Assembly: GCA_035343375.1 (NCBI GenBank)
Contig: DAOQYW010000001.1
Coordinates: 28,695-92,694, forward strand
Origin: Bacteroidales bacterium
GTDB lineage: Bacteria; Bacteroidota; Bacteroidia; Bacteroidales; ML635J-15
DNA: 64,000 nt
Direction of reading: 5' to 3'
Shown one piece after another: positions 1-64,000 of the stretch (within the stretch, counting starts at the first letter, position 1; each line of letters begins with the position of its first letter). The translations under genes were made by a program, and so were the position numbers. The notes under the pieces are model-generated. The model did no database searches. It was not told the origin of the DNA and saw nothing but the letters and a program-made list of their open reading frames with translations.

Positions 1-3000
1 TTTAGCTGTGCCTCTGTCAATTCTGTTCCCACAAAAATATCATCCGGATTAGCCCATGTTATTTGAGAGTTCGCTTTTAATATTTCAAAATCAGCACCAG
101 CATAATTTAAATTATAATTATTAGATAAAGCAAGACCACCCTGAAGTATGCCGTATAAACCTGCATTTTCGCCCTCAACTCTAGCAAGTGTTCCGATAAA
201 ATTATCCCCGTTAACAAGTTCTTCATTTACCGAATATGTAAATATCGGATCTGTCTCACCATAAATCTTGTTTTGACCGGCGTCTGCTGTAACAGTTATT
301 GCTTTTGGCGTAATTTCAAAATCGTCTCCAAAATAAACCAAATTATAATTATTAGATAACACGAGGCTTCCTTGATGAATTTCGTATAATCCCACATCCT
401 CTCCTTCTTCTCTTAATAGAGCTCCCGAAAAATTATCCCCGCTTACTAAACTTCCTGTTACAGTATAAGTAAATACAGGATCGTTTTCTCCATAAATTTT
501 TGATTGATCAGAATCTGCAGTTACCGTTATTGATTTGGGAAATATTTCAAATTCTGCCGGTATATAATTTATACTGTAATTGATAGATAAGGATAAGGTT
601 CCCTGCTGAATTTCATACAATCCTATATTTTCTCCAACTTCTCTGGTTAATTGTCCCGAAAAGCTGTCTCCGGTTTCAAGTTCGCCAATGACAGTATAAG
701 AATATGCAGGATTTGATTCTCCATAAATTTTTGACTGCGATTCATTTGCTGTAACAGTAATACCTTTTGCTGTAATATGAAAGTAATCGCCAACATAAAC
801 TAAATTATAATTTGAACTTAGTGCAAGGCTTCCCTTTTTTATCTGATAAATTCCAACATTTTCGCCAACATCCCGAGTCAAAGCTCCTGAAAAATCATCC
901 CCCGGAGCCAATGTCCCTTCTACCGAATATGTATATGCGGCAGGATCGTCATCTCCGTAAACTTTCGTCTGATTCGGATCAGCTGTTACCGTTATTTGTT
1001 TTACTGTTATAGTAAAGTTATTTCCTACAAAACTTAGATTGTAATTTGAGTTCAATGCCAATGTGCCTTGCGATATAGGATAAGAACCGACAGCTTCGCC
1101 CGGTGCTCTGCTCAATGCACCCGTAAAACTATCCCACGGAGCAATCGCAGTACTTGTAGTGTATGCAAATTCCGGATCATCATCGCCATACTCTTTCGAC
1201 TGACCTGCGGTTACTGTTACTGTTATAGGTTTTATCTTAATCTGAAAATCAGCTGAAGTTAGACTCATGTCATAATTAGGTCCTAAACTTAAACTGCCCA
1301 ATTCAATAGCATAATAACCAATATCTTCGCCTGCAACCCTCGACAAAGCTCCTGTAAATTCGTCACCAGATATTGGCGATGGAATCGAATAATAAATAAA
1401 TGCAGGATCGTTTTGCCCATAAGTTTTAAACTGACTATTATAAGCAACAACAGTAATCGGCTTCTGTAATATTTCAAAATCAGCACTAACAAATATTATG
1501 TTGTAGTTGGTCCCAAGATCCAGAGTCCCTTGTTGAATCTCATAAAGACCAACATCTTCGCCAATTTCTCTTGTCAAAACCCCTGAAAAGCTGTCTCCGA
1601 GAACCAATGAAGGAGTGTATCCATATGAAAAAACGGGATCTCCAACTCCATAAATTTTTGTTTGATTACTATTTGTCGTAACTGTTATATTTTTTTGTGT
1701 AATCTCAAAATCATTACTTACAAAGATGAGATTATAATTTGAACTCAATCCAAGAGTCCCTTGTAAAATCTCATAGAAACCAACACTTTCACCTGCAACC
1801 CTTGATAGAACACCCGTAAAATTATCCCCGATTACTAATTCAGGAGATACAGAATAAGTATAAGCAGGATCTGTTTCACCATAAACTTTTGATTGACCCT
1901 CATCCACTGTTACCGTAACCGGTTTTATCGAAATTTCAAAATCGTTTGAATAAAAAGTTATGTTGTAATTAGTACCTGCTGATAAGCTACCTTGTTGAAT
2001 TTCGTAATAGCCGACATTCTCACCTGCTTCGCGTAATAAACTTCCGGTAAACTCATCTCCCGAAACAAGAATCGGGTCAACAGAAAAAGTAAATACTGGA
2101 TCTGATTCGCCATACACTTTTAACTGTCCTGGATTAACCGTTACATCAATTGGTTTAACATTAATTGTCATTGACTGAGGTACTTCGTCAGCAGGCAAAT
2201 AGATTGCATTCCCCGGTTGATTTGCAAAAATCTGACAATTGCCAGCATTGATTATTGTGATAGTACTTCCATTAGTACCTGTACATGTTGCTACATTTTC
2301 ATCGGAGCTGGTAAAAATAACATCAAGTCCCGAGCTTGCTGTAGCAGACACAACAAATGGATCATCTCCATACACTTTATCAGGAATAGCATCAAAACCG
2401 CTAATTGTCTGGGTTAGATTTCCACCTGATCCGTTAATTGTAAAATTATATGGATTTTCATCATTATCATTATTGCTTATACTTATTTCAGCAGTATGCA
2501 AATCAACAGATCCCGGTTCGAATACAATTGAAAATGTTGTTGAAGTCCCTGGCAAAACCGGAGAGCTAACAGAAATTTGGTCAATATTAAATGCTGCTGC
2601 ATCTACTCCGGAAATTTCAATTTTAGGATCTCCTGTCAATAGCAGATTATCAACACCTGTGTTTTCTATTGTAAAAATAATTTCACCGCTATCATCACCA
2701 AAAGGAATCACACCAAAACTAAATTCTCCTCCATCAGCAATATCTGTAGTGTTTTGTCTGATATTAATCTCTCGACAATTCTGAAAAACGTATGCTGAAC
2801 CGGCACTTGGTAAATTTGTCTCTCCATTTGGGTCATGATCTTCAAGTTGGGCACCAACTAAAATATAAGTGTCACTTATAGCAACCGATACACCAAACCA
2901 GTCAGCTAAACTTCGATCTGTTGAAACAATTTTTTGCTCTTCTACCCAGTTTCCTGCATCATTTTTAAAAATATATGCAGAACCGGCATTATCGTGAGAG

Positions 3001-4115
3001 TTCAAACCATTTTCATCCTCATCCTCAAGGTATGCTCCAACAACGGCATAATCTCCATAAATAGCAACCGAATGTCCGAATCTATCACCATTTTCCCTAT
3101 CAGAGGCTACAATTTTGTTTGTTTCTGTCCAAACACCAACATTATTAAAAAATATATATGCAGAGCCGGCTTCTTCTAAAGAATTATTCCCCGTCTCATC
3201 TTCATCTTCGCTGTAAGCCCCAACAATAGCATAACTTCCATGTATTGCAACTGACCAACCAAAATTGTCAAGTTCTTCTCTATCGGAAGCTACAATTTTT
3301 TGAATTTGATTCCACGTACCTGCAGTATTAAAAAAGATATATGCTGACCCTGAAGCATTTAAGGATGCCCCTCCACTCACATTTTCATCTTCATTATATG
3401 CTCCTACTATAAGATAATTTCCATCTATAGCAACAGAATAGCCAAAATAATCATTATTATATCTGTCAGAAGCAACTATTTTCTGCGTTTGTTCCCATGT
3501 TCCGGCATTATTATAAAAAATATAAGCCGATCCTGCATTATCCATGGTTGCTCCTCCAACAGCGTTTTCGTCTTCCAAATATGCTCCAACCACAATATAA
3601 TCCCCGCTTATTGCAACCGAATTGCCAAAATAATCGTTTGCAGCTCTGTCTGTAGCAACAATCTTTTGAATTTCTACCCATGTCCCACTTTCATTTTTAA
3701 AAATATATGCAGAACCGGCACTTTCTAAATTGTTAGCACCGAACTCGTCTTCATCTTCAAGAACGGCTCCTACTACTATGAAATCCCCACTAATTGCTAC
3801 CGAGTTCCCAAACCAATCTTCTGCAGATCTATCAGAAGCAACTATCTTCTGAACCTGTGTCCATGCTCCACTTTCATTTTTAAATATATATGCAGAGCCT
3901 GCCTGAATTTTGTTTGAGCCACCAACAACATCATGGTCTTCATATTTGGCACCAACAATTGCATAGTCGCCACTTATTGCAACTGAAAAGCCAAAATTGT
4001 CTTCAGCCTGACGATCAGAAGCACAAATTTTAATTATTTGATCCCAATTTTGAGAGTAGGATAATAAAAATCCGAAGGTAAAAAGCAATAAAATAACCAA
4101 TTTTGACAATTTCAT
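1..4115 (-). CDS. Large secreted FG-GAP/integrin-like repeat + MBG-repeat surface protein, paralog of 4231..8274 (C-terminus outside window)
   Basis: ATG at 4113-4115 (minus). No closed ORF is reported in this frame, so there is no in-frame stop to the window edge. My translation starts MKLSKLVILLLFTFGFLLSYSQNWDQIIKICASDRQAEDNFG..., colinear with the neighbouring 1347-aa protein. Bases 1-59 read TWANPDDIFVGTELTEAQL, matching PQIIWDNPADIYYGTPLSEIQL near the paralog's C-terminal part. Confidence 0.8.
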   Translation of the reverse strand, partial: MKLSKLVILLLFTFGFLLSYSQNWDQIIKICASDRQAEDNFGFSVAISGDYAIVGAKYEDHDVVGGSNKIQAGSAYIFKNESGAWTQVQKIVASDRSAEDWFGNSVAISGDFIVVGAVLEDEDEFGANNLESAGSAYIFKNESGTWVEIQKIVATDRAANDYFGNSVAISGDYIVVGAYLEDENAVGGATMDNAGSAYIFYNNAGTWEQTQKIVASDRYNNDYFGYSVAIDGNYLIVGAYNEDENVSGGASLNASGSAYIFFNTAGTWNQIQKIVASDREELDNFGWSVAIHGSYAIVGAYSEDEDETGNNSLEEAGSAYIFFNNVGVWTETNKIVASDRENGDRFGHSVAIYGDYAVVGAYLEDEDENGLNSHDNAGSAYIFKNDAGNWVEEQKIVSTDRSLADWFGVSVAISDTYILVGAQLEDHDPNGETNLPSAGSAYVFQNCREINIRQNTTDIADGGEFSFGVIPFGDDSGEIIFTIENTGVDNLLLTGDPKIEISGVDAAAFNIDQISVSSPVLPGTSTTFSIVFEPGSVDLHTAEISISNNDNDENPYNFTINGSGGNLTQTISGFDAIPDKVYGDDPFVVSATASSGLDVIFTSSDENVATCTGTNGSTITIINAGNCQIFANQPGNAIYLPADEVPQSMTINVKPIDVTVNPGQLKVYGESDPVFTFSVDPILVSGDEFTGSLLREAGENVGYYEIQQGSLSAGTNYNITFYSNDFEISIKPVTVTVDEGQSKVYGETDPAYTYSVSPELVIGDNFTGVLSRVAGESVGFYEILQGTLGLSSNYNLIFVSNDFEITQKNITVTTNSNQTKIYGVGDPVFSYGYTPSLVLGDSFSGVLTREIGEDVGLYEIQQGTLDLGTNYNIIFVSADFEILQKPITVVAYNSQFKTYGQNDPAFIYYSIPSPISGDEFTGALSRVAGEDIGYYAIELGSLSLGPNYDMSLTSADFQIKIKPITVTVTAGQSKEYGDDDPEFAYTTSTAIAPWDSFTGALSRAPGEAVGSYPISQGTLALNSNYNLSFVGNNFTITVKQITVTADPNQTKVYGDDDPAAYTYSVEGTLAPGDDFSGALTRDVGENVGIYQIKKGSLALSSNYNLVYVGDYFHITAKGITVTANESQSKIYGESNPAYSYTVIGELETGDSFSGQLTREVGENIGLYEIQQGTLSLSINYSINYIPAEFEIFPKSITVTADSDQSKIYGENDPVFTYTVTGSLVSGDNFSGALLREEGEDVGLYEIHQGSLVLSNNYNLVYFGDDFEITPKAITVTADAGQNKIYGETDPIFTYSVNEELVNGDNFIGTLARVEGENAGLYGILQGGLALSNNYNLNYAGADFEILKANSQITWANPDDIFVGTELTEAQL

Positions 4116-4230
4116 AATTCAAATGTTTTAATTAGTAAAATACTTATGCAATGCTTATAAGTTTTATCGTTATGACTTCAACAAATATAATAAATATTTT
4201 AATTCATAAGAATAGTTGTATAAAATGAAC

Positions 4231-7200
4231 CTACCATTTAATAACTTTTTCTGTAATGACTCCTTGACTTGTTTTAATTATAACAATATATGTTCCGGCT
4301 GGGAGCTTCGACAAATTCACAGTTATTAACTGATTTGAAAAGGTTTCTTCAATTAGTACTTCTCCTAATATATCGATTACTAAAACCTCATCTATTGTGC
4401 AATCTGAATAATTAATCATTAACAAACCCGTAGTAGGATTTGGATAGACATTGGCAATTCTTTCATAATCAATTACTGCGTTGCCCAATAGCACATTTAT
4501 AAACACAGTTGCTTGTGCGTTGTTATAATTGGTATAATCATCCGGAACAAACAGTACATGTAATTCTTGGTTATTTCCAATTTCAAGTACTGTTTCAAAA
4601 TCCGGATTATATTCAAATGTCCCCACGATATTTGCGCTAGCATTTAGTTGTATTTCGGACAATGGCGTTCCATAATAAATATCAGCAGGATTATCCCAAA
4701 TTATTTGTGGAGCAGCTTTAGTAATCTCAAAATCAGAAGAAATAAAATTAATGTCGTAGTTATAATTAATTGCTAAAGACCCTTGTTGGATTTCATATAG
4801 GCCAACATCTTCGCCCTGTTCCCTGCTTAATTGTCCTGTGAAATTGTCCCATGATTCTAATTCACCCGTAAATGAATAAGTAAATACAGGATCTTGCTCA
4901 CCAAACAGTTTTGATTGAGACTCGTCTGCAATAACAATAATTTCCTTAGGTGTAATATGAAAATAATCTCCCTCATAAATTAAATTATAATTTGAGCCTA
5001 ATGAAAGACTACCAATGTAAATATAATAATCACCAACCGTTTCTCCCATGTTTCGTGCCAATTCACCTGAAAATTCATCATCATTCAATAACGTTCCGGA
5101 AACCGAATAAGTAAAAACAGGTGGATCTGTTTCTCCATATACTTTTGCCTGATTTGGATCTGCGATTACAGTAATTTGTTTTGTGGTAATTTCAAAGTCC
5201 TCGCCAATAAAAGAAATAATATAATTTGAATTTAAAGACAGACTTCCTTGTAAAATGGAATAATGTCCTACATCTTCGCCAGGTTCTCTTATTAAATACC
5301 CAGAAAAACTATCTCCAACTGCCAAATTTCCACTTGTTGTATATGTAAACACATCGGGGTCGTTTTGACCATACTCCTTCATTTGTCCCTCATCAACAAT
5401 AACAACTATGTTTTGTTTTTTAATTTCGAAATGTTCGGGAACTAAACTAATAATATAATTTTCGTTCAAGCTCAAACTACCTAATTGAATGGCATAAAAT
5501 CCGGGATTCTCACCCGATACCCTTGATAATGTTCCCGAAAATTCGTCCCCATTGACCGGGTCTGGTACAGAATAATAAACCAGTTCAGGGTCATCTTGTC
5601 CGTATGACTTATACTGATTCGGATATGGATATATTGTAATCAATCTGTTTAAAATTTCAAAGTAATCCGCATTGAATATAATATTATAATTATCGCCCAG
5701 GTCTAAGGTTCCAATTGCAATTTCATATAATCCAACATCTTCGCCCTCTTCTCTTGATAAAGCTCCCGTAAAACTGTCGCCCAGCACCAACGCCGGAGTA
5801 AAACTATAAGTAAAAACCGGGTCAGTTTCACCATAAATTTTAAACTGTTCACTATTAACAGTTACTGTAATAGTTTTTAGAGTAATATCGAATAAACTGC
5901 TAATGAAATTAATTTCATAATTTGAACTTAATGCTAATGTCCCCATTTGTATTTCATAGGTTCCCACATCTTCACCTGGCTCACGAGATAAGCTACCCGT
6001 AAATTCATCTCCGGAAGCGAGAGGCAAGTCAAATGTATAAGTAAAAACAGGGTCCTGCTGACCATAAATCTTTGATTGTCCAGGGTCAACAGTAATAGTA
6101 ATTGGTTTCACAAGTATTTCAAAATTATCAGAATAAAAAGTAACATCATAATTCGGTCCAGCGGATAAATCTCCTTGTTGTATTTCATAACTTCCAATTT
6201 CTTCTCCCTCAATACGTGAAAGATTTCCCGTAAAAGCATCTCCTGGAACTAAAGATGGAATAACAGTAAAATTTAACAAAGGATCTGTGTCTCCATAATA
6301 TTTAAATTGTCCGGCATTTACGGTAATATCAATATGCTTTGTATTTACAACAAGCGTTTGAGGGACTTCTTCTGCCGGTAAATATATTTCATTTCCGGGC
6401 TGATTAGCAAAAATTTGACAAGTTCCTGCATTAATTATAGTTATTGTACTACCATTCGTTCCAGTACAAGTTGCAATATTATCGTCCGAGCTGGTAAATA
6501 TTACGTCTAAACCTGAGCTTGCCGTAGCCGAAACTTCAAATGGATCATCACCATAGGTTTTCTCGCTTATTGGTTCAAAACCACTTATAGATTGTGGTAA
6601 TTTCCCTCCAGAACCTGAAATTGTAAAATTATATGGATTTTCATCTGTATCATTATTACTAATACTTATTTCGGCTGTATGAATATCTGTAAATGATGGT
6701 GTAAAAACAATAGAAAATGTTGTAGCTTCTCCTGGCAAAATCGACGAATTTACCAAGGACTGATTAATATTAAAAGCCGAAGCGTTTGTTCCTGCAATTT
6801 CTATTTTTGGATCCCCACTTAATAAAAGTTCGTTAACACCGGTATTTTCAATTGTAAAAATAATCCCATCGCTACTTTCACCATAAGGAATTACTCCAAA
6901 ATCATAGCTTCCTCCATCTGCGATTTGAGTTATATCCTGTCTAACATTAATCTCTCTACAATTGTAAAAAACATAAGCAGCGCCTGCTTCGGGGAAAATA
7001 AAATGACCAAAAGGATCACTATCTTCAAGTTTTGCACCAACTAAAATATATGTCTCATCAATATCGAGTGATATACCAAAATAATCAGCTAAGCCCCTGT
7101 CATTTGAAACAATCTTTTGTTCCTGTGTCCAATTGCCTTCAATATTTTTAAAAATATATGCTGAACCCGCATTCATCAATGAATCTGTTCCGATTACATT

Positions 7201-8274
7201 TTCATCTTCGCAATATGCTCCAACTATTGCATAGTCTCCGCTAATTGCCACAGCCCAACCAAATCTATCACCTTCCTCACGATCAGCAGCAACTAATTTA
7301 TTAACTTCTGTCCAGGTGTCTGAATTATTATAAAATATATATGCTGAACCCGCTTCAATCATAGGATTATTTCCATATTCATCATCGGCTTCGTGATAAG
7401 CTCCTACAATTGCATAGCTACCATTTATTGCAACAGACCACCCAAACCAGTCGAGTTCATCTCTATCGGACGCTACAATTTTTTGTGTTTCAGTCCAATT
7501 CCCTGCAATATTTTTAAATATATACGCCGATCCCGCACAATTTATAGTATTGCTTCCATTTTCATCTTCATCTTCATAACTAGCTCCGATGATTATATAG
7601 TCTCCATCAATATCAACAGAAAAACCAAAATAGTCATTGGCTGCACGATCCGATGCAACTATTTTCTGAACCTCTTGCCATGTTCCTGAATTATTATAAA
7701 ATATATAAGCTGAACCTGAATTATCATCTTCATCGGGCGCCCCGACAACAATATAATCGTCGCTAATAGCTACAGAATATCCAAAATGATCCTGAGGCTG
7801 ACGATCAGAAGCAACGATTTTTTGTACTTGTGTCCAAACCCCACCTTCGTTTTTAAAAATATATGCAGAGCCTGCTCCACCAACTACAAAATTTCCAAGC
7901 TCATCTTCATCCTCCTTATATGCGCCAACAACTATATAATCACCATGAATATCAACAGAAGTCCCAAACCAATCTTCAGATGCTCTGTCCGAAGCCACAA
8001 TTTTTTGATATTCTGTCCAGCTTCCATCAATATTTTTAAGAATATAGGCCGATCCCGGTTCGAAGAAATGATTTTCCCCGTTTTCATCATGATCTTCGTA
8101 ATTAGCTCCTACAACAGCATAGACTCCACTAATTGCGACAGAACAACCGAAGTTGTCCTCGCCCTGACGATCCGAAGCACAGATTTTAATTATTTGATCC
8201 CAGTTTTGAGAAAAAGAAGATGATGCAACACAAAATACCAGAATAGCAAAAACAACAAGTCTAAAAAGTTTCAT
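4231..8274 (-). CDS. Secreted FG-GAP-like beta-propeller + 7 MBG-type repeats + T9SS C-terminal sorting domain surface protein (adhesin-like)
   Basis: 1347-aa ORF with a signal peptide (MKLFRLVVFAILVFCVASSSFSQ). About 8 repeats of KIVASDR..D.FG.SVAI.GDY.VVGA...GSAYIF.N. Then seven ~77-aa repeats of the form Q.K.YG..DP.FTY......GD.F.G.LSRE.GEDVG.YEI..G.L....NY.I.F....F.I. The C-terminus reads VYPNPTTGLLMINY...AGTYIVIIKT (Por secretion tail-like). Confidence 0.85.
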   Translation of the reverse strand: MKLFRLVVFAILVFCVASSSFSQNWDQIIKICASDRQGEDNFGCSVAISGVYAVVGANYEDHDENGENHFFEPGSAYILKNIDGSWTEYQKIVASDRASEDWFGTSVDIHGDYIVVGAYKEDEDELGNFVVGGAGSAYIFKNEGGVWTQVQKIVASDRQPQDHFGYSVAISDDYIVVGAPDEDDNSGSAYIFYNNSGTWQEVQKIVASDRAANDYFGFSVDIDGDYIIIGASYEDEDENGSNTINCAGSAYIFKNIAGNWTETQKIVASDRDELDWFGWSVAINGSYAIVGAYHEADDEYGNNPMIEAGSAYIFYNNSDTWTEVNKLVAADREEGDRFGWAVAISGDYAIVGAYCEDENVIGTDSLMNAGSAYIFKNIEGNWTQEQKIVSNDRGLADYFGISLDIDETYILVGAKLEDSDPFGHFIFPEAGAAYVFYNCREINVRQDITQIADGGSYDFGVIPYGESSDGIIFTIENTGVNELLLSGDPKIEIAGTNASAFNINQSLVNSSILPGEATTFSIVFTPSFTDIHTAEISISNNDTDENPYNFTISGSGGKLPQSISGFEPISEKTYGDDPFEVSATASSGLDVIFTSSDDNIATCTGTNGSTITIINAGTCQIFANQPGNEIYLPAEEVPQTLVVNTKHIDITVNAGQFKYYGDTDPLLNFTVIPSLVPGDAFTGNLSRIEGEEIGSYEIQQGDLSAGPNYDVTFYSDNFEILVKPITITVDPGQSKIYGQQDPVFTYTFDLPLASGDEFTGSLSREPGEDVGTYEIQMGTLALSSNYEINFISSLFDITLKTITVTVNSEQFKIYGETDPVFTYSFTPALVLGDSFTGALSREEGEDVGLYEIAIGTLDLGDNYNIIFNADYFEILNRLITIYPYPNQYKSYGQDDPELVYYSVPDPVNGDEFSGTLSRVSGENPGFYAIQLGSLSLNENYIISLVPEHFEIKKQNIVVIVDEGQMKEYGQNDPDVFTYTTSGNLAVGDSFSGYLIREPGEDVGHYSILQGSLSLNSNYIISFIGEDFEITTKQITVIADPNQAKVYGETDPPVFTYSVSGTLLNDDEFSGELARNMGETVGDYYIYIGSLSLGSNYNLIYEGDYFHITPKEIIVIADESQSKLFGEQDPVFTYSFTGELESWDNFTGQLSREQGEDVGLYEIQQGSLAINYNYDINFISSDFEITKAAPQIIWDNPADIYYGTPLSEIQLNASANIVGTFEYNPDFETVLEIGNNQELHVLFVPDDYTNYNNAQATVFINVLLGNAVIDYERIANVYPNPTTGLLMINYSDCTIDEVLVIDILGEVLIEETFSNQLITVNLSKLPAGTYIVIIKTSQGVITEKVIKW

Positions 8275-8524
8275 AGGAAAAAAATATAAAAAGTAAAGCC
8301 AGCATTTAGACAGACTGCTAAAAATAAAAATTTTGATTACAACAAATATAACGATTTATATAAATAAATTGAAATAAATGAAGGGAAATTTTTAATTTAA
8401 ATTTTCCTTTCACTTTAAAACACACTGCCACAGCAGTTTGTCTTTTATTGATTTACTCTTTTGTTAGCATATTTCCCAATTAATAAATTGGGGTAAACAT
8501 TAGATTATGAAAATAAACAACAAC

Positions 8525-11500
8525 TTATGCCCACATAACAAGTCCCGAATCGTGTTGATAAGGTAACATCTCATTATGTGCAAAGATTCTTATTGCATAA
8601 TTGTAAAATCCGGGCTTTTTAGGCGCTCCGGTAATTACAAATTTTGCAATTTTATTCCTAACACTGACGAGTTCTGCAGTATATTTCTCATAAATTTTAG
8701 TCGAGCCATTTGCAATAGCACTAGTGATAATTATTTCAACCCCTATATCTTCGGCTTTTATATCACTAAGATTAATTTCAACCTCGCCTGTAAATGTCTC
8801 GTTAAGATTCATAGGATTTTTCTCATAATCCGGGAATTTAGCACTTACAATTTTTAAATTACTCCATGAACGTTTGATAGTGTTTTTCCAATCTGCTATT
8901 TTAATAGCCAACTCATAATCATTCTTTCTTATTTCTTCGGAACGTAAATACAATTTATTATAATATCTGTCAATATAATCATCTATCATCCTTTTTGTAG
9001 TAAACTGCGGAGCGACATCAGCAATAGAGTTCTTAATAAACTTAATCCAGTCGTGAGGCGTTCCATTTTCATCTCGTTTATAAAATAGAGGAACTATCTC
9101 ATTTTCGAGCATATTATAAATCATTTGTGTATCAAGCTCGTTTTGTAATTCCTGATTTTGATAAGTTCTTTCGGCGGGTAGTGCCCATCCGGCATTTTCC
9201 CGATAACCTTCAACCCACCAACCATCTAAAACACTAAAATGCAAAGCCCCGTTCATTACGGCCTTCATCCCACTTGTTCCTGAAGCTTCTTGTGGGCGAG
9301 TAGGAGTATTAAGCCATATATCAACTCCCTGAACCATTTTCTTTGCAAGACGAATGTCGTAATTTTCTATAAAAATAATTTTCCCTAAAAATGCTGGTAA
9401 TTTAGAAATACCGACTATCTTCTTTATCAAATCCTGTCCTGCTTTATCGTTTGGATGAGCTTTGCCAGCGAATAAAATTTGTACAGGCATATCTTTATTA
9501 TTTAATATCCTGGAAAGTCTGTCAAGATTTCTCAATAAAAGATCACCTCTTTTATAAGTAGCAAACCTACGCGCAAAACCTATTGTAAGAACATTTTCGT
9601 TTATGTTTTCAAGAATATCAACAAGATTTTTGGGATCTTCGTACCTCCTGATAACATTTTTACGTACTCTCTCTTTTACATCAGAAATAAGTTTCGCTCT
9701 TTGTTTCTGTCGAATTCCCCAAATTGTTTCATCACTAACATTGTGTATAATGTTCCAATATGATTTGTTCGACAAATCCTTAAGAAATTCTGTTCCAAAT
9801 GTTTTTTCATACAGCAATTTCCATTCTTTTGCTGTCCATGTCTGATAATGTACTCCGTTTGTTACATATCCCACATGATTTTCTTCTGCAAAATATCCTT
9901 TCCACAAATCAACAAACATATCCTGCGAGACTTTACCATGAAGCATTGAAACACCGTTAACCTCCTGTGACACATTTGCTGCAAGAAAACTCATTGAGAA
10001 TTTATCCTCGGGTTTAAGTTTCCCCAAACTCATCAATTCCTCCCACGAGATTTTAAGCCTCTCGGGATAATGTGACATATAAACACGCATCATATCTTCG
10101 TCAAAAAGATCGTGTCCGGCAGGTACCGGGGTGTGGGTTGTAAAAAGTGTAGATGCTCTAATTATTTCGAGAGCTTCATCAAATTTAAGATTACGCTTTG
10201 TTCTTAATATCCTTAATCTTTCCAGTCCTATAAATGCTGCGTGACCTTCATTACAATGATAAATATTTGGTCTTATTTCCAAAGCTTGTAATGCTCTAAT
10301 CCCTCCTATACCAAGAATCATTTCTTGTTTTAATCTAAATTCTATATCCCCACCATAAAGTTGTGATGTAATGTATTTATCCTGCTCCTGGTTTTCATCA
10401 ACATCGGTATCCAGCAAGTACAAGTCTATGCGTCCCACATTTACTTTCCATATTTTTGCATAAACATTACGCCCCGGAAAGTGTACCATTATTTTTAATT
10501 GTGCTCCACTTTCATCTCTTACCGGTAAAATAGGCATTTTATCAAAATTTTGAGCAATATATTCTGCATTTTGTTCTCCTAACGAAGTAATCTTTTGCTT
10601 AAAATATCCGAAACGATACAATAACCCAATTCCAACTATGTCGGTATTAGTATCACTCGCTTCTTTAAGATAATCTCCCGCTAATATTCCTAAGCCTCCT
10701 GAAAATATTTTAATATTATCGCTAAATCCATACTCCATACTAAAATAAGCAACTTTTGGGGGCATTTTATTTTCACCTTCTTTCATATAGGCAGAAAATT
10801 CCTCACAAACAGAATCGTACATTTCAGTAAACACATTGTCCGATTCAAGTTCTATCATTCTTTCCAGAGAAATGTCTTCGAGAAATGTAACCGGATTGTA
10901 TGAATTCTCCCGCCATTGTTTTGGATCAATGTATTTGAACATTTGACTTGCCTTATAATTCCAAGTCCACCAAAGGTTTATTGATAATTCTATAAGTTTT
11001 TCAAATCTTTTCGGCATAGTTGTTTGCACTTCAATCTTACGCCAAAGAGGAGATTGAATTTCAACATTTAAAACTTCTGTGGTTGGTCTCGCTTGTGGCT
11101 TATTTGCAATTAAATCTTCGCGTCCTTCAATTTTGCTTAAAGCAATTGTATATGCCTTTTTATACTCTTCAATTAAATTTGACCATAAAGCATTTTCAGA
11201 AGCCTTAAACGCTGCTACTGACAATGCTTCCCTATCTGATTCTGTGAGATTTAAAAATTCAAGAATGTATTTCGCTGCATTTTCAACAACTTCATTAGAA
11301 TTTTCTTCATCTCTTGCTATGACTTCAACGCATTTATCGTTAACATCCAGAACTGACTTCATCCATTTTCCGAAACCGGCAAGATTTGTTGTTATTGTGG
11401 GTATCCCAAAAGCAACTGATTCTAAAGGAGTATATCCCCAAGGTTCGTAATACGAAATAAAAGCCGTTAAATCTATTCCCGGTAATAAATCATAGTATGA

Positions 11501-12760
11501 TAAATTAAAAATACCGTCATTACCATTCAAATAAGATGGGACGAATAGAATTTTAACTTTATCTTCCGGTCTATTAAAAAGTCCGTTGGCTTTTATTCTG
11601 CTTAAAATTGGATCGTATTCAGAATCATGCAGATTGTGAGTAAGAAAATTATTCTCAATATGTCTCTCTCCATCTAAATTCTCAAGAACATTCAATAAAG
11701 GTCTTGACGGACCGTAATTGTTACCCGGTACTAAAATATATGCCAGGACTTCTTGCTTTATCTCTTGTTTATTTAATTCTCCTAAAGCATCTATAAATAA
11801 ATCAAACCCTTTATTGTAGAACTCATATCTACCTGAAGTTGATATAATTACAGGTTCTTTAGAATAGGAATAATTACAAAGAATTTCAGCAATTTTAATG
11901 AACTTTTCTCGTGCTATCGTTCTTTTGTCTTTATATTCTGTTGTTTTAGGAACAAAATTGTTTTCAAAACCATTAGGGGTTACTACATCTACTTCCTTTT
12001 TTAAAAATTGAGAACATTCTGCAGCAGTAATACTACTTACAGTGGTAAAGACATCAGCATTTTGAGCACTTAATTTCTCAAGGCTTTGTTTTGATGATAT
12101 ATTTAATTCACGTGCAATTAGGTCACCATTATACTGGCTTAGATTTTTATATAATGGCAATCTGTTTCCTGCAATACTGCGACCCACTGTAGTAGCATGT
12201 GTTGTAAATACTGTAGCAACATGAGGCATTTGTTTTTTTAGATAAAGAATTCCTGTCCCAGTCATCCACTCATGAAAATGAGCAATAACTTTATCGTGAA
12301 CAAATAAATTAAAATTTACAAAACTCTCTATTACTTTTGCAGCAGCATAACCGAATAGTGCAGGTTCAATATAATCCCACTGTCCGGCTAATGAATCGAG
12401 TTTATATTCTTCCCAAAAACTAAAAAGAATTGCATCTTTCTGACTAATATAGTTCGAAAAATCTATAAGTAATACTTTGGGGGTTCCTTGAATATTCCAT
12501 CTACCTGTACGAATTCGTATCCCTTCTGTCTCAGTTTTTCTGTGCCAGTCCGAAAAAAGTGAGTTATCTTCAACAAATTCAGGATGATCTGTTGACTCTC
12601 GCCATGTGTCAGGACCAATCAAAATTAGCTCTTTACAGTTTTTTGCTAATTCAATTGACTTAGTGGATATCACTGTGTGTATTCCACCAACTTTATTGCA
12701 TACTTCCCAACTAACTTCAAAAACATAATCAGGTCTTACAATTTTACTAATATCGTACAT
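8525..12760 (-). CDS. Fused glycogen synthase (GT3-like N-terminal half) / alpha-glucan phosphorylase (GT35-like C-terminal half)
   Basis: 1411-aa ORF. The N-terminus [21 protein letters not shown] is typical of eukaryote-type glycogen synthases. The C-terminal half carries phosphorylase-like segments ([55 protein letters not shown]), including the PLP-lysine context TSGMK. Confidence 0.85.
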   Translation of the reverse strand: [1411 protein letters not shown]

Positions 12761-12971
12761 TTTTATATAGTTTTATATGATTATTTTTCGTCTAATTAAT
12801 ATTAAAAACAAAAATAATAAAATATAATTAAATCTTCTCCTAAGTTATGTTACCGTTTTATTATCATTTACACCTTTAATATTAATCATTGGCTAAAGTA
12901 AAATATAAATATTTGATTTTAAAAACTGTTCGTATTGTTTTTTTCAATAATTTTACACAGTTAATTTTTAT

Positions 12972-13217
12972 ATGATGAAAAAAGTTAAAGTCTATTTTTG
13001 GCTAAAAGCAGCAGGTTTGCTCTCCGCATTGATTGTTTTATTGATTGGAACAAATGCTTGTCGCGACAGAAGGCATGTTACAAAATATGGGCCTCCACCT
13101 ACTGATTATGATTACGATCAAACAATTACAAAATATGGTGTACCTGTAGATTATGAGGAGATTAATTTTATTGAAGAAGATACAACAAAAGTTAACGTAG
13201 AACCTGAATTGCACTAA
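12972..13217 (+). CDS. Small putative lipoprotein / candidate radical-SAM substrate (81 aa)
   Basis: Signal peptide MMKKVKVYFWLKAAGLLSALIVLLIGTNAC with a Cys at its end. The mature part is acidic and aromatic, with two copies of a TKYG.P..DY motif (VTKYGPPPTDYDYD, ITKYGVPVDYEE). It lies 64 nt upstream of the rSAM gene on the same strand. Confidence 0.55.
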   Translation: MMKKVKVYFWLKAAGLLSALIVLLIGTNACRDRRHVTKYGPPPTDYDYDQTITKYGVPVDYEEINFIEEDTTKVNVEPELH

Positions 13218-13281
13218 AATTAAAACTATTATCAAGTTTTCCATTCCACTAATTAACCTTGTCTAACAAGTATTCTGTTCA

Positions 13282-14343
13282 ATGCAAAAAAAAATTGCTC
13301 AAAAACTTCACAATCAATACATTAAAGCTCAATCAAAGCTTCACAAATTAAACTACTTCTTTTGGGAATGTACGTCAAACTGTAATCTTTCGTGTCTTCA
13401 TTGCGGAAGTGACTGCAAGGTGATTCCTGATATTAAGGATATGCCAGTAGAAGATTTTATTGGTATAGCAAAACAAGTAGCCAAAAAATATAACCCTAAC
13501 GAAGTAATGATAGTATTAACGGGAGGAGAGCCTCTAATGAGAAAAGACCTCCCCGAATTTGGCAAGAAAATTACAGCTCTGGGTTTTCCCTGGGGTATGG
13601 TTAGCAATGGCTATTTGTGGACACCTGAGTTGTTTCGCACATTAAGAAATAGTGGTCTTCGATCGGCAACTATAAGTTTAGATGGTCTGGAGGCTAATCA
13701 CGACTGGCTAAGAGGGAAAACCGGGTCTTTTCAAAGAGCGATAAATGCAATTAGTTTACTAACCTCTGAGAAAGGAATGGTTTATGATGTCGTTACTTGT
13801 GTCAATCAAAGAAACATTACAGAATTGGACAACATCAAAGATTTGCTTATAAAAACAGGAGTAAAAAAATGGAGGCTTTTTGTAATAGATCCTATTGGAA
13901 GGGCAGCATCTAATCCCGAATTACTACTGGACTCAAAGCAATTTAAATACGTTTTGGACTTTATTGTAGAAAACCGAAATGGTAAAGAAATTTCGACAAG
14001 TTACGGTTGCGATGGATATTTAGATGATTATGAAACGAAAATCAGAGATGGATTCTTCTTCTGCAGAGCCGGTGTTCATGTTGCATCTATTTTGTCAAAT
14101 GGTGACATTTGTGCATGTCCGAATATTAACAGAGGCTTTGTTCAAGGTAATATATATAATGATAATTTTCTCGATATTTGGGAGAATAAATTTATAGAAT
14201 TCAGAAACCGAAGTGTTTTCAAAACAGGCATTTGCAAAGATTGTAAAGAATGGAGTAATTGCCGAAGCGATGGCATGCATTTACACGAACCTGGAAATGA
14301 AAGTCCATTAATCTGTTATAATAAACTTCTCAGAGGAAATTGA
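13282..14343 (+). CDS. Radical SAM / SPASM domain protein
   Basis: CNLSCLHC (Cx3Cx2C) near the N-terminus and GGEPL shortly after. The C-terminal Cys cluster CRAGVHVASILSNGDICACPN...CKDCKEWSNCRSDG is typical of the SPASM auxiliary Fe-S domain. Confidence 0.9.
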   Translation: MQKKIAQKLHNQYIKAQSKLHKLNYFFWECTSNCNLSCLHCGSDCKVIPDIKDMPVEDFIGIAKQVAKKYNPNEVMIVLTGGEPLMRKDLPEFGKKITALGFPWGMVSNGYLWTPELFRTLRNSGLRSATISLDGLEANHDWLRGKTGSFQRAINAISLLTSEKGMVYDVVTCVNQRNITELDNIKDLLIKTGVKKWRLFVIDPIGRAASNPELLLDSKQFKYVLDFIVENRNGKEISTSYGCDGYLDDYETKIRDGFFFCRAGVHVASILSNGDICACPNINRGFVQGNIYNDNFLDIWENKFIEFRNRSVFKTGICKDCKEWSNCRSDGMHLHEPGNESPLICYNKLLRGN

Positions 14344-14347
14344 AAAA

Positions 14348-15529
14348 TTATTTTTCAATTCTTATAATAAAATCACTAAGAATATTCATGTAGTTTACAA
14401 AAGCTTCGTATGGAGAGTTATAAGGATTGAAGTACTTATGGACATCTCCGTCCGAAAACCATTTGGTACACATATAATAGAAGTGGTCTGAAGTCTGAAG
14501 ATATAACCAATCTTTCCAAATTTCAGGATCGTTAATTTCTTTTACTCTGTCATAACATTGATACAAATTATTAAAAGCCTCATCCTGAAGTTCGTTTCCC
14601 AACCATGCTGTTAAATCTCTCTCTTCATCTGCCCACGAAATAGGATATGGAACGTGTATTGCTCCAACAGGATCAACTTTCTTAACTATTTCCGACGGAG
14701 TATTAAATTTAAAGTTAGAGTATTTTAAAACTGCATTAGGAAAAGCCTTTAAAAATTCGAAGATACCGGTTTCTTTCCATTGATGTTCGCCAAATGTTTC
14801 ATAATCCATAAATAAATTGATTATCTCATCTTTAGGATCAAGAGCGTTTAACCATGAAACAAACTTTTCGGTAGTAAGAGGGAATTCCTGCCAATCGTGA
14901 TTTGAAAATCTAAATGCGATATCATCAGACAGTTTAAAATTCTTCAATAAAACTTTCAATTTCGGATTAATCGCATTACAATATAAATAATTTGGACTTT
15001 TCCATCCCAGGACATGTTTTGCTCCTTCTGTTATCATTCCTTTATAGCCCATATCGGCAACATATTCTCCTATCCAATCTGAATAAATAAGCTCGGTATT
15101 TCTAAAGACTTTCGGTTCTACACCAAAAACTTGTTTAACTTTATCTCTGTGTAGTTTTACCTGTCTTTCAAATTCTTCTCTATTTTTTAACGCAGACAAT
15201 GAGTGAGAATATGTTTCTGATAATATTTCAACCTTACCGGTATCAACAAGTGCTCTAAAACTGTCAAGCACATCGGGAGCATACATTTCAAACTGATCAA
15301 TTGCAACACCTGAAATCGAATAAGCTATTTTAAAGTTGTTGCCATATTCGTTAATTAAATCTAAAAACGTTTTATTTGCAGGCAGATAACACTTTTCAGC
15401 AACTTTTCGCATAATGGTTTTGTTTTCAAAATCATTATAATAATAATGATCATTGCCGATATCAAAAAACTTATAACGCTTTAACCGGAAGGGCTGATGA
15501 ACCTGAAAATAAAAGCAAATCGTTCTCAT
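14348..15529 (-). CDS. Glycoside hydrolase family 57 (alpha-amylase / branching-enzyme-like)
   Basis: N-terminus MRTICFYFQVHQPFRLKRY is the characteristic GH57 start. Internal DYETFGEH-type segment. Sits in a glycogen gene context. Confidence 0.8.
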   Translation of the reverse strand: MRTICFYFQVHQPFRLKRYKFFDIGNDHYYYNDFENKTIMRKVAEKCYLPANKTFLDLINEYGNNFKIAYSISGVAIDQFEMYAPDVLDSFRALVDTGKVEILSETYSHSLSALKNREEFERQVKLHRDKVKQVFGVEPKVFRNTELIYSDWIGEYVADMGYKGMITEGAKHVLGWKSPNYLYCNAINPKLKVLLKNFKLSDDIAFRFSNHDWQEFPLTTEKFVSWLNALDPKDEIINLFMDYETFGEHQWKETGIFEFLKAFPNAVLKYSNFKFNTPSEIVKKVDPVGAIHVPYPISWADEERDLTAWLGNELQDEAFNNLYQCYDRVKEINDPEIWKDWLYLQTSDHFYYMCTKWFSDGDVHKYFNPYNSPYEAFVNYMNILSDFIIRIEK

Positions 15530-15550
15530 ATATAATGTTTTATTATAATT

Positions 15551-16840
15551 TTAAATATCTCCTAAAAGTGATTTATAAACCTCTCTGACCTTAAATGCTG
15601 AATTTTCCCACCTCAGATTTTCTACTTCTTGTTTACCGTATTTCTTAAACATCTTTGACAATCCTTCATAATGTAAAAGGCCGTAAATAGCATCAGCCAT
15701 ATCGTCAACATCCCAGAAATCAACTTTAAGAGCATGCTTCAATACCTCGGCAACTCCTGATTGTTTCGAAATAATCACAGGCACATCAGACATCATAGCT
15801 TCAAGAGGGGAAATTCCAAATGGTTCGCTAACAGATGGCATTACATAAACATCGCTCAACGAAAACATTTCGTACACCTCCTGTCCTTTCAAAAATCCTG
15901 CAAAATGAAATTTTGTTGCTATTCCGTGCTTTGCTACACGTTTTATCATTCTGTTTAACATGTCGCCACTACCAGCCATCACAAATCGGACATTAGGGTC
16001 TTTATCAATGACTTTTTTCGCAGCCTCGATAAAATAATCAGGGCCTTTCTGAAATGTAACTCTACCTAAAAAAGTAACAGTTTTTTCTTTAAATGCTTTA
16101 GTTAGTTTAAAATCTTCCGGTAAGGTAACAGGTTCAACAGAATTATGAACTGTTACTACTTTTTCGGCAGGAATTCCATATCTTTCAATTATTATTTTCC
16201 TTGTAAGATTACTAACAGCAATAACTTTATCTGCAGCTTCCATTCCCGCCCTTTCGATATCATAAACTCCTTGATTAATATTATCTCCACTACGATCGAA
16301 TTCTGTAGCATGCATGTGCACAACCAGTGGTTTACCAGAAACCTCCTTAGCTGCTATTCCTGCCGAATAGGTCAACCAATCATGAGCATGAATAATATCA
16401 AAATTATTTGAGGCTGCAATATAAGAAGCTATAAGAGCATATCTGGCAACTTCTTGAAACAAGTCTTTTCCATAAGACCCTGTAAAAGTAAATTTTGTTT
16501 TAAAAACCTGCTCTCTGTATTCAGATCCTAGAAAAATCTTTTTGTCATATATTTTTGCAAATTCTTCAGGGTCCATATACGGAATAAGATTTGAACCTAC
16601 TTCTAGATATCTGAACTTATCCCAAAATTCTTCATATTGCATTCTTTTTTCTGTAATAACAACATCTCCTGCATCCTTTAGCTGAATATGTTTTAAGTCT
16701 TCATCGCCATATGTTTTAGGTACAACGAAGATAACTTCTGTGCCAAAATTTGACAAGCCTTTTGTTAACCCATAACAAGCCGTTCCCAAACCCCCGGTAA
16801 TATGTGGCGGAAATTCCCACCCAAACATCAAAACTTTCAT
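15551..16840 (-). CDS. Glycosyltransferase family 4 (glycogen synthase-like)
   Basis: MKVLMFGWEFPPHITGGLGTACYGL N-terminus and a C-terminal GT-B segment (PSVSEPFGISPLEAM, E-x7-E type). Adjacent to GH57 and the debranching enzyme. Confidence 0.8.
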   Translation of the reverse strand: MKVLMFGWEFPPHITGGLGTACYGLTKGLSNFGTEVIFVVPKTYGDEDLKHIQLKDAGDVVITEKRMQYEEFWDKFRYLEVGSNLIPYMDPEEFAKIYDKKIFLGSEYREQVFKTKFTFTGSYGKDLFQEVARYALIASYIAASNNFDIIHAHDWLTYSAGIAAKEVSGKPLVVHMHATEFDRSGDNINQGVYDIERAGMEAADKVIAVSNLTRKIIIERYGIPAEKVVTVHNSVEPVTLPEDFKLTKAFKEKTVTFLGRVTFQKGPDYFIEAAKKVIDKDPNVRFVMAGSGDMLNRMIKRVAKHGIATKFHFAGFLKGQEVYEMFSLSDVYVMPSVSEPFGISPLEAMMSDVPVIISKQSGVAEVLKHALKVDFWDVDDMADAIYGLLHYEGLSKMFKKYGKQEVENLRWENSAFKVREVYKSLLGDI

Positions 16841-16912
16841 TTCTTTGCCTCCCCGGAAATTAAATTTGCAATATTTTTAATAATAATTATCATTTATTTC
16901 AATTGACTATAT

Positions 16913-18910
16913 CTAGTCTGTTTTAAATTTTTCTATTATGTTATAAATTCTGATGAGTTCTGCAACACTCCATGCCTGCGAAATAGCTCCTCTTGCTGTA
17001 TGAGGAGGATCCCCATCGTAAATTTCAGAGATAGTCCCAATGCCATTAATTGTCATTTCTTCTTCAAAAGAATTAAATATCTTTTCTACCATGGACAACC
17101 CACTTTTTTCATGAATTTTAAGATATGCATCACAGAAATGACCTAATATCCATGGCCAGGCTGTTCCCTGATGATATGCACTATCACGCTGTTCTTGAGA
17201 GCCTTCACAAATTCCAATATACGAAGGGTCATTTGGTGCTAATGATCGAATTCCTTTCGGTGTCAATAAAACTTTCCTGACAGTTTCCAATACTCTTTCT
17301 TGCATAGTGTCAGAAATCATTGAATATGGAAGAGAACAAGCAAAAATCTGATTTGGTCTTATTGCAAAATCTGAATATTCATAAGTTACATAATCGGCAA
17401 GGTACTGTTTCTCTTCAGACCAGAATTTTTCAATAAATGACAGCTGTGTTACTTCAGGCACAAACGACCACGAATAAACAAATTCATGATCATTATTAAA
17501 TTTAGCTAATTCAAGAGTAAACATTACTGCGTTATACCATAGTGCATTTATTTCCACATCAAAACCATGCCTAGGAGTAACCGGTTTGCCCCCAATTACT
17601 GCGTCCATCCACGTAAGAGCTCTTCCTGCTTCGCCTGCCCAAATCAATCCATTATCATGCATCTTAATTCCATAATGAGTACCATTACGATAATGCACGA
17701 GAATGTGTTTCATCTTACTGCCAAAATCATCCCATAACTGCTTTTTATTTTCTGTAAATTTAAGATATTCCTGCAATGTCCAAAAAAACCATAGAGGAGC
17801 ATCTACAGAATTCATAACAGTAGTTTCACCCATACCAATATTAGGAAACAATCCCTCATTCAATTCACTAGTCATGGTTTCTAAAACTTCTTTACAAGTT
17901 TTTATATCTCCGTTATAAAGACTAAGACCGGGTAAAGCAATGAAAGTATCTCTGCCCCATCTTCCAAACCATGGAAATCCGGCAATAATTTCTGTCTTTG
18001 AGTTACGCTTATAAATAAATTGTTGAGCAGAAGATTTTAAACACTCAATATATGTTTCTCTAGGTTGACGCTTATTTATCTCTGCATTAAATTTTCTGGA
18101 AATTGAAGATGGCTTTATTTCTTTAATCGACGCCGTAAATATAATACTTTCAGATTTTTTAATATCCATTTCAAAATAACCGGGGACATATAAATCCTCG
18201 TGGTAATCATATCCTCGGTTTTGCTCCTCTTGGTATTCTACATTATAATACCAATCAGGAACGTGAACATATTCCGGTTCCTTATTAAATTGCATATACA
18301 ATGATTTGTAACCATCGTACATTCTTACCTTAATACCATTTTCAACAGAAGTGTACTTTGTATTTACGAACAAGTTTGCCTTACTAAGTTTATGTACATT
18401 TCTAAATGCAAGAAATGGTTTAAATCTAAGCTTTGTATCTGGCTGAGAATCAAGTAAGGTATATTTTATCATTATTCTATCATCCTCACTTAAAATTCTC
18501 TCCATTTGTAAAACTACTCCACCAACACGATATACAATTCGAGGTATTACATCAATTTCAAAATCCCTAACATATTTGTGTCCTTTAGGGTCATAATTAT
18601 TCCCCGGGTATTTTCTAACTCCGAGATTGAAAACAGAATTGTTTTGAACTATTGAAACATCTAAAGCAGATAACAAAACATGATTATCATTATCAATGTC
18701 TTCCATTGGACAAACCAACAAGCCATGATATTTTCGGGTATTGCACCCAACAATAGTTGTGCTTGCATAAGTCCCTGCACGGTTAGTCCTTAACAACTCT
18801 CTATTAAGAGAGTATTCGAGATTAATCAGCTGTTGTTTATCAAACTTAATGTATCCCATTTCTAACTTTTTATAAATGTCTAACTTTGTCAATAACTTCA
18901 TAAGTATCAA
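16913..18910 (-). CDS. Glycogen debranching enzyme (amylo-alpha-1,6-glucosidase, GH133-like)
   Basis: 665-aa ORF with an N-terminal GDE_N-like region (LRTNRAGTYASTTIVGCNTRKYHGLL) and a C-terminal (alpha/alpha)6-like region (WFGRWGRDTFIALPGL, QGTAWPWILGHF). The true start is probably the internal Met at 18859 (MGYIKFDKQQL). Confidence 0.8.
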   Translation of the reverse strand: MILMKLLTKLDIYKKLEMGYIKFDKQQLINLEYSLNRELLRTNRAGTYASTTIVGCNTRKYHGLLVCPMEDIDNDNHVLLSALDVSIVQNNSVFNLGVRKYPGNNYDPKGHKYVRDFEIDVIPRIVYRVGGVVLQMERILSEDDRIMIKYTLLDSQPDTKLRFKPFLAFRNVHKLSKANLFVNTKYTSVENGIKVRMYDGYKSLYMQFNKEPEYVHVPDWYYNVEYQEEQNRGYDYHEDLYVPGYFEMDIKKSESIIFTASIKEIKPSSISRKFNAEINKRQPRETYIECLKSSAQQFIYKRNSKTEIIAGFPWFGRWGRDTFIALPGLSLYNGDIKTCKEVLETMTSELNEGLFPNIGMGETTVMNSVDAPLWFFWTLQEYLKFTENKKQLWDDFGSKMKHILVHYRNGTHYGIKMHDNGLIWAGEAGRALTWMDAVIGGKPVTPRHGFDVEINALWYNAVMFTLELAKFNNDHEFVYSWSFVPEVTQLSFIEKFWSEEKQYLADYVTYEYSDFAIRPNQIFACSLPYSMISDTMQERVLETVRKVLLTPKGIRSLAPNDPSYIGICEGSQEQRDSAYHQGTAWPWILGHFCDAYLKIHEKSGLSMVEKIFNSFEEEMTINGIGTISEIYDGDPPHTARGAISQAWSVAELIRIYNIIEKFKTD

Positions 18911-19147
18911 AATTATCTATATTTTTGGCTTTCCCAAAATCAATTTTCCAAAAATATTTGAATTTCATACTCAGCCTAGTTGACAGGTTGCTGCAAAAAT
19001 ATAAAATTTTTAAATACAAAGCAACTAAAACTTAGTTATAATCAAAAATTTGCCAAAATAAGACATAGAATCTATTCAAATAATTTTGAAAATAGCAAAA
19101 CTATGATTTAAAATATGATTGTATATGAATTTTATATTAATCTTATA

Positions 19148-19471
19148 TTATATCAATCCCAAATCAAGCAAGGCTTCTTCGCTCATCATACTTTTGGACC
19201 AGGGAGGATCAAAGACAATATTAATATTTACAGATCGCACATCTTCCAGTGCTTTTAAGGCAGATTGCACATCCTCAAGAAGACTGTCAACCATCGGGCA
19301 GTTAGGAGCCGTAAGTGTCATGTCTATTTCAACATCATAATTGTCGAGAACCTCAATTTTATAAATCAATCCAAGATCATATATGTTGACCGGGATTTCG
19401 GGATCATGAACTTGCTTGAGTGCAGAAACTATTTCCTGTTCTATTTTCGAAATTTTATCGCTCATAGTCAT
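19148..19471 (-). CDS. DUF59 / SUF-type Fe-S cluster assembly protein
   Basis: 107 aa with VHDPEIPVNIYDLGLIY...MTLTAPNCPM...FDPPWSKSMMSEEA, the classic MIP18/DUF59 pattern. Its start overlaps the upstream SufE-like stop. Confidence 0.8.
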   Translation of the reverse strand: MTMSDKISKIEQEIVSALKQVHDPEIPVNIYDLGLIYKIEVLDNYDVEIDMTLTAPNCPMVDSLLEDVQSALKALEDVRSVNINIVFDPPWSKSMMSEEALLDLGLI

Positions 19472-19890
19472 TTGCTTATTGATTTATATGCAAGTGCATA
19501 TAGCTTTAATTGCTTAACCATTGACATTAGTCCGTTTGAACGGGTCGGAGACAAATGTTGCTGCAATCCTGTCTTTTCGATAAAATATAATTCAGCATTT
19601 AAAATATCCTCCGGCTTCTGTCCCGATAATACACGGTTAAGAAGTGACGCTATTCCTTTTGTAATAATTGCATCACTATCAGCAGAAAATACAATTTTAC
19701 CATCTATTAATTCTGCGTGAAACCATACTTTTGACTGACAGCCTTCAATTAGATTCTTATCTGTTTTATATTCGTCCGGCATTACGGGCAGACTATTACC
19801 TAATTCTATTAAATAGGCATATTTGTCCATCCAGTCGTCAAATGCAGAAAACTCCAGAATTATTTCATCCTGAATTTCATTAATACTCAT
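19468..19890 (-). CDS. sufE: SufE-like cysteine desulfuration protein
   Basis: ELGNSLPVMPDEYKTDKNLIEGCQSKVWF contains the conserved SufE Cys context. I place the start at the Met of MSINEIQDEI (19890) rather than the longest ORF (19929). Confidence 0.75.
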   Translation of the reverse strand: MSINEIQDEIILEFSAFDDWMDKYAYLIELGNSLPVMPDEYKTDKNLIEGCQSKVWFHAELIDGKIVFSADSDAIITKGIASLLNRVLSGQKPEDILNAELYFIEKTGLQQHLSPTRSNGLMSMVKQLKLYALAYKSISK

Positions 19891-19912
19891 TTTAAAATAA
19901 TTTAATAATCGT

Positions 19913-20230
19913 CTACAAAATAGCGTCAAGTTTTGCGGTTAAAGTAGATTTTGGAACAGCTCCAACAACTTTGTCAACAACTTCACCATTTTTAAGGAAT
20001 AAAACTGTAGGAATATTTCTGATCCCGTATTTTACCGAAATGTCATTATTGCTATCAACATCTACTTTTCCAATTATAGCTTTATCACCGTATTCATTAT
20101 GCATTTCTTCGATAAGAGGTGCAATCATACGGCATGGTCCACACCAAACTGCCCAAAAGTCTAAAACTACTGGCTTTCCCGAATTCATTACCAATTCCTC
20201 AAAGTTTTTTTCATTAATTTCTAGTGCCAT
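19913..20230 (-). CDS. trxA: Thioredoxin
   Basis: 105 aa with the WCGPC active site (DFWAVWCGPCRMIAP). Confidence 0.9.
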   Translation of the reverse strand: MALEINEKNFEELVMNSGKPVVLDFWAVWCGPCRMIAPLIEEMHNEYGDKAIIGKVDVDSNNDISVKYGIRNIPTVLFLKNGEVVDKVVGAVPKSTLTAKLDAIL

Positions 20231-20270
20231 AATCTAATTTTTAAAGTTAATATTTTGCTAAATTATCATT

Positions 20271-23200
20271 TTAATTTAAACTAACATTTTCGACATAAGG
20301 ATTGTTTTCCAAAAATTCAATAAATTCTTCCGTCAAACCTATTCTTTCGGTACGTGAAAAGAGCTTAACAGAAGTGTTATCAACTGAATTAAACAATGCG
20401 AAATTAAGATTAATTTTCCCTTTATTTTTCTTAACAAGCGATAATACATCATTTATAAATTCCTCATTTATGTTTTCAACAGAAATCTGTAAAGTCAGTT
20501 TTGAAAATAAAGTATCTTTTATTTCTGACAATAAAGCCACTTTAGAAACGGAGAAGAACATTTTGGATTTATCGCTGGTTCCCTCTTTAAAATTGCAATA
20601 TATCATTAAAGAATAACCTTTCACAAAAAGATTTTTATTGTCAGTATATTCTTTACCAAAAACCATGAAGCTATATGAACCGGTGTAATCAATCATTGTC
20701 ACTTTTCCGTATGGTTTTCCGGTTTTTGTCATTCTTTCTGTAACATCTGTCACGAGTCCAACAATTTTTATATCTCTTTTCCCAACTACCTTGTCATCAT
20801 CTTCCATTTCTCTCAAACTAGTAATTTTCATGGTATTGATAATGAATTTAAAAGGATCAAGAGGGTGACCCGAAAGGTACATCCCTATATGTTCTTTTTC
20901 CAACTCAAGGAATTTTAGCAAATCATACTCAGCAACGCCTGGTATTGACGGCTGTGTTATTTCAACCGAATGTGTATCACCAAAAAGTGTCATTCCTGAA
21001 TTTGATGACTGCTGAACATTGTTTCCAAATTTAATCAGTGATTCTGTAAAAGTTTCATTTTCATTTATCAAGGCAAAAAACTGAGGTCTGGAGATTTCTT
21101 TAAAACAATCAAATGCTCCGGAAAGAGCAAGGGCTTCTATATTCTTTTTATTAACAGCATTAAGATTGACCCTCGAAACAAAATCAAATATGTCTTTAAA
21201 AGGGCCTCTATTTTCCCTCTCATCTATTATATTTTCTACTGCGTTTGTCCCCACATTTTTGATTCCTGCAAGACCAAATCTTATATTGCCTTTTTTGTTT
21301 ACCGTAAATCCCCTGAAGCTTTCATTAACATCGGGGCTGAGAACCTTAATCTTCATCCTCTTACATTCGGCCATCTGCACAGAAATTTTATCCATGTCAG
21401 AAATGTTTCGGGTTAAGTTCGCAGCCATAAACTCTGCCGGATAATGTGCTTTTAAATAAGCTGTTTGATATGCTATATAGGCATAACAGACAGAATGAGA
21501 CTTATTGAAAGCGTATCTGGCAAATGCTGACCAGTCTTTCCATATTTTATCTATTAGTTCGTCAGGATTCTTTTTCATTTGATTGCAACCGTCAATAAAA
21601 TCTGCATTATTTTTACAGCCAACAATAAACTTCTCGTGTAAATCCTCCATTGTTTTTAAGTCCTTTTTCCCCATAGCCTTTCGCAATGTGTCCGCCTGAC
21701 CACCTGTAAATCCTGCCAGGGCTATTGATTGTAGCATCACTTGTTCCTGAAAAACAGTAATTCCATAGGTATCCTTTAAATATTTTTCCATTATCGGATG
21801 ATCATAAACTGTTTTTTCCTTTCCATTTTTTCTTCGGACATAATCAGCAATATATTCCATTGGTCCCGGTCTGTAAAGAGCATTCATCGCTACCAAATCA
21901 TTAAAATGGTTCGGTTTCAATGTCCTAAGATGAGATTTCATCCCTTCAGATTCAAACTGAAATATTGATGTTGTAGCACCAACTTTAAAAATATTCAAAG
22001 TTTTTTCATCATCAAGAGAAATATGGTCTATATCTACATCGACATTTTTCGATAATTTAATATTTGATAAACATTCTTTTATGATAGACAAGGTTCTTAA
22101 TCCCAGAAAATCCATTTTTAACAAGCCTATAGACTCAACAAGAGTACCTTCATATTGAGTTGCTGCGAGATCACCATCTTCTTTTGTCCGCATTAACGGA
22201 ATATTGTTTTCCAATTTGTCGCGACCAATTAACATCCCACAGGCATGGACTCCGGTTTGCCTAACCGAACCCTCCAAAGTACATGCAATAGATAAAGCTT
22301 TAAGCATGTTAGTATCATTCTTGCTTTTTGCCTCCAGCATTTCTTCGGCAATAATTTTTCTTGTCTCACAAACCGCGGTTTCTTCTTCTTTTTCCTCTTT
22401 TTTAGCTGCAAGAATTTGCTTATCTATATTTGAAATCACTTTTTCGAGGCTGCCAAATTTCTTTTCTTCCTCAATAATTATATTATAAGCATTATTAAGT
22501 GCTCCATTTGTAGGAATTTTTTTTGTCAGAGCATTTACCTGTGATAAAGGAACCCGTAATATTCTGCAAACATCTTTAAGGGATCCCTTGGCTTTCATTG
22601 TTCCAATAGTGCAAATGTGAGCGACTTTATCCTTACCATATTTTTGCGTAACATAGTCAACTACCAAAGCTCTGCCGTCATCATCAAAATCAATATCCAC
22701 ATCAGGCATTGAAATACGTTCCGGATTAAGAAAACGTTCAAACAATAAATTAAACGCAATAGGGTCAACATCAGTAATTTTTGTACAATAAGCTACTGCC
22801 GAACCGGCTGCCGAACCTCTTCCTTTTCCTACAAGAACACCCATTTCGTGTGCTTTGGCAATAAAGTCCTGAACAATAAGGAAATAGCCGGGAAACCCCA
22901 TTGTTTTTATTGTATCAAGCTCGTATTCAATTCTTTTTTTAATTTCGTCCGAATAATTTTCACCGTATCTTTCGACAACACCCTTGTTAACAAGAAATTT
23001 TAAATAATCTGATTCGAACTTAATTCTAATTACAGAATCGTACCCTCCCAGTGCTTTGTATTTCTTTTCTGTAAATTCTCCTATTAAATCTTCTTCAGAA
23101 TATTTATTATACCAATCCTCAATTTTACCAAAACTTTCAGGAATTGGAAATTCGGGCATAATAGGGTCTTTGTTTATATTATAAACTTCAATTTTATCAG

Positions 23201-24029
23201 CAATTTCAACAGTATTTGCCAACACTTCGGGATGATCTCCAAACAAACCAAACATCTCATCGGGGGATTTAAACCATTCCTGTTTGGTATATCTCATCCT
23301 GTCAGGATCATCAACATCTGCATTTGTTGTCAGACAAATTAAAACATCATGAGCTTCGGCATCTTCTTCATTTACGAAATGAGTATCATTGGTTGCAATT
23401 ATTTTGACCCCACAATCTCTACCTAATTCAAATATTTTATCGTTAACCAACTTTTGCACATCCGAGACTTCTCTTTTTTGCTTTAATTTTTCAGAAGGAT
23501 GGTGCATAACTTCAAGATAAAAATCGTCACCAAAAACATCCTTATACCATTTAATCACTTCTTTAGCTTCTTCTATCTTATTCTCTACAATCAGTTTTGG
23601 TATTTCTCCACCCAAACATGCAGAGCTAACAATAAGCCCTTCTTTATATTTTTTTATAAGATTTTTATCTATTCTTGGCCTTTGATAAAATCCTTCAAGA
23701 CTTGCTTTCGAAACCAATTTAACCAGATTATAATACCCTGTTAGATTCTTAGCGAGTAGAATTAAATGATGCCCTGATTTATCTGAAGCTTCGGTTCTAT
23801 CATATATTGTTCTTTTTGCAACATATACCTCACAACCAATAATGGGTTTTATATTATTCTTATTACATTTTGTGTGAAATTCCTTAATTCCGAGCATTGT
23901 TCCATGATCAGTCAGTGCCAATGCTTTCATTCCAAAATCTTTTGCTTTTGCAATTAATGCGTTAATGCTTGCTGCCCCGTCTAAAATAGAATATTGTGAG
24001 TGTACGTGTAAGTGTATAAATTCCGGCAT
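20271..24029 (-). CDS. dnaE: DNA polymerase III alpha subunit
   Basis: 1252 aa. N-terminal PHP domain (FIHLHVHSQYSILDGA), polymerase core (GKGRGSAAGSAVAYC, PDVDIDF), and a C-terminal OB-fold region. Confidence 0.95.
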   Translation of the reverse strand: MPEFIHLHVHSQYSILDGAASINALIAKAKDFGMKALALTDHGTMLGIKEFHTKCNKNNIKPIIGCEVYVAKRTIYDRTEASDKSGHHLILLAKNLTGYYNLVKLVSKASLEGFYQRPRIDKNLIKKYKEGLIVSSACLGGEIPKLIVENKIEEAKEVIKWYKDVFGDDFYLEVMHHPSEKLKQKREVSDVQKLVNDKIFELGRDCGVKIIATNDTHFVNEEDAEAHDVLICLTTNADVDDPDRMRYTKQEWFKSPDEMFGLFGDHPEVLANTVEIADKIEVYNINKDPIMPEFPIPESFGKIEDWYNKYSEEDLIGEFTEKKYKALGGYDSVIRIKFESDYLKFLVNKGVVERYGENYSDEIKKRIEYELDTIKTMGFPGYFLIVQDFIAKAHEMGVLVGKGRGSAAGSAVAYCTKITDVDPIAFNLLFERFLNPERISMPDVDIDFDDDGRALVVDYVTQKYGKDKVAHICTIGTMKAKGSLKDVCRILRVPLSQVNALTKKIPTNGALNNAYNIIIEEEKKFGSLEKVISNIDKQILAAKKEEKEEETAVCETRKIIAEEMLEAKSKNDTNMLKALSIACTLEGSVRQTGVHACGMLIGRDKLENNIPLMRTKEDGDLAATQYEGTLVESIGLLKMDFLGLRTLSIIKECLSNIKLSKNVDVDIDHISLDDEKTLNIFKVGATTSIFQFESEGMKSHLRTLKPNHFNDLVAMNALYRPGPMEYIADYVRRKNGKEKTVYDHPIMEKYLKDTYGITVFQEQVMLQSIALAGFTGGQADTLRKAMGKKDLKTMEDLHEKFIVGCKNNADFIDGCNQMKKNPDELIDKIWKDWSAFARYAFNKSHSVCYAYIAYQTAYLKAHYPAEFMAANLTRNISDMDKISVQMAECKRMKIKVLSPDVNESFRGFTVNKKGNIRFGLAGIKNVGTNAVENIIDERENRGPFKDIFDFVSRVNLNAVNKKNIEALALSGAFDCFKEISRPQFFALINENETFTESLIKFGNNVQQSSNSGMTLFGDTHSVEITQPSIPGVAEYDLLKFLELEKEHIGMYLSGHPLDPFKFIINTMKITSLREMEDDDKVVGKRDIKIVGLVTDVTERMTKTGKPYGKVTMIDYTGSYSFMVFGKEYTDNKNLFVKGYSLMIYCNFKEGTSDKSKMFFSVSKVALLSEIKDTLFSKLTLQISVENINEEFINDVLSLVKKNKGKINLNFALFNSVDNTSVKLFSRTERIGLTEEFIEFLENNPYVENVSLN

Positions 24030-24172
24030 TTCTTATTTGTTTAACTGAATAATATAGAATTATAAAAATACTTCAAAAAACCAAGCTGCCCGAAAAAAGT
24101 TATAAGAAAATTTCAATAAAGTAATCAACAGATTTTTGTTAAAAAATTTATACAATTTTTTACATGCAAATA

Positions 24173-27100
24173 TTACCTGATTAGGTACATCTTTCCGATT
24201 TCCTTTTTAAAATATTTGTCTGATTCATTTGAGCGATGATCAATATCTTCTCCGTTGATTTTGGCTTTAACCTGATAGAAATATACCCCGTTTGCAAGCT
24301 GATCGCCATACATATCTTTTCCGTCCCAGGCATATTCGGTAATGTTTTTTCCAATATACACAGGACCAATCTCATCAAGAAATATTACTTTAACTAGTTT
24401 GCCTGTAACCGTAAATATCTGTATTTGCAACTCATCAGGGACTTCGCTTCCTGTAAGTTCAAAAACAAATCTTGTTCTTGTTGAAAATGGATTTGGATAA
24501 TTTAAAAGATGTGTAATTGTCGACTGTGTAATCACCTCAAAATCAACAACATAGTCGTTTTCTCCAGACTCGTTTTCAGAAACATCTTTTGCCTGAACAC
24601 GCAATCTATACAAGCCATCAGTAGTAAATATGGGGTTATAAATAATTTTTGCTGAATTTTCGGGCAAGTCTGCAGGAATCCATTCCATTGTTTCTTCCGG
24701 ATTGTCTTGCAAACCAAAATACACTCTTTTCTCTGTTCCTGTTTGTAAATCAGTTAAATATATTCTGAATAAAGAAGTGTCGTTAAGTGCCAAATATTGA
24801 TTTTCGTCTTTTAGTTTGATAAGTATTTCAGGTTTTGCTGATATTATTTCTCCATTCATAATATATCTTCCATCAAAGCTCACGTCCAGTAGTGGATTGG
24901 TTATGTCTCCCTGAACATGGAAATATTTAACCGCAATATTATTAAAATGATGCTGTTCGGGCTGATAATATGTCCCTGTTGATTCATTAATTGGATTATA
25001 CTCAATCCAAATGCTATTAATTCCTGATAAACCAATACTCGAATATACAATTGTATCAATAATTACATCACCTGAGGGATGGTTTCGAAGTTTACGAATG
25101 TCAATGTCAATAATTTCGTTCTGACTATTTTGAATCCAGTATTTAACCACCAGACTGTCCATATCCATGGTACTAATATTTTTTGTTGCAACGGCAAATT
25201 TGATTTCATCTCCTTCCTCCAAAGAGTCGCAACAAAAATAGTAACCTGATTTTGGATCAATGGCTGTTTCGGGAACGCCCAGATAACGCAATTGCCAATT
25301 TATAAGTTGAGCAGGAGTTTTATCTGTTGCATCCTTAGTGAAAAACTCAAGTTTTAAGTTAGGGTAAATGGTATAATCTATCGAATCTTCTAATCCGAAA
25401 ATCTCATAAGTATCCGGGACAATGTCTTCCATTACTTGTATCTCCTGCCCCAAATTATTAATACCATAAACTTTTAAGACTACGCTGTCATCAGAAGGAC
25501 TTTCGAGAGCCTCATGCTCCCAGTTCAATGATTTCCATGTATTTGAAGGTCCAACAGTAACACTTTTTATCTTCCCTCTATCAAAATCAGTAGATAGATT
25601 AACTGAAAGTGTTATTAGTTCGGATGATGAATTACCAAATCTCTCTTGAGTAGAAGAAGGAGTTCCTTTTTTTGTAAAAAAGATATATGGATTACCGTTT
25701 AAAACACTATTTATATAAACTGCCCCCATATCTTCAAATGTTTGTTTTACTGAATCTGGCCAGTTTTCAAAATAACCGTTAGACCATGAGTATGCTAAAA
25801 TATAATGTCCGTCAGGAACACTTTCTATCATAGCCTTCATAGCATTAAGCCCATCATAATAAACAGTGGTTCCCCAACCGGTAGTAAATGTGAAATAGAA
25901 TTGTGGCCTATTACTTGACCAGCACTGAGGATAATTTCTATGTCCAAAATCTGCAATGTCCGAAGACCATGCTAAAATTGTTTCAGGATCAATTACTGCA
26001 ATAAGCATTGCCGGTGTAGTTCCACAATTACCCCAGTCGCCCAAACCGTTTGCAATCGAGCCATCAATCCTGTACGAATTAATATTATAATTCTCAAGCC
26101 AATATTGACTGGTATTCTGACAAACCAGCTGTCTTGGATAATCCACAAAAGTAAATTTATATGCAGGTCGGTCATATATAATAAAATTGTAATCGTCTTC
26201 TTTAAACTGATAGAAATGAGCTTGTGACCATCCTTCTTCTCCCTCCATATAAATAAAAGTTGATTCTTTCCACGCAAGACTGTCGGGATTCGAATGATCT
26301 CTTGCAATACGCCAATAATATACCCTATTATCAGTCATTTCAAATGGTAATCCCCATGAAACAATTCCTCCTTCACTATAAATTGTTGTCTGATTTAATA
26401 AAGGGCTGTTATACTGATCGGTCGTATCAATCTGGAATTTATAAGCTGCCATAGCAGAAAACGGATCTCCTGTAGATGCAATCAGATTTACATTTTTTGA
26501 TGGATAAATTGAATATTTATATGGATAAACAGGAAACAAATCCCCAGACTTTATCAAAAATGCAATAGTAACCTGATTGTTATTCTCATTTGACTCATCC
26601 ACTTGTGCTCCCGCATCAACAAACACCGTAAGAGTATTAAGTCCCGGTCCGTTAAGTCTGTCAACTGGCATTTTTACATATATTGTATCAAAATAATTAC
26701 ATCCGTAAACTGGTACATTATATTCATACTGTGTTCCGTCCGGAAGACTCCGGCTAATACTTACAAAAAATGTTTCATTAGTGGCTCGTCCTATGTTTTT
26801 TACAACAATCCTCAAATCGAAACTATCTGCAACGGTTGTTATCTCACCCGGAATAAATGTTAAAAGTGCAGGAGTAACAGTAAGGTCAGGCTTTTCGAAA
26901 TAATTAATTCTAATGGATGGATCTCCATGTAATGTAAATTCGTGACAGGTAATTTCAATCCTTGGATTACTGGGATATTGATTGCCAATGTATTCTATTG
27001 AATTAATCATCTGCAACGAAATCGGCATACCATAAGCCTTATAAGCAATGTTTTTATATAACTCCCCTGCATAAATATTTAAATATGTTGCAAGTCCGTC

Positions 27101-29185
27101 TCCAACAGAAGCGAGAAAACCTATTGAGCCTTTATTTACCGAATTTACCCAACTCTCACTAATGCTTGAATGTCCCCTTAGATGAATATCCCCTGAGTAG
27201 CAAGAATTTGCAAGAATAAATGGATATTTTCCAGTATTATAATAATTCTCGGGATAATCAATGTTTTGATCAAAACCTGAAGAAGAGCCATGTCCGAAAA
27301 AAGTCATCAGACTAACCCCGTTATTAATTAAATATTGAATTGAATCTGACTGCGTTATTTGAATTGGTTCCGAGGAAGTCTTTAAAAATGTACTTACTCG
27401 CCCCCCAAATAAAGTGTCTTCTATAATTAATTTATAACTATTCAAATAACTCGCAAATGTTGTTTGTTCAGAAGCAGATATTCCACCTCCAAAATGTATT
27501 ACAGATTTCATCCACTCTTCGGGAGGGTTTGATTCATATTCTATAACTTTATCAAGGTAATTCAATATTCCTTGATTTGTTGAAACGCTAAGCCTTCCTG
27601 TTCCAACAAGAGGTTCAAACCTTGTGTCGGCAAGCCCTGCAGTCAAAAGGTTGTCGCTTGACGGATATCCCGCTGAAGGAACTAAACATTCCGCCATTAT
27701 TGTAGGGCTATTTCTAACATCAATATAATGAATAGATTTCCCAATTAGAAACATTATCTTTTGTTTATTCGAGAGCTCATAAATCTTATCATTATATCTG
27801 CGAATTGCAGACGGATGTTTTCGCACACCCCATGCAAACTGATCATAAAGTTGGTCAACATCAAGCAGTGCCACATTAAGACCTGTTGTACTTCTATAAC
27901 TGGCATATTGTTGAGCTCCTGTCCACAGATTTTTATGTGTAATAATGATAAAATCAGCCGATGGATATAATCCAATATAATCAGTAAATTTATTATTAGA
28001 ACTAACTTTTGTTATTCTATCAACGGATTTTAATCCAGCTTGATTTGCTATTGCAAGAAATCTCTCAGTACCGGTATTGTTAACAAGAGCTTTTAAGACT
28101 CCACCGGAATTTTCAACACTTATTCTCTCGTTATTAGTTAAATCGTATATGATAGCAGGGGTTGAAATATTAAAGTTTGTAATTTCGATATAGTCCTTTT
28201 CGGAAGAATAATTAATCGGTAAATAAAAATCAAAATAATTAAGATTTTCGAAATCCCATGTATGCGGATATTTAATATTAATATATGACACTGCATTTCT
28301 GTCAGGAACTTCAGGTTGGATAGCATCATTTGCCGTAAAAGTAAATTGAACAGGATTAGTTAACGATGAAGATGGTAAGGTAATATTTTCTTTAACAAAC
28401 TGGTACCCGGAATATGTCCTGTCAATTCTAACCTGTCCAAGAAACTCGACCTTTAAATGATGGGGTACAGAAGACATCACCTGATTAGCAGGGACTCCTG
28501 CTACAGTTATTTCAAAATATGTATTTGCTGTTCCCGAGAAATAATTAGGCACATTTATCGTTTTTGAACAAGGTGCATCCACTACAATAACTTGAGCGTC
28601 GAACCAACCTTCTCCTTCGGTAAATAATGACCTAATAGAGCCTTCATAATATGCCCCTGTATAGTTTACTCTGATGTTTTTGTAACAATAACCCTGTGCA
28701 TAAGGAATATATTGGGAGTATTCTGTATTATTATGGTTGGTCATTCTCCTGTTAGATGTTGAAAAATTCCAAGTAAGAAAATAAACAGAAGTGTCATTAT
28801 AAAAACTATAATCAGGATTTACCTGATTTGCCGGGTTATCGTAAAAATCAAGATCAAGATCTCCCCTATTTCTTTTGCCATAAAATTCTATATAGCTTCC
28901 CGGATCCCAAATTCCGCTGGAATTTTCGCCATGAATATAGATATATTGTTCCTCTCCATTATGAAAAATCTGAATGTTTCTTGGATCCAATGATCCCACA
29001 GGAATCCCTGAGGATAAAAGTGTTGCATAGGGTATTCTGTAAACACCATCCTCACTTATATGAATTTTAAAATATTGTTGATTATAATTTATCCACTCGT
29101 TTGCATATGATTGGGCAATACTATATTTACCTGAAATTATAATTAATAACAGCAATATAAATATATATAGTTTACCTTTTTTCAT
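24173..29185 (-). CDS. Peptidase C25 (gingipain/PorU-like) family protein, 1670 aa, with T9SS-type C-terminal domain
   Basis: Signal peptide, then a PorU-like N-terminus (YFKIHISEDGVYRIPYATLLSSGIPV). Caspase-like His/Cys dyad context MTFFGHGSSSGF ... FILANSCYSGD. The C-terminus NYPNPFSTRTRFVFEL...NGVYFYQVKA resembles a sorting or FlgD-Ig-like domain. Confidence 0.7.
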   Translation of the reverse strand: MKKGKLYIFILLLLIIISGKYSIAQSYANEWINYNQQYFKIHISEDGVYRIPYATLLSSGIPVGSLDPRNIQIFHNGEEQYIYIHGENSSGIWDPGSYIEFYGKRNRGDLDLDFYDNPANQVNPDYSFYNDTSVYFLTWNFSTSNRRMTNHNNTEYSQYIPYAQGYCYKNIRVNYTGAYYEGSIRSLFTEGEGWFDAQVIVVDAPCSKTINVPNYFSGTANTYFEITVAGVPANQVMSSVPHHLKVEFLGQVRIDRTYSGYQFVKENITLPSSSLTNPVQFTFTANDAIQPEVPDRNAVSYINIKYPHTWDFENLNYFDFYLPINYSSEKDYIEITNFNISTPAIIYDLTNNERISVENSGGVLKALVNNTGTERFLAIANQAGLKSVDRITKVSSNNKFTDYIGLYPSADFIIITHKNLWTGAQQYASYRSTTGLNVALLDVDQLYDQFAWGVRKHPSAIRRYNDKIYELSNKQKIMFLIGKSIHYIDVRNSPTIMAECLVPSAGYPSSDNLLTAGLADTRFEPLVGTGRLSVSTNQGILNYLDKVIEYESNPPEEWMKSVIHFGGGISASEQTTFASYLNSYKLIIEDTLFGGRVSTFLKTSSEPIQITQSDSIQYLINNGVSLMTFFGHGSSSGFDQNIDYPENYYNTGKYPFILANSCYSGDIHLRGHSSISESWVNSVNKGSIGFLASVGDGLATYLNIYAGELYKNIAYKAYGMPISLQMINSIEYIGNQYPSNPRIEITCHEFTLHGDPSIRINYFEKPDLTVTPALLTFIPGEITTVADSFDLRIVVKNIGRATNETFFVSISRSLPDGTQYEYNVPVYGCNYFDTIYVKMPVDRLNGPGLNTLTVFVDAGAQVDESNENNNQVTIAFLIKSGDLFPVYPYKYSIYPSKNVNLIASTGDPFSAMAAYKFQIDTTDQYNSPLLNQTTIYSEGGIVSWGLPFEMTDNRVYYWRIARDHSNPDSLAWKESTFIYMEGEEGWSQAHFYQFKEDDYNFIIYDRPAYKFTFVDYPRQLVCQNTSQYWLENYNINSYRIDGSIANGLGDWGNCGTTPAMLIAVIDPETILAWSSDIADFGHRNYPQCWSSNRPQFYFTFTTGWGTTVYYDGLNAMKAMIESVPDGHYILAYSWSNGYFENWPDSVKQTFEDMGAVYINSVLNGNPYIFFTKKGTPSSTQERFGNSSSELITLSVNLSTDFDRGKIKSVTVGPSNTWKSLNWEHEALESPSDDSVVLKVYGINNLGQEIQVMEDIVPDTYEIFGLEDSIDYTIYPNLKLEFFTKDATDKTPAQLINWQLRYLGVPETAIDPKSGYYFCCDSLEEGDEIKFAVATKNISTMDMDSLVVKYWIQNSQNEIIDIDIRKLRNHPSGDVIIDTIVYSSIGLSGINSIWIEYNPINESTGTYYQPEQHHFNNIAVKYFHVQGDITNPLLDVSFDGRYIMNGEIISAKPEILIKLKDENQYLALNDTSLFRIYLTDLQTGTEKRVYFGLQDNPEETMEWIPADLPENSAKIIYNPIFTTDGLYRLRVQAKDVSENESGENDYVVDFEVITQSTITHLLNYPNPFSTRTRFVFELTGSEVPDELQIQIFTVTGKLVKVIFLDEIGPVYIGKNITEYAWDGKDMYGDQLANGVYFYQVKAKINGEDIDHRSNESDKYFKKEIGKMYLIR

Positions 29186-29334
29186 GGTGATAAAATTACA
29201 AAAAAAAACAATCTCTTAATACATTCGTTTTGTAAATATGTTAATTGACTGTTTATTTCTCTAACTTGTCATAAATAACATATAGAAATTTATGAAGTCG
29301 TTCTCCGTATAAAAACTATATTTCCTCAAAATAT

Positions 29335-30465
29335 TTATTGCATTTCAGGCATTCTTGACTGGCTGTCTTTTTTTAGCAGTCCTCCTCCATTAAATCGATA
29401 ACTCAAAGAAAAAATATGAGAGTATAAGGCAATGCTTTGATTTCCAATGTCTGTTAAAGCATAATCAAGTCTTAAACCGTAAATATTTATGCCGACTCCA
29501 ATATTTGGTTGCCATGAAAATGAAGTTGTGTTATCGAATTCGGGTATTTGCTGAAAATTATTTACTCCGGCACGTGCAAAGACAATGTTTTTAAAACCAA
29601 ATTCTAATCCAAAAGAAGGGTCTATACTAAAAATATTTGTTTTAATAAGTGTATTTCTTTTTCCATCAGTAGTAATTTGCATCCCCAATTCCGAATATAA
29701 AGAAAAGTTATCGTTAATATTGTACATGTATCCCGATCCCAACAACAAACGTGGTAATGTTATTTCAAGGCCATTCTCAGGCACCTCATTTCCGGTTGCT
29801 TCAAAAACATCTCTTAATAAATCCTGATTAAACTTCCAGGCATTAAAAGTTGAAGTAACATCACGAATGCTTGCTCCAAATTTCCAGTTATTCACTTGAT
29901 ACATAGTCGAGACATCTAACCCAAATCCCCAGGCATTTGCAAAATCTCCAGCATTACGTCTAATTAGCTTAAAATTCCCCCCAACACTTAATCCATCAAC
30001 AGGTAACACTCTTGAGTAGGTAAATAAAAAGGCATAGTCAGCAACGGAAAATGATGAGATTCTGTCATATCTGATATTACCATCACTGTCAATTAAATCC
30101 AGAGTGTTCGGGATGTCATCTACACCAAAACGAATCATCGAAATTGCTGCAGCCGATTTATTGTCAATTTTGTATGAGGCTCCAATAAAATCATATTTAG
30201 CAATTCCTGCAAAATATTCTGAATGCATTGCTCCGATTTCCAGTTGTTTGTCAAGTTTGCACAAACCTGCCTGATTCCAATACACAGAATTAATATCATT
30301 AACAGAAGCAACAACAGAATTTCCCATTCCAAGCGCCCTGCTTCCTACACCAATTGCCAAAAATTCATTACTGTATTTTGGAGCAATCTGAGCAGACAAA
30401 TAATTTGAAATTATTAATATAATAATTAGTATTTTTGTCTTCAATTTCATATTGTCAATTTTCAA
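29335..30465 (-). CDS. PorV/PorQ-family outer-membrane beta-barrel protein (T9SS-associated)
   Basis: Signal peptide, then NEFLAIGVGSRALGMGNSVVASVNDINSVYWNQAGL, the N-terminal signature I associate with the PorV/PorQ family. Alternating beta-strand pattern and a C-terminal aromatic-rich strand. Directly upstream of the C25 gene. An alternative start at 30450 is possible. Confidence 0.65.
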   Translation of the reverse strand: MKIDNMKLKTKILIIILIISNYLSAQIAPKYSNEFLAIGVGSRALGMGNSVVASVNDINSVYWNQAGLCKLDKQLEIGAMHSEYFAGIAKYDFIGASYKIDNKSAAAISMIRFGVDDIPNTLDLIDSDGNIRYDRISSFSVADYAFLFTYSRVLPVDGLSVGGNFKLIRRNAGDFANAWGFGLDVSTMYQVNNWKFGASIRDVTSTFNAWKFNQDLLRDVFEATGNEVPENGLEITLPRLLLGSGYMYNINDNFSLYSELGMQITTDGKRNTLIKTNIFSIDPSFGLEFGFKNIVFARAGVNNFQQIPEFDNTTSFSWQPNIGVGINIYGLRLDYALTDIGNQSIALYSHIFSLSYRFNGGGLLKKDSQSRMPEMQ

Positions 30466-30527
30466 TTAACAAAATAACAGTTTATATTGATAATTATTGT
30501 CAAAATTAGAAAAAAAGTTTAATTAGC

Positions 30528-31238
30528 ATGAAAATTATTAAAAGTCTTCCATCGGTAATTAGTTCACTAAATCTTACTTCGGGGGCCGCTGCAACAATTT
30601 TTGCTTTTCAGGGAGATATAGACACAGCTATTTATCTTATTATATTTGCTGCAATTTGTGACTTTTTCGATGGGTTTGCTGCCAGATTACTTAATGCTGT
30701 GTCGGAATTCGGTAAACAAATTGATTCGCTCGCCGATTTAATAAGTTTTGGTTTTGCTCCTACTGCCTTAATTTACAATCATATTATTTCAAACCACATA
30801 CTACCAAAACATTTTGCTTTTGCAAGCCTTATTATTGTAGTTTTTTCTGCTCTTCGACTTGCTAAATTCAATATTGACACGGAACAAAAAACAGAATTTC
30901 GTGGTTTACCAACCCCTGCTTCAGCAATTTTTATAATCTCAATCTGTTGTCCTTTTGTTTTTGGATTAGTTAATTTAACCGAAGCTTTTCATAATCCTGT
31001 TTTTATTAGTTCTACAATTACAATTCTGCCTCTGTTGATGATTTCGAGAATTAAATTGTTTTCACTAAAAATTCATGGTTTTGACTTAAAAAATTATTTT
31101 TGGCAAGTCATATTGCTGATATCAACAATAATATTTTTAATAATATTCGGAATTTCGGGTTTGGCGTTCAGCATTATTTTATATCTTGCCTTATCAATTT
31201 TAAGACAATTTTTATCTAAAAATAAAACAAAATTATAG
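30528..31238 (+). CDS. pssA: CDP-diacylglycerol--serine O-phosphatidyltransferase (CDP-alcohol phosphatidyltransferase family)
   Basis: DFFDGFAARLLNAVSEFGKQIDSLADLISFG matches D-x2-DG-x2-AR-x8-G-x3-D-x3-D. Multi-pass membrane profile. Confidence 0.8.
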   Translation: MKIIKSLPSVISSLNLTSGAAATIFAFQGDIDTAIYLIIFAAICDFFDGFAARLLNAVSEFGKQIDSLADLISFGFAPTALIYNHIISNHILPKHFAFASLIIVVFSALRLAKFNIDTEQKTEFRGLPTPASAIFIISICCPFVFGLVNLTEAFHNPVFISSTITILPLLMISRIKLFSLKIHGFDLKNYFWQVILLISTIIFLIIFGISGLAFSIILYLALSILRQFLSKNKTKL

Positions 31239-31257
31239 TAAAATAAAACATATAACA

Positions 31258-31509
31258 ATGAAATTTCTAGCACAAATTAACGTAATGCCATTAAAGGCAT
31301 TATTGGATCCACAAGGAAAAGCAGTTATGAATTCTGCACAAAAAACCGGATTTGAAAGCATTACTAACGTTCGCATTGGAAAGCATATTGATGTTGAAAT
31401 ACAAGCCGACAGTAAAGAAACGGCGATTTCTAAAATTGATGAGCTTTGCAAAAAGATTCTTATTAATCCAATTATTGAATCCTACGATTTCAATATTTAC
31501 GAAATTTAA
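31258..31509 (+). CDS. purS: Phosphoribosylformylglycinamidine synthase subunit PurS
   Basis: 83 aa. MKFLAQINVMPLKALLDPQGKAVMNSAQKTGF...VRIGKHIDVEI is the typical PurS pattern and size. Confidence 0.8.
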   Translation: MKFLAQINVMPLKALLDPQGKAVMNSAQKTGFESITNVRIGKHIDVEIQADSKETAISKIDELCKKILINPIIESYDFNIYEI

Positions 31510-31560
31510 AAAAAACTTTTGCAAATATAAATACAGGTTGTATATTTGCAGCCTCAAAAT

Positions 31561-31635
31561 GGTGATTGTAGCTCAGTTGGTTAGAGCATCGGATTGTGGT
31601 TCCGAGGGCCGTGGGTTCGAATCCCATCTTTCACC
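31561..31635 (+). tRNA. tRNA-His (anticodon GTG) with encoded G-1; acceptor stem carries two U-U mismatches
   Basis: Hand-folded. G-1 + GTGATTG / TA / GCTC-AGTTGGTTA-GAGC / A / TCGGA-TTGTGGT-TCCGA / GGGCC / GTGGG-TTCGAAT-CCCAT / CTTTCAC / C. The anticodon loop is TT-GTG-GT. Pairs 5:68 and 6:67 are T:T. CCA is not encoded. Confidence 0.8.
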
Positions 31636-31642
31636 CAAAAGC

Positions 31643-31673
31643 AAAGCTTCACGCAAGTGAAGCTTTTTATTTT
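31643..31673 (+). terminator. Rho-independent terminator after tRNA-His
   Basis: AAAGCTTCAC-GCAA-GTGAAGCTTT is a perfect 10-bp stem with a GNRA-like loop, followed by TTTATTTT. Confidence 0.7.
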
Positions 31674-32123
31674 CTCACAAGTGTCAAAAACTTGTTTTTG
31701 TAAACGCAGTGAGAAAATAAAAAAATGCGAACGCAGTGAGCATTTGCTTTTGAATACCCCCCTCAGGGATCAACAAAATTGCGAAGCGGTTTTGTTAATC
31801 CCTCAAAAAATGCGAATTTGGTGAGCATTTTGATTTAATCATTTACTTTAAAACTAATAAAATTGCTTTAGCGATTTTATTAATCGCTTACTTAATAGTA
31901 TTTAACAATTCTCACAAGTGTCAAAAACTTGTTTTTGTAAACGCAGTGAGAAAATAAAAAAAATGCGAACGCAGTGAGCATTTGCTTTTGAATACCCCCC
32001 TCAGGGATCAACAAAATTGCGAAGCGGTTTTGTTAATCCCTCAAAAAATGCGAATTTGGTGAGCATTTTGATTTAATCATTTACTTTAAAACTAATAAAA
32101 TTGCTTTAGCGATTTTATTAATC
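31672..32123. repeat. Two tandem copies (31672..31885 and 31909..32123, period 237) of a ~215-bp hairpin-dense non-coding unit
   Basis: By manual alignment the copies differ only by one extra A in a poly-A run, with a 23-nt spacer between them. Each unit contains at least five stem-loops and an internal ~35-nt sub-repeat (AAAAAATGCGAA....GTGAGCATTT). Confidence 0.9.
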
Positions 32124-32147
32124 CAAAAAATCTCAACCTAACCAATC

Positions 32148-32178
32148 ACACGAATCAAAACAAGTTTTTGATTCGTGT
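32148..32178. other. Perfect 13-bp-stem hairpin
   Basis: ACACGAATCAAAA-caagt-TTTTGATTCGTGT, immediately right of the tandem repeat. No T-run follows, so I do not call it a terminator. Confidence 0.6.
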
Positions 32179-32240
32179 ACTGTTGATAATAATTAATATT
32201 TCAAAAGATATTTTTTTATATATCTAAGTTCTGCTGGCAA

Positions 32241-32270
32241 GCAAAAAAAAAACCGCTCCGAAGAGCGGTT
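32241..32270 (-). terminator. Rho-independent terminator of the 32291..33361 gene
   Basis: On the minus strand, AACCGCTC-TTCG-GAGCGGTT followed by a run of 10 T, about 20 nt after the stop codon. Confidence 0.8.
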
Positions 32271-32290
32271 CAATTTTTATCTAAAATCTA

Positions 32291-33361
32291 TTAGCTTTTA
32301 TATTTGAATACAACAACATTACCGGTTGTACCATCACGATGTCCAGCTACATAATAAACTAGTTTATAGGTTGTTCCCATCTTGCTTATGAAATACACAG
32401 GAGCATAAGCTTTGTGCTGATCATAAGGAAGATCGTATTGATGAATCGGTGTTCCATCATTATAAGCAGTAGCCAAAGAAGCTTGTGTTGTTAAGTTAGC
32501 AATGTCTGTTACAATAACCCAACCATCGCAACCTAGTGTACCTCCTGTATAATTAGTATCTTGAATTCTAACTGTTGTTGCATCTGTAAAGTTGAAAGCA
32601 ACTCCAATTACGTTTGAAAAGTAATTAGTAACAGGTGTGCTGTTATAAGAAGCCCATGATGTTTGGCCATAAAGAGCTAGTGGAATTTCAGCTGACCATT
32701 CTGCTGCTATATTTTGAAGTAAAACAACATCAACTGTAGTATTGTTTGCCGGCATTACAAAATCAGTAACTGTAACAGTCTGATAACCAGCTTTTGCAAC
32801 AGAGTATTCATAAGTTCCTTCTTCAACATAATCAACAACATAATCACCAGCAGCATTAGCTACTCCATTAAAAGTTACAATAGCATCAGTAATTACATTA
32901 TCGGCTTCGTCTTTAACTACAAAAGTTACTGAGTAAGCTTCAACTACAAAAATTGTATATTCCTTAGTTGTTTCCTGAAGTTCTGCATCTTTTACAACAA
33001 ATTCGTAAACAATTTTAGTTACACCACCTGTAAAATCACTTGCGTCATTATCATCAGTAAATGTGTAATCAAAAGTTGTTAAATCTGCATAACCTGTGGG
33101 GGCTGTCATTTCAACAGTAGTTACATCATCCAAACCTGAATGTATGTACTTGTAAATATGAATCTCATTCAATCCTGCTTCTGCTCCAAAAGTGATTGCA
33201 AGATTAACATCATAGTTTTCTTCTGATTCAAAATCAACAATAACAGATACCGGTCCTGACCATGTAATAGTTGGCAGAGCATACTCTTTATTACAACTGT
33301 TAAAGATAGTTAATGCAGCAAAAGCCACAAATAATAGTGATAAAATTTTTACTTTTTTCAT
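32291..33361 (-). CDS. Hypothetical lipoprotein with carboxypeptidase-regulatory-like (Ig/prealbumin-fold) segment
   Basis: Lipoprotein signal MKKVKILSLLFVAFAALTIFNSC. The segment YSVTFVVKDEADNVITDAIVTFNGVANAAGDYVVDYVEEGTYEYSVAKAGYQTVT resembles CarboxypepD_reg-type domains. Has its own terminator. Confidence 0.65.
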   Translation of the reverse strand: MKKVKILSLLFVAFAALTIFNSCNKEYALPTITWSGPVSVIVDFESEENYDVNLAITFGAEAGLNEIHIYKYIHSGLDDVTTVEMTAPTGYADLTTFDYTFTDDNDASDFTGGVTKIVYEFVVKDAELQETTKEYTIFVVEAYSVTFVVKDEADNVITDAIVTFNGVANAAGDYVVDYVEEGTYEYSVAKAGYQTVTVTDFVMPANNTTVDVVLLQNIAAEWSAEIPLALYGQTSWASYNSTPVTNYFSNVIGVAFNFTDATTVRIQDTNYTGGTLGCDGWVIVTDIANLTTQASLATAYNDGTPIHQYDLPYDQHKAYAPVYFISKMGTTYKLVYYVAGHRDGTTGNVVVFKYKS

Positions 33362-33703
33362 AATTTTATAAATTTAAATTAAACATTTGATTTAATTGGA
33401 CTACATTATACTTTTTCAATTTGGCAAATGTATAAAAATATTTCATTTAAAAATAATTTAATGTGTAAATTTTATACATATTATTAAAAATTTACATTGA
33501 TGAGACTAATTTAAATAAATAACAACGATGTAAATTTACTCCAGAATACTCTATTATCAATCCCTTTTTGAGATATTGTTTATTAATAATTTAAACTTTA
33601 CACTTCTCATCTTCAGTGTTCTTAATCACAGTCTAATGAAGTAAATAATTAAAAAGAAAATAGTAATTATAAAAATGTACCAAGTATTTTATATTTTTGT
33701 GAA

Positions 33704-35596
33704 GTGAATATTAATATAAATATATTAAGAAGAATAACTCCCAGATGGGTGGTTTTTTTGATTGACGTTTGTATAAGTTTCCTATCTTTAGTTTTATCTT
33801 TTTATTTAAGATTCAATTTTTCCATCCCGGTTATTGAAGCAGACTTTATTCCCACAAGTATAATTACAGTTCTTAGTATTCGCGCTTTGTCTTTTTTCGT
33901 AGGAAAGACTTATGCTGGAATGGTAAGACATACTGGAACAAAAGACATTATTAGAATATTAAGCGTGTTGTTTTTAGGAAGTATTGTATTATTACTTTTG
34001 AATTTTTTAAGTCTTAGTTTTATAGACAGATATCTTGTTCCAATATCTGTTTTAATAATAGAGTTTTTTATCACAACTTTCGTATTATCTTTTTCACGCC
34101 TACTCTTAAAAAATATTTTTACCGAATTTAACAACCCTCGAAAAGAGAGCGATAATGTACTGATTTATGGGTCCGGTGAGCCCGCATTAATTACAAAAAA
34201 AGCTTTTGATCAAAACAGTAAAACAAAATACAGAGTAGTTGGCTTTATTGATCATCACAGTAAGGTTACAGGAAGTAAAATTGACGGCGTAAAAGTTTAT
34301 CACCTGAAAAACCTGAAAAAGATAATTGAAAGTAAAAAAATATCAGTTGTTATAATCTCTGAAAAAGGTGTTTCTGTAACACGAAAAAAATATGTAATAG
34401 AAACCTGTCTGAACAATGAAGTTGAGGTAAAGACCATTCCTGATATGTCCGCTTGGATTAATGGTGAGTTCAACATTAATCAGCTTAAAAATGTTAAAAT
34501 TGAAGACCTTCTTGAGCGGGCAGAAATTAAAATGAATAAAGACGGCATTCGTAAAGATGTTTTAAATAAAACGATTTTAGTTACAGGGGCTGCAGGCTCG
34601 ATAGGAAGCGAAATTGTAAGACAATTGACATTGTTTATGCCCGAAAGAATAATTCTGTTTGACATTGCGGAATCTCCCTTATATGATATCGAACTTGAAC
34701 TAAAAGAGAAACTCAATTTTACAAATTTCGAAATTGTCATAGGAGATATACGAAACGAAAAACTCATCGAATGGGTTTTTAAAGAATATAAGCCTGAATA
34801 CGTTTACCATGCTGCTGCCTATAAGCATGTGCCAATGATGGAAAACAATCCTTCAGAAGCCATAAGTGTAAATGTACTTGGTACTAAAACCATAGCAGAT
34901 GCAGCAAACAAATACAAAATTAAAAAATTTGTAATGGTAAGCACCGACAAAGCAGTTAATCCAACTAACGTTATGGGTGCAAGTAAAAGAATTGCCGAGA
35001 TTTACATTCAGTCATTATTTAATTCTAATGAAACAAAATTTATTACCACTAGATTTGGAAACGTGTTGGGATCTAATGGTTCTGTAATCCCTCGATTTAA
35101 GAAACAAATAGAATCAGGTGGCCCTGTTACTGTTACACACCCAGACGTAACAAGATATTTTATGACAATTCCCGAGGCTTGTCAACTTGTACTGGAAGCA
35201 GGAAATATGGGGCATGGTGGTGAAATTTTTATTTTTGATATGGGTCCATCTGTTAAAATAATTAACCTGGCTCGCAAGATGATATCTTTATCAGGACTAA
35301 AACCGGGTATTGACATCCAAATAAAAGTAACAGGTTTACGTCCTGGCGAAAAACTTTATGAAGAGCTTTTGGCAAATAAAGAAAATACTTTACCTACATA
35401 TCACCCGCAAATAATGATTGCTCAAGTTCGTCAATATGAACCGAAACTGGTAAAAAATGAAATTTTCGAACTCATTGAAACAAGTAATAATAGCGATAAA
35501 TTTGCAATAGTAAAAAAAATGAAGGAAATTGTTCCCGAGTTTTTAAGTAAAAATTCTATGTTTGAAATATTAGATGTAGAACAACAAAACAAATAA
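33704..35596 (+). CDS. Membrane-anchored polysaccharide biosynthesis NDP-sugar 4,6-dehydratase/epimerase (CapD/WbpM/PglF-like)
   Basis: GTG start and four N-terminal TM segments. Rossmann motif VTGAAGSIGSE, then YHAAAYKHVP and STDKAVNPTNVMGASKR (SDR catalytic context). Confidence 0.85.
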   Translation: MNININILRRITPRWVVFLIDVCISFLSLVLSFYLRFNFSIPVIEADFIPTSIITVLSIRALSFFVGKTYAGMVRHTGTKDIIRILSVLFLGSIVLLLLNFLSLSFIDRYLVPISVLIIEFFITTFVLSFSRLLLKNIFTEFNNPRKESDNVLIYGSGEPALITKKAFDQNSKTKYRVVGFIDHHSKVTGSKIDGVKVYHLKNLKKIIESKKISVVIISEKGVSVTRKKYVIETCLNNEVEVKTIPDMSAWINGEFNINQLKNVKIEDLLERAEIKMNKDGIRKDVLNKTILVTGAAGSIGSEIVRQLTLFMPERIILFDIAESPLYDIELELKEKLNFTNFEIVIGDIRNEKLIEWVFKEYKPEYVYHAAAYKHVPMMENNPSEAISVNVLGTKTIADAANKYKIKKFVMVSTDKAVNPTNVMGASKRIAEIYIQSLFNSNETKFITTRFGNVLGSNGSVIPRFKKQIESGGPVTVTHPDVTRYFMTIPEACQLVLEAGNMGHGGEIFIFDMGPSVKIINLARKMISLSGLKPGIDIQIKVTGLRPGEKLYEELLANKENTLPTYHPQIMIAQVRQYEPKLVKNEIFELIETSNNSDKFAIVKKMKEIVPEFLSKNSMFEILDVEQQNK

Positions 35597-35610
35597 TGTC
35601 AATTATTATT

Positions 35611-36642
35611 TCATTTTTCCTTGATTATAAAAATATATGCAGGAAAATGATCTGAATATCCGCCCATATAAGTATTCCCAACATAAGTTCTAAAAGGATA
35701 ACCTTTAAACTTTCCTTCTTTCTGCATTAAATATGCCTTATTATAAATAAAAGCCTTATGAAATCTGTATGATGATTTGTCAGATTTAAGAAATTCCGGA
35801 GTCATAATTATCTGATCAAATAAATTCCATTTGTCATTATATGCTAAAGAACCTATTCCTTTTTTATAAAGCTCTTCCATTGGATTATACAATTTAGGAA
35901 ATATCGCTTCCTCTTTAGTCCCTGTTGCATTCAAATGCGTTTTAACACTTTTATCTATAGGATCATCATTCAAGTCCCCCATACAAATTATTTTTGCATT
36001 GGGATTGATAATTAATATTGAATCAAAGATATGTCTTGTAACATCTGCTGCTGCCGCACGTTTTGGTTCACTTCTCTGCTCTCCCCCCCTGCGTGATGGC
36101 CAATGTAATACAATAAAATGCATTTCTTCGCCATCATACAAGCCACTGACAAGAAGCTGGTCTCTTGTTCTAAAGTCAGGATCATCAGGAGTTCTGACAA
36201 GGTGCATAGCAGTATTTGTAACAGTAAAAAACTCTGGCCTGTATAACAACGCACAATCAACTCCCCTGTAATCAGAACCATCAAAATGAACTATCTGATA
36301 ATTGTATTTTTTAATTGGTTCGGCCTTAACTAAATCTTCTAATACAGTAATATTTTCTATCTCACTAAGTCCTATTATTGCCGGCGCTGTACCCGTAAAG
36401 TCTGCTCCTATTTCTACTATAACAGAGGCCATGGTTTCCATTTTTTGGAAATATCGTTCCGAATTCCACTGTTTTTCACTATTAGGTGTAAATTCGACAT
36501 CATTTGTTCCGGGAATAGTGTCAAATAAATTTTCAATATTATAAAAAGCAATGCAGCCTACCTTATATTCTTTTTCTGTTTGAGAAAATCCGACAATACC
36601 TATTAATAATATCCCGACTATAACAAAGATTGATTTTTTCAT
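35611..36642 (-). CDS. Secreted endonuclease/exonuclease/phosphatase (EEP) family protein
   Basis: Signal peptide. AFYNIENLFD, HWPSRRGG, GDLNDDP and SDHFP motifs are typical of the EEP fold. Confidence 0.8.
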   Translation of the reverse strand: MKKSIFVIVGILLIGIVGFSQTEKEYKVGCIAFYNIENLFDTIPGTNDVEFTPNSEKQWNSERYFQKMETMASVIVEIGADFTGTAPAIIGLSEIENITVLEDLVKAEPIKKYNYQIVHFDGSDYRGVDCALLYRPEFFTVTNTAMHLVRTPDDPDFRTRDQLLVSGLYDGEEMHFIVLHWPSRRGGEQRSEPKRAAAADVTRHIFDSILIINPNAKIICMGDLNDDPIDKSVKTHLNATGTKEEAIFPKLYNPMEELYKKGIGSLAYNDKWNLFDQIIMTPEFLKSDKSSYRFHKAFIYNKAYLMQKEGKFKGYPFRTYVGNTYMGGYSDHFPAYIFIIKEK

Positions 36643-36808
36643 ATTTTTTTTCTATTTTTTGTCAAAGATAATACCATATTTATAATTCAGCAATCGGTGA
36701 AAAAGTTTTTATGTCAAATAATGCGTTTGTTAATAAAAATAATATATGTGAGATTTTAATCCCTAATAGTTAAATTTTGAATGATTGATATATCTTTGTG
36801 TCGGTAAT

Positions 36809-37741
36809 ATGAAAACGGGCAGAATTATACAAACCACAGGAGCCGTTCATTCAGTTGAATGTGATAATTTAATATATACCTGCGTTATTAAGGGTAAACT
36901 AAGACTTAAAGGTTATAGAAGTACCAACCCATTATCGGTAGGTGATATTGTTGAATTTGAAGAAACAGAAAATCTTTTGGGACTGATAAACAAAATTCAC
37001 AGTAGAAAAAATTGTATAATAAGAAAATCAACAAATCTGTCAAAAGAAACACATATAATAGCTTCTAATATTGACCAGCTAGTAATAATGTTTACATTAC
37101 AAAAACCTGAAACAACAACAATATTTCTGGACAGATTATTAATCGCAGCAGAATCATACAGCATTCCTTGCATAATCCTTATTAATAAAATCGATATATA
37201 TAGCAGTGAGGAGTTAAAGCATTCCAAATATCTTTCATCTATATATACCAAAATAGGTTATAAAACTATTGAAATATCTGTTGAGAATAAAGTAAACATT
37301 GATAATGTTGCTGAAATTCTTAAAGACAAAATCAGTTTAATTGTCGGACATAGCGGTACCGGAAAAACTTCTTTAATAAATGTAATTGCTCCAGAATATC
37401 GCCTAAAAACAGACTTCATTTCTGAATACCATTTAGCCGGAAAACATACAACAACTTTTGCTAGGATGTTAAAACTACCATTTGGCGGTTATATTGTTGA
37501 CACTCCGGGAATTATGGGTTTTGGGCTGGTGAATTTGAAAAAAGAAGAAATGTATCACTATTTTCCGGAGATATTCAAATTATCCCCAAATTGCAAATAT
37601 TACAACTGTACACATATAAATGAACCGCAGTGTGCGGTAAAAAAAGCTCTGGAGAAAGGCGTCATTTCATTATCTAGATACAAATCTTATCTCAATGTTT
37701 TTTACGATGATGATGACAAACATAGAATTAAAGAAATTTAA
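36809..37741 (+). CDS. rsgA: Ribosome small-subunit-dependent GTPase A
   Basis: Circularly permuted GTPase order (NKID ... GHSGTGKTSLIN ... DTPG) and a C-terminal zinc knuckle (CKYYNCTHINEPQCAV). Start placed at MKTGRIIQ. Confidence 0.85.
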   Translation: MKTGRIIQTTGAVHSVECDNLIYTCVIKGKLRLKGYRSTNPLSVGDIVEFEETENLLGLINKIHSRKNCIIRKSTNLSKETHIIASNIDQLVIMFTLQKPETTTIFLDRLLIAAESYSIPCIILINKIDIYSSEELKHSKYLSSIYTKIGYKTIEISVENKVNIDNVAEILKDKISLIVGHSGTGKTSLINVIAPEYRLKTDFISEYHLAGKHTTTFARMLKLPFGGYIVDTPGIMGFGLVNLKKEEMYHYFPEIFKLSPNCKYYNCTHINEPQCAVKKALEKGVISLSRYKSYLNVFYDDDDKHRIKEI

Positions 37742-37817
37742 TATTTCAATTTAAGAACACTCCAAACATTGTAAATCGGTTTCTTTATTATAATTTTGCA
37801 TAATTACATTTAAAAAG

Positions 37818-39050
37818 TTGACTAACAAGAAAAAAATAATCAATGATCCTGTACATGGATTTATCAACATCCCGGGTGGAATAATCTACGAGCTTATCGA
37901 ACATCCTTATTTTCAGCGTTTAAGGAGAATCAAACAACTTGGATTATCATATCTAGTTTATCCGGGAGCTGTACATACTCGTTTTCAACATGCTATTGGT
38001 TCTATGCACCTTATAGGAATGGCAATTGATGTTATCCGTAGCAAAAATCACGAAATTACCGAAGAAGAAGCTGAAGCTGCTAAAATAGCAATTTTGTTAC
38101 ACGATATCGGACATGGTCCTTTTTCCCATGCTCTCGAAAATTGTTTTACTCCTAATCTGCATCACGAAGATCTTAGCTTGTTATTTATGCAGGAACTTAA
38201 TGCTGAATTTAAAAACAAATTAGATTTAGCTATAAAAATTTTTCAAAATCAATATCATAAAAAATTTCTCCATCAACTAATTTCAGGTCAACTTGATATG
38301 GACAGACTTGATTATCTGAAAAGAGACAGTTTTTTTACAGGTGTATCAGAAGGGGTTGTTGGTTCGGAACGAATTATTAAAATGCTTCAAGTGGTTGATG
38401 ATAATCTTGTTGTCGAATCAAAAGGAATTTACAGTATAGAAAAGTTTTTAATCGCTCGTCGACTTATGTATTGGCAGGTTTATTTACACAAAACCTCTTT
38501 AATCGCAGAACTGCTTTTGTCTGCCTTCATAATGCGGTTAAAATATCTTTTAGAAAACAGTAATATTAGAACTAATAATCAATATATAGACCTCCTAATT
38601 GACAAAAATAAGCTTCATAATAAAAAGGATATTATTGCAAACTTTGCAATGATTGATGATTATGATGTTTTCTGTCTGTTAAAACAAAGTATGTATTCTG
38701 ATGACAAAATTCTTTCGCATCTTTCAAATAGTATTTTAAACCGAAAATTTCCTAAAATACTAATAAGTAAAGAAAAACCCGAAGATAGTTTTATAGGTTC
38801 AATGAAAGAAATTGCCAAAAAGGAATACTCTCTTACCGATGAGGAAATTTCTTATTTCGTCTTCACCGGAGAAGTTTCAAATAATGCATATACCTATGCT
38901 GACGAACGTATTAATATACTATATCCAAACAAATTGATAGACATCTCGGAAGCATCGGATATGTTAAATATCTCTGTGTTGGGAAAAATTGTAAAAAAAT
39001 ATTATGTTTGTGCTCCGAAAGATATTATAAATTTAAGTATTTCAAAATGA
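37818..39050 (+). CDS. HD-domain phosphohydrolase (dNTP triphosphohydrolase-like)
   Basis: TTG start. [41 protein letters not shown] and DRLDYLKRD give the HD-superfamily pattern. Confidence 0.8.
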
Positions 39051-40075
39051 AATTTACTGCCGGACAGATAGCCTCTATACTAAATGGAAAAGTTGAAGGT
39101 GACGAAAATACTGTTGTAAATTGCTTTTCAAAAATTGAAGAAGGGAAACCGGGGTCTTTATCATTTTTGGCTAATCCCAAGTACACTCATTATATTTATG
39201 AAACCGCTGCATCTGTTATTTTGATTAACAATGACTTTTTACCACAAAAAGAAGTAAAAGCAACTTTGATAAGAGTTGAAGACGCATATAAGTCAATCGC
39301 TGTGCTACTTGATATTTATAACAAAATGATAGAAAAACCGGTAGGCATAGAAAAACAATCTTTTGTTCACAAAAAAGCTTTACTCGGTAAAGATGTATAT
39401 GTTGGCGCTTTCAGTTATGTAGGAAAAGATTCCAAAATAGGAAACAATGTACAAATATATCCTGGTTGTTATGTTGGAAACAATGTTAATATTGGTGACA
39501 ATTGTATTTTATTTCCTGGTGTCAAAATATATTACAATACGGTTATTGGAAAGAATTGCACTTTGCATGCCGGTTGTGTTATCGGTGCTGACGGATTTGG
39601 TTTTGCCCCAAATAATGGCGATGCATTTATGAAAATTGCACAAATTGGTAATGTTATATTAGAAGACAATGTTGAATTGGGGGCTTTGGTAACAATTGAC
39701 AGAGCTACAATGGGATCAACTATTATCAGAGCAGGTGTAAAGTTAGATAACCACAACCATGTGGCTCACAACGTGGAAATTGGTAAAAACACTGTAATTG
39801 CAGCACAATCAGGAATTGCCGGCACAACAAAAGTAGGCGAAAATTGTATGATTGGTGGTCAAGTCGGTATCAGTCCTCATATAACGATAGCCAATGGAAC
39901 AAAAATTTCATCACAATCGGGTATTTCAAATAATGTATTAAAAGAAGACAGCATTTTGATGGGTGCTCCTGCATATGAAATAAGAGCATATCACAAATCA
40001 TATATACATTTTAAAAACCTTGATGATATCGTTAAACGACTTGAGAGTCTGGAAAAGAAATTATCTGATAAATAA
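39047..40075 (+). CDS. lpxD: UDP-3-O-acylglucosamine N-acyltransferase
   Basis: Start [18 protein letters not shown] overlaps the upstream stop (ATGA). Long left-handed beta-helix hexapeptide repeats, with GADGFGF and HNVEIG segments. Confidence 0.9.
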
Positions 40076-40111
40076 AGACCTTTTATCAATTTACTTTTAA
40101 ATCCATCAACA

Positions 40112-43100
40112 CTAGTAAACCATTTTACTCAATACTATTGCATGTTTTTCGACAATTTTATTCCCTGTCAGATTAAACATCTCGACATAGAGTATATAAA
40201 TACCGGCAGGGCAAATATTATTACCACTATCAAAACCATCCCAAAACAGGCTTCCCTCCATTGCAAGCATTTGGTTATTAAGTATATATGTTACAAATTT
40301 GCCGTCTGAACTGTATATAGCCATTGTTGCAGTATATCCGGGTTCGTCAAGCTTATATGAAATAGCTAATCTATCATTATAGCCGTCGTTATCAGGAGAA
40401 AAAACTTCGGGGCTCAAACTAATTACTGTTTCTGTTGCTATCTCGGATGAAAATTGAGAATTCTTATATCCGGGTGTAGCAAATCCTACAGTCTGTGATG
40501 CCGAATGCCAGTTTGATTTATCTGCCGAACTGCGATTATAATTTATTCTTTCTAAAGACACGCCATCTTTTGATGCCAGTAATTTATAATGCTGATCATC
40601 AGTATAATAAACCATGTCTATTTCATTTAAAAACCTGTCTGTTATCAAAATGTTTCCCTCACCATCAGCCATTGAGGGTAAATTACCACACTTATAAAGA
40701 TTCTCTAAATACGGAACATAGTAATTGTCAATCAAAAAATTTATATCTTCTGAAACGGCACAGTATTCTCCCGGTTCAAGCAAACGACTAATATTGCTTA
40801 AGACATAGGAGTCTTTAATGTTCCCGGCCTCATCTTTATTACATCCCCATAAATGTTTTAAATCCAATATTTTGTTGGAATTATTGTACAATTCGACAAA
40901 ATCTTTTCCTCCGGACAATGGATTAAAAAGAATTTCGTTTATAACTATGTCGCCTGCCACAACAGAATCGGCAATAGCAAATCTAAATGAAGAATTTACT
41001 ACAACTTTATTTCCTGCACAATCTCTAATGCTATCGTTAATATTAATGAAATACAATTTTCCTATTTCAAATTCTCCGTCAAATTTCATTGTAATTGTTG
41101 AAAAATTAGGTTCGCTAGCACTTATCCAAATAGGATGTCCAAACTCTTCAACTTCAAAATTTAAAACATCATTTGCAAATTCAGATTTCAATATTTCACT
41201 AAAATATACTATTAACGTATCCGGCATTATTGCTTCTGCAGCAATCGGATAAGGCAATGTAATATCAGGATTGCTTCCATTAATTGAATTAACAATACCC
41301 GGTGTTCCTCCTAAAATATTATTGCTTGCCCTCCAGTTTTCTTTTCCCTCACATACATTATTTAAATCTATCATTTCAAGCGAATAGCCTCCATTTTTCT
41401 TAAAATTATCCTGATACCAAGTATCGCTATATGTAACAGTATGAATAACATTACTATTTTTATCTCTTAATATAAGAGTGGCTCCTCCGTTTGTCAATGC
41501 GGGAAAACTTTCTACACCAACAACATTTAACATCTCATCAAACATTTCTTGATTACTCTCATGACACAAAACCAAATATCCCCCTTCGGGAATCATACAA
41601 TAAGGTAATGTGCGAGTGGTGGTACCTGCACTTATTGTCCAGTTCGCTAAATCCAAATCATATTCTGTTCTATTAAAAAGCTCTATGTATTCCACATCGG
41701 GAAGGAGTACAACCGGATCGGGATCAGCCATAATTTCAGTAATAATAACATCATAATCAGCAGGATTATACAGTATAAAATTCACACTTTGTTCGGTCAT
41801 AATATTTCCACACCAATCCTTTACATTTGAAATTGTAATTGAATAATTTAAATTTTCGTTAAATGAGGAAGGAAATTGTAAGATTACTGCTGTTTCGTTT
41901 AAAGGATTGGTTACAGCATAAAAAGGATTGCCAAAATCAGGAATTACATCATAGTTGGTCAAAACAAGACTTGAAAGAGTATCCACAGACTCAGAAAATA
42001 TAATAGTAATTTCATTTCCGGCAGTAATGCTAACACTAAGAACTTCAGGAGCGAGGGTATCACTATTTATTGCATAAACAGAATTAATTGTTCCAGGTGT
42101 TCCTCCAAACTCATCGTTTGAAGCAATCCAGTTTGTTTGTGGTGAACAAGTGTTTACCGGGTCTATCTTCTCAAGTGACCAGCCTCCATTCTTTTTATTT
42201 GCGTCCTGATACCATGTGTCAGAATATGTAACGCGGTCTATTTCCTGTCCTTCATTGTCCTTTAATACAATTGTCTGACCTCCATTTGTAATTAATGGAA
42301 ATGATGCTATACCAAGTGTATTACCAAAATTTTCAAATTCTGAAACATAATTAGTATGACATAATATCAAATATTCTCCGGCTTCGAGCTGATATGAGGT
42401 AAGAGTTTTTGACGTTGTCCCTATTGTATAAACCCAATCTGTTAGATCAACTGTATAATCAGAAGTGTTGTACAATTCTACATATTCAGCATTTGGCAAA
42501 CCAACCGGAGGGTCGGGATCTGCCATAATTTCATTGATTACAATCATGCCCGCTGAAAAATCTATATAACTAAAAGGTATGTTTCCCGGAACAACAGGGT
42601 TCATACTTAAGTCTGCTATGTTTTGATATTGTAAAATATAATTAGTGCCGGACACAAAAGACGATGAAAACTCAAGCAATACTTTTGAGGGATCAGAATT
42701 ATAAAAAGAGACATCGGCCGGATTACCAATTCCGTTGTTTACAGAATAATTTTGCTCATCTAAAGCTGATACGGGATCTAACTCTTCATCAAAATTCATC
42801 AAAAAATGCTGAGAGTCAAGTACTTGTGATGACAGCAATTGAGGTTGAATATCATCAACAAAAGGGTCACCTGTTATAATAAAGTCATCGAAAAAGATGT
42901 GCTGTGAACGGGTAGAAGTATAAACACATTTAACCCCAAAATATGATGAACTGAAATAAGTATTATCTAAAATTGATCCTTCAGTATAATAATCTGTTCC
43001 GCCCAGTGTATCGGACATCAGACTCCAGTTCCCTTCATTATCACGGGTAACTTTAACACGAACGTTGACTGTTGTAGTATTTAGTCTCCCGTCTGTCCCG

Positions 43101-43504
43101 TTAATTATCATTGTGCTGCTTGTCGGATTTTTTCTGTAAAGACTAACCTCATCAGCAGTATTCCCAATTTTAACAAAATATCCATTTGTAGCAGAAGATA
43201 AATCAGAGTTATTCGATGTAAGATAAATCTCACAATAGTTCGTTGATGAAGGGTTAAACTGAAGCTTTACTAAAAATTCCCAACTTGCATCATTAATTGC
43301 ACCACAACTGGTAGAAAGATACGATGTCCCATCTGCCTGTGGGCTTTCGTACAACTGAAGCTGATTTGATGCATCAATTATAAATTTGTCTGTGTTGCCA
43401 GACCATGCAGGATCAGAAGTAAAATTTCCATCACTGAAATCATCACTGAATTGTGCAAAACTTACCAGTGGAAGAAGCGTAAGTATGAAAAGTATTTTTC
43501 TCAT
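40112..43504 (-). CDS. Secreted surface protein with three lamin-tail (LTD) domains and a C-terminal FSP-DNDG-type sorting domain
   Basis: Signal peptide. Three copies of INEI(M/L)..P......E(Y/F)VELYN....DL..W. C-terminal LSPEVFSPDNDGYNDRLAISY (gliding/CHU_C-like). Confidence 0.75.
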   Translation of the reverse strand: MRKILFILTLLPLVSFAQFSDDFSDGNFTSDPAWSGNTDKFIIDASNQLQLYESPQADGTSYLSTSCGAINDASWEFLVKLQFNPSSTNYCEIYLTSNNSDLSSATNGYFVKIGNTADEVSLYRKNPTSSTMIINGTDGRLNTTTVNVRVKVTRDNEGNWSLMSDTLGGTDYYTEGSILDNTYFSSSYFGVKCVYTSTRSQHIFFDDFIITGDPFVDDIQPQLLSSQVLDSQHFLMNFDEELDPVSALDEQNYSVNNGIGNPADVSFYNSDPSKVLLEFSSSFVSGTNYILQYQNIADLSMNPVVPGNIPFSYIDFSAGMIVINEIMADPDPPVGLPNAEYVELYNTSDYTVDLTDWVYTIGTTSKTLTSYQLEAGEYLILCHTNYVSEFENFGNTLGIASFPLITNGGQTIVLKDNEGQEIDRVTYSDTWYQDANKKNGGWSLEKIDPVNTCSPQTNWIASNDEFGGTPGTINSVYAINSDTLAPEVLSVSITAGNEITIIFSESVDTLSSLVLTNYDVIPDFGNPFYAVTNPLNETAVILQFPSSFNENLNYSITISNVKDWCGNIMTEQSVNFILYNPADYDVIITEIMADPDPVVLLPDVEYIELFNRTEYDLDLANWTISAGTTTRTLPYCMIPEGGYLVLCHESNQEMFDEMLNVVGVESFPALTNGGATLILRDKNSNVIHTVTYSDTWYQDNFKKNGGYSLEMIDLNNVCEGKENWRASNNILGGTPGIVNSINGSNPDITLPYPIAAEAIMPDTLIVYFSEILKSEFANDVLNFEVEEFGHPIWISASEPNFSTITMKFDGEFEIGKLYFININDSIRDCAGNKVVVNSSFRFAIADSVVAGDIVINEILFNPLSGGKDFVELYNNSNKILDLKHLWGCNKDEAGNIKDSYVLSNISRLLEPGEYCAVSEDINFLIDNYYVPYLENLYKCGNLPSMADGEGNILITDRFLNEIDMVYYTDDQHYKLLASKDGVSLERINYNRSSADKSNWHSASQTVGFATPGYKNSQFSSEIATETVISLSPEVFSPDNDGYNDRLAISYKLDEPGYTATMAIYSSDGKFVTYILNNQMLAMEGSLFWDGFDSGNNICPAGIYILYVEMFNLTGNKIVEKHAIVLSKMVY

Positions 43505-43692
43505 ATTATAAATTTATTTTAATCCCTTAAGTCTCAAGTTACCTTATTCTAGCCTTGAACTATTTAATTAATTTGTCCACTCAAAACTTTTGGCTAATAA
43601 CATTGTAAAAATACCTTAAATTATTTTATTATTTCTATTTTGGATAAAGATTAGTTTAAAAATTATATTTTTACACAAAAAACATAAGTTGT

Positions 43693-44685
43693 ATGAAACT
43701 AGCAATCGTAGGTGTTACAGGAATGGTTGGAACTGCAATATTAAAAGTTCTGGAAGAGCGTAATTTTATTCCTGATGAGTTAATTCCTGTTGCTTCAAAT
43801 ACTTCGTCAGGCAAAAAAATTGTTTTTAATTCAAAAGAATATACTGTAAAAACTATTAATGAGGCATTGAAAGAAAAACCTGACATTGCAATATTTTCTG
43901 CAGGGAAAAGTGTTTCATTGGAATATGCTCCTCTATTTGCAAAAATCAAAACAAAAGTTATTGACAACTCATCTGCATGGAGAATGTACGATGACATAAA
44001 ACTAATAGTTCCCGAAGTCAACATATCAATACTTAACGAAAATGATTATATAATTGCGAATCCTAATTGTTCAACAATTCCGCTTACTCAAATTTTGTGG
44101 CCATTACATCTTAAATATAAATTAAAAAGGGTAGTTGTTTCAACTTATCAGTCAGTTACAGGTTCGGGATTTAAGGGATATAATCAATTAATGAGTGAAA
44201 GAGCCGGTAAAAAAGTTGAAAATCCTGCATATCCGCATACTATTGATTTAAATTGTATCCCTCATGGTGGCGATTTCCTCGAAAATGGATATACAGAGGA
44301 AGAAATGAAACTAATCAATGAAACACGAAAAATTTTAAATATCAACGATTTAAAAATTACTTGCACTGTTGTTAGGGTTCCTGTATTAGGTGGTCATAGC
44401 GAAAGCGTTAATGTTGAGTTTTTCAAAAAACCGGAAATATCATCTGTAAAAAAGATTATTTCTGCATCAATGGGAGTAATTGTACTTGATAATCCATCTA
44501 AAAATGAATACCCAACACCTTTAATTGCACAGAATAAGAATGAAACTTTTGCTGGAAGAATAAGGCTTGATGAATCGAACGACAAGGCTATAAACTTTTG
44601 GTTAAGTGCCGATAATCTGAGAAAAGGTGCAGCCACAAATGCGATTCAAATTGCAGAATATATTTCAGACAACTTTATTAATTAA
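43693..44685 (+). CDS. asd: Aspartate-semialdehyde dehydrogenase
   Basis: MKLAIVGVTGMVGT (NADP-binding), NPNCSTIP (active-site Cys), and the typical 330-aa length. Confidence 0.9.
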   Translation: MKLAIVGVTGMVGTAILKVLEERNFIPDELIPVASNTSSGKKIVFNSKEYTVKTINEALKEKPDIAIFSAGKSVSLEYAPLFAKIKTKVIDNSSAWRMYDDIKLIVPEVNISILNENDYIIANPNCSTIPLTQILWPLHLKYKLKRVVVSTYQSVTGSGFKGYNQLMSERAGKKVENPAYPHTIDLNCIPHGGDFLENGYTEEEMKLINETRKILNINDLKITCTVVRVPVLGGHSESVNVEFFKKPEISSVKKIISASMGVIVLDNPSKNEYPTPLIAQNKNETFAGRIRLDESNDKAINFWLSADNLRKGAATNAIQIAEYISDNFIN

Positions 44686-45467
44686 TGGTCAGAAGACGTC
44701 GAAAGAAAAAAAGTAGCATTACATTAAAAATAGTGCTAATCATAGCAGCAATTATAGCTGTTTGTGTTTTCTATTCAGACATCATTAATCTCTTCAAGCC
44801 TATCGTTCAAAAAATTGAGAAGTTTTCGAAAATTAAACAAGATCTCAAAGACTATACGGTGTTTGGAATTGATGTTTCAGAGTATCAATCAGACATTGAC
44901 TGGAAAAAGCTATGTGATGAGGATCGTCCCGACTTTATAATAATAAGAGCTACTGCCGGAAAAAATCGCTTAGATAAAAAATTCACTACAAATTGGAAGT
45001 CTGCTAAAGATAATAATGTAATAAGAGGAGCTTATCATTATTATCGTCCGGATGAAAAAAGCAGTGAACAGGCTGAGTTTTTCATAAAAAATGTCACCCT
45101 TGAAACAGGAGACCTCCCACCAATTCTAGATATTGAAAAGTATAGTCGTGTACAGAGCCTAACTAGTTTAAAAACAGGATTACTGAACTGGTTGACAATT
45201 GTTGAAGAGCATTATGGCATAACACCTATTATATATACCTACAACAGATTTTATACAAGTGCAATCGCTGATGATTCGCGTTTTGATAAATACCCCGTAT
45301 GGATAGCGTGGTATAATACCAAAGGCAATCCCTCCGACATTGTAAAAGACTGGGTATTCTGGCAATTCACAGACAAGGGAAGTATCAAAGGGATTCAGGG
45401 AAATGTTGATATAAACGTCTTCAACGGACACGTACAGGATTTGGATGGTTTGAGAAAGAAAGAATAG
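44685..45467 (+). CDS. Membrane-anchored glycoside hydrolase family 25 (lysozyme/muramidase)
   Basis: N-terminal TM anchor. GIDVSEYQSDIDWKKL, FIIIRAT and GAYHYY fit the GH25 signature. Start overlaps the asd stop (TAATG). Confidence 0.8.
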   Translation: MVRRRRKKKSSITLKIVLIIAAIIAVCVFYSDIINLFKPIVQKIEKFSKIKQDLKDYTVFGIDVSEYQSDIDWKKLCDEDRPDFIIIRATAGKNRLDKKFTTNWKSAKDNNVIRGAYHYYRPDEKSSEQAEFFIKNVTLETGDLPPILDIEKYSRVQSLTSLKTGLLNWLTIVEEHYGITPIIYTYNRFYTSAIADDSRFDKYPVWIAWYNTKGNPSDIVKDWVFWQFTDKGSIKGIQGNVDINVFNGHVQDLDGLRKKE

Positions 45468-45655
45468 TAATTATTTAGCTAGCCCGAAATTAAATCGACG
45501 TTAGACTGTATGTAATCATTGTGTTATGTGTTGATAACATGAAAAAGGAATGCTTAATATTTGTTCCCAAAATTAACATTTCAGACCCCATATAAATAAT
45601 GGAAAAAGACTGTCTAAATGCGATAAAAAAGTAATTTTGTATAAATTTATAAAAA

Positions 45656-47071
45656 ATGAAAGACTTAAGACTTGTTTTATTATTTATTTCAATATTTATA
45701 ATTGTTGTATCAAAGCACATTTATTGTCAGCAGAATACTAACTGTAATTTAACAGATGACCAAAAAATATTAGGTCTATCATTGATTTGGAAAGAAGCCA
45801 CATACAATTTTCCTTACTTTGATCGCCTTGAAATTGATTGGACGAACACTTATCAAAACTATATCCCAAAAGTGATTGAAACAAAATCGGATTTGGAGTA
45901 TTATCTAGTTTTGCAAGAATTTATTTCACAGCTTAAAGATGAGCACACAAAAATCTTAATGCCATATACAATAGAGAACGAATTAAAAAGCAAAAGTACT
46001 TTACCAGTATTTGACATAGTTTGCTTGAAAGACGGTGTCTATATAACTGCAATAAAACCTGTGGTTAGCGATACTGTTCCTTTAGGTAGTGAAGTAATTG
46101 AAATAAATGAAGTGCCAATTTATGATTATTTGAATAATAATTTTTCAATATTTTTAAATTCCAATTTTTCTCAAAGTAAACGTAGGTTATTCACAAGTTA
46201 CTTCAGCGTCTATAATACTACTGTAATTGAAAGTATGACTATTAAAACTACTGATGGAGAAATAAAAACTGTAGAGGTCAACAATACAAACTCCGAGCAA
46301 TATAGTTATAATTCAATATCTTCATATTACCGTAAAATATACATGCCAGCAAATTCAATTTCATCGAAAGTCCTTGATGAAAATATTTTATACATTGACA
46401 TTGCTGGTGCAATGAATTATAATGTTGTTTCATATTTTGATTCGATTTATAATGAAATAAATTCATCAGAAGGGATTATCATAGATCTAAGAAATAATAC
46501 AGGGGGCACAAGTATTGGGTCAGATATTGCATGTTATTTTACGGAACAAGATACAATTTTCCAGTATGTAAAAACAAGAATTAATAATGCAAATATGCGT
46601 GCTTTAGGAGCATATACTGATTCTTCATTTAGTCACATTGTTGGTTCAACAAGACACTTTGAATATTCTGATTATTATAATGATGAAGCATTTATCACAG
46701 ACACATTTGTTACAATTAACAACATCCCAAAAGATAGAAGAACTTTAAATAAAAACATTGTTATTTTGCTAGACAGTAAAAATCTTTCGGCTACCGAAAA
46801 TTTTTTAATGGTTTTCAAAGAATTAGGATTAGCAACATTTGTCGGAGAGCCTTCAGGAGGGAGCTGTTCTCAGCCACTTCTAATTAAATTGCCAGGTGGA
46901 GGTGTCGGATTTATTGCAACTCAAAAAACTTATGTCGGGGCAAATACTGAATTTAAATATTTAGTTCCTGATATTGAAGTTTATTATAGTATAGAAGACT
47001 TTTTAAGTGATAAAGATCCTATTCTAGACAAAGGATATAGCGTATTGAAAATGTTATTGAATCAACAATAA
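45656..47071 (+). CDS. Secreted S41-family (tail-specific protease-like) peptidase
   Basis: Signal peptide. IIDLRNNTGGTS and LLDSKNLSATENF...FVGEPSGG resemble the S41 Ser/Lys catalytic region. Confidence 0.7.
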   Translation: MKDLRLVLLFISIFIIVVSKHIYCQQNTNCNLTDDQKILGLSLIWKEATYNFPYFDRLEIDWTNTYQNYIPKVIETKSDLEYYLVLQEFISQLKDEHTKILMPYTIENELKSKSTLPVFDIVCLKDGVYITAIKPVVSDTVPLGSEVIEINEVPIYDYLNNNFSIFLNSNFSQSKRRLFTSYFSVYNTTVIESMTIKTTDGEIKTVEVNNTNSEQYSYNSISSYYRKIYMPANSISSKVLDENILYIDIAGAMNYNVVSYFDSIYNEINSSEGIIIDLRNNTGGTSIGSDIACYFTEQDTIFQYVKTRINNANMRALGAYTDSSFSHIVGSTRHFEYSDYYNDEAFITDTFVTINNIPKDRRTLNKNIVILLDSKNLSATENFLMVFKELGLATFVGEPSGGSCSQPLLIKLPGGGVGFIATQKTYVGANTEFKYLVPDIEVYYSIEDFLSDKDPILDKGYSVLKMLLNQQ

Positions 47072-47092
47072 TGATTTGAGATTCTTTATAAC

Positions 47093-47272
47093 TTCCCCTT
47101 TTACACTCAACTCGACGCCATGGATTGCGGTGCAATCCCGACAAATCGGGACAGGCTATGTTTACGCATGATTGCCAAGTTATACGGTCGTTCATACACA
47201 GCACAAACTTTGCTACAACGGTCATATATTTCACGTGAGGGGGTTTCGTTAGTGGAAATAAGCGATGCTTAA
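47093..47272 (+). pseudogene. N-terminal fragment (~60 codons) of a C39-peptidase-domain bacteriocin/peptide ABC exporter
   Basis: My translation is FPFYTQLDAMDCGAIPTNRDRLCLRMIAKLYGRSYTAQTLLQRSYISREGVSLVEISDA*. It matches the conserved N-terminus of C39 ABC transporters (FPFY.Q.D.MDCG...CLRMIAK.YGR.....L........GVS...ISDA). There is no start codon, a 7-8 aa insertion after DCG, and a stop after ~60 codons. No transporter body follows. Confidence 0.7.
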
Positions 47273-47303
47273 GAATGTCTGTCTTTTAGAGTGATGCTTC
47301 GGG

Positions 47304-47395
47304 CCTTCACGCCCCTTGCATCCCTAAAGGGACGCCTACGCACAATTCACAGGCGGGCTGGCACCCTTTAGGGTTTTTAGGGGCAGGGCTGGCAA
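47304..47395. repeat. Left copy of ~90-nt GC-rich direct repeat flanking the DUF559 gene
   Basis: CCTTCACGCCCCTTGCATCCCTAAAG...GGCTGGCAA. The first ~28 nt are nearly identical to 47885.. and the rest is recognisably homologous. Contains CCCTAAAGGG (47322-47331), complementary to CCCTTTAGGG (47364-47373). Confidence 0.75.
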
Positions 47396-47457
47396 AAAAA
47401 CAATAGAAAATATTACTATTAGTAATTCTCAAAACAAAATACTTATTTTGTACTAAA

Positions 47458-47871
47458 ATGCTTTTTAGTATGCAATACAGTAATGAATTACATAAAGTCA
47501 CAATGTTCTACGGAGCAAGCTCATTAATAATGGATAGAGCAAAACAACTCAGAAGAAGAATGACTGAGCCTGAAGAAATTGTTTGGGAGATAGTTCGAGA
47601 AAATGCAATTTTAAGATTAAAATTTCGACGACAACACCCGATTAGTAATTATATAGCTGACTTTTATTGTCATAAAATCAAATTGGTCATTGAAATTGAC
47701 GGTGAAACGCATAATCAAGAATCTGCAAAATTATACGACGAACATAGAACCAATGTAATGAATAGTTTCGGCATAGAAGTGATTAGATTTACTAATAATG
47801 AAATTCTCTCAGATATCTCATTTGTTAGGAAAACTATTGAAAGAAAATGCAATGAATTATTGAGAGGCTAA
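47458..47871 (+). CDS. DUF559 (Vsr-like / restriction-endonuclease-fold) domain protein
   Basis: AKQLRRRMTEPEEIVWEIVR...FRRQHPISNYIADFYCHKIKLVIEIDGETH...VIRFTNNEI is the DUF559 pattern. The true start is possibly an internal Met (47503 or 47530). Confidence 0.8.
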   Translation: MLFSMQYSNELHKVTMFYGASSLIMDRAKQLRRRMTEPEEIVWEIVRENAILRLKFRRQHPISNYIADFYCHKIKLVIEIDGETHNQESAKLYDEHRTNVMNSFGIEVIRFTNNEILSDISFVRKTIERKCNELLRG

Positions 47872-47884
47872 ATAAAACCTTTGA

Positions 47885-47974
47885 CCTTCACGCCCCTTGC
47901 ATCACTAAAGAAAAGCCAAACACACGATTAACTTTGGTCCGACTCCTTTTGTGGATTTAGTGGCACACTGGCAA
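47885..47974. repeat. Right copy of the GC-rich direct repeat flanking the DUF559 gene
   Basis: CCTTCACGCCCCTTGCATCACTAAAG...CACTGGCAAG, same orientation as 47304..47395. Ends 9 nt before the AEC transporter stop. Confidence 0.75.
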
Positions 47975-47982
47975 GAATGAAA

Positions 47983-48930
47983 TTACAAATAAAGATTCAA
48001 TACCCAATAAATCAAAGGTAAAGTAATAATTGCCAAAACCGAACTTACAAGTATATTCTCAACTGCCTGTTTTGCATTAAGTCCGAACTCTGCTGCTAAA
48101 ATAGAAATGATTATCATACAAGGCATCCCCGCCTGAAGAACTGAGCACATCAATGCCTTGTCTGATATATTTAATCCTGCTTTCTTAATTAAAATCAATA
48201 CAAACATTAAAACTATCGGGGCAAACAACAATTTATTAAAACTTAAAATATATGATCGAAGATTTTGAATTAATGGTTTAAATTTAATCTGAGCTAGAAC
48301 TACACCCACATAAATCATTGATAAATAAATAGTTGTGTGCCCTAATCCAAATAATGGTTTAAATGCTACTTCAGGAATTTTAATTTTGAACAACATAAAA
48401 ATTACTCCGACAACAAATGCCACGGTTGCAGGATTAATTAAGTGATTGCCTTTACGCTCCGTTTGCTTGTTTGCTCCTTTCTTCAAAATAAATATTCCCC
48501 AGGTCCATAACAATGCGTCGTTTCCTATTTGAAATATTGTCGCATAAATCAGCCCTTCACCTCCGGGAAATAATGCGTCCAAAAGAGGAAAACCTAAAAA
48601 TACCACATTACCAAACATAGTATGAGCATTGTGTAAGGCTGTATTTTCTCTATCTAATCGTAAAATCTTTGCTGTTACTTTACTCAATAAAAACAAAATA
48701 CTAACTGTAAAAATTGCTGAAGCAAAAACAACAGGAAAATTTATCAAAATTTCATCTGTTAACTTTGTCCCTGCAAAACTTGTAAAAACTAAGAGAGGCA
48801 ATGTTATTTTCATTATTACCTTTACCAGACCTTCCGCATTGCTTACTGTAACTGCTTTAAGCTTGAATGCAATTATTCCTGCAAAACAAACTAGTGATAA
48901 TACTAATATCTGTTCAAGAATTATTTCCAT
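47983..48930 (-). CDS. AEC (auxin efflux carrier) family membrane transporter
   Basis: 315 aa and about 10 TM segments in two homologous halves. Composition and length are typical of AEC/membrane transport protein family members. Assignment is by overall pattern only. Confidence 0.65.
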   Translation of the reverse strand: MEIILEQILVLSLVCFAGIIAFKLKAVTVSNAEGLVKVIMKITLPLLVFTSFAGTKLTDEILINFPVVFASAIFTVSILFLLSKVTAKILRLDRENTALHNAHTMFGNVVFLGFPLLDALFPGGEGLIYATIFQIGNDALLWTWGIFILKKGANKQTERKGNHLINPATVAFVVGVIFMLFKIKIPEVAFKPLFGLGHTTIYLSMIYVGVVLAQIKFKPLIQNLRSYILSFNKLLFAPIVLMFVLILIKKAGLNISDKALMCSVLQAGMPCMIIISILAAEFGLNAKQAVENILVSSVLAIITLPLIYWVLNLYL

Positions 48931-49122
48931 GCCTCAAAAATAGTGTTTTTTGTAAACATGATAATGCAAAATTTGCCAATTCTTGTATCCAACAACTCTA
49001 ATGCAATTTCAAAACGTCGTAATATGACGATCTTTCATAAATATTATCAACTTAAAAATGTTAATATTTATAAGTCCCCAACTGTATTTTGTGTGTTTTA
49101 AAACTATAATTTTGCAGCTATT

Positions 49123-50970
49123 ATGGAAAAGATTGAAGAAATGGTGGCAAATTATTCTGAAGAAAGCATACAAACCCTTGAATGGGAAGAACATATAAGA
49201 AGGCGCCCCGGCATGTACATTGGCAAGCTTGGAGACGGCAAATCCCGTGATGATGGAATTTACATTCTTATCAAAGAAGTTATTGACAACTCCATTGATG
49301 AATTTGCAATGGGTTTCGGTAAAAACATTGATATTAAGCTCGAAGGCATGACTATGTCAATCCGTGATTACGGCAGAGGCATTCCTCAGGGAAAGCTTGT
49401 TGACGTAGTGTCAAAAATGAACACAGGGGCAAAATACGATTCGAAAGTTTTTCAAAAATCAGTAGGCCTTAACGGGGTAGGTGTAAAAGCAGTAAATGCG
49501 TTATCGTCATCCTTTAAAATCTCATCTTATAGAGACGGAAAGAAAAAAACTGCTGAATTTAGCGGTGGCAAACTGCTATCAGAAACTCCTTTAGTTGACA
49601 CCTCTTCACCTAACGGAACACTGGTTGTTTTTACTCCTGACGAAGAAGTTTTTGGAAAATACAAATACATTAGCGAGTATATTGATACCATGCTGAGAAA
49701 TTATTCTTACCTGAATACTGGTCTGTCAATAAATTTCAACGGCACAAAATTCAGTTCGAAAAACGGATTACTCGATTTATTAAACGAAAATCTGAATCAG
49801 GAACCACTATATCCTCCAATTCATCTTAAAGACAACGATTTTGAAATAGCTATTACCCACGGCGATCAGTACAGTGAAGAATATTATTCATTTGTAAACG
49901 GACAACATACAACACAGGGTGGAACACATCTTACAATATTTCGTGAAGCTTATATTAAAACAATAAGAGATTTTTACCGCAAAGATTATGATGCTTCAGA
50001 TATCAGACAAAGTATAATTGCAGCAATAAGCATAAGGATTGTTGAACCTGTTTTTGAATCACAGACTAAAACCAAGCTGGGATCAAAAGATATGGAACCC
50101 AACGGAACTTCTATCAGGAACTACATCTTTGATTTTATGAAGAAACTTGACGATTTCTTACATAAAAATCCACAATATGCCGATGTTCTGCAGAAAAAAA
50201 TTCAATCTTCCGAAAAGGAACGAAAAGCCATAGCCGGAATTCAAAAAATAGCACGCGAAAGAGCAAAAAAGGTTAGCCTGCATAACAAAAAACTGCGTGA
50301 TTGTCGTATCCATTACAACAGTAATGATGAAAAACGTTACGAATCCACTATTTTCATTACCGAAGGAGATTCTGCCAGCGGGTCTATCACTAAATCGCGT
50401 AACGTAAACACTCAGGCTGTTTTCAGTCTAAGAGGTAAGCCGTTAAATTCATACGGACTGACAAAAAAAATAGTTTATGAAAATGAAGAATTCAATCTTC
50501 TGCAGGCAGCTTTGAATATTGAAGAAGGTGTTGAAAACATAAGATATAGAAATGTTGTTATTGCGACTGATGCTGATGTTGACGGAATGCACATAAGATT
50601 ACTATTGATTACATTTTTTCTGCAATTCTTTCCCGACATTCTTAAGCAAGGACATTTGTTTATTCTGCAAACGCCATTATTCAGAGTGCGTAACAAACAA
50701 GAGACTATTTATTGCTATGATGAATCTGAAAAGGAAGCAGCTATTAAAAAATTGAAAAACAATCCCGAAATTACACGTTTTAAAGGTTTGGGTGAAATAT
50801 CACCTGATGAGTTTAAAAATTTTATCGGCAAAGACATAAAACTTGACCCTGTTACGCTTTCACAAGCTGATCATATTGGCAGTCTTTTGGAATTTTTCAT
50901 GGGTAAAAACACTCCCGAACGACAGGATTTTATCATAAGTAATCTAAGAATTGAAGAAGATGTGTTGTAA
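49123..50970 (+). CDS. parE: Type IIA topoisomerase B subunit (topoisomerase IV ParE-type)
   Basis: GHKL ATPase motifs ([23 protein letters not shown]), Toprim (EGDSA, DADVDG) and a short 615-aa form, followed directly by the A subunit. Confidence 0.85.
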
Positions 50971-50990
50971 GTGATTTTTATTGACAGATT

Positions 50991-53840
50991 ATGAGCGAAG
51001 AAATTAAAAATACAAACGGCGACGAATTTCAGCCGGTCGAAATACACGAAACAGAAGAGCCAAAAATCTCTCGTTTAAAAGGCATGTTTCAGGACTGGTT
51101 TCTGGATTATTCATCGTACGTAATCCTTGAACGTGCAGTACCTCATGTATATGATGGACTTAAACCTGTTCACAGGCGCATTTTGCATTCCATGAAACAG
51201 TTAGATGACGGTCGCTACAACAAAGTCGCAAATATTGTAGGCCACACCATGCAATATCACCCTCATGGCGATACTTCTATCGGAGACGCATTGGTTCAAC
51301 TGGGACAAAAAGACCTGTTAGTTGACACACAGGGAAACTGGGGAAATATTTTAACCGGTGATTCTGCTGCTGCTTCAAGATATATCGAGGCAAGATTGTC
51401 GAAATTTGCTCTTGAGGTCGTTTTTAATCCTAAAACAACTTTCTGGAAGCCCTCGTATGATGGCCGTAACAAAGAACCGATAACCTTACCTGTTAAATTT
51501 CCGCTTTTACTGGCCATGGGTGTCGAAGGTATTGCTGTGGGACTTGCTTCTAAAATACTTCCTCACAATTTCAACGAAATTATTGACGCTTGTATTGCTA
51601 CTTTAGAAGACAAACCGTTTGAGCTTCTACCGGATTTTCCAACAGGAGGATTAGCTGATTTTAGTAAATATAACGATGGCCTAAGAGGTGGTCGAGCAAG
51701 AGTGCGCACCCGCATCGAAAAATTGGATAAGAAAACTCTAGTCATAAAAGACATTACTTTCGGCGAGACTACATCATCAATCATTGATTCTATTATTGCC
51801 GCAAATGACAAAAAGAAAATCCAAATAAAAAAAATTGATGATAACACATCTGATAGTGTCGAAATAATTATCCAACTTCCTCCCGGTGTATCAACAGATA
51901 AAACTATTGATGCCTTGTATGCTTTTACCAAATGTGAAGTCTCAATACCCACTTATGCCTGTGTTATTGAAGAAGACAAGCCTCGTTTTTTGGGAGTTAC
52001 GGAAATTTTACAACTGTCAGTAACTAATACAGTTGAGTTATTAAGACAAGAACTATTAATCCAAAAATCTGAGCTTGAAGAGGAATGGCATAATTTATCT
52101 CTGGAGAAATGGTTTATCGAAAAGAGGATTTACAAAGAAAAACAATACGAAAATTCTAAGTCAACAGATGAGGCTATTGAATTTATTAATTCCAAAGCCA
52201 TAGAGCACAAGCTGAAGCTTGTACGCGAAATTACCCGTGATGATCTTTTAAAACTTCTTGAAATAAAAATGAAACGTATTCTTCGTTTCAATGTTGAAAA
52301 AGCCGAAGAAGATCTTTTATCAATACTGGATGAGATTAAAAAAGTACAGGACAATCTTGATCATCTTATTGATTATGCCATAAAGTATTACAAACATATA
52401 AAGGATAAATATGGCAAAGGACGTGAACGAAAAACTGAAATCAGGAACTTCGACACAATTGACACTGCACAGGTTGCCGTTGCCAACGAGAAACTATATG
52501 TAAATTACAAAGAAGGTTTTGCCGGTTATGGGCTTAAAAAAGATGAATATGTTTGTGAATGTTCTGATATTGATGACATTATAGTTTTCAGAAAAGACGG
52601 TAAATTTATTATTGCAAAAGTTTCGGACAAGGCGTTTTTCGGTAAAGATATTCTTTATGTCAATGTCTTTAAGAGAAACGACAAACGAACCATTTACAAT
52701 GTTGCCTATCGTGACGGAAGGACAAGTGTTTCTTATATTAAACGCTTTGCCGTTACAGGGATAAACCGCGACAAAGAATATGACCTGACAAAAGGGGCTG
52801 ATGGTTCCCGCATTTTGTATTTTACCGCCAACCCTAACGGAGAAGCAGAAATAATTAAAGTGTATCTTAAACCAAAACCAAAACTTCGTAAGTTGGTTTT
52901 TGAAACAGACTTTAAAGATGTTGCTATAAAAGGACGTGATGCTCAGGGAAATATATTAACAAAAAATGACATACATAAAATTACTCTGAAAGAAGAGGGT
53001 GTTTCAACACTCGGCGGTCGTAAAATCTGGTTTGACGAAGAAGTTTTTAGATTAAATGCTGATGGCCGCGGAAAATATATCGGTGAATTTGCGGGTGAAG
53101 ATAAAATTGCTGTTATTACCCGAAATGGCGTATGTCGTTTAACCAATTTTGACTTATCCAACCACTACGAAGATAACATTGTCATTATTGAAAAATACGA
53201 ACCTCAGTTGATTTACTCTGCAATACATTTTGATGCAGAACTTGGATTTTTCTATCTTAAAAGGTTTGCTATTGAAGAATCAGGAAAAGAACAGAGTTTT
53301 ATTTCAGAAACTCCGGGATCGTATCTTCTTGACATAACAAATGAGGAGTTCCCACAAATAAAAATCTTATTTGGCGGTAAACACAAAACCAGAGAACCCG
53401 AATTTATTGACGGCGAAGAATTTATTGCTGCCAAAGGATTGAAAGCCAGAGGAAAAAGACTTACTACTTTCGAAATAAGTGAAATTTCTTTTGACGAACC
53501 ACTACAAAAGGAAAGCAAACGCAACTTTGACTTAAGCAAATCCGAAAGTGAAAATGATCAGGAATCAGATTCTGACAATGAGAATATAATTGACAATATT
53601 GAATTTGAAATCATTGAACCTCAAAACAGTGACGATATCGAACTTGAAATTATTGAAACTGTTGAGGAAGATGAGCTCCCTGAAAATATTGAAGTTAAGA
53701 AAACTAAACCAAAGAAAAAGATAGCTGAAAACAAACCAAAAGAAGAAAACACAAGTACGGAAGATGAGAAATCAACCAAAAAAAAGGATGATAAAAAGCC
53801 CCCTGCCGATGGTGGTATCCAGATGACTTTGGGATTTTGA
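50991..53840 (+). CDS. parC: Type IIA topoisomerase A subunit (topoisomerase IV ParC-type) with long charged C-terminal tail
   Basis: DGLKPVHRRIL, AASRYIEARL (catalytic Tyr context), a beta-pinwheel region, then a ~110-aa acidic then lysine-rich tail. Confidence 0.85.
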   Translation: MSEEIKNTNGDEFQPVEIHETEEPKISRLKGMFQDWFLDYSSYVILERAVPHVYDGLKPVHRRILHSMKQLDDGRYNKVANIVGHTMQYHPHGDTSIGDALVQLGQKDLLVDTQGNWGNILTGDSAAASRYIEARLSKFALEVVFNPKTTFWKPSYDGRNKEPITLPVKFPLLLAMGVEGIAVGLASKILPHNFNEIIDACIATLEDKPFELLPDFPTGGLADFSKYNDGLRGGRARVRTRIEKLDKKTLVIKDITFGETTSSIIDSIIAANDKKKIQIKKIDDNTSDSVEIIIQLPPGVSTDKTIDALYAFTKCEVSIPTYACVIEEDKPRFLGVTEILQLSVTNTVELLRQELLIQKSELEEEWHNLSLEKWFIEKRIYKEKQYENSKSTDEAIEFINSKAIEHKLKLVREITRDDLLKLLEIKMKRILRFNVEKAEEDLLSILDEIKKVQDNLDHLIDYAIKYYKHIKDKYGKGRERKTEIRNFDTIDTAQVAVANEKLYVNYKEGFAGYGLKKDEYVCECSDIDDIIVFRKDGKFIIAKVSDKAFFGKDILYVNVFKRNDKRTIYNVAYRDGRTSVSYIKRFAVTGINRDKEYDLTKGADGSRILYFTANPNGEAEIIKVYLKPKPKLRKLVFETDFKDVAIKGRDAQGNILTKNDIHKITLKEEGVSTLGGRKIWFDEEVFRLNADGRGKYIGEFAGEDKIAVITRNGVCRLTNFDLSNHYEDNIVIIEKYEPQLIYSAIHFDAELGFFYLKRFAIEESGKEQSFISETPGSYLLDITNEEFPQIKILFGGKHKTREPEFIDGEEFIAAKGLKARGKRLTTFEISEISFDEPLQKESKRNFDLSKSESENDQESDSDNENIIDNIEFEIIEPQNSDDIELEIIETVEEDELPENIEVKKTKPKKKIAENKPKEENTSTEDEKSTKKKDDKKPPADGGIQMTLGF

Positions 53841-53884
53841 TATTCAAAACTGGTTTGTGCCCCTATTAAACATAACAATTATTC

Positions 53885-54391
53885 ATGAAAATTTATTTAA
53901 TAGGATTTATGGGATGCGGGAAATCAGTCTTGGGAAAAAGGCTTGCATCAAAATTGAACATGGAATTCTACGATTTGGACCTTAAAATTGAAGAAAAATA
54001 TAAAATGACTGTTCCCAGCATTTTTTCACGCTTTGATGAGAAGGTTTTTCGAAAAATTGAATCTGAAATGCTTCAAAATTTTTCTTCATCTGATGGTGAT
54101 TTTGTAATGTCGTGTGGAGGGGGAACACCATGTTTTAATGATAATATGACAATTATAAATTCTTCAGGGGTAAGCGTTTATATTAAGTTAAATGCTAAAA
54201 CGCTAACTGATAGGCTTTTAAAATCAAAGACTAATCGTCCGCTTATTAAAAATATACCGCCTGATCAGTTGTTACCAAGGATAAGCGAATTGTTAGAAAA
54301 ACGAGAAGTCTTTTACAATCAGGCGAAAATCGTTATTGATGGAATTAATTTAAAACCTGAAGACATTTTAGTTAAGCTGTCAGAAACGTAA
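53885..54391 (+). CDS. aroK: Shikimate kinase
   Basis: 168 aa with Walker A GFMGCGKSVLGKRLA and a SCGGG segment. Typical size. Confidence 0.9.
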   Translation: MKIYLIGFMGCGKSVLGKRLASKLNMEFYDLDLKIEEKYKMTVPSIFSRFDEKVFRKIESEMLQNFSSSDGDFVMSCGGGTPCFNDNMTIINSSGVSVYIKLNAKTLTDRLLKSKTNRPLIKNIPPDQLLPRISELLEKREVFYNQAKIVIDGINLKPEDILVKLSET

Positions 54392-54421
54392 TACTAAAAA
54401 TACTCATAAACATAAGATTTG
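54243..54421. repeat. 179-bp direct repeat, copy 1 (aroK 3' end plus the last 9 codons and stop of the convergent gene)
   Basis: Manual alignment with 54867..55045 shows 5 substitutions, no indels, and a constant offset of 624. Confidence 0.9.
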
Positions 54422-54866
54422 GCAGTAAAGTATTTTCATCAAATCTTTTAGTGATTTTTATTCAAACTTTCTTTCTTGATTAAGAAAGTTACAAAGAAAT
54501 CAAGGCAAAACGATGCTGCCCAACGCTCCTCGAGACTAAACAAAAGAATTGTCAGTCGACCTTGGCCTAAAACAAACACCATACGCCTATTGCCTTTTGA
54601 AATTTGTTTTAGGGAACGATACCGATTGTAAATTTGTAATAGTCTAATCTTCACAATTTCATTTGCTCGATTATACTAAACAAATTTATCATCGGCACTT
54701 GTCATATCGGCTCGACACAATTCTATTTGTTTCGCTCTCACCACCAAAGCTTCCCGCCGTTTTGCCCGGCCTACGCGCGGAGCTCTGAACACTTTTTATT
54801 CGCTTTACTTTACTGATTTAGGAAAAGATAAAGCTCTAATTGAGACTAGCTTCGACAAATCTCACT
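54422..54866. other. 445-bp non-coding insert between the 179-bp repeats; candidate structured RNA or element remnant
   Basis: No convincing ORF. A locally GC-richer core lies at ~54692-54792 in an AT-rich genome. Perfect 11-bp stem CCTAAAACAAA (54566-54576) / TTTGTTTTAGG (54603-54613), 9-bp stem AACTTTCTT (54465-54473) / AAGAAAGTT (54482-54490), and further short GC stems. Confidence 0.5.
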
Positions 54867-55045
54867 TTATTAAAAATATACCGCCTGATCAGTTGTTACC
54901 AAGGATAAGTGAATTGTTAGAAAAACGAGAAATCTTTTACAATCAGGCGAAAATCGTTATTGATGGAATAAATTTAAAACCTGAAGACATTTTAGTTAAG
55001 CTGTCATAAACGTAATACTAAAAATATTCATAAACATAAGATTTG
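54867..55045. repeat. 179-bp direct repeat, copy 2 (dead aroK 3' fragment plus the functional 3' end of the 55018..55860 gene)
   Basis: See copy 1. In this copy the aroK-frame reads ...KLS* (the GAA to TAA change), and the minus-strand gene ends KSYVYEYF* inside it. Confidence 0.9.
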
Positions 55046-55860
55046 ATGGTATCGTCAGAATGTTCTTCGACAATATTTCCATCTTTATCCCTTATAGTTT
55101 TTGAAATACTCATTATTTTGCCAGCATTATTATAATGAGATTCAATAATTGTCCTGTTCTCGATATCATGTTCTAAAATTATTTTTGCCCCCGACATGTT
55201 TATCTGACTGATTGGCAATCCGTTATCGTCGTATTCGATTTTTACCCAATCAAGTTGTCTGCCCGAAGAGTTTAATGTTTGCACTGCCGTTATTTTATTA
55301 TTGTCATTATAAAAATAGTGATGAATCTTATCTGGTTTCTTTGAATTTGTATACTCTTCCTTCAGAATCAGAATACCATCTTCTTTATATGTATTTACAG
55401 TCATTTGTTTCAGCCTGTTATTTTCATCGAATTCTTTTCTGCAAACAATATCTCCTTGTTCATTAAACTCGGTCTCGGTAATTTCTTCAAGCTCATCATT
55501 TTCGTCAAAACAAGTAATTTTCAAAATCCGTTTCTCAGAATCTCTTTCATATTTTTTTATCGAAAACCAACCTCCTTCATAGTCTATTCTTTCTGAAATC
55601 AATTTTCCGTCATCGCCATATAAATAAGTTTTCTTCTCCCCATAGTTGTCCTGATAGTTAATAGTTTCATCAACAATCAATTTGTCGTTTTCGTTAAAAA
55701 CCAACTTATTTTCGAAAATTACGTTGTTATCTTCGTCATATTCTTTCGTAAAAATCAGATTTCCATTTGCATCAAATTCACGTATTAGGGAAAGAAATCC
55801 CGATGTGTCTTCAGAACTTTGTTTTATGAATGTTTTAATTAAACGGATTTTGTTTTCCAT
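55018..55860 (-). CDS. Hypothetical cytoplasmic protein built of YD-like beta-hairpin repeats
   Basis: 280 aa with no signal peptide. Recurrent (Y/F)D..G..I motifs (FDANGNLIFTKEYDEDNNVI, YGDDGKLISE, FNEQGDIVCRKEFDENNRL, YDDNGLPI, DKDGNIVEE). Confidence 0.55.
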   Translation of the reverse strand: MENKIRLIKTFIKQSSEDTSGFLSLIREFDANGNLIFTKEYDEDNNVIFENKLVFNENDKLIVDETINYQDNYGEKKTYLYGDDGKLISERIDYEGGWFSIKKYERDSEKRILKITCFDENDELEEITETEFNEQGDIVCRKEFDENNRLKQMTVNTYKEDGILILKEEYTNSKKPDKIHHYFYNDNNKITAVQTLNSSGRQLDWVKIEYDDNGLPISQINMSGAKIILEHDIENRTIIESHYNNAGKIMSISKTIRDKDGNIVEEHSDDTIKSYVYEYF

Positions 55861-55937
55861 ATAAAAGTTTTAATTATTATTGATTTAATTTTTTCATATA
55901 CATTTATAATTTGTAAAATTGTAAAAAATTTAAGAAT

Positions 55938-56870
55938 TTGACTCAAGAAAACGAAAATAAATTCTTCTTTTTAATTAATCCTAATGCCGGAAATGAGGGT
56001 GGAGAAAGAGAATGGCCTAAAATTAAGGAACTTTTAATTAAACACGGTTTACAATATGAATTTGCATTTACCGAAGCTGTCGGTCATGCTCAAAATATTG
56101 TACAGGAAAGAATTAAAGATGGTTTTAGAAGAATTGTTGTAGTTGGTGGTGACGGCACTTTAAACGAAACGGTAAATGGAATATTCAATCAATCTGCTGT
56201 GCCTTCTACAGATATTTTTATAGGATTGATGCAAATGGGCACCGGCAATGACTGGGCGAGATATTACAATTTTGATATTGATTATGAAAAAGCCATACAA
56301 AGGTTAATAAACGGAAACAGTTGCCGTCAGGATGTGGGGAAAATTAGCTATAATGCAAATGAAGGCATTAAATCGGGATATTTTATTAACATCGCCGGTC
56401 TTTGTTTTGACTCTGTTGTTGTAAAAGCAACTAATTTAATGAAAGAAAGAGGCAGAAGAACAAAATCTGCTTATCTAATCAGCTTGTTAAAAAGCCTTAT
56501 AAAATACAGACCATGGGAATTAAAGATCAACATTAACGATACCATTCTTGAAGGCAAATTCTTATCAATAAGTATCGGCAATGGTAAATTTTCGGGTGGT
56601 GGAATGATGCAAACGCCTTCTGCTGTTATAAACGATGGATATCTTGATGTTACTGTTTATGAAAATATGCCCAAACTTAAGATTGTACTTAACATTAAAA
56701 AACTATACAACGGTAAAATTTTAGAAATCAAAGGTGTAAAATCATTTCGCACCAAAAGTTTTAGAATAGAATCCAGACAAAATATATTTGCCGAAACAGA
56801 CGGAGAAATAATTGGTAGTACTCCGTATGAGATTGGTATTATTCCGGATTCGATAAATATTTATGTTTAA
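55938..56870 (+). CDS. Diacylglycerol kinase-family lipid kinase (YegS-like)
   Basis: TTG start. FLINPNAG, VVVGGDGTLNETVNG and GTGNDWAR motifs of the DAGK catalytic domain. Confidence 0.8.
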   Translation: MTQENENKFFFLINPNAGNEGGEREWPKIKELLIKHGLQYEFAFTEAVGHAQNIVQERIKDGFRRIVVVGGDGTLNETVNGIFNQSAVPSTDIFIGLMQMGTGNDWARYYNFDIDYEKAIQRLINGNSCRQDVGKISYNANEGIKSGYFINIAGLCFDSVVVKATNLMKERGRRTKSAYLISLLKSLIKYRPWELKININDTILEGKFLSISIGNGKFSGGGMMQTPSAVINDGYLDVTVYENMPKLKIVLNIKKLYNGKILEIKGVKSFRTKSFRIESRQNIFAETDGEIIGSTPYEIGIIPDSINIYV

Positions 56871-57083
56871 GGATAAAAATGTTAAAATAAAAATGGGCAA
56901 AAACCGTACATATAAATACGGTTAGCGTTCATTGAAAAAAACAGACAGCCAAAAGAAGAAAAAGAATTTTTGCTGCAGAAAGAAAAAAAAGAAAGCCTAC
57001 CCAGCACTTCATAAAAAAAGACTATTTGACTGTTAATAAGTTTTCAGTTTTTATTCATTGATGATTAAATAAAAACCCTATAT

Positions 57084-57100
57084 TTGACAATTATTGTCAA
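57084..57100. promoter_or_regulatory. Perfect 17-bp palindrome, candidate operator (C-box-like) of the HTH-MTase operon
   Basis: TTGACAAT-T-ATTGTCAA ends 15 nt before the TTG start of the HTH gene, and TAATATTTTC follows it. Binding is inferred only. Confidence 0.4.
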
Positions 57101-57115
57101 GTTAATATTTTCAAA

Positions 57116-57418
57116 TTGAAGACAACAGGAGAGATACTAAGAGAAAGACGAGAAAAGAAAGGAATGCTATTACGACACGTTTCTGCTCTGCTCGACATTG
57201 ACACAGCTATTCTTAGTAAAATTGAACGAGGCGAAAGAAAAGCGACAAGAGAACAAATTAATAGGTTAGCTGAAATTCTCGAAATAGACAAGGAATCCTT
57301 GATTATTCAATATCTGAGTGAGAAAATTCTTTATGAATTAAAAGATGAGGACTTAGGAATTCAAGCACTAAAAGTTGCTGAAAAAACAATTAAATACGGA
57401 GTGACCAAAAATAAATAA
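57116..57418 (+). CDS. XRE-family helix-turn-helix regulator (controller-protein-like)
   Basis: TTG start. ILRERREKKGMLLRHVSALLDIDTAILSKIERGERKATREQINRLAEIL is a canonical HTH_3 pattern. The stop lies 1 nt before the methyltransferase start. Confidence 0.8.
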   Translation: MKTTGEILRERREKKGMLLRHVSALLDIDTAILSKIERGERKATREQINRLAEILEIDKESLIIQYLSEKILYELKDEDLGIQALKVAEKTIKYGVTKNK

Positions 57419-57419
57419 A

Positions 57420-58997
57420 ATGGCAGAACTATTATCAATTAAAGAGGCAAGCCAATGGGCAAGTGAATATTTGGAAAAAAATGTTACAACATCTAACATT
57501 TCTTACCTAATACAATACGGGAGGATTAAAAAAATTGGAGATAATGGCTCAACTCAAGTAATCAAAGAAGAATTAGTCGAATACTATAAAGACCAAAAGA
57601 AATCACGACAAGAAGAATGGAAAGAACAATTAGGGAGTGATTTAAATTGGGCATTGTCTTTTGAACAGTACAAAGAAGCCGAAACAACAAAACATGTACA
57701 CAGACTTCATCCATACAAAGGTAAATTTATTCCGCAATTAGTTGAATATTTTTTAGACGGACATACAGATAAATTTAAAAAAGAAGTTTACTTTAAACCC
57801 GGTGACATCGTTTATGATCCATTTTCAGGTAGCGGCACAACAATGGTTCAAGCATGTGAGTTAGGAATTCATGCAATTGGCAATGATGTTTCTGCCTTCA
57901 ATGCAATGATTGGAAATTGTAAGGTTACACAATATAATCTTGTTGATGTTCAGACTGAAATAAACAGAATTTCTAAAGCATTAAAATTATTTTTAGCTGA
58001 TAATAAAACGCTTGAATTTGAAGACCAACTTTTAAAAGAGTTGTCTGTTTTCAACAATAAGTATTTCCCAGTTCCAGAGTACAAATACAAAGTAAAACGC
58101 AAGCGAATTGACGAAAAGACTTATGGCAAAGAAAAGGAAAAAGAGTTTTTGCCAACATTCAATCAGCTCGTTAAGGAGTATAAAATAAAATTGCGTCAAG
58201 ACAAAGAAGATTCATTCCTTGACAAATGGTATACACAACACATCCGAGATGAAATTCAATTTGTGTTTGATGAAATCAAAAAAATTAAAAATCCTGATAC
58301 CAAGAAAATCGCTAGCGTTATTTTAAGCCGTACAATTAGAAGCTGCAGAGCGACTACTCATGCAGATTTAGCGACACTACTCGAACCAATTACGGCAACA
58401 TATTATTGCAGTAAACATGGGAAAATGTGTAAGCCATTGTTTTCAATTCTTAAATGGTGGGAAACATATTCCAAAGACACTGTAAAAAGATTGGTACAAT
58501 ACGACAAACATAGAAAAGACACATTTCACACTTGCTTAACGGGAGACAGCAAAAACATTGACCTTGTAGAAGAAATAAGAAAAATCAACCCTAATTATGC
58601 AGAACTTGTTGAAAAACAAAAAATCAAAGGAATATTTTCATCGCCACCATACGTTGGTTTAATTGACTATCATGAGCAACACGCTTACGCTTATGATTTA
58701 TTTGGTTTTGAACGCAAAGACGAATTGGAAATCGGACCACTTTTCAAAGGGCAAGGCAGAGAAGCGAAACAAAGTTACATTGAAGGAATAAGTGCAGTAT
58801 TGAATAATGCAAAGAAATTTTTCGTTGATGACTACAATGTTTTCCTGGTCGCAAACGACAAATATAATATGTATCCATTAATTGCAGAAAATGCCGGAAT
58901 GCAAATAGTTAATAAATATAAACGACCAGTGTTAAATCGCACTGAAAAAGACAAAGGTGCATATTCAGAAATAATTTTTCATTTAAAATCAAAGTAA
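57420..58997 (+). CDS. DNA methyltransferase, exocyclic-amino type (N6-A or N4-C), motif I before motif IV (alpha-type order)
   Basis: HPYKGKFIPQL...GDIVYDPFSGSGTT (aa ~97-141), then about 265 aa of likely target-recognition region, then IFSSPPYVGLIDY (aa ~404-416). The N-terminal ~55 aa (AELLSIKEASQWA...) look like a small DNA-binding module. Confidence 0.85.
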   Translation: MAELLSIKEASQWASEYLEKNVTTSNISYLIQYGRIKKIGDNGSTQVIKEELVEYYKDQKKSRQEEWKEQLGSDLNWALSFEQYKEAETTKHVHRLHPYKGKFIPQLVEYFLDGHTDKFKKEVYFKPGDIVYDPFSGSGTTMVQACELGIHAIGNDVSAFNAMIGNCKVTQYNLVDVQTEINRISKALKLFLADNKTLEFEDQLLKELSVFNNKYFPVPEYKYKVKRKRIDEKTYGKEKEKEFLPTFNQLVKEYKIKLRQDKEDSFLDKWYTQHIRDEIQFVFDEIKKIKNPDTKKIASVILSRTIRSCRATTHADLATLLEPITATYYCSKHGKMCKPLFSILKWWETYSKDTVKRLVQYDKHRKDTFHTCLTGDSKNIDLVEEIRKINPNYAELVEKQKIKGIFSSPPYVGLIDYHEQHAYAYDLFGFERKDELEIGPLFKGQGREAKQSYIEGISAVLNNAKKFFVDDYNVFLVANDKYNMYPLIAENAGMQIVNKYKRPVLNRTEKDKGAYSEIIFHLKSK

Positions 58998-60136
58998 TGA
59001 ACGAATTTTTCGAAAAAACAGAACAATCAATTAAGCATCTTCAGGCACTGCATGATTTTTTCAATAATCCAGCAAATTATGTAATTCCAGATGAGCAAAC
59101 TGATTTAGACATCTATCAATCTAATTTAGCCGAATTAGTAAACTCGTTTTCGGAAATAAATGCCTTTGAGCAACTATATAATAAAGATGATAGACAGCTA
59201 ATTCTTGCTGATTTATTTGAATATTTTCTTTTAGGTAGGGCATTTTACTCTTTAGGGAATAGCCGGAGAACTTTTGATAAGAAAGAGCATTTTACCAAAG
59301 GAATTTTACATTTTGTAAATCTTTTGATGTGCTTCGAGTCAATAACAGTAAATGTGCAAAGACGAAATAAACTGTTAGATTATTTAATTACACAAGTTCC
59401 TTCAATCGAACATGAAGACAACTTCACAGATTTAAGAGATTATGCGGCAGAAGTTGGTTTGCCTGGTTCTGTTGAGGGCAAGACCCTTGGAAAATATTTT
59501 GACAAACTGATGCCTAAAACAGCTGGAGGCTTATGGCACGAATTACTTGTTTACATTTTTGTCATTAGAAACGATTTGGGATATATCCTTCCATTATTGC
59601 TACATCAAAAAATTTATAGCAAATCAGACCATCTCGTTCCCCCCGATTTTTTGATCATTACAAAAGATAAGCGTGTTTACGGTATAGAAGTAGGTATAAA
59701 AAAAGAAATTCAATCAGGTTCTTTTTCCTTAAAAACTGCTATCCCGACAGCAACTATTGATACAATAAATTCAAGAAATTCCGACAGATGTCCAAGTTGT
59801 AAAAAATGGATAAACTTCTGTCCATTCGTAATTGAAAATTATTCAAACTTTAATAACGAAATTGATAGAACAGAAGTGAAGTGCCTTACAAGTTGTAATA
59901 TTTTCACGAGAGAACAAATATTGAATGGAGGGTGTAAGTATTCAAAATATTCCAGAGGAAGAGCTGCAACTCTTGCTCACACACATCATGATTTTGCGGA
60001 TGGTAAACATTATCATTACCATTGTGTCTTAGATAATGTAACCCCAGCAAAACGAGCTGAAATTATAGCAGCTGAGGATACGCCTGCTATAAAAACACAT
60101 TACCCATATTATTCAGGATTAGAAGAATTATTTTAA
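58997..60136 (+). CDS. Uncharacterised 379-aa protein: possible PD-(D/E)xK-like core plus Cys/His-rich C-terminal region
   Basis: Start overlaps the MTase stop (TAATG). LWHELLVYIFV...VPPDFLIITKDKRVYGIEVGIKKE could be an E / PD / E..K nuclease core. CPSCKKWINFCPF, KCLTSCNIF, GGCKYS and HTHHDFADGKHYHYHC suggest metal binding. I cannot name a family. Confidence 0.7.
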   Translation: MNEFFEKTEQSIKHLQALHDFFNNPANYVIPDEQTDLDIYQSNLAELVNSFSEINAFEQLYNKDDRQLILADLFEYFLLGRAFYSLGNSRRTFDKKEHFTKGILHFVNLLMCFESITVNVQRRNKLLDYLITQVPSIEHEDNFTDLRDYAAEVGLPGSVEGKTLGKYFDKLMPKTAGGLWHELLVYIFVIRNDLGYILPLLLHQKIYSKSDHLVPPDFLIITKDKRVYGIEVGIKKEIQSGSFSLKTAIPTATIDTINSRNSDRCPSCKKWINFCPFVIENYSNFNNEIDRTEVKCLTSCNIFTREQILNGGCKYSKYSRGRAATLAHTHHDFADGKHYHYHCVLDNVTPAKRAEIIAAEDTPAIKTHYPYYSGLEELF

Positions 60137-60137
60137 C

Positions 60138-60920
60138 ATGGCACTAACACAACAACAAATTCAACAAGTAGAAACTGTTTTACGAAATAGTCTAAGACAT
60201 AAATTTCAAAATTATAATCCTGAACCTGCAGTAATGCCGTTTCATACAAGGCTATTGGGACAGGACAGAATGGCTTTGTTTTCATTTATCCATTCACTAA
60301 ATACAAATTTTGGCACAAGCATTTTTGAACCAGTTGCATTGGCTTTAGCATCAACAAAATTCAAAGAAGCAAAATCTCAGGCAACTGCAGGAATCATAAT
60401 AAGTGAATATGCTCAAAGAGTTATTCAAGATATTATGGATGATTTAACTTCAGCTTCAACAAAACCAATAAAAGAAGATGAAATAGAAAAAATTAGGAAA
60501 GTTTGTCAATCTGGTAATATAAAAACAGTTAAACCCACAAAAGTTGATGTTTGGTTAAAGTCTAATGATGATGAACTTTTTCTTTTTGACATAAAAACAG
60601 CTAAACCCAACAAAGGAGGCTTTATAGAATTTAAAAGAACTTTGCTAGAATGGACAGCATGTGTTCTTGCGGATAATCCAAAAGCTAAAGTTAATACTTT
60701 AATAGCAATTCCATATAATCCATATGAACCAAAGCCATATTCTCGTTGGACAATGGCGGGCATGCTCGACTTAGAAAATGAATTAAAAGTTGCCGCGGAA
60801 TTTTGGGATTTTCTTGGTGGCCAAAGTGCTTATGCAGACTTGCTTGATATTTTTGAAAGAATTGGATTAGAGCTAAGACCAGAAATTGATGCATACTTTG
60901 CAAGATACAACAGGCAATAG
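60138..60920 (+). CDS. Probable type II restriction endonuclease (TdeIII-like family, from memory)
   Basis: MPFHTRLLGQDRMALFSFIHSLNTNFGTSIFEPVA and LFLFDIKTAKPNKGGFIEFKRTLLEW (D-x-K) match my recollection of TdeIII-family enzymes. The start is 1 nt after the upstream stop, and it is the last gene of the operon. Confidence 0.6.
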   Translation: MALTQQQIQQVETVLRNSLRHKFQNYNPEPAVMPFHTRLLGQDRMALFSFIHSLNTNFGTSIFEPVALALASTKFKEAKSQATAGIIISEYAQRVIQDIMDDLTSASTKPIKEDEIEKIRKVCQSGNIKTVKPTKVDVWLKSNDDELFLFDIKTAKPNKGGFIEFKRTLLEWTACVLADNPKAKVNTLIAIPYNPYEPKPYSRWTMAGMLDLENELKVAAEFWDFLGGQSAYADLLDIFERIGLELRPEIDAYFARYNRQ

Positions 60921-60970
60921 CCAACACAAAGAGTCAAGCACATTTGCAAATAACACAATCTTGTGCCCTC

Positions 60971-61222
60971 ACTTGCAGCACTCTTTTTTCGCTTTAGTTG
61001 CCCTTCTGTGGCCAAGGCTTCCGCTTTATCAAGGTCTTCGTAATCGCTTTCCTGCTGTCCCATAAATATCTTGACAAGACCTCTGTTGTAATATGCTAAA
61101 TAAAATCCGGGTTCAATATCTATTGCGGTAGAATAATCTTTTATAGCTCCTTTAAAATCACCTATGATTTCCTTAACAACACCTCTGGAATTATAGGCTT
61201 TTGCAAATTTCCGATTTGTTTC
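60971..61222 (-). pseudogene. Duplicated 3' fragment of the TPR gene (copy of 62061..62313)
   Basis: Manual alignment to the intact gene shows about 15 substitutions and one 1-nt indel over ~252 nt, including a ~130-nt identical core. It encodes only ...ETNRKFAKAYNSRGVVKEIIGDFKGAIKDY...MGQQES..., with a frameshift near the end and no N-terminus. Confidence 0.8.
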
Positions 61223-61223
61223 G

Positions 61224-62015
61224 GAGTTTGCGAAAGGTTTTTCACAAAGAAATCTTGAACAAATGAGACAATTTTATTTGACATACTCAAAAACGCAGAC
61301 ATCGTCTGCGGAATTCAATTTAAGCTGGTCTCATTATTTAAGGCTGATGAGAATCGGCAATGAAGATGAAAGAAGATATTATGAGATAGAAGCATTTGAA
61401 AATAATTGGAGCTTGAGAGAATTACAACGTCAATTTGATAGTGCTTTATACGAAAGGTTAGTTTTAAGTCGAGATAAAAAAGCAGTAAGAGCATTGTCAG
61501 AAAAAGGGCAAGTCATTGAAAGTCCTAAAGATACAATAAAAGATCCTTATGTTTTAGAATTTATTGGACTTCCCGAAAATAGCAATTATTCTGAAACTGA
61601 ATTGGAACAGAAAATCATTGACAAGCTTGAACACTTTTTGCTCGAATTGGGGAAAGGCTATGCTTTTATTGGCAGACAAGTTCGTTTTACATTTGATGAA
61701 AAACATTTTAGAGTTGATTTAGTTTTTTATAATCGATTATTGCAAAGTTTTGTATTAATAGACTTAAAGATAGGTGAAATAAATCATCAAGATTTAGGAC
61801 AAATGCAGATGTATGTGAATTATTATGATCGTTATGTAAAACTTGACACTGAAAACAAAACAATTGGAATTGTTTTGTGCAAAGATAAGAATGACACAGT
61901 TGTAGAAATAACTTTACCTGAAAACAATGAACAAATTTTTGCTAGTAAGTATCAAACTGTTTTACCAAGCAAAAAGGAGTTAAAGCAACTTATTGAAAAT
62001 AAAGAAAATGAATAA
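61224..62015 (+). pseudogene. 5'-truncated DUF1016 / YhcG-type PD-(D/E)xK nuclease gene
   Basis: The frame upstream of the first ATG (61263) still reads EFAKGFSQRNLEQ-MRQFYLTY, the mid-protein GFS.RNL..MR.FY motif of YhcG-like proteins. It ends abruptly at the TPR-repeat junction (61222), so the ~100 N-terminal residues are missing. The C-terminal nuclease core is intact (RVDLVFYNRLLQSFVLIDLKIG). Confidence 0.7.
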
Positions 62016-62058
62016 CCAACAAAACAACAACAAGTAAGCGCCATAGCCCAACCAATCG

Positions 62059-62460
62059 CTACCTACAGCACTCCTTTTTTGCTTTAGTTGCCCTTCTGTG
62101 GCCAAGGGCTTCTGCTTTATCAAGATCTTCGCAACCGCTTTCCTGCTGTCCCATAAATATCTTGACAAGACCTCTGTTGTAATATGCTAAATAAAATCCG
62201 GGTTCAATATCTATTGCGGTAGAATAATCTTTTATAGCTCCTTTAAAATCCCCAATGATTTCCTTAACAACACCTCTCGAATTATAGGCTTTCGCAAATT
62301 TCCTGTCTGTTTCTATTGCCCTGTTAAACTCGTAAATTGCTTCTTTATATTTTCCAAGATTCGCCTTTTCTTTACCGCGTTCATAAAACTCATTTGCTGT
62401 CTGGCCAAATAACATCTGACCTAAACAAATAAATCCAACTATAAAAACCAGTCTGTTCAC
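62059..62460 (-). CDS. Small secreted tetratricopeptide-repeat protein
   Basis: Signal peptide MNRLVFIVGFICLGQMLFGQ, then three TPR-like units (A..Y..RG......G.Y..AI.D...AI...P....AYYNRG). Confidence 0.8.
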   Translation of the reverse strand: MNRLVFIVGFICLGQMLFGQTANEFYERGKEKANLGKYKEAIYEFNRAIETDRKFAKAYNSRGVVKEIIGDFKGAIKDYSTAIDIEPGFYLAYYNRGLVKIFMGQQESGCEDLDKAEALGHRRATKAKKECCR

Positions 62461-62529
62461 GGCAATTTTTAACTTAATTTTCGCTGTAAAAATATATTAA
62501 TTTATAATACTTTTACAAAATCTCTTCCA

Positions 62530-64000
62530 TTATTTTCCCCAACTTTCTCTGTCAAGACTTCTGTAATTAATTGCTTCGGCAATATGTGCCGGATGAATCT
62601 TTTCGTTGTTTTCGAGATCTGCAATTGTTCTCGAAAGTTTGATAATTCTGTCATATGCCCTGGCAGATAAATCCAGTTTTTCCATCGCATTTTTTAACAA
62701 GCTCAGACAAGTATCATCCAACTTACAGAATTCTTTTATCATTTTCGAATTCATCTGTGCATTACAATAAACATTTTTGCGTTTTTTAAATCTTTCTCTT
62801 TGAATTTGCCTTGCAGTTATCACTCTTTTTTGAATCTCGCGACTCTTTTCGACAGGTTTTGCATCCGACAATTTATCAAAACTTACCGGAGTTACTTCAA
62901 GGTGAATATCTATTCGGTCGAACAGAGGCCCGGAAATACGGCTTAGATATTTTTGCACTGCCGAAGCGGGACAAATACAATCTTTGTCAGGATGATTATA
63001 GTATCCACAGGGGCATGGATTCATTGCTGCCACTAACATCAGGCTTGCCGGATATTCAACAGTAAATTTTGCTCTTGAAATTGTCACTACTCTGTCTTCG
63101 AGGGGTTGCCTCATCACTTCGAGAACGGTTCTTTTAAACTCCGGCAATTCATCCAGAAACAAAACTCCGTTATGTGCCAGTGAGATTTCTCCGGGTTGAG
63201 GATATGTACCTCCACCCACAAGAGCTACATCGGAAATTGTATGGTGTGGACTTCTGAATGGTCTCTGGAGCATTAAAGATTTGCCTCCTTCTGTTTTTCC
63301 TGCGACAGAATGTATCTTAGTCGTTTCAATAGCTTCCTCAAGACTTAATGGAGGTAAGATTCCGGGAATTCGTTTTGCCAGCATTGTTTTTCCCGACCCC
63401 GGGGGACCAATCATAATAATATTATGCCCTCCTGCGGCCGCTATTTCCAATGCGCGTTTAACATTTTCCTGACCTTTTACATCTGCAAAATCAATTTCGG
63501 AATCTTCTATACATTTTTGAAATTCCGCCTCCAAATCAACAACTACTCGTTCTAAGGGTTTTGTTCCACTCAGAAAATCGACAAGTTCATGAAGATTGCT
63601 AACCCCATATACTTCCAGGTCTTCCACCACCGCTGCTTCACGGGTATTTTCGACAGGTAATATAACTCCTTTAAATCCGGCATTCCTTGCCTCAATTGCT
63701 ATTGGCAGTGCTCCTTTTATTGATTTAACATTCCCGTCCAGCGAAAGCTCACCCATAATAATATAATCACAAAGCTTCTGATTATCAATCTGTTCCGAAG
63801 CGGCAAGCACTCCGACAGCAATAGGTAAATCGTACGAGGAACCCTCTTTTCTGACATCGGCAGGTGCCATATTGATAACAATCTTTTTCCCCGGCCATTT
63901 ATATCCATTGGTTGTTAATGCACTGATTATTCTCTGCTGACTTTCTTTTACTGCCGAGTCTGCAAGTCCCACTAAATAAAAATTAATCCCTTGTGAAATA
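62530..64000 (-). CDS. comM: YifB/ComM-family Mg-chelatase-like AAA+ ATPase (N-terminus outside window)
   Basis: The frame stays open to the window edge (ISQGINFYLVGLADSAVKES...). Lon-protease-like N-domain, Walker A GPPGSGKTM, FLDELPEF, and the C-terminal ChlI-like segment SARAYDRIIKLSRTIADL. Confidence 0.9.
   Translation of the reverse strand, partial: ISQGINFYLVGLADSAVKESQQRIISALTTNGYKWPGKKIVINMAPADVRKEGSSYDLPIAVGVLAASEQIDNQKLCDYIIMGELSLDGNVKSIKGALPIAIEARNAGFKGVILPVENTREAAVVEDLEVYGVSNLHELVDFLSGTKPLERVVVDLEAEFQKCIEDSEIDFADVKGQENVKRALEIAAAGGHNIIMIGPPGSGKTMLAKRIPGILPPLSLEEAIETTKIHSVAGKTEGGKSLMLQRPFRSPHHTISDVALVGGGTYPQPGEISLAHNGVLFLDELPEFKRTVLEVMRQPLEDRVVTISRAKFTVEYPASLMLVAAMNPCPCGYYNHPDKDCICPASAVQKYLSRISGPLFDRIDIHLEVTPVSFDKLSDAKPVEKSREIQKRVITARQIQRERFKKRKNVYCNAQMNSKMIKEFCKLDDTCLSLLKNAMEKLDLSARAYDRIIKLSRTIADLENNEKIHPAHIAEAINYRSLDRESWGK

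Follow-up and report, generated by a model that had tools for sequence, protein, structure and literature searches.

A lipoprotein-like precursor with X-Tyr-Gly sites and its TIGR04133 radical SAM/SPASM enzyme in a Bacteroidales bacterium: a possible lipid-anchored spliceotide system

Results

A small lipoprotein-like gene lies beside a radical SAM enzyme gene

Two adjacent genes on the + strand were analysed within a stretch of 64,000 nucleotides, referred to here as the window. The upstream gene (12972..13217, +) encodes an 81-aa lipoprotein-like peptide with two X-Y-G sites, and the downstream gene (13282..14343, +) encodes a 353-aa radical SAM/SPASM enzyme. Both ORFs were found where an earlier note on this DNA had placed them, and the gap of 64 nt that it gave on the same strand is exact. 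Orthologues of the small ORF begin at its second Met (MKKVKV, 80 aa), and the precursor start probably lies at 12975, which would shorten the product to 80 aa.

The first 30 residues of the small ORF (12972..13061, +) form a long putative signal peptide, recognised by pattern, with a basic/aromatic N-region (KKVKVYFWLK) and a lipobox ending in Cys30 (TGT, 13059-13061); the sequence reads MMKKVKVYFWLKAAGLLSALIVLLIGTNAC before and RDRRHVTKYGPPPTDYDYDQTITKYGVPVDYEE after the predicted cleavage point. At position -3 the lipobox (T-N-A-C) departs from the usual pattern. Across 49 partner proteins of related enzymes the Cys is invariant and position -1 is S, A or G in 48, with signal peptides of 26-33 aa that share an extended basic/aromatic N-region. 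Judged by these sequence patterns, the small ORF encodes a lipoprotein-like protein.

The mature part is 51 aa long, acidic and Pro-rich, and has no Pfam match. Site 1 (Lys38-Tyr39-Gly40, context HVT-KYG-PPP; 13083..13091, +) sits with its KYGPP 8 residues past Cys30, and K38, Y39, G40, P41 and P42 are invariant (alignment A1). Site 2 (Lys54-Tyr55-Gly56, context TIT-KYG-VPV; 13131..13139, +) has T53, K54, Y55, G56 and P58 invariant in the homologue alignment. A third copy of the TKYG unit is present in orthologues. The two related motifs thus occur as the earlier note had quoted them, and the peptide consists of the signal peptide, two TKYG(P/V)P units and an acidic tail, and nothing else. A scan of every ORF in the 64-kb window gave two occurrences of the strict motif, both in this ORF, which is also the only lipoprotein-like ORF there with XYG(V/P)P.

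Flanking the pair, and all on the opposite strand, are genes for a glycogen synthase/phosphorylase fusion, GH57, GT4/GT5 and GDE. The pair had been described as interrupting a glycogen-metabolism cluster, which is right as a description; the context is lineage-specific and has no demonstrated functional meaning. A functional tie of the pair to glycogen metabolism was rejected because this gene context recurs only in its closest relatives and at one locus from Dysgonomonas. In scans near the pair, sigma-70 matches were at shuffle level, no terminators were found, and no exact Bacteroidetes TAnnTTTG promoter was present, the sole near-match being AATATTTG at 12905-12912.

With its short length, a score below the TIGR04134 cut-off (see below) and neither promoter nor terminator identified, the small ORF with its duplicated motif could be pictured as a chance product of AT-rich intergenic DNA beside an orphan radical SAM gene. 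The conservation data refute this reading, which we consider scarcely credible. Homologues fall into 14 clusters in which the signal peptide and TKYG units are invariant, and dN/dS against orthologues is 0.06-0.16, at saturated synonymous sites. The small ORF is a real gene whose product is kept by purifying selection; the earlier note had held that a lack of conservation would undo its proposal, and the ORF is conserved. The partner pairing and motif statistics described below likewise speak against a chance origin.

The enzyme belongs to TIGR04133 and has family-specific features

With 464.1 bits on TIGR04133 (cut-off 425) and residues 2-349 aligned to profile positions 2-348 of 350, the enzyme is a bona fide member of this family. 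Pfam detects Radical_SAM (70.4 bits) and SPASM (36.1 bits, residues 261-322). The CX3CX2C motif (C34-x3-C38-x2-C41; 13381..13404, +) lies in invariant columns of the segment WECTxxCNLxCxHCGSDC, whose HCGS signature is common to XYG-associated relatives. The SPASM auxiliary-cluster region (14008..14316, +), delimited by Pfam and by alignment with relatives, holds seven invariant Cys (C243, C261, C279, C318, C321, C327 and C345). Both Cys signatures that had been reported from the sequence are therefore present.

Alignment with relatives shows that the fourth Cys of CX2CX5CX3C has gone from TIGR04133 via a 4-residue deletion. C30, C173 and H333 are invariant in TIGR04133 and its own, and C45 and C243 also occur in an Agathobacter enzyme. 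Since the auxiliary-cluster ligand set differs, a different chemistry is possible.

The AF2 model (pLDDT 92.4, pTM 0.90) has a helix of residues 2-20 (13285..13341, +; pLDDT about 88-95) in front of the radical SAM core. This helix is family-specific and missing from the Nostoc and Agathobacter relatives, and Y13, H21 and L23 are nearly invariant in TIGR04133. The N-terminus is a charged helix with no signal peptide, which suggests that the enzyme is cytoplasmic, and neither Pfam nor the AF2 model gave an N-terminal RRE domain. The closest solved folds are SkfB, BlsE, SuiB and PqqE; anSME is absent from the PDB matches at E < 1e-5.

A secreted partner lies upstream of the enzyme at every locus surveyed

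The earlier note had mentioned a TIGRFAMs entry that pairs a radical SAM enzyme with a lipoprotein, and such a pair exists: TIGR04133 and TIGR04134 constitute the "rSAM/lipoprotein system", NCBIfam hypothetical equivalogs of unknown function. No chemistry has been proposed for the pair since its definition in the literature that we searched; one literature match for "TIGR04134" refers to the T9SS C-terminal domain, is probably a typo, and was set aside.

The small ORF scores 13.5 bits on TIGR04134 (E = 0.056), below the cut-off of 39.8, and only its signal peptide and first YG site align (profile positions 2-48 of 150). Canonical members from three related loci score 70-101 bits. The central domain of about 110 aa, a CarboxypepD_reg-like beta-sandwich in longer members (a Parabacteroides member carries CarboxypepD_reg), is absent from the window peptide. 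In canonical proteins an invariant Y and P and a G conserved in at least 90% stand just past the lipobox, and the window peptide has the same layout, a lipobox Cys (by pattern) followed within about 0-12 residues by X-Y-G-x-P (alignment A3). It is a short form that the TIGR04134 model misses, and related loci carry arrays of 2-7 partners that the model likewise fails to detect.

Synteny and co-occurrence, proposed earlier as a check, were surveyed at 24 loci including the window, which span 42% to 85% enzyme identity and include one spirochaete. In all 24, between one and seven secreted partner ORFs, nearly all of them lipoprotein-like, lie directly upstream of the enzyme on the same strand. 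No other neighbour of the enzyme is universally conserved at these loci.

X-Tyr-Gly is the common feature of the partners

Beyond the signal peptide, the only feature common to these otherwise unrelated partners is the consensus X-Tyr-Gly-(V/P/I)-(P/V/I). The 50 partner proteins contain 93 YG dipeptides, about 7-fold more than the 13.3 +/- 3.5 expected (maximum 28 in 2000 shuffles), and at least one YG is found in 48 of them vs 11 expected. Mature regions, linkers and copy number vary freely among the partners, and the motif stays. The residue before Tyr is K at 51 sites, E at 12, D at 6, R and M at 5 each and L at 4, and C also occurs; Asp or Glu takes this position at about 20% of sites. Gly stands at Y+2 (KYGGP) in 5 of the 93 sites.

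These data most likely mean that the enzyme modifies its partner at the repeated X-Tyr-Gly sites. The proposal that the small protein is the substrate and the repeated motifs are the modification sites is thus supported by comparison, namely by the pairing at every locus and by motif conservation. The Lys/Tyr/Pro/Asp motif named earlier as the target needs revision: what is retained is Tyr-Gly with a hydrophobic residue and Pro after it, and since Lys and Asp are not conserved the core is Tyr-Gly, with neither Lys, Pro nor Asp belonging to it.

It could instead be argued that the lipoprotein is not a substrate and that the enzyme acts on a small molecule, such as an AhbD/NirJ-like tetrapyrrole or cofactor, or on another protein, with the lipoprotein as a co-transcribed partner that, for example, binds or uses the product in the envelope. 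The AhbD and NirJ2 models are among the best secondary HMM matches of the enzyme (135.7 and 129.2 bits), the RRE domain is missing, and canonical partners carry the folded CarboxypepD_reg-like domain. However, a binding partner should keep its fold rather than a linear motif of 4-5 residues in disordered, diverging linkers at variable copy number, and the domain-less short forms, that of the window included, are signal peptide plus XYG units only. RRE domains are also absent from binary spliceases and anSME, and by BLAST NirJ (1e-10) is far more distant from the enzyme than the PlpX family (4e-32). We therefore regard this explanation as improbable.

X-Y-G is the recognition motif of spliceases, radical SAM/SPASM enzymes that excise tyramine at XYG; they include binary systems without a Y protein, can process several splice sites per precursor and whole proteins, and give products that inhibit proteases (PMC11414181, PMC11626197, PMC10533398, PMC9811515, PMC10849128). 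The chemistry of the pair, for which the earlier note gave no known reaction, is thus probably not unknown and would be of the splicease type. Partner sites such as KYGVPV, KYGPPP and EYGVVFPY match the context of the published splice tags GYGLPI and GYGVVFPG, and also that of LYGLPP in a Nostoc Nif11 precursor. One DYG site in the literature, on the other hand, was left unspliced. The best reading of the locus, to which we give an even chance of being correct, is a lipid-anchored spliceotide formed by splicease-type tyramine excision at X-Y-G.

Relatives of the enzyme adjoin XYG peptides

In tblastn searches the best matches outside TIGR04133 were an Agathobacter enzyme (3e-42) and a PlpX-family Nostoc enzyme (4e-32), which outrank TIGR04053, GDL, pseudo-SAM, MftC and NirJ. 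The Nostoc protein, an annotated TIGR04103 member found by this search, served as the splicease stand-in in our comparisons; by BLASTP it shares 28% identity with the window enzyme over 329 aa (E = 4e-40), and a Nif11 precursor beside it has the site LYGLPP. Identity to XYG-clade enzymes is about 27-31%, and the nearest annotated relatives (PlpX family, GDL-motif maturases and the Agathobacter enzyme) all adjoin XYG peptides.

The enzyme does not belong to the PlpX family itself, scoring 124.7 bits on TIGR04103 (IPR026482) vs a cut-off of 725, and the AhbD model scores as well as or better than TIGR04103 on it. In the reverse test TIGR04133 was the third or fourth best model for XYG-associated relatives, with AhbD nearly equal. 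A first NJ tree joined TIGR04133 and the XYG clade with 97% bootstrap; it is not relied on because realignment with NirJ and one more member cut support to 33-48%, which rose to 62-87% when long-branch taxa were removed. The grouping is unstable, at 33-97% depending on taxon sampling and alignment, in trees that left out AhbD, anSME and 3-CyFE sequences. TIGR04133 and its XYG relatives share 6 derived residues vs a control mean of 0.9, which carries little weight, as the groups used as controls do not form natural clades.

Given this instability, the enzyme may act on the same substrate by another chemistry at Tyr-Gly, such as a C-C or C-O crosslink, a cyclophane, epimerisation, hydroxylation or an undescribed reaction, again yielding a modified lipoprotein. 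At about 30% identity, SPASM enzymes frequently catalyse different reactions, and TIGR04133 has its distinct auxiliary-cluster Cys pattern and N-terminal helix. Triceptide (3-CyFE) systems likewise combine SPASM radical SAM enzymes with precursors in which short aromatic motifs are typically repeated; their motif, Omega-X-X, varies at the middle residue and has a beta-carbon on X3. In TIGR04133 partners, by contrast, a fixed Gly after Tyr and a free residue before it form the splicease signature. Because Gly at X3 lacks a beta-carbon, a cyclophane from Tyr to X3 is impossible at the five KYGGP sites, and the triceptide cyclophane was rejected on this ground and on the invariant Gly at X2. A Cys thioether crosslink was also rejected, since the single Cys of the window peptide could not serve each site. 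As the closest enzyme relatives are all XYG-associated as well, we hold a different chemistry on this substrate to be unlikely, though of appreciable weight.

In one form of this alternative, TIGR04133 would not be a splicease and would carry out an undescribed Tyr-Gly-directed radical reaction close after the signal peptides of lipoproteins and T9SS cargo. The ligand set of its auxiliary cluster, which is its own, and its built-in N-terminal helix are consistent with such a reaction, which we nevertheless find rather doubtful.

Discussion

A putative maturation pathway

If the splicease reading is correct, the two genes would form a maturation unit in which the cytoplasmic TIGR04133 enzyme acts on the unfolded lipoprotein precursor before export. 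The leader for enzyme recognition would probably be the long signal peptide itself. No Y-like ORF lies between or after the two genes, and either the signal peptide or the enzyme helix 2-20 may supply the activating helix, to judge from sequence and model. A 5'-deoxyadenosyl radical would start the excision of Tyr, of which only the carbonyl carbon would stay behind (loss of C8H9NO, -135.06 Da per site), probably giving a reactive keto-amide; the window product would then contain two alpha-keto-beta-lysine residues, -270.1 Da in total. From family knowledge and the precedents of DAG-RiPPs and anSME, the modified precursor would be exported by Sec and diacylglycerol-modified at Cys30, after which signal peptidase II would cleave it and Cys30 would be N-acylated. 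Speculatively, the product might be tethered to the membrane and inhibit Ser/Cys proteases reversibly and covalently through several warheads, with residue X (K, R, E, D, M or L in paralogue arrays) setting P1 specificity.

The X-Tyr-Gly core ties TIGR04133/TIGR04134 to tyramine splicing and gives a widespread pair a testable chemistry: enzyme homologues number 7,641 at E <= 1e-10, many of them from Bacteroidales of the gut and mouth. If true, the products would be the first lipoprotein RiPPs made by radical SAM enzymes, with ketoamide warheads tethered to the cell envelope. Paralogue arrays that vary the warhead residue would then suggest a panel of protease inhibitors in bacteria living among host and microbial proteases. 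Compact, leader-light spliceases would also become available to the protein-engineering toolbox, and the DAG-RiPP concept would reach beyond MNIO enzymes. Should the undescribed Tyr-Gly reaction be the true one, it would be a new envelope-protein modification, spread over thousands of Bacteroidota and found in the gut genera Parabacteroides, Phocaeicola, Prevotella and Dysgonomonas.

Comparison with known systems

Compared with canonical TIGR04133/TIGR04134 systems, represented here by members from Dysgonomonas, Parabacteroides and Treponema, the window pair has the partner upstream on the same strand and a YGxP site after the lipobox, which in the canonical members reads (E/M)YGxP. It differs in that its partner lacks the central beta-rich domain and falls under the TIGR04134 cut-off.

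The order of events proposed above, modification before Sec export, is that of anSME, a cytoplasmic SPASM enzyme without RRE that reads a short linear motif in unfolded proteins and makes formylglycine from Cys or Ser. The window enzyme shares the cytoplasmic SPASM type, the lack of RRE and the short linear motif, but anSME is only a distant sequence relative and the window precursor has no sulfatase motif.

A lipid-anchored RiPP made by a radical SAM enzyme had been called unusual earlier; for the lipid anchor there is precedent in the DAG-RiPPs, described in PNAS in 2026 for MNIO enzymes, in which modification in the cytoplasm is followed by SPII lipidation (PMC13056109). The DAG-RiPP layout, a short precursor with SPII signal peptide and lipobox beside a cytoplasmic enzyme, is found in the window at the level of sequence pattern. 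As in DybA/DybH and other MNIO systems, a lipoprotein signal peptide would serve as leader for an enzyme without signal peptide, within a minimal two-gene unit enriched in Bacteroidota (PMC13056109). The chemistry differs, with MNIO and CPxCGxG there and radical SAM/SPASM and XYG here; the DAG-RiPP study searched the neighbourhoods of MNIO genes only, and radical SAM enzymes go unmentioned in its text (PMC13056109).

The closest comparison is with the spliceotides (Morinaka 2018, Scott 2022, Richter 2024, Padhi 2024). Papers and reviews that cite the survey by Scott et al. 2022 put its totals at 189 genera, 939 predicted systems and 27 validated ones, with no list of system types. In PlpXY and PcpXY and in the binary RhaX, RcsX and RasX systems, as here, a radical SAM/SPASM enzyme of the same SPASM neighbourhood adjoins X-Y-G precursors in which X varies and a hydrophobic residue and Pro follow, and the binary systems share the lack of a Y protein. 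In contrast, the window enzyme is neither TIGR04103 nor TIGR03913, has another auxiliary Cys set and carries an extra N-terminal helix, and TIGR04133 partners carry a predicted SPII (or SPI/T9SS) signal peptide in place of a Nif11, NHLP or DUF1843 leader. Lys predominates at X in these partners.

A lipoprotein-like gene beside a TIGR04133 enzyme

ORF reading of the window recovered, exactly as the earlier note had described them, an 81-aa lipoprotein-like ORF (12972-13217, + strand) and, after a gap of 64 nt, a 353-aa enzyme ORF (13282-14343, + strand). The small ORF has a 30-residue signal peptide with Cys at its end (MMKKVKVYFWLKAAGLLSALIVLLIGTNAC), and its 51-residue mature part, acidic and rich in Pro and Tyr, holds VTKYGPPPTDYDYD and ITKYGVPVDYEE. 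The enzyme carries C34-x3-C38-x2-C41 together with the Pfam domains Radical_SAM and SPASM, which agrees with the Cx3Cx2C motif and SPASM-type Cys cluster read earlier from the sequence. The genes flanking the pair all lie on the opposite strand and encode a glycogen synthase/phosphorylase fusion, GH57, GT4/GT5 and a debranching enzyme. The fusion (8525-12760, - strand) is a single polypeptide of 1411 aa that unites a eukaryote-type glycogen synthase (PF05693), DUF3417 and an alpha-glucan phosphorylase domain.

In profile searches, the enzyme scored 464.1 bits against the NCBIfam family TIGR04133 (cut-off 425 bits), the TIGRFAMs entry for a radical SAM enzyme with a putative lipoprotein that the earlier note had pointed to. 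The lipoprotein partner model, TIGR04134 (cut-off 39.8 bits), gave the small ORF 13.5 bits, with an alignment spanning the signal peptide and first motif only. Thus, the enzyme is a member of its family and the peptide is a form missed by the partner model. Canonical TIGR04134 proteins of about 160 aa (80-101 bits) were present in two of the distant loci, and none of the window-type short forms or partner arrays was recognised by this model. The gene pair is already catalogued and uncharacterised, and no papers on TIGR04133 or TIGR04134, under any family name, were found in the searchable literature; the TIGR04133 type may already be among the 939 predicted systems surveyed by Scott et al. (Chem 2022).

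A search of 5.8 billion proteins returned homologues of the small ORF in 14 clusters, all without annotation. Neither the signal peptide nor any TKYG(P/V)P unit varies among them, but the linkers and the unit number (two or three) do. Against four orthologues, dN/dS was 0.06-0.16, with synonymous sites saturated. The small ORF is a genuine gene; a chance origin of the ORF and its motif was excluded.

Partner genes upstream of the enzyme

The pairing was compared across 19 related genome loci (enzyme identity 48-85%), annotated Parabacteroides and Treponema saccharophilum records, a Saprospiraceae genome assembly and a 1-Mb metagenome contig. At 24 of 24 loci, the window counted, one to seven small secreted ORFs lie immediately upstream of the enzyme on the same strand, and the synteny analysis proposed in the earlier note came out in favour of the pair. 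These partners are nearly all lipoprotein-like, two loci also having SPI/T9SS-type partners, and all-against-all clustering of neighbouring ORFs found no other conserved neighbours of the enzyme. The glycogen-metabolism setting, also pointed out before, holds for the window but is not conserved across loci, recurring only in the three closest relatives and one Dysgonomonas locus (3-4 kb off). In this Dysgonomonas genome (L019, 330-3016, compared with 14348-16840 of the window; 48% enzyme identity), GT4 and GH57 lie 3-4.4 kb from the pair; Parabacteroides, Treponema and Saprospiraceae have no counterpart at that position.

A TIGR04134/TIGR04133 pair also occurs in a spirochaete, on Treponema saccharophilum pTS1 (L022, 2806-5098), where it adjoins a divergent Mpi-family 'master DNA invertase' gene; this pair suggests horizontal transfer out of Bacteroidota, and its expression is possibly phase-variable. 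At one locus (L035, 4215-5945), a T9SS-secreted peptidylarginine deiminase (PAD_porph + Por_Secre_tail) is encoded directly downstream of the enzyme.

An X-Tyr-Gly site shared by the partner proteins

Among 50 partner proteins, the Tyr-Gly dipeptide occurs 93 times versus 13.3 +/- 3.5 expected from composition (2000 shuffles, maximum 28), and 48 of the 50 contain at least one, against 11 expected. The consensus of this X-Tyr-Gly (XYG) site is [T/C]-X-Y-G-[V>P,I]-[P>I,V], with X being Lys (51), Glu (12), Asp (6), Arg (5), Met (5) or Leu (4), and beyond the signal peptide this short linear site is the sole conserved element among the partners. Canonical TIGR04134 proteins have an invariant lipobox Cys, Tyr and Pro, with Gly conserved to 90% or more; some members use the lipobox Cys itself as X (…FEA-CYG-VP). 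Since X varies and Tyr-Gly is conserved across partners, the Lys/Tyr/Pro/Asp sites of the earlier note reduce to a Tyr-Gly core, Lys and Asp being lineage detail.

No ORF of the 64-kb window other than the small one has the strict motif. A 1347-aa T9SS cargo (4231-8274, - strand) has 7 FG-GAP repeats, 7 MBG_2 'YGX-type' domains (K-x-YG-x-x-DP) and a Por_Secre_tail; its YG repeats are part of a folded domain, its gene is not conserved beside the enzyme, and it is likely a false positive for any YG-based splicease mining.

The partner signal peptides are unusually long (26-33 residues), with an extended basic/aromatic N-region, and the first XYG of the short and canonical forms usually follows the lipobox Cys by 0-11 residues. 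At the compared loci L006, L007, L009, L011, L012 and L013 (e.g. L007 3417-5968), the partner genes form paralogous arrays with as many as seven members. In many array partners a low-complexity 'DSIA(K/R/A)xDSIA' helical spacer separates the lipobox from the XYG sites (DS dipeptide, 95 vs 22.5 expected), and in a subset Cys stands one or two positions ahead of Tyr (IC-EYG, C-YG). In the non-lipoprotein partners (L016 71-925; L034 1474-2292), an SPI-type signal that ends …AA/QYGAP is combined with a TIGR04134-like domain (70 bits) and a C-terminal T9SS sorting domain, so T9SS cargo, too, can carry XYG at its mature N-terminus.

Relation of the enzyme to spliceases

An XYG site beside a radical SAM/SPASM enzyme is the defining hallmark of spliceotides, in which spliceases such as PlpX cut a tyramine equivalent (C8H9NO, 135.06 Da) out of Tyr; binary systems without the PlpY helper exist, a precursor may have several sites, whole proteins can serve as substrates, and the products inhibit Ser and Cys proteases (PMC11414181, PMC11626197, PMC10533398, PMC9811515, PMC10849128). 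The partner sites here share their downstream context with published splice tags (…GYGLPI, …GYGVVFPG).

When the window enzyme was searched against annotated plasmids (tblastn), TIGR04133 members ranked first, followed by an Agathobacter rectalis enzyme (3e-42) and, from the PlpX family, Nostoc 'nif11-class maturase 3' (4e-32); TIGR04053, GDL-motif, pseudo-SAM, MftC and NirJ enzymes ranked below these two. The Nostoc enzyme (28% identity over 329 residues, BLASTP) adjoins a Nif11 precursor ending …SIA-LYG-LPPELF, the Agathobacter relative an unannotated ORF ending …GPV-MYG-TGVRM, and a Burkholderia relative DUF1842/DUF1843 proteins with PYGVA, MYGVA and MYGVG. In the reverse search, TIGR04133 was the third or fourth best model for XYG-associated enzymes. 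The first NJ tree supported a clade of TIGR04133 and these enzymes at 97%; once NirJ and a further member had been added and the alignment redone, support was 33-48%, and with long-branch taxa excluded it was 62-87%. Because the AhbD model scores as high as splicease models for the window enzyme and its XYG-associated relatives, NJ support is unstable, and the trees left out AhbD, anSME and triceptide enzymes, the evidence from the enzyme sequences is supportive of a splicease link, not exclusive. The AhbD similarity would also fit a small-molecule role of the enzyme, or a partner that is not its substrate; we consider this quite improbable, as it gives no account of a linear motif as the sole conserved thing in disordered, variable linkers.

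On an Agathobacter rectalis plasmid (NZ_CP143948, L023), an unannotated small ORF (3713-3919, + strand) ends …NLFGPVMYGTGVRM, with a radical SAM/SPASM enzyme and MFS transporter directly downstream (4001-6432). With about 32% identity, this enzyme is as close to the PlpX family as to TIGR04133, and the locus appears to be a spliceotide-like cluster, missed by annotation, of a human gut Firmicute.

XYG-clade enzymes keep the fourth Cys of the SPASM motif CX2CX5CX3C, whereas in TIGR04133 a 4-residue deletion takes it out. C30, C173 and H333 are invariant residues specific to TIGR04133, and C45 and C243, also invariant, are common to the Agathobacter enzyme. Given such differences, another Tyr-Gly-directed chemistry on the same substrate is quite plausible, if less probable than splicing; its triceptide-type form, a Tyr-to-X3 cyclophane, is disfavoured by X3 being Gly at five sites.

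The AlphaFold model of the enzyme is confident (pLDDT 92.4, pTM 0.90) and, among solved folds, comes closest to the RiPP maturases SkfB, SuiB and PqqE and to BlsE; we know of no solved splicease structure. The model has a family-specific N-terminal amphipathic helix (residues 2-20; 13285-13341), with Y13, H21 and L23 nearly invariant, which the Nostoc and Agathobacter relatives lack. It might do, as part of the enzyme itself, what the activating helix from PlpY or the leader does in spliceases (PMC11414181).

Proposed mechanism and comparison with known systems

We propose that the enzyme would act as a splicease on each XYG site in the cytoplasm, leaving the window precursor with two alpha-keto-beta-lysines (-270.1 Da), and that the product would then be exported, lipidated on Cys30 and cut by signal peptidase II. 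Having no signal peptide, the enzyme must meet the precursor in the cytoplasm; anSME, a SPASM enzyme, is one precedent for this, and the recently described DAG-RiPPs are another. Given the long signal peptides with their basic/aromatic N-region and the first XYG close to Cys, the signal peptide may double as recognition leader. More speculatively, the tethered ketoamide could be a reversible covalent protease inhibitor, and arrays with different X residues could provide different P1 specificities.

No description of the splicease reading, the short multi-site form missed by TIGR04134, the paralogue arrays or the SPI/T9SS variants was found in the accessible literature. In DAG-RiPPs, the precursor has a lipoprotein signal peptide as its leader and is modified by an MNIO enzyme (PMC13056109), whereas the enzyme of the window pair is a radical SAM/SPASM protein.
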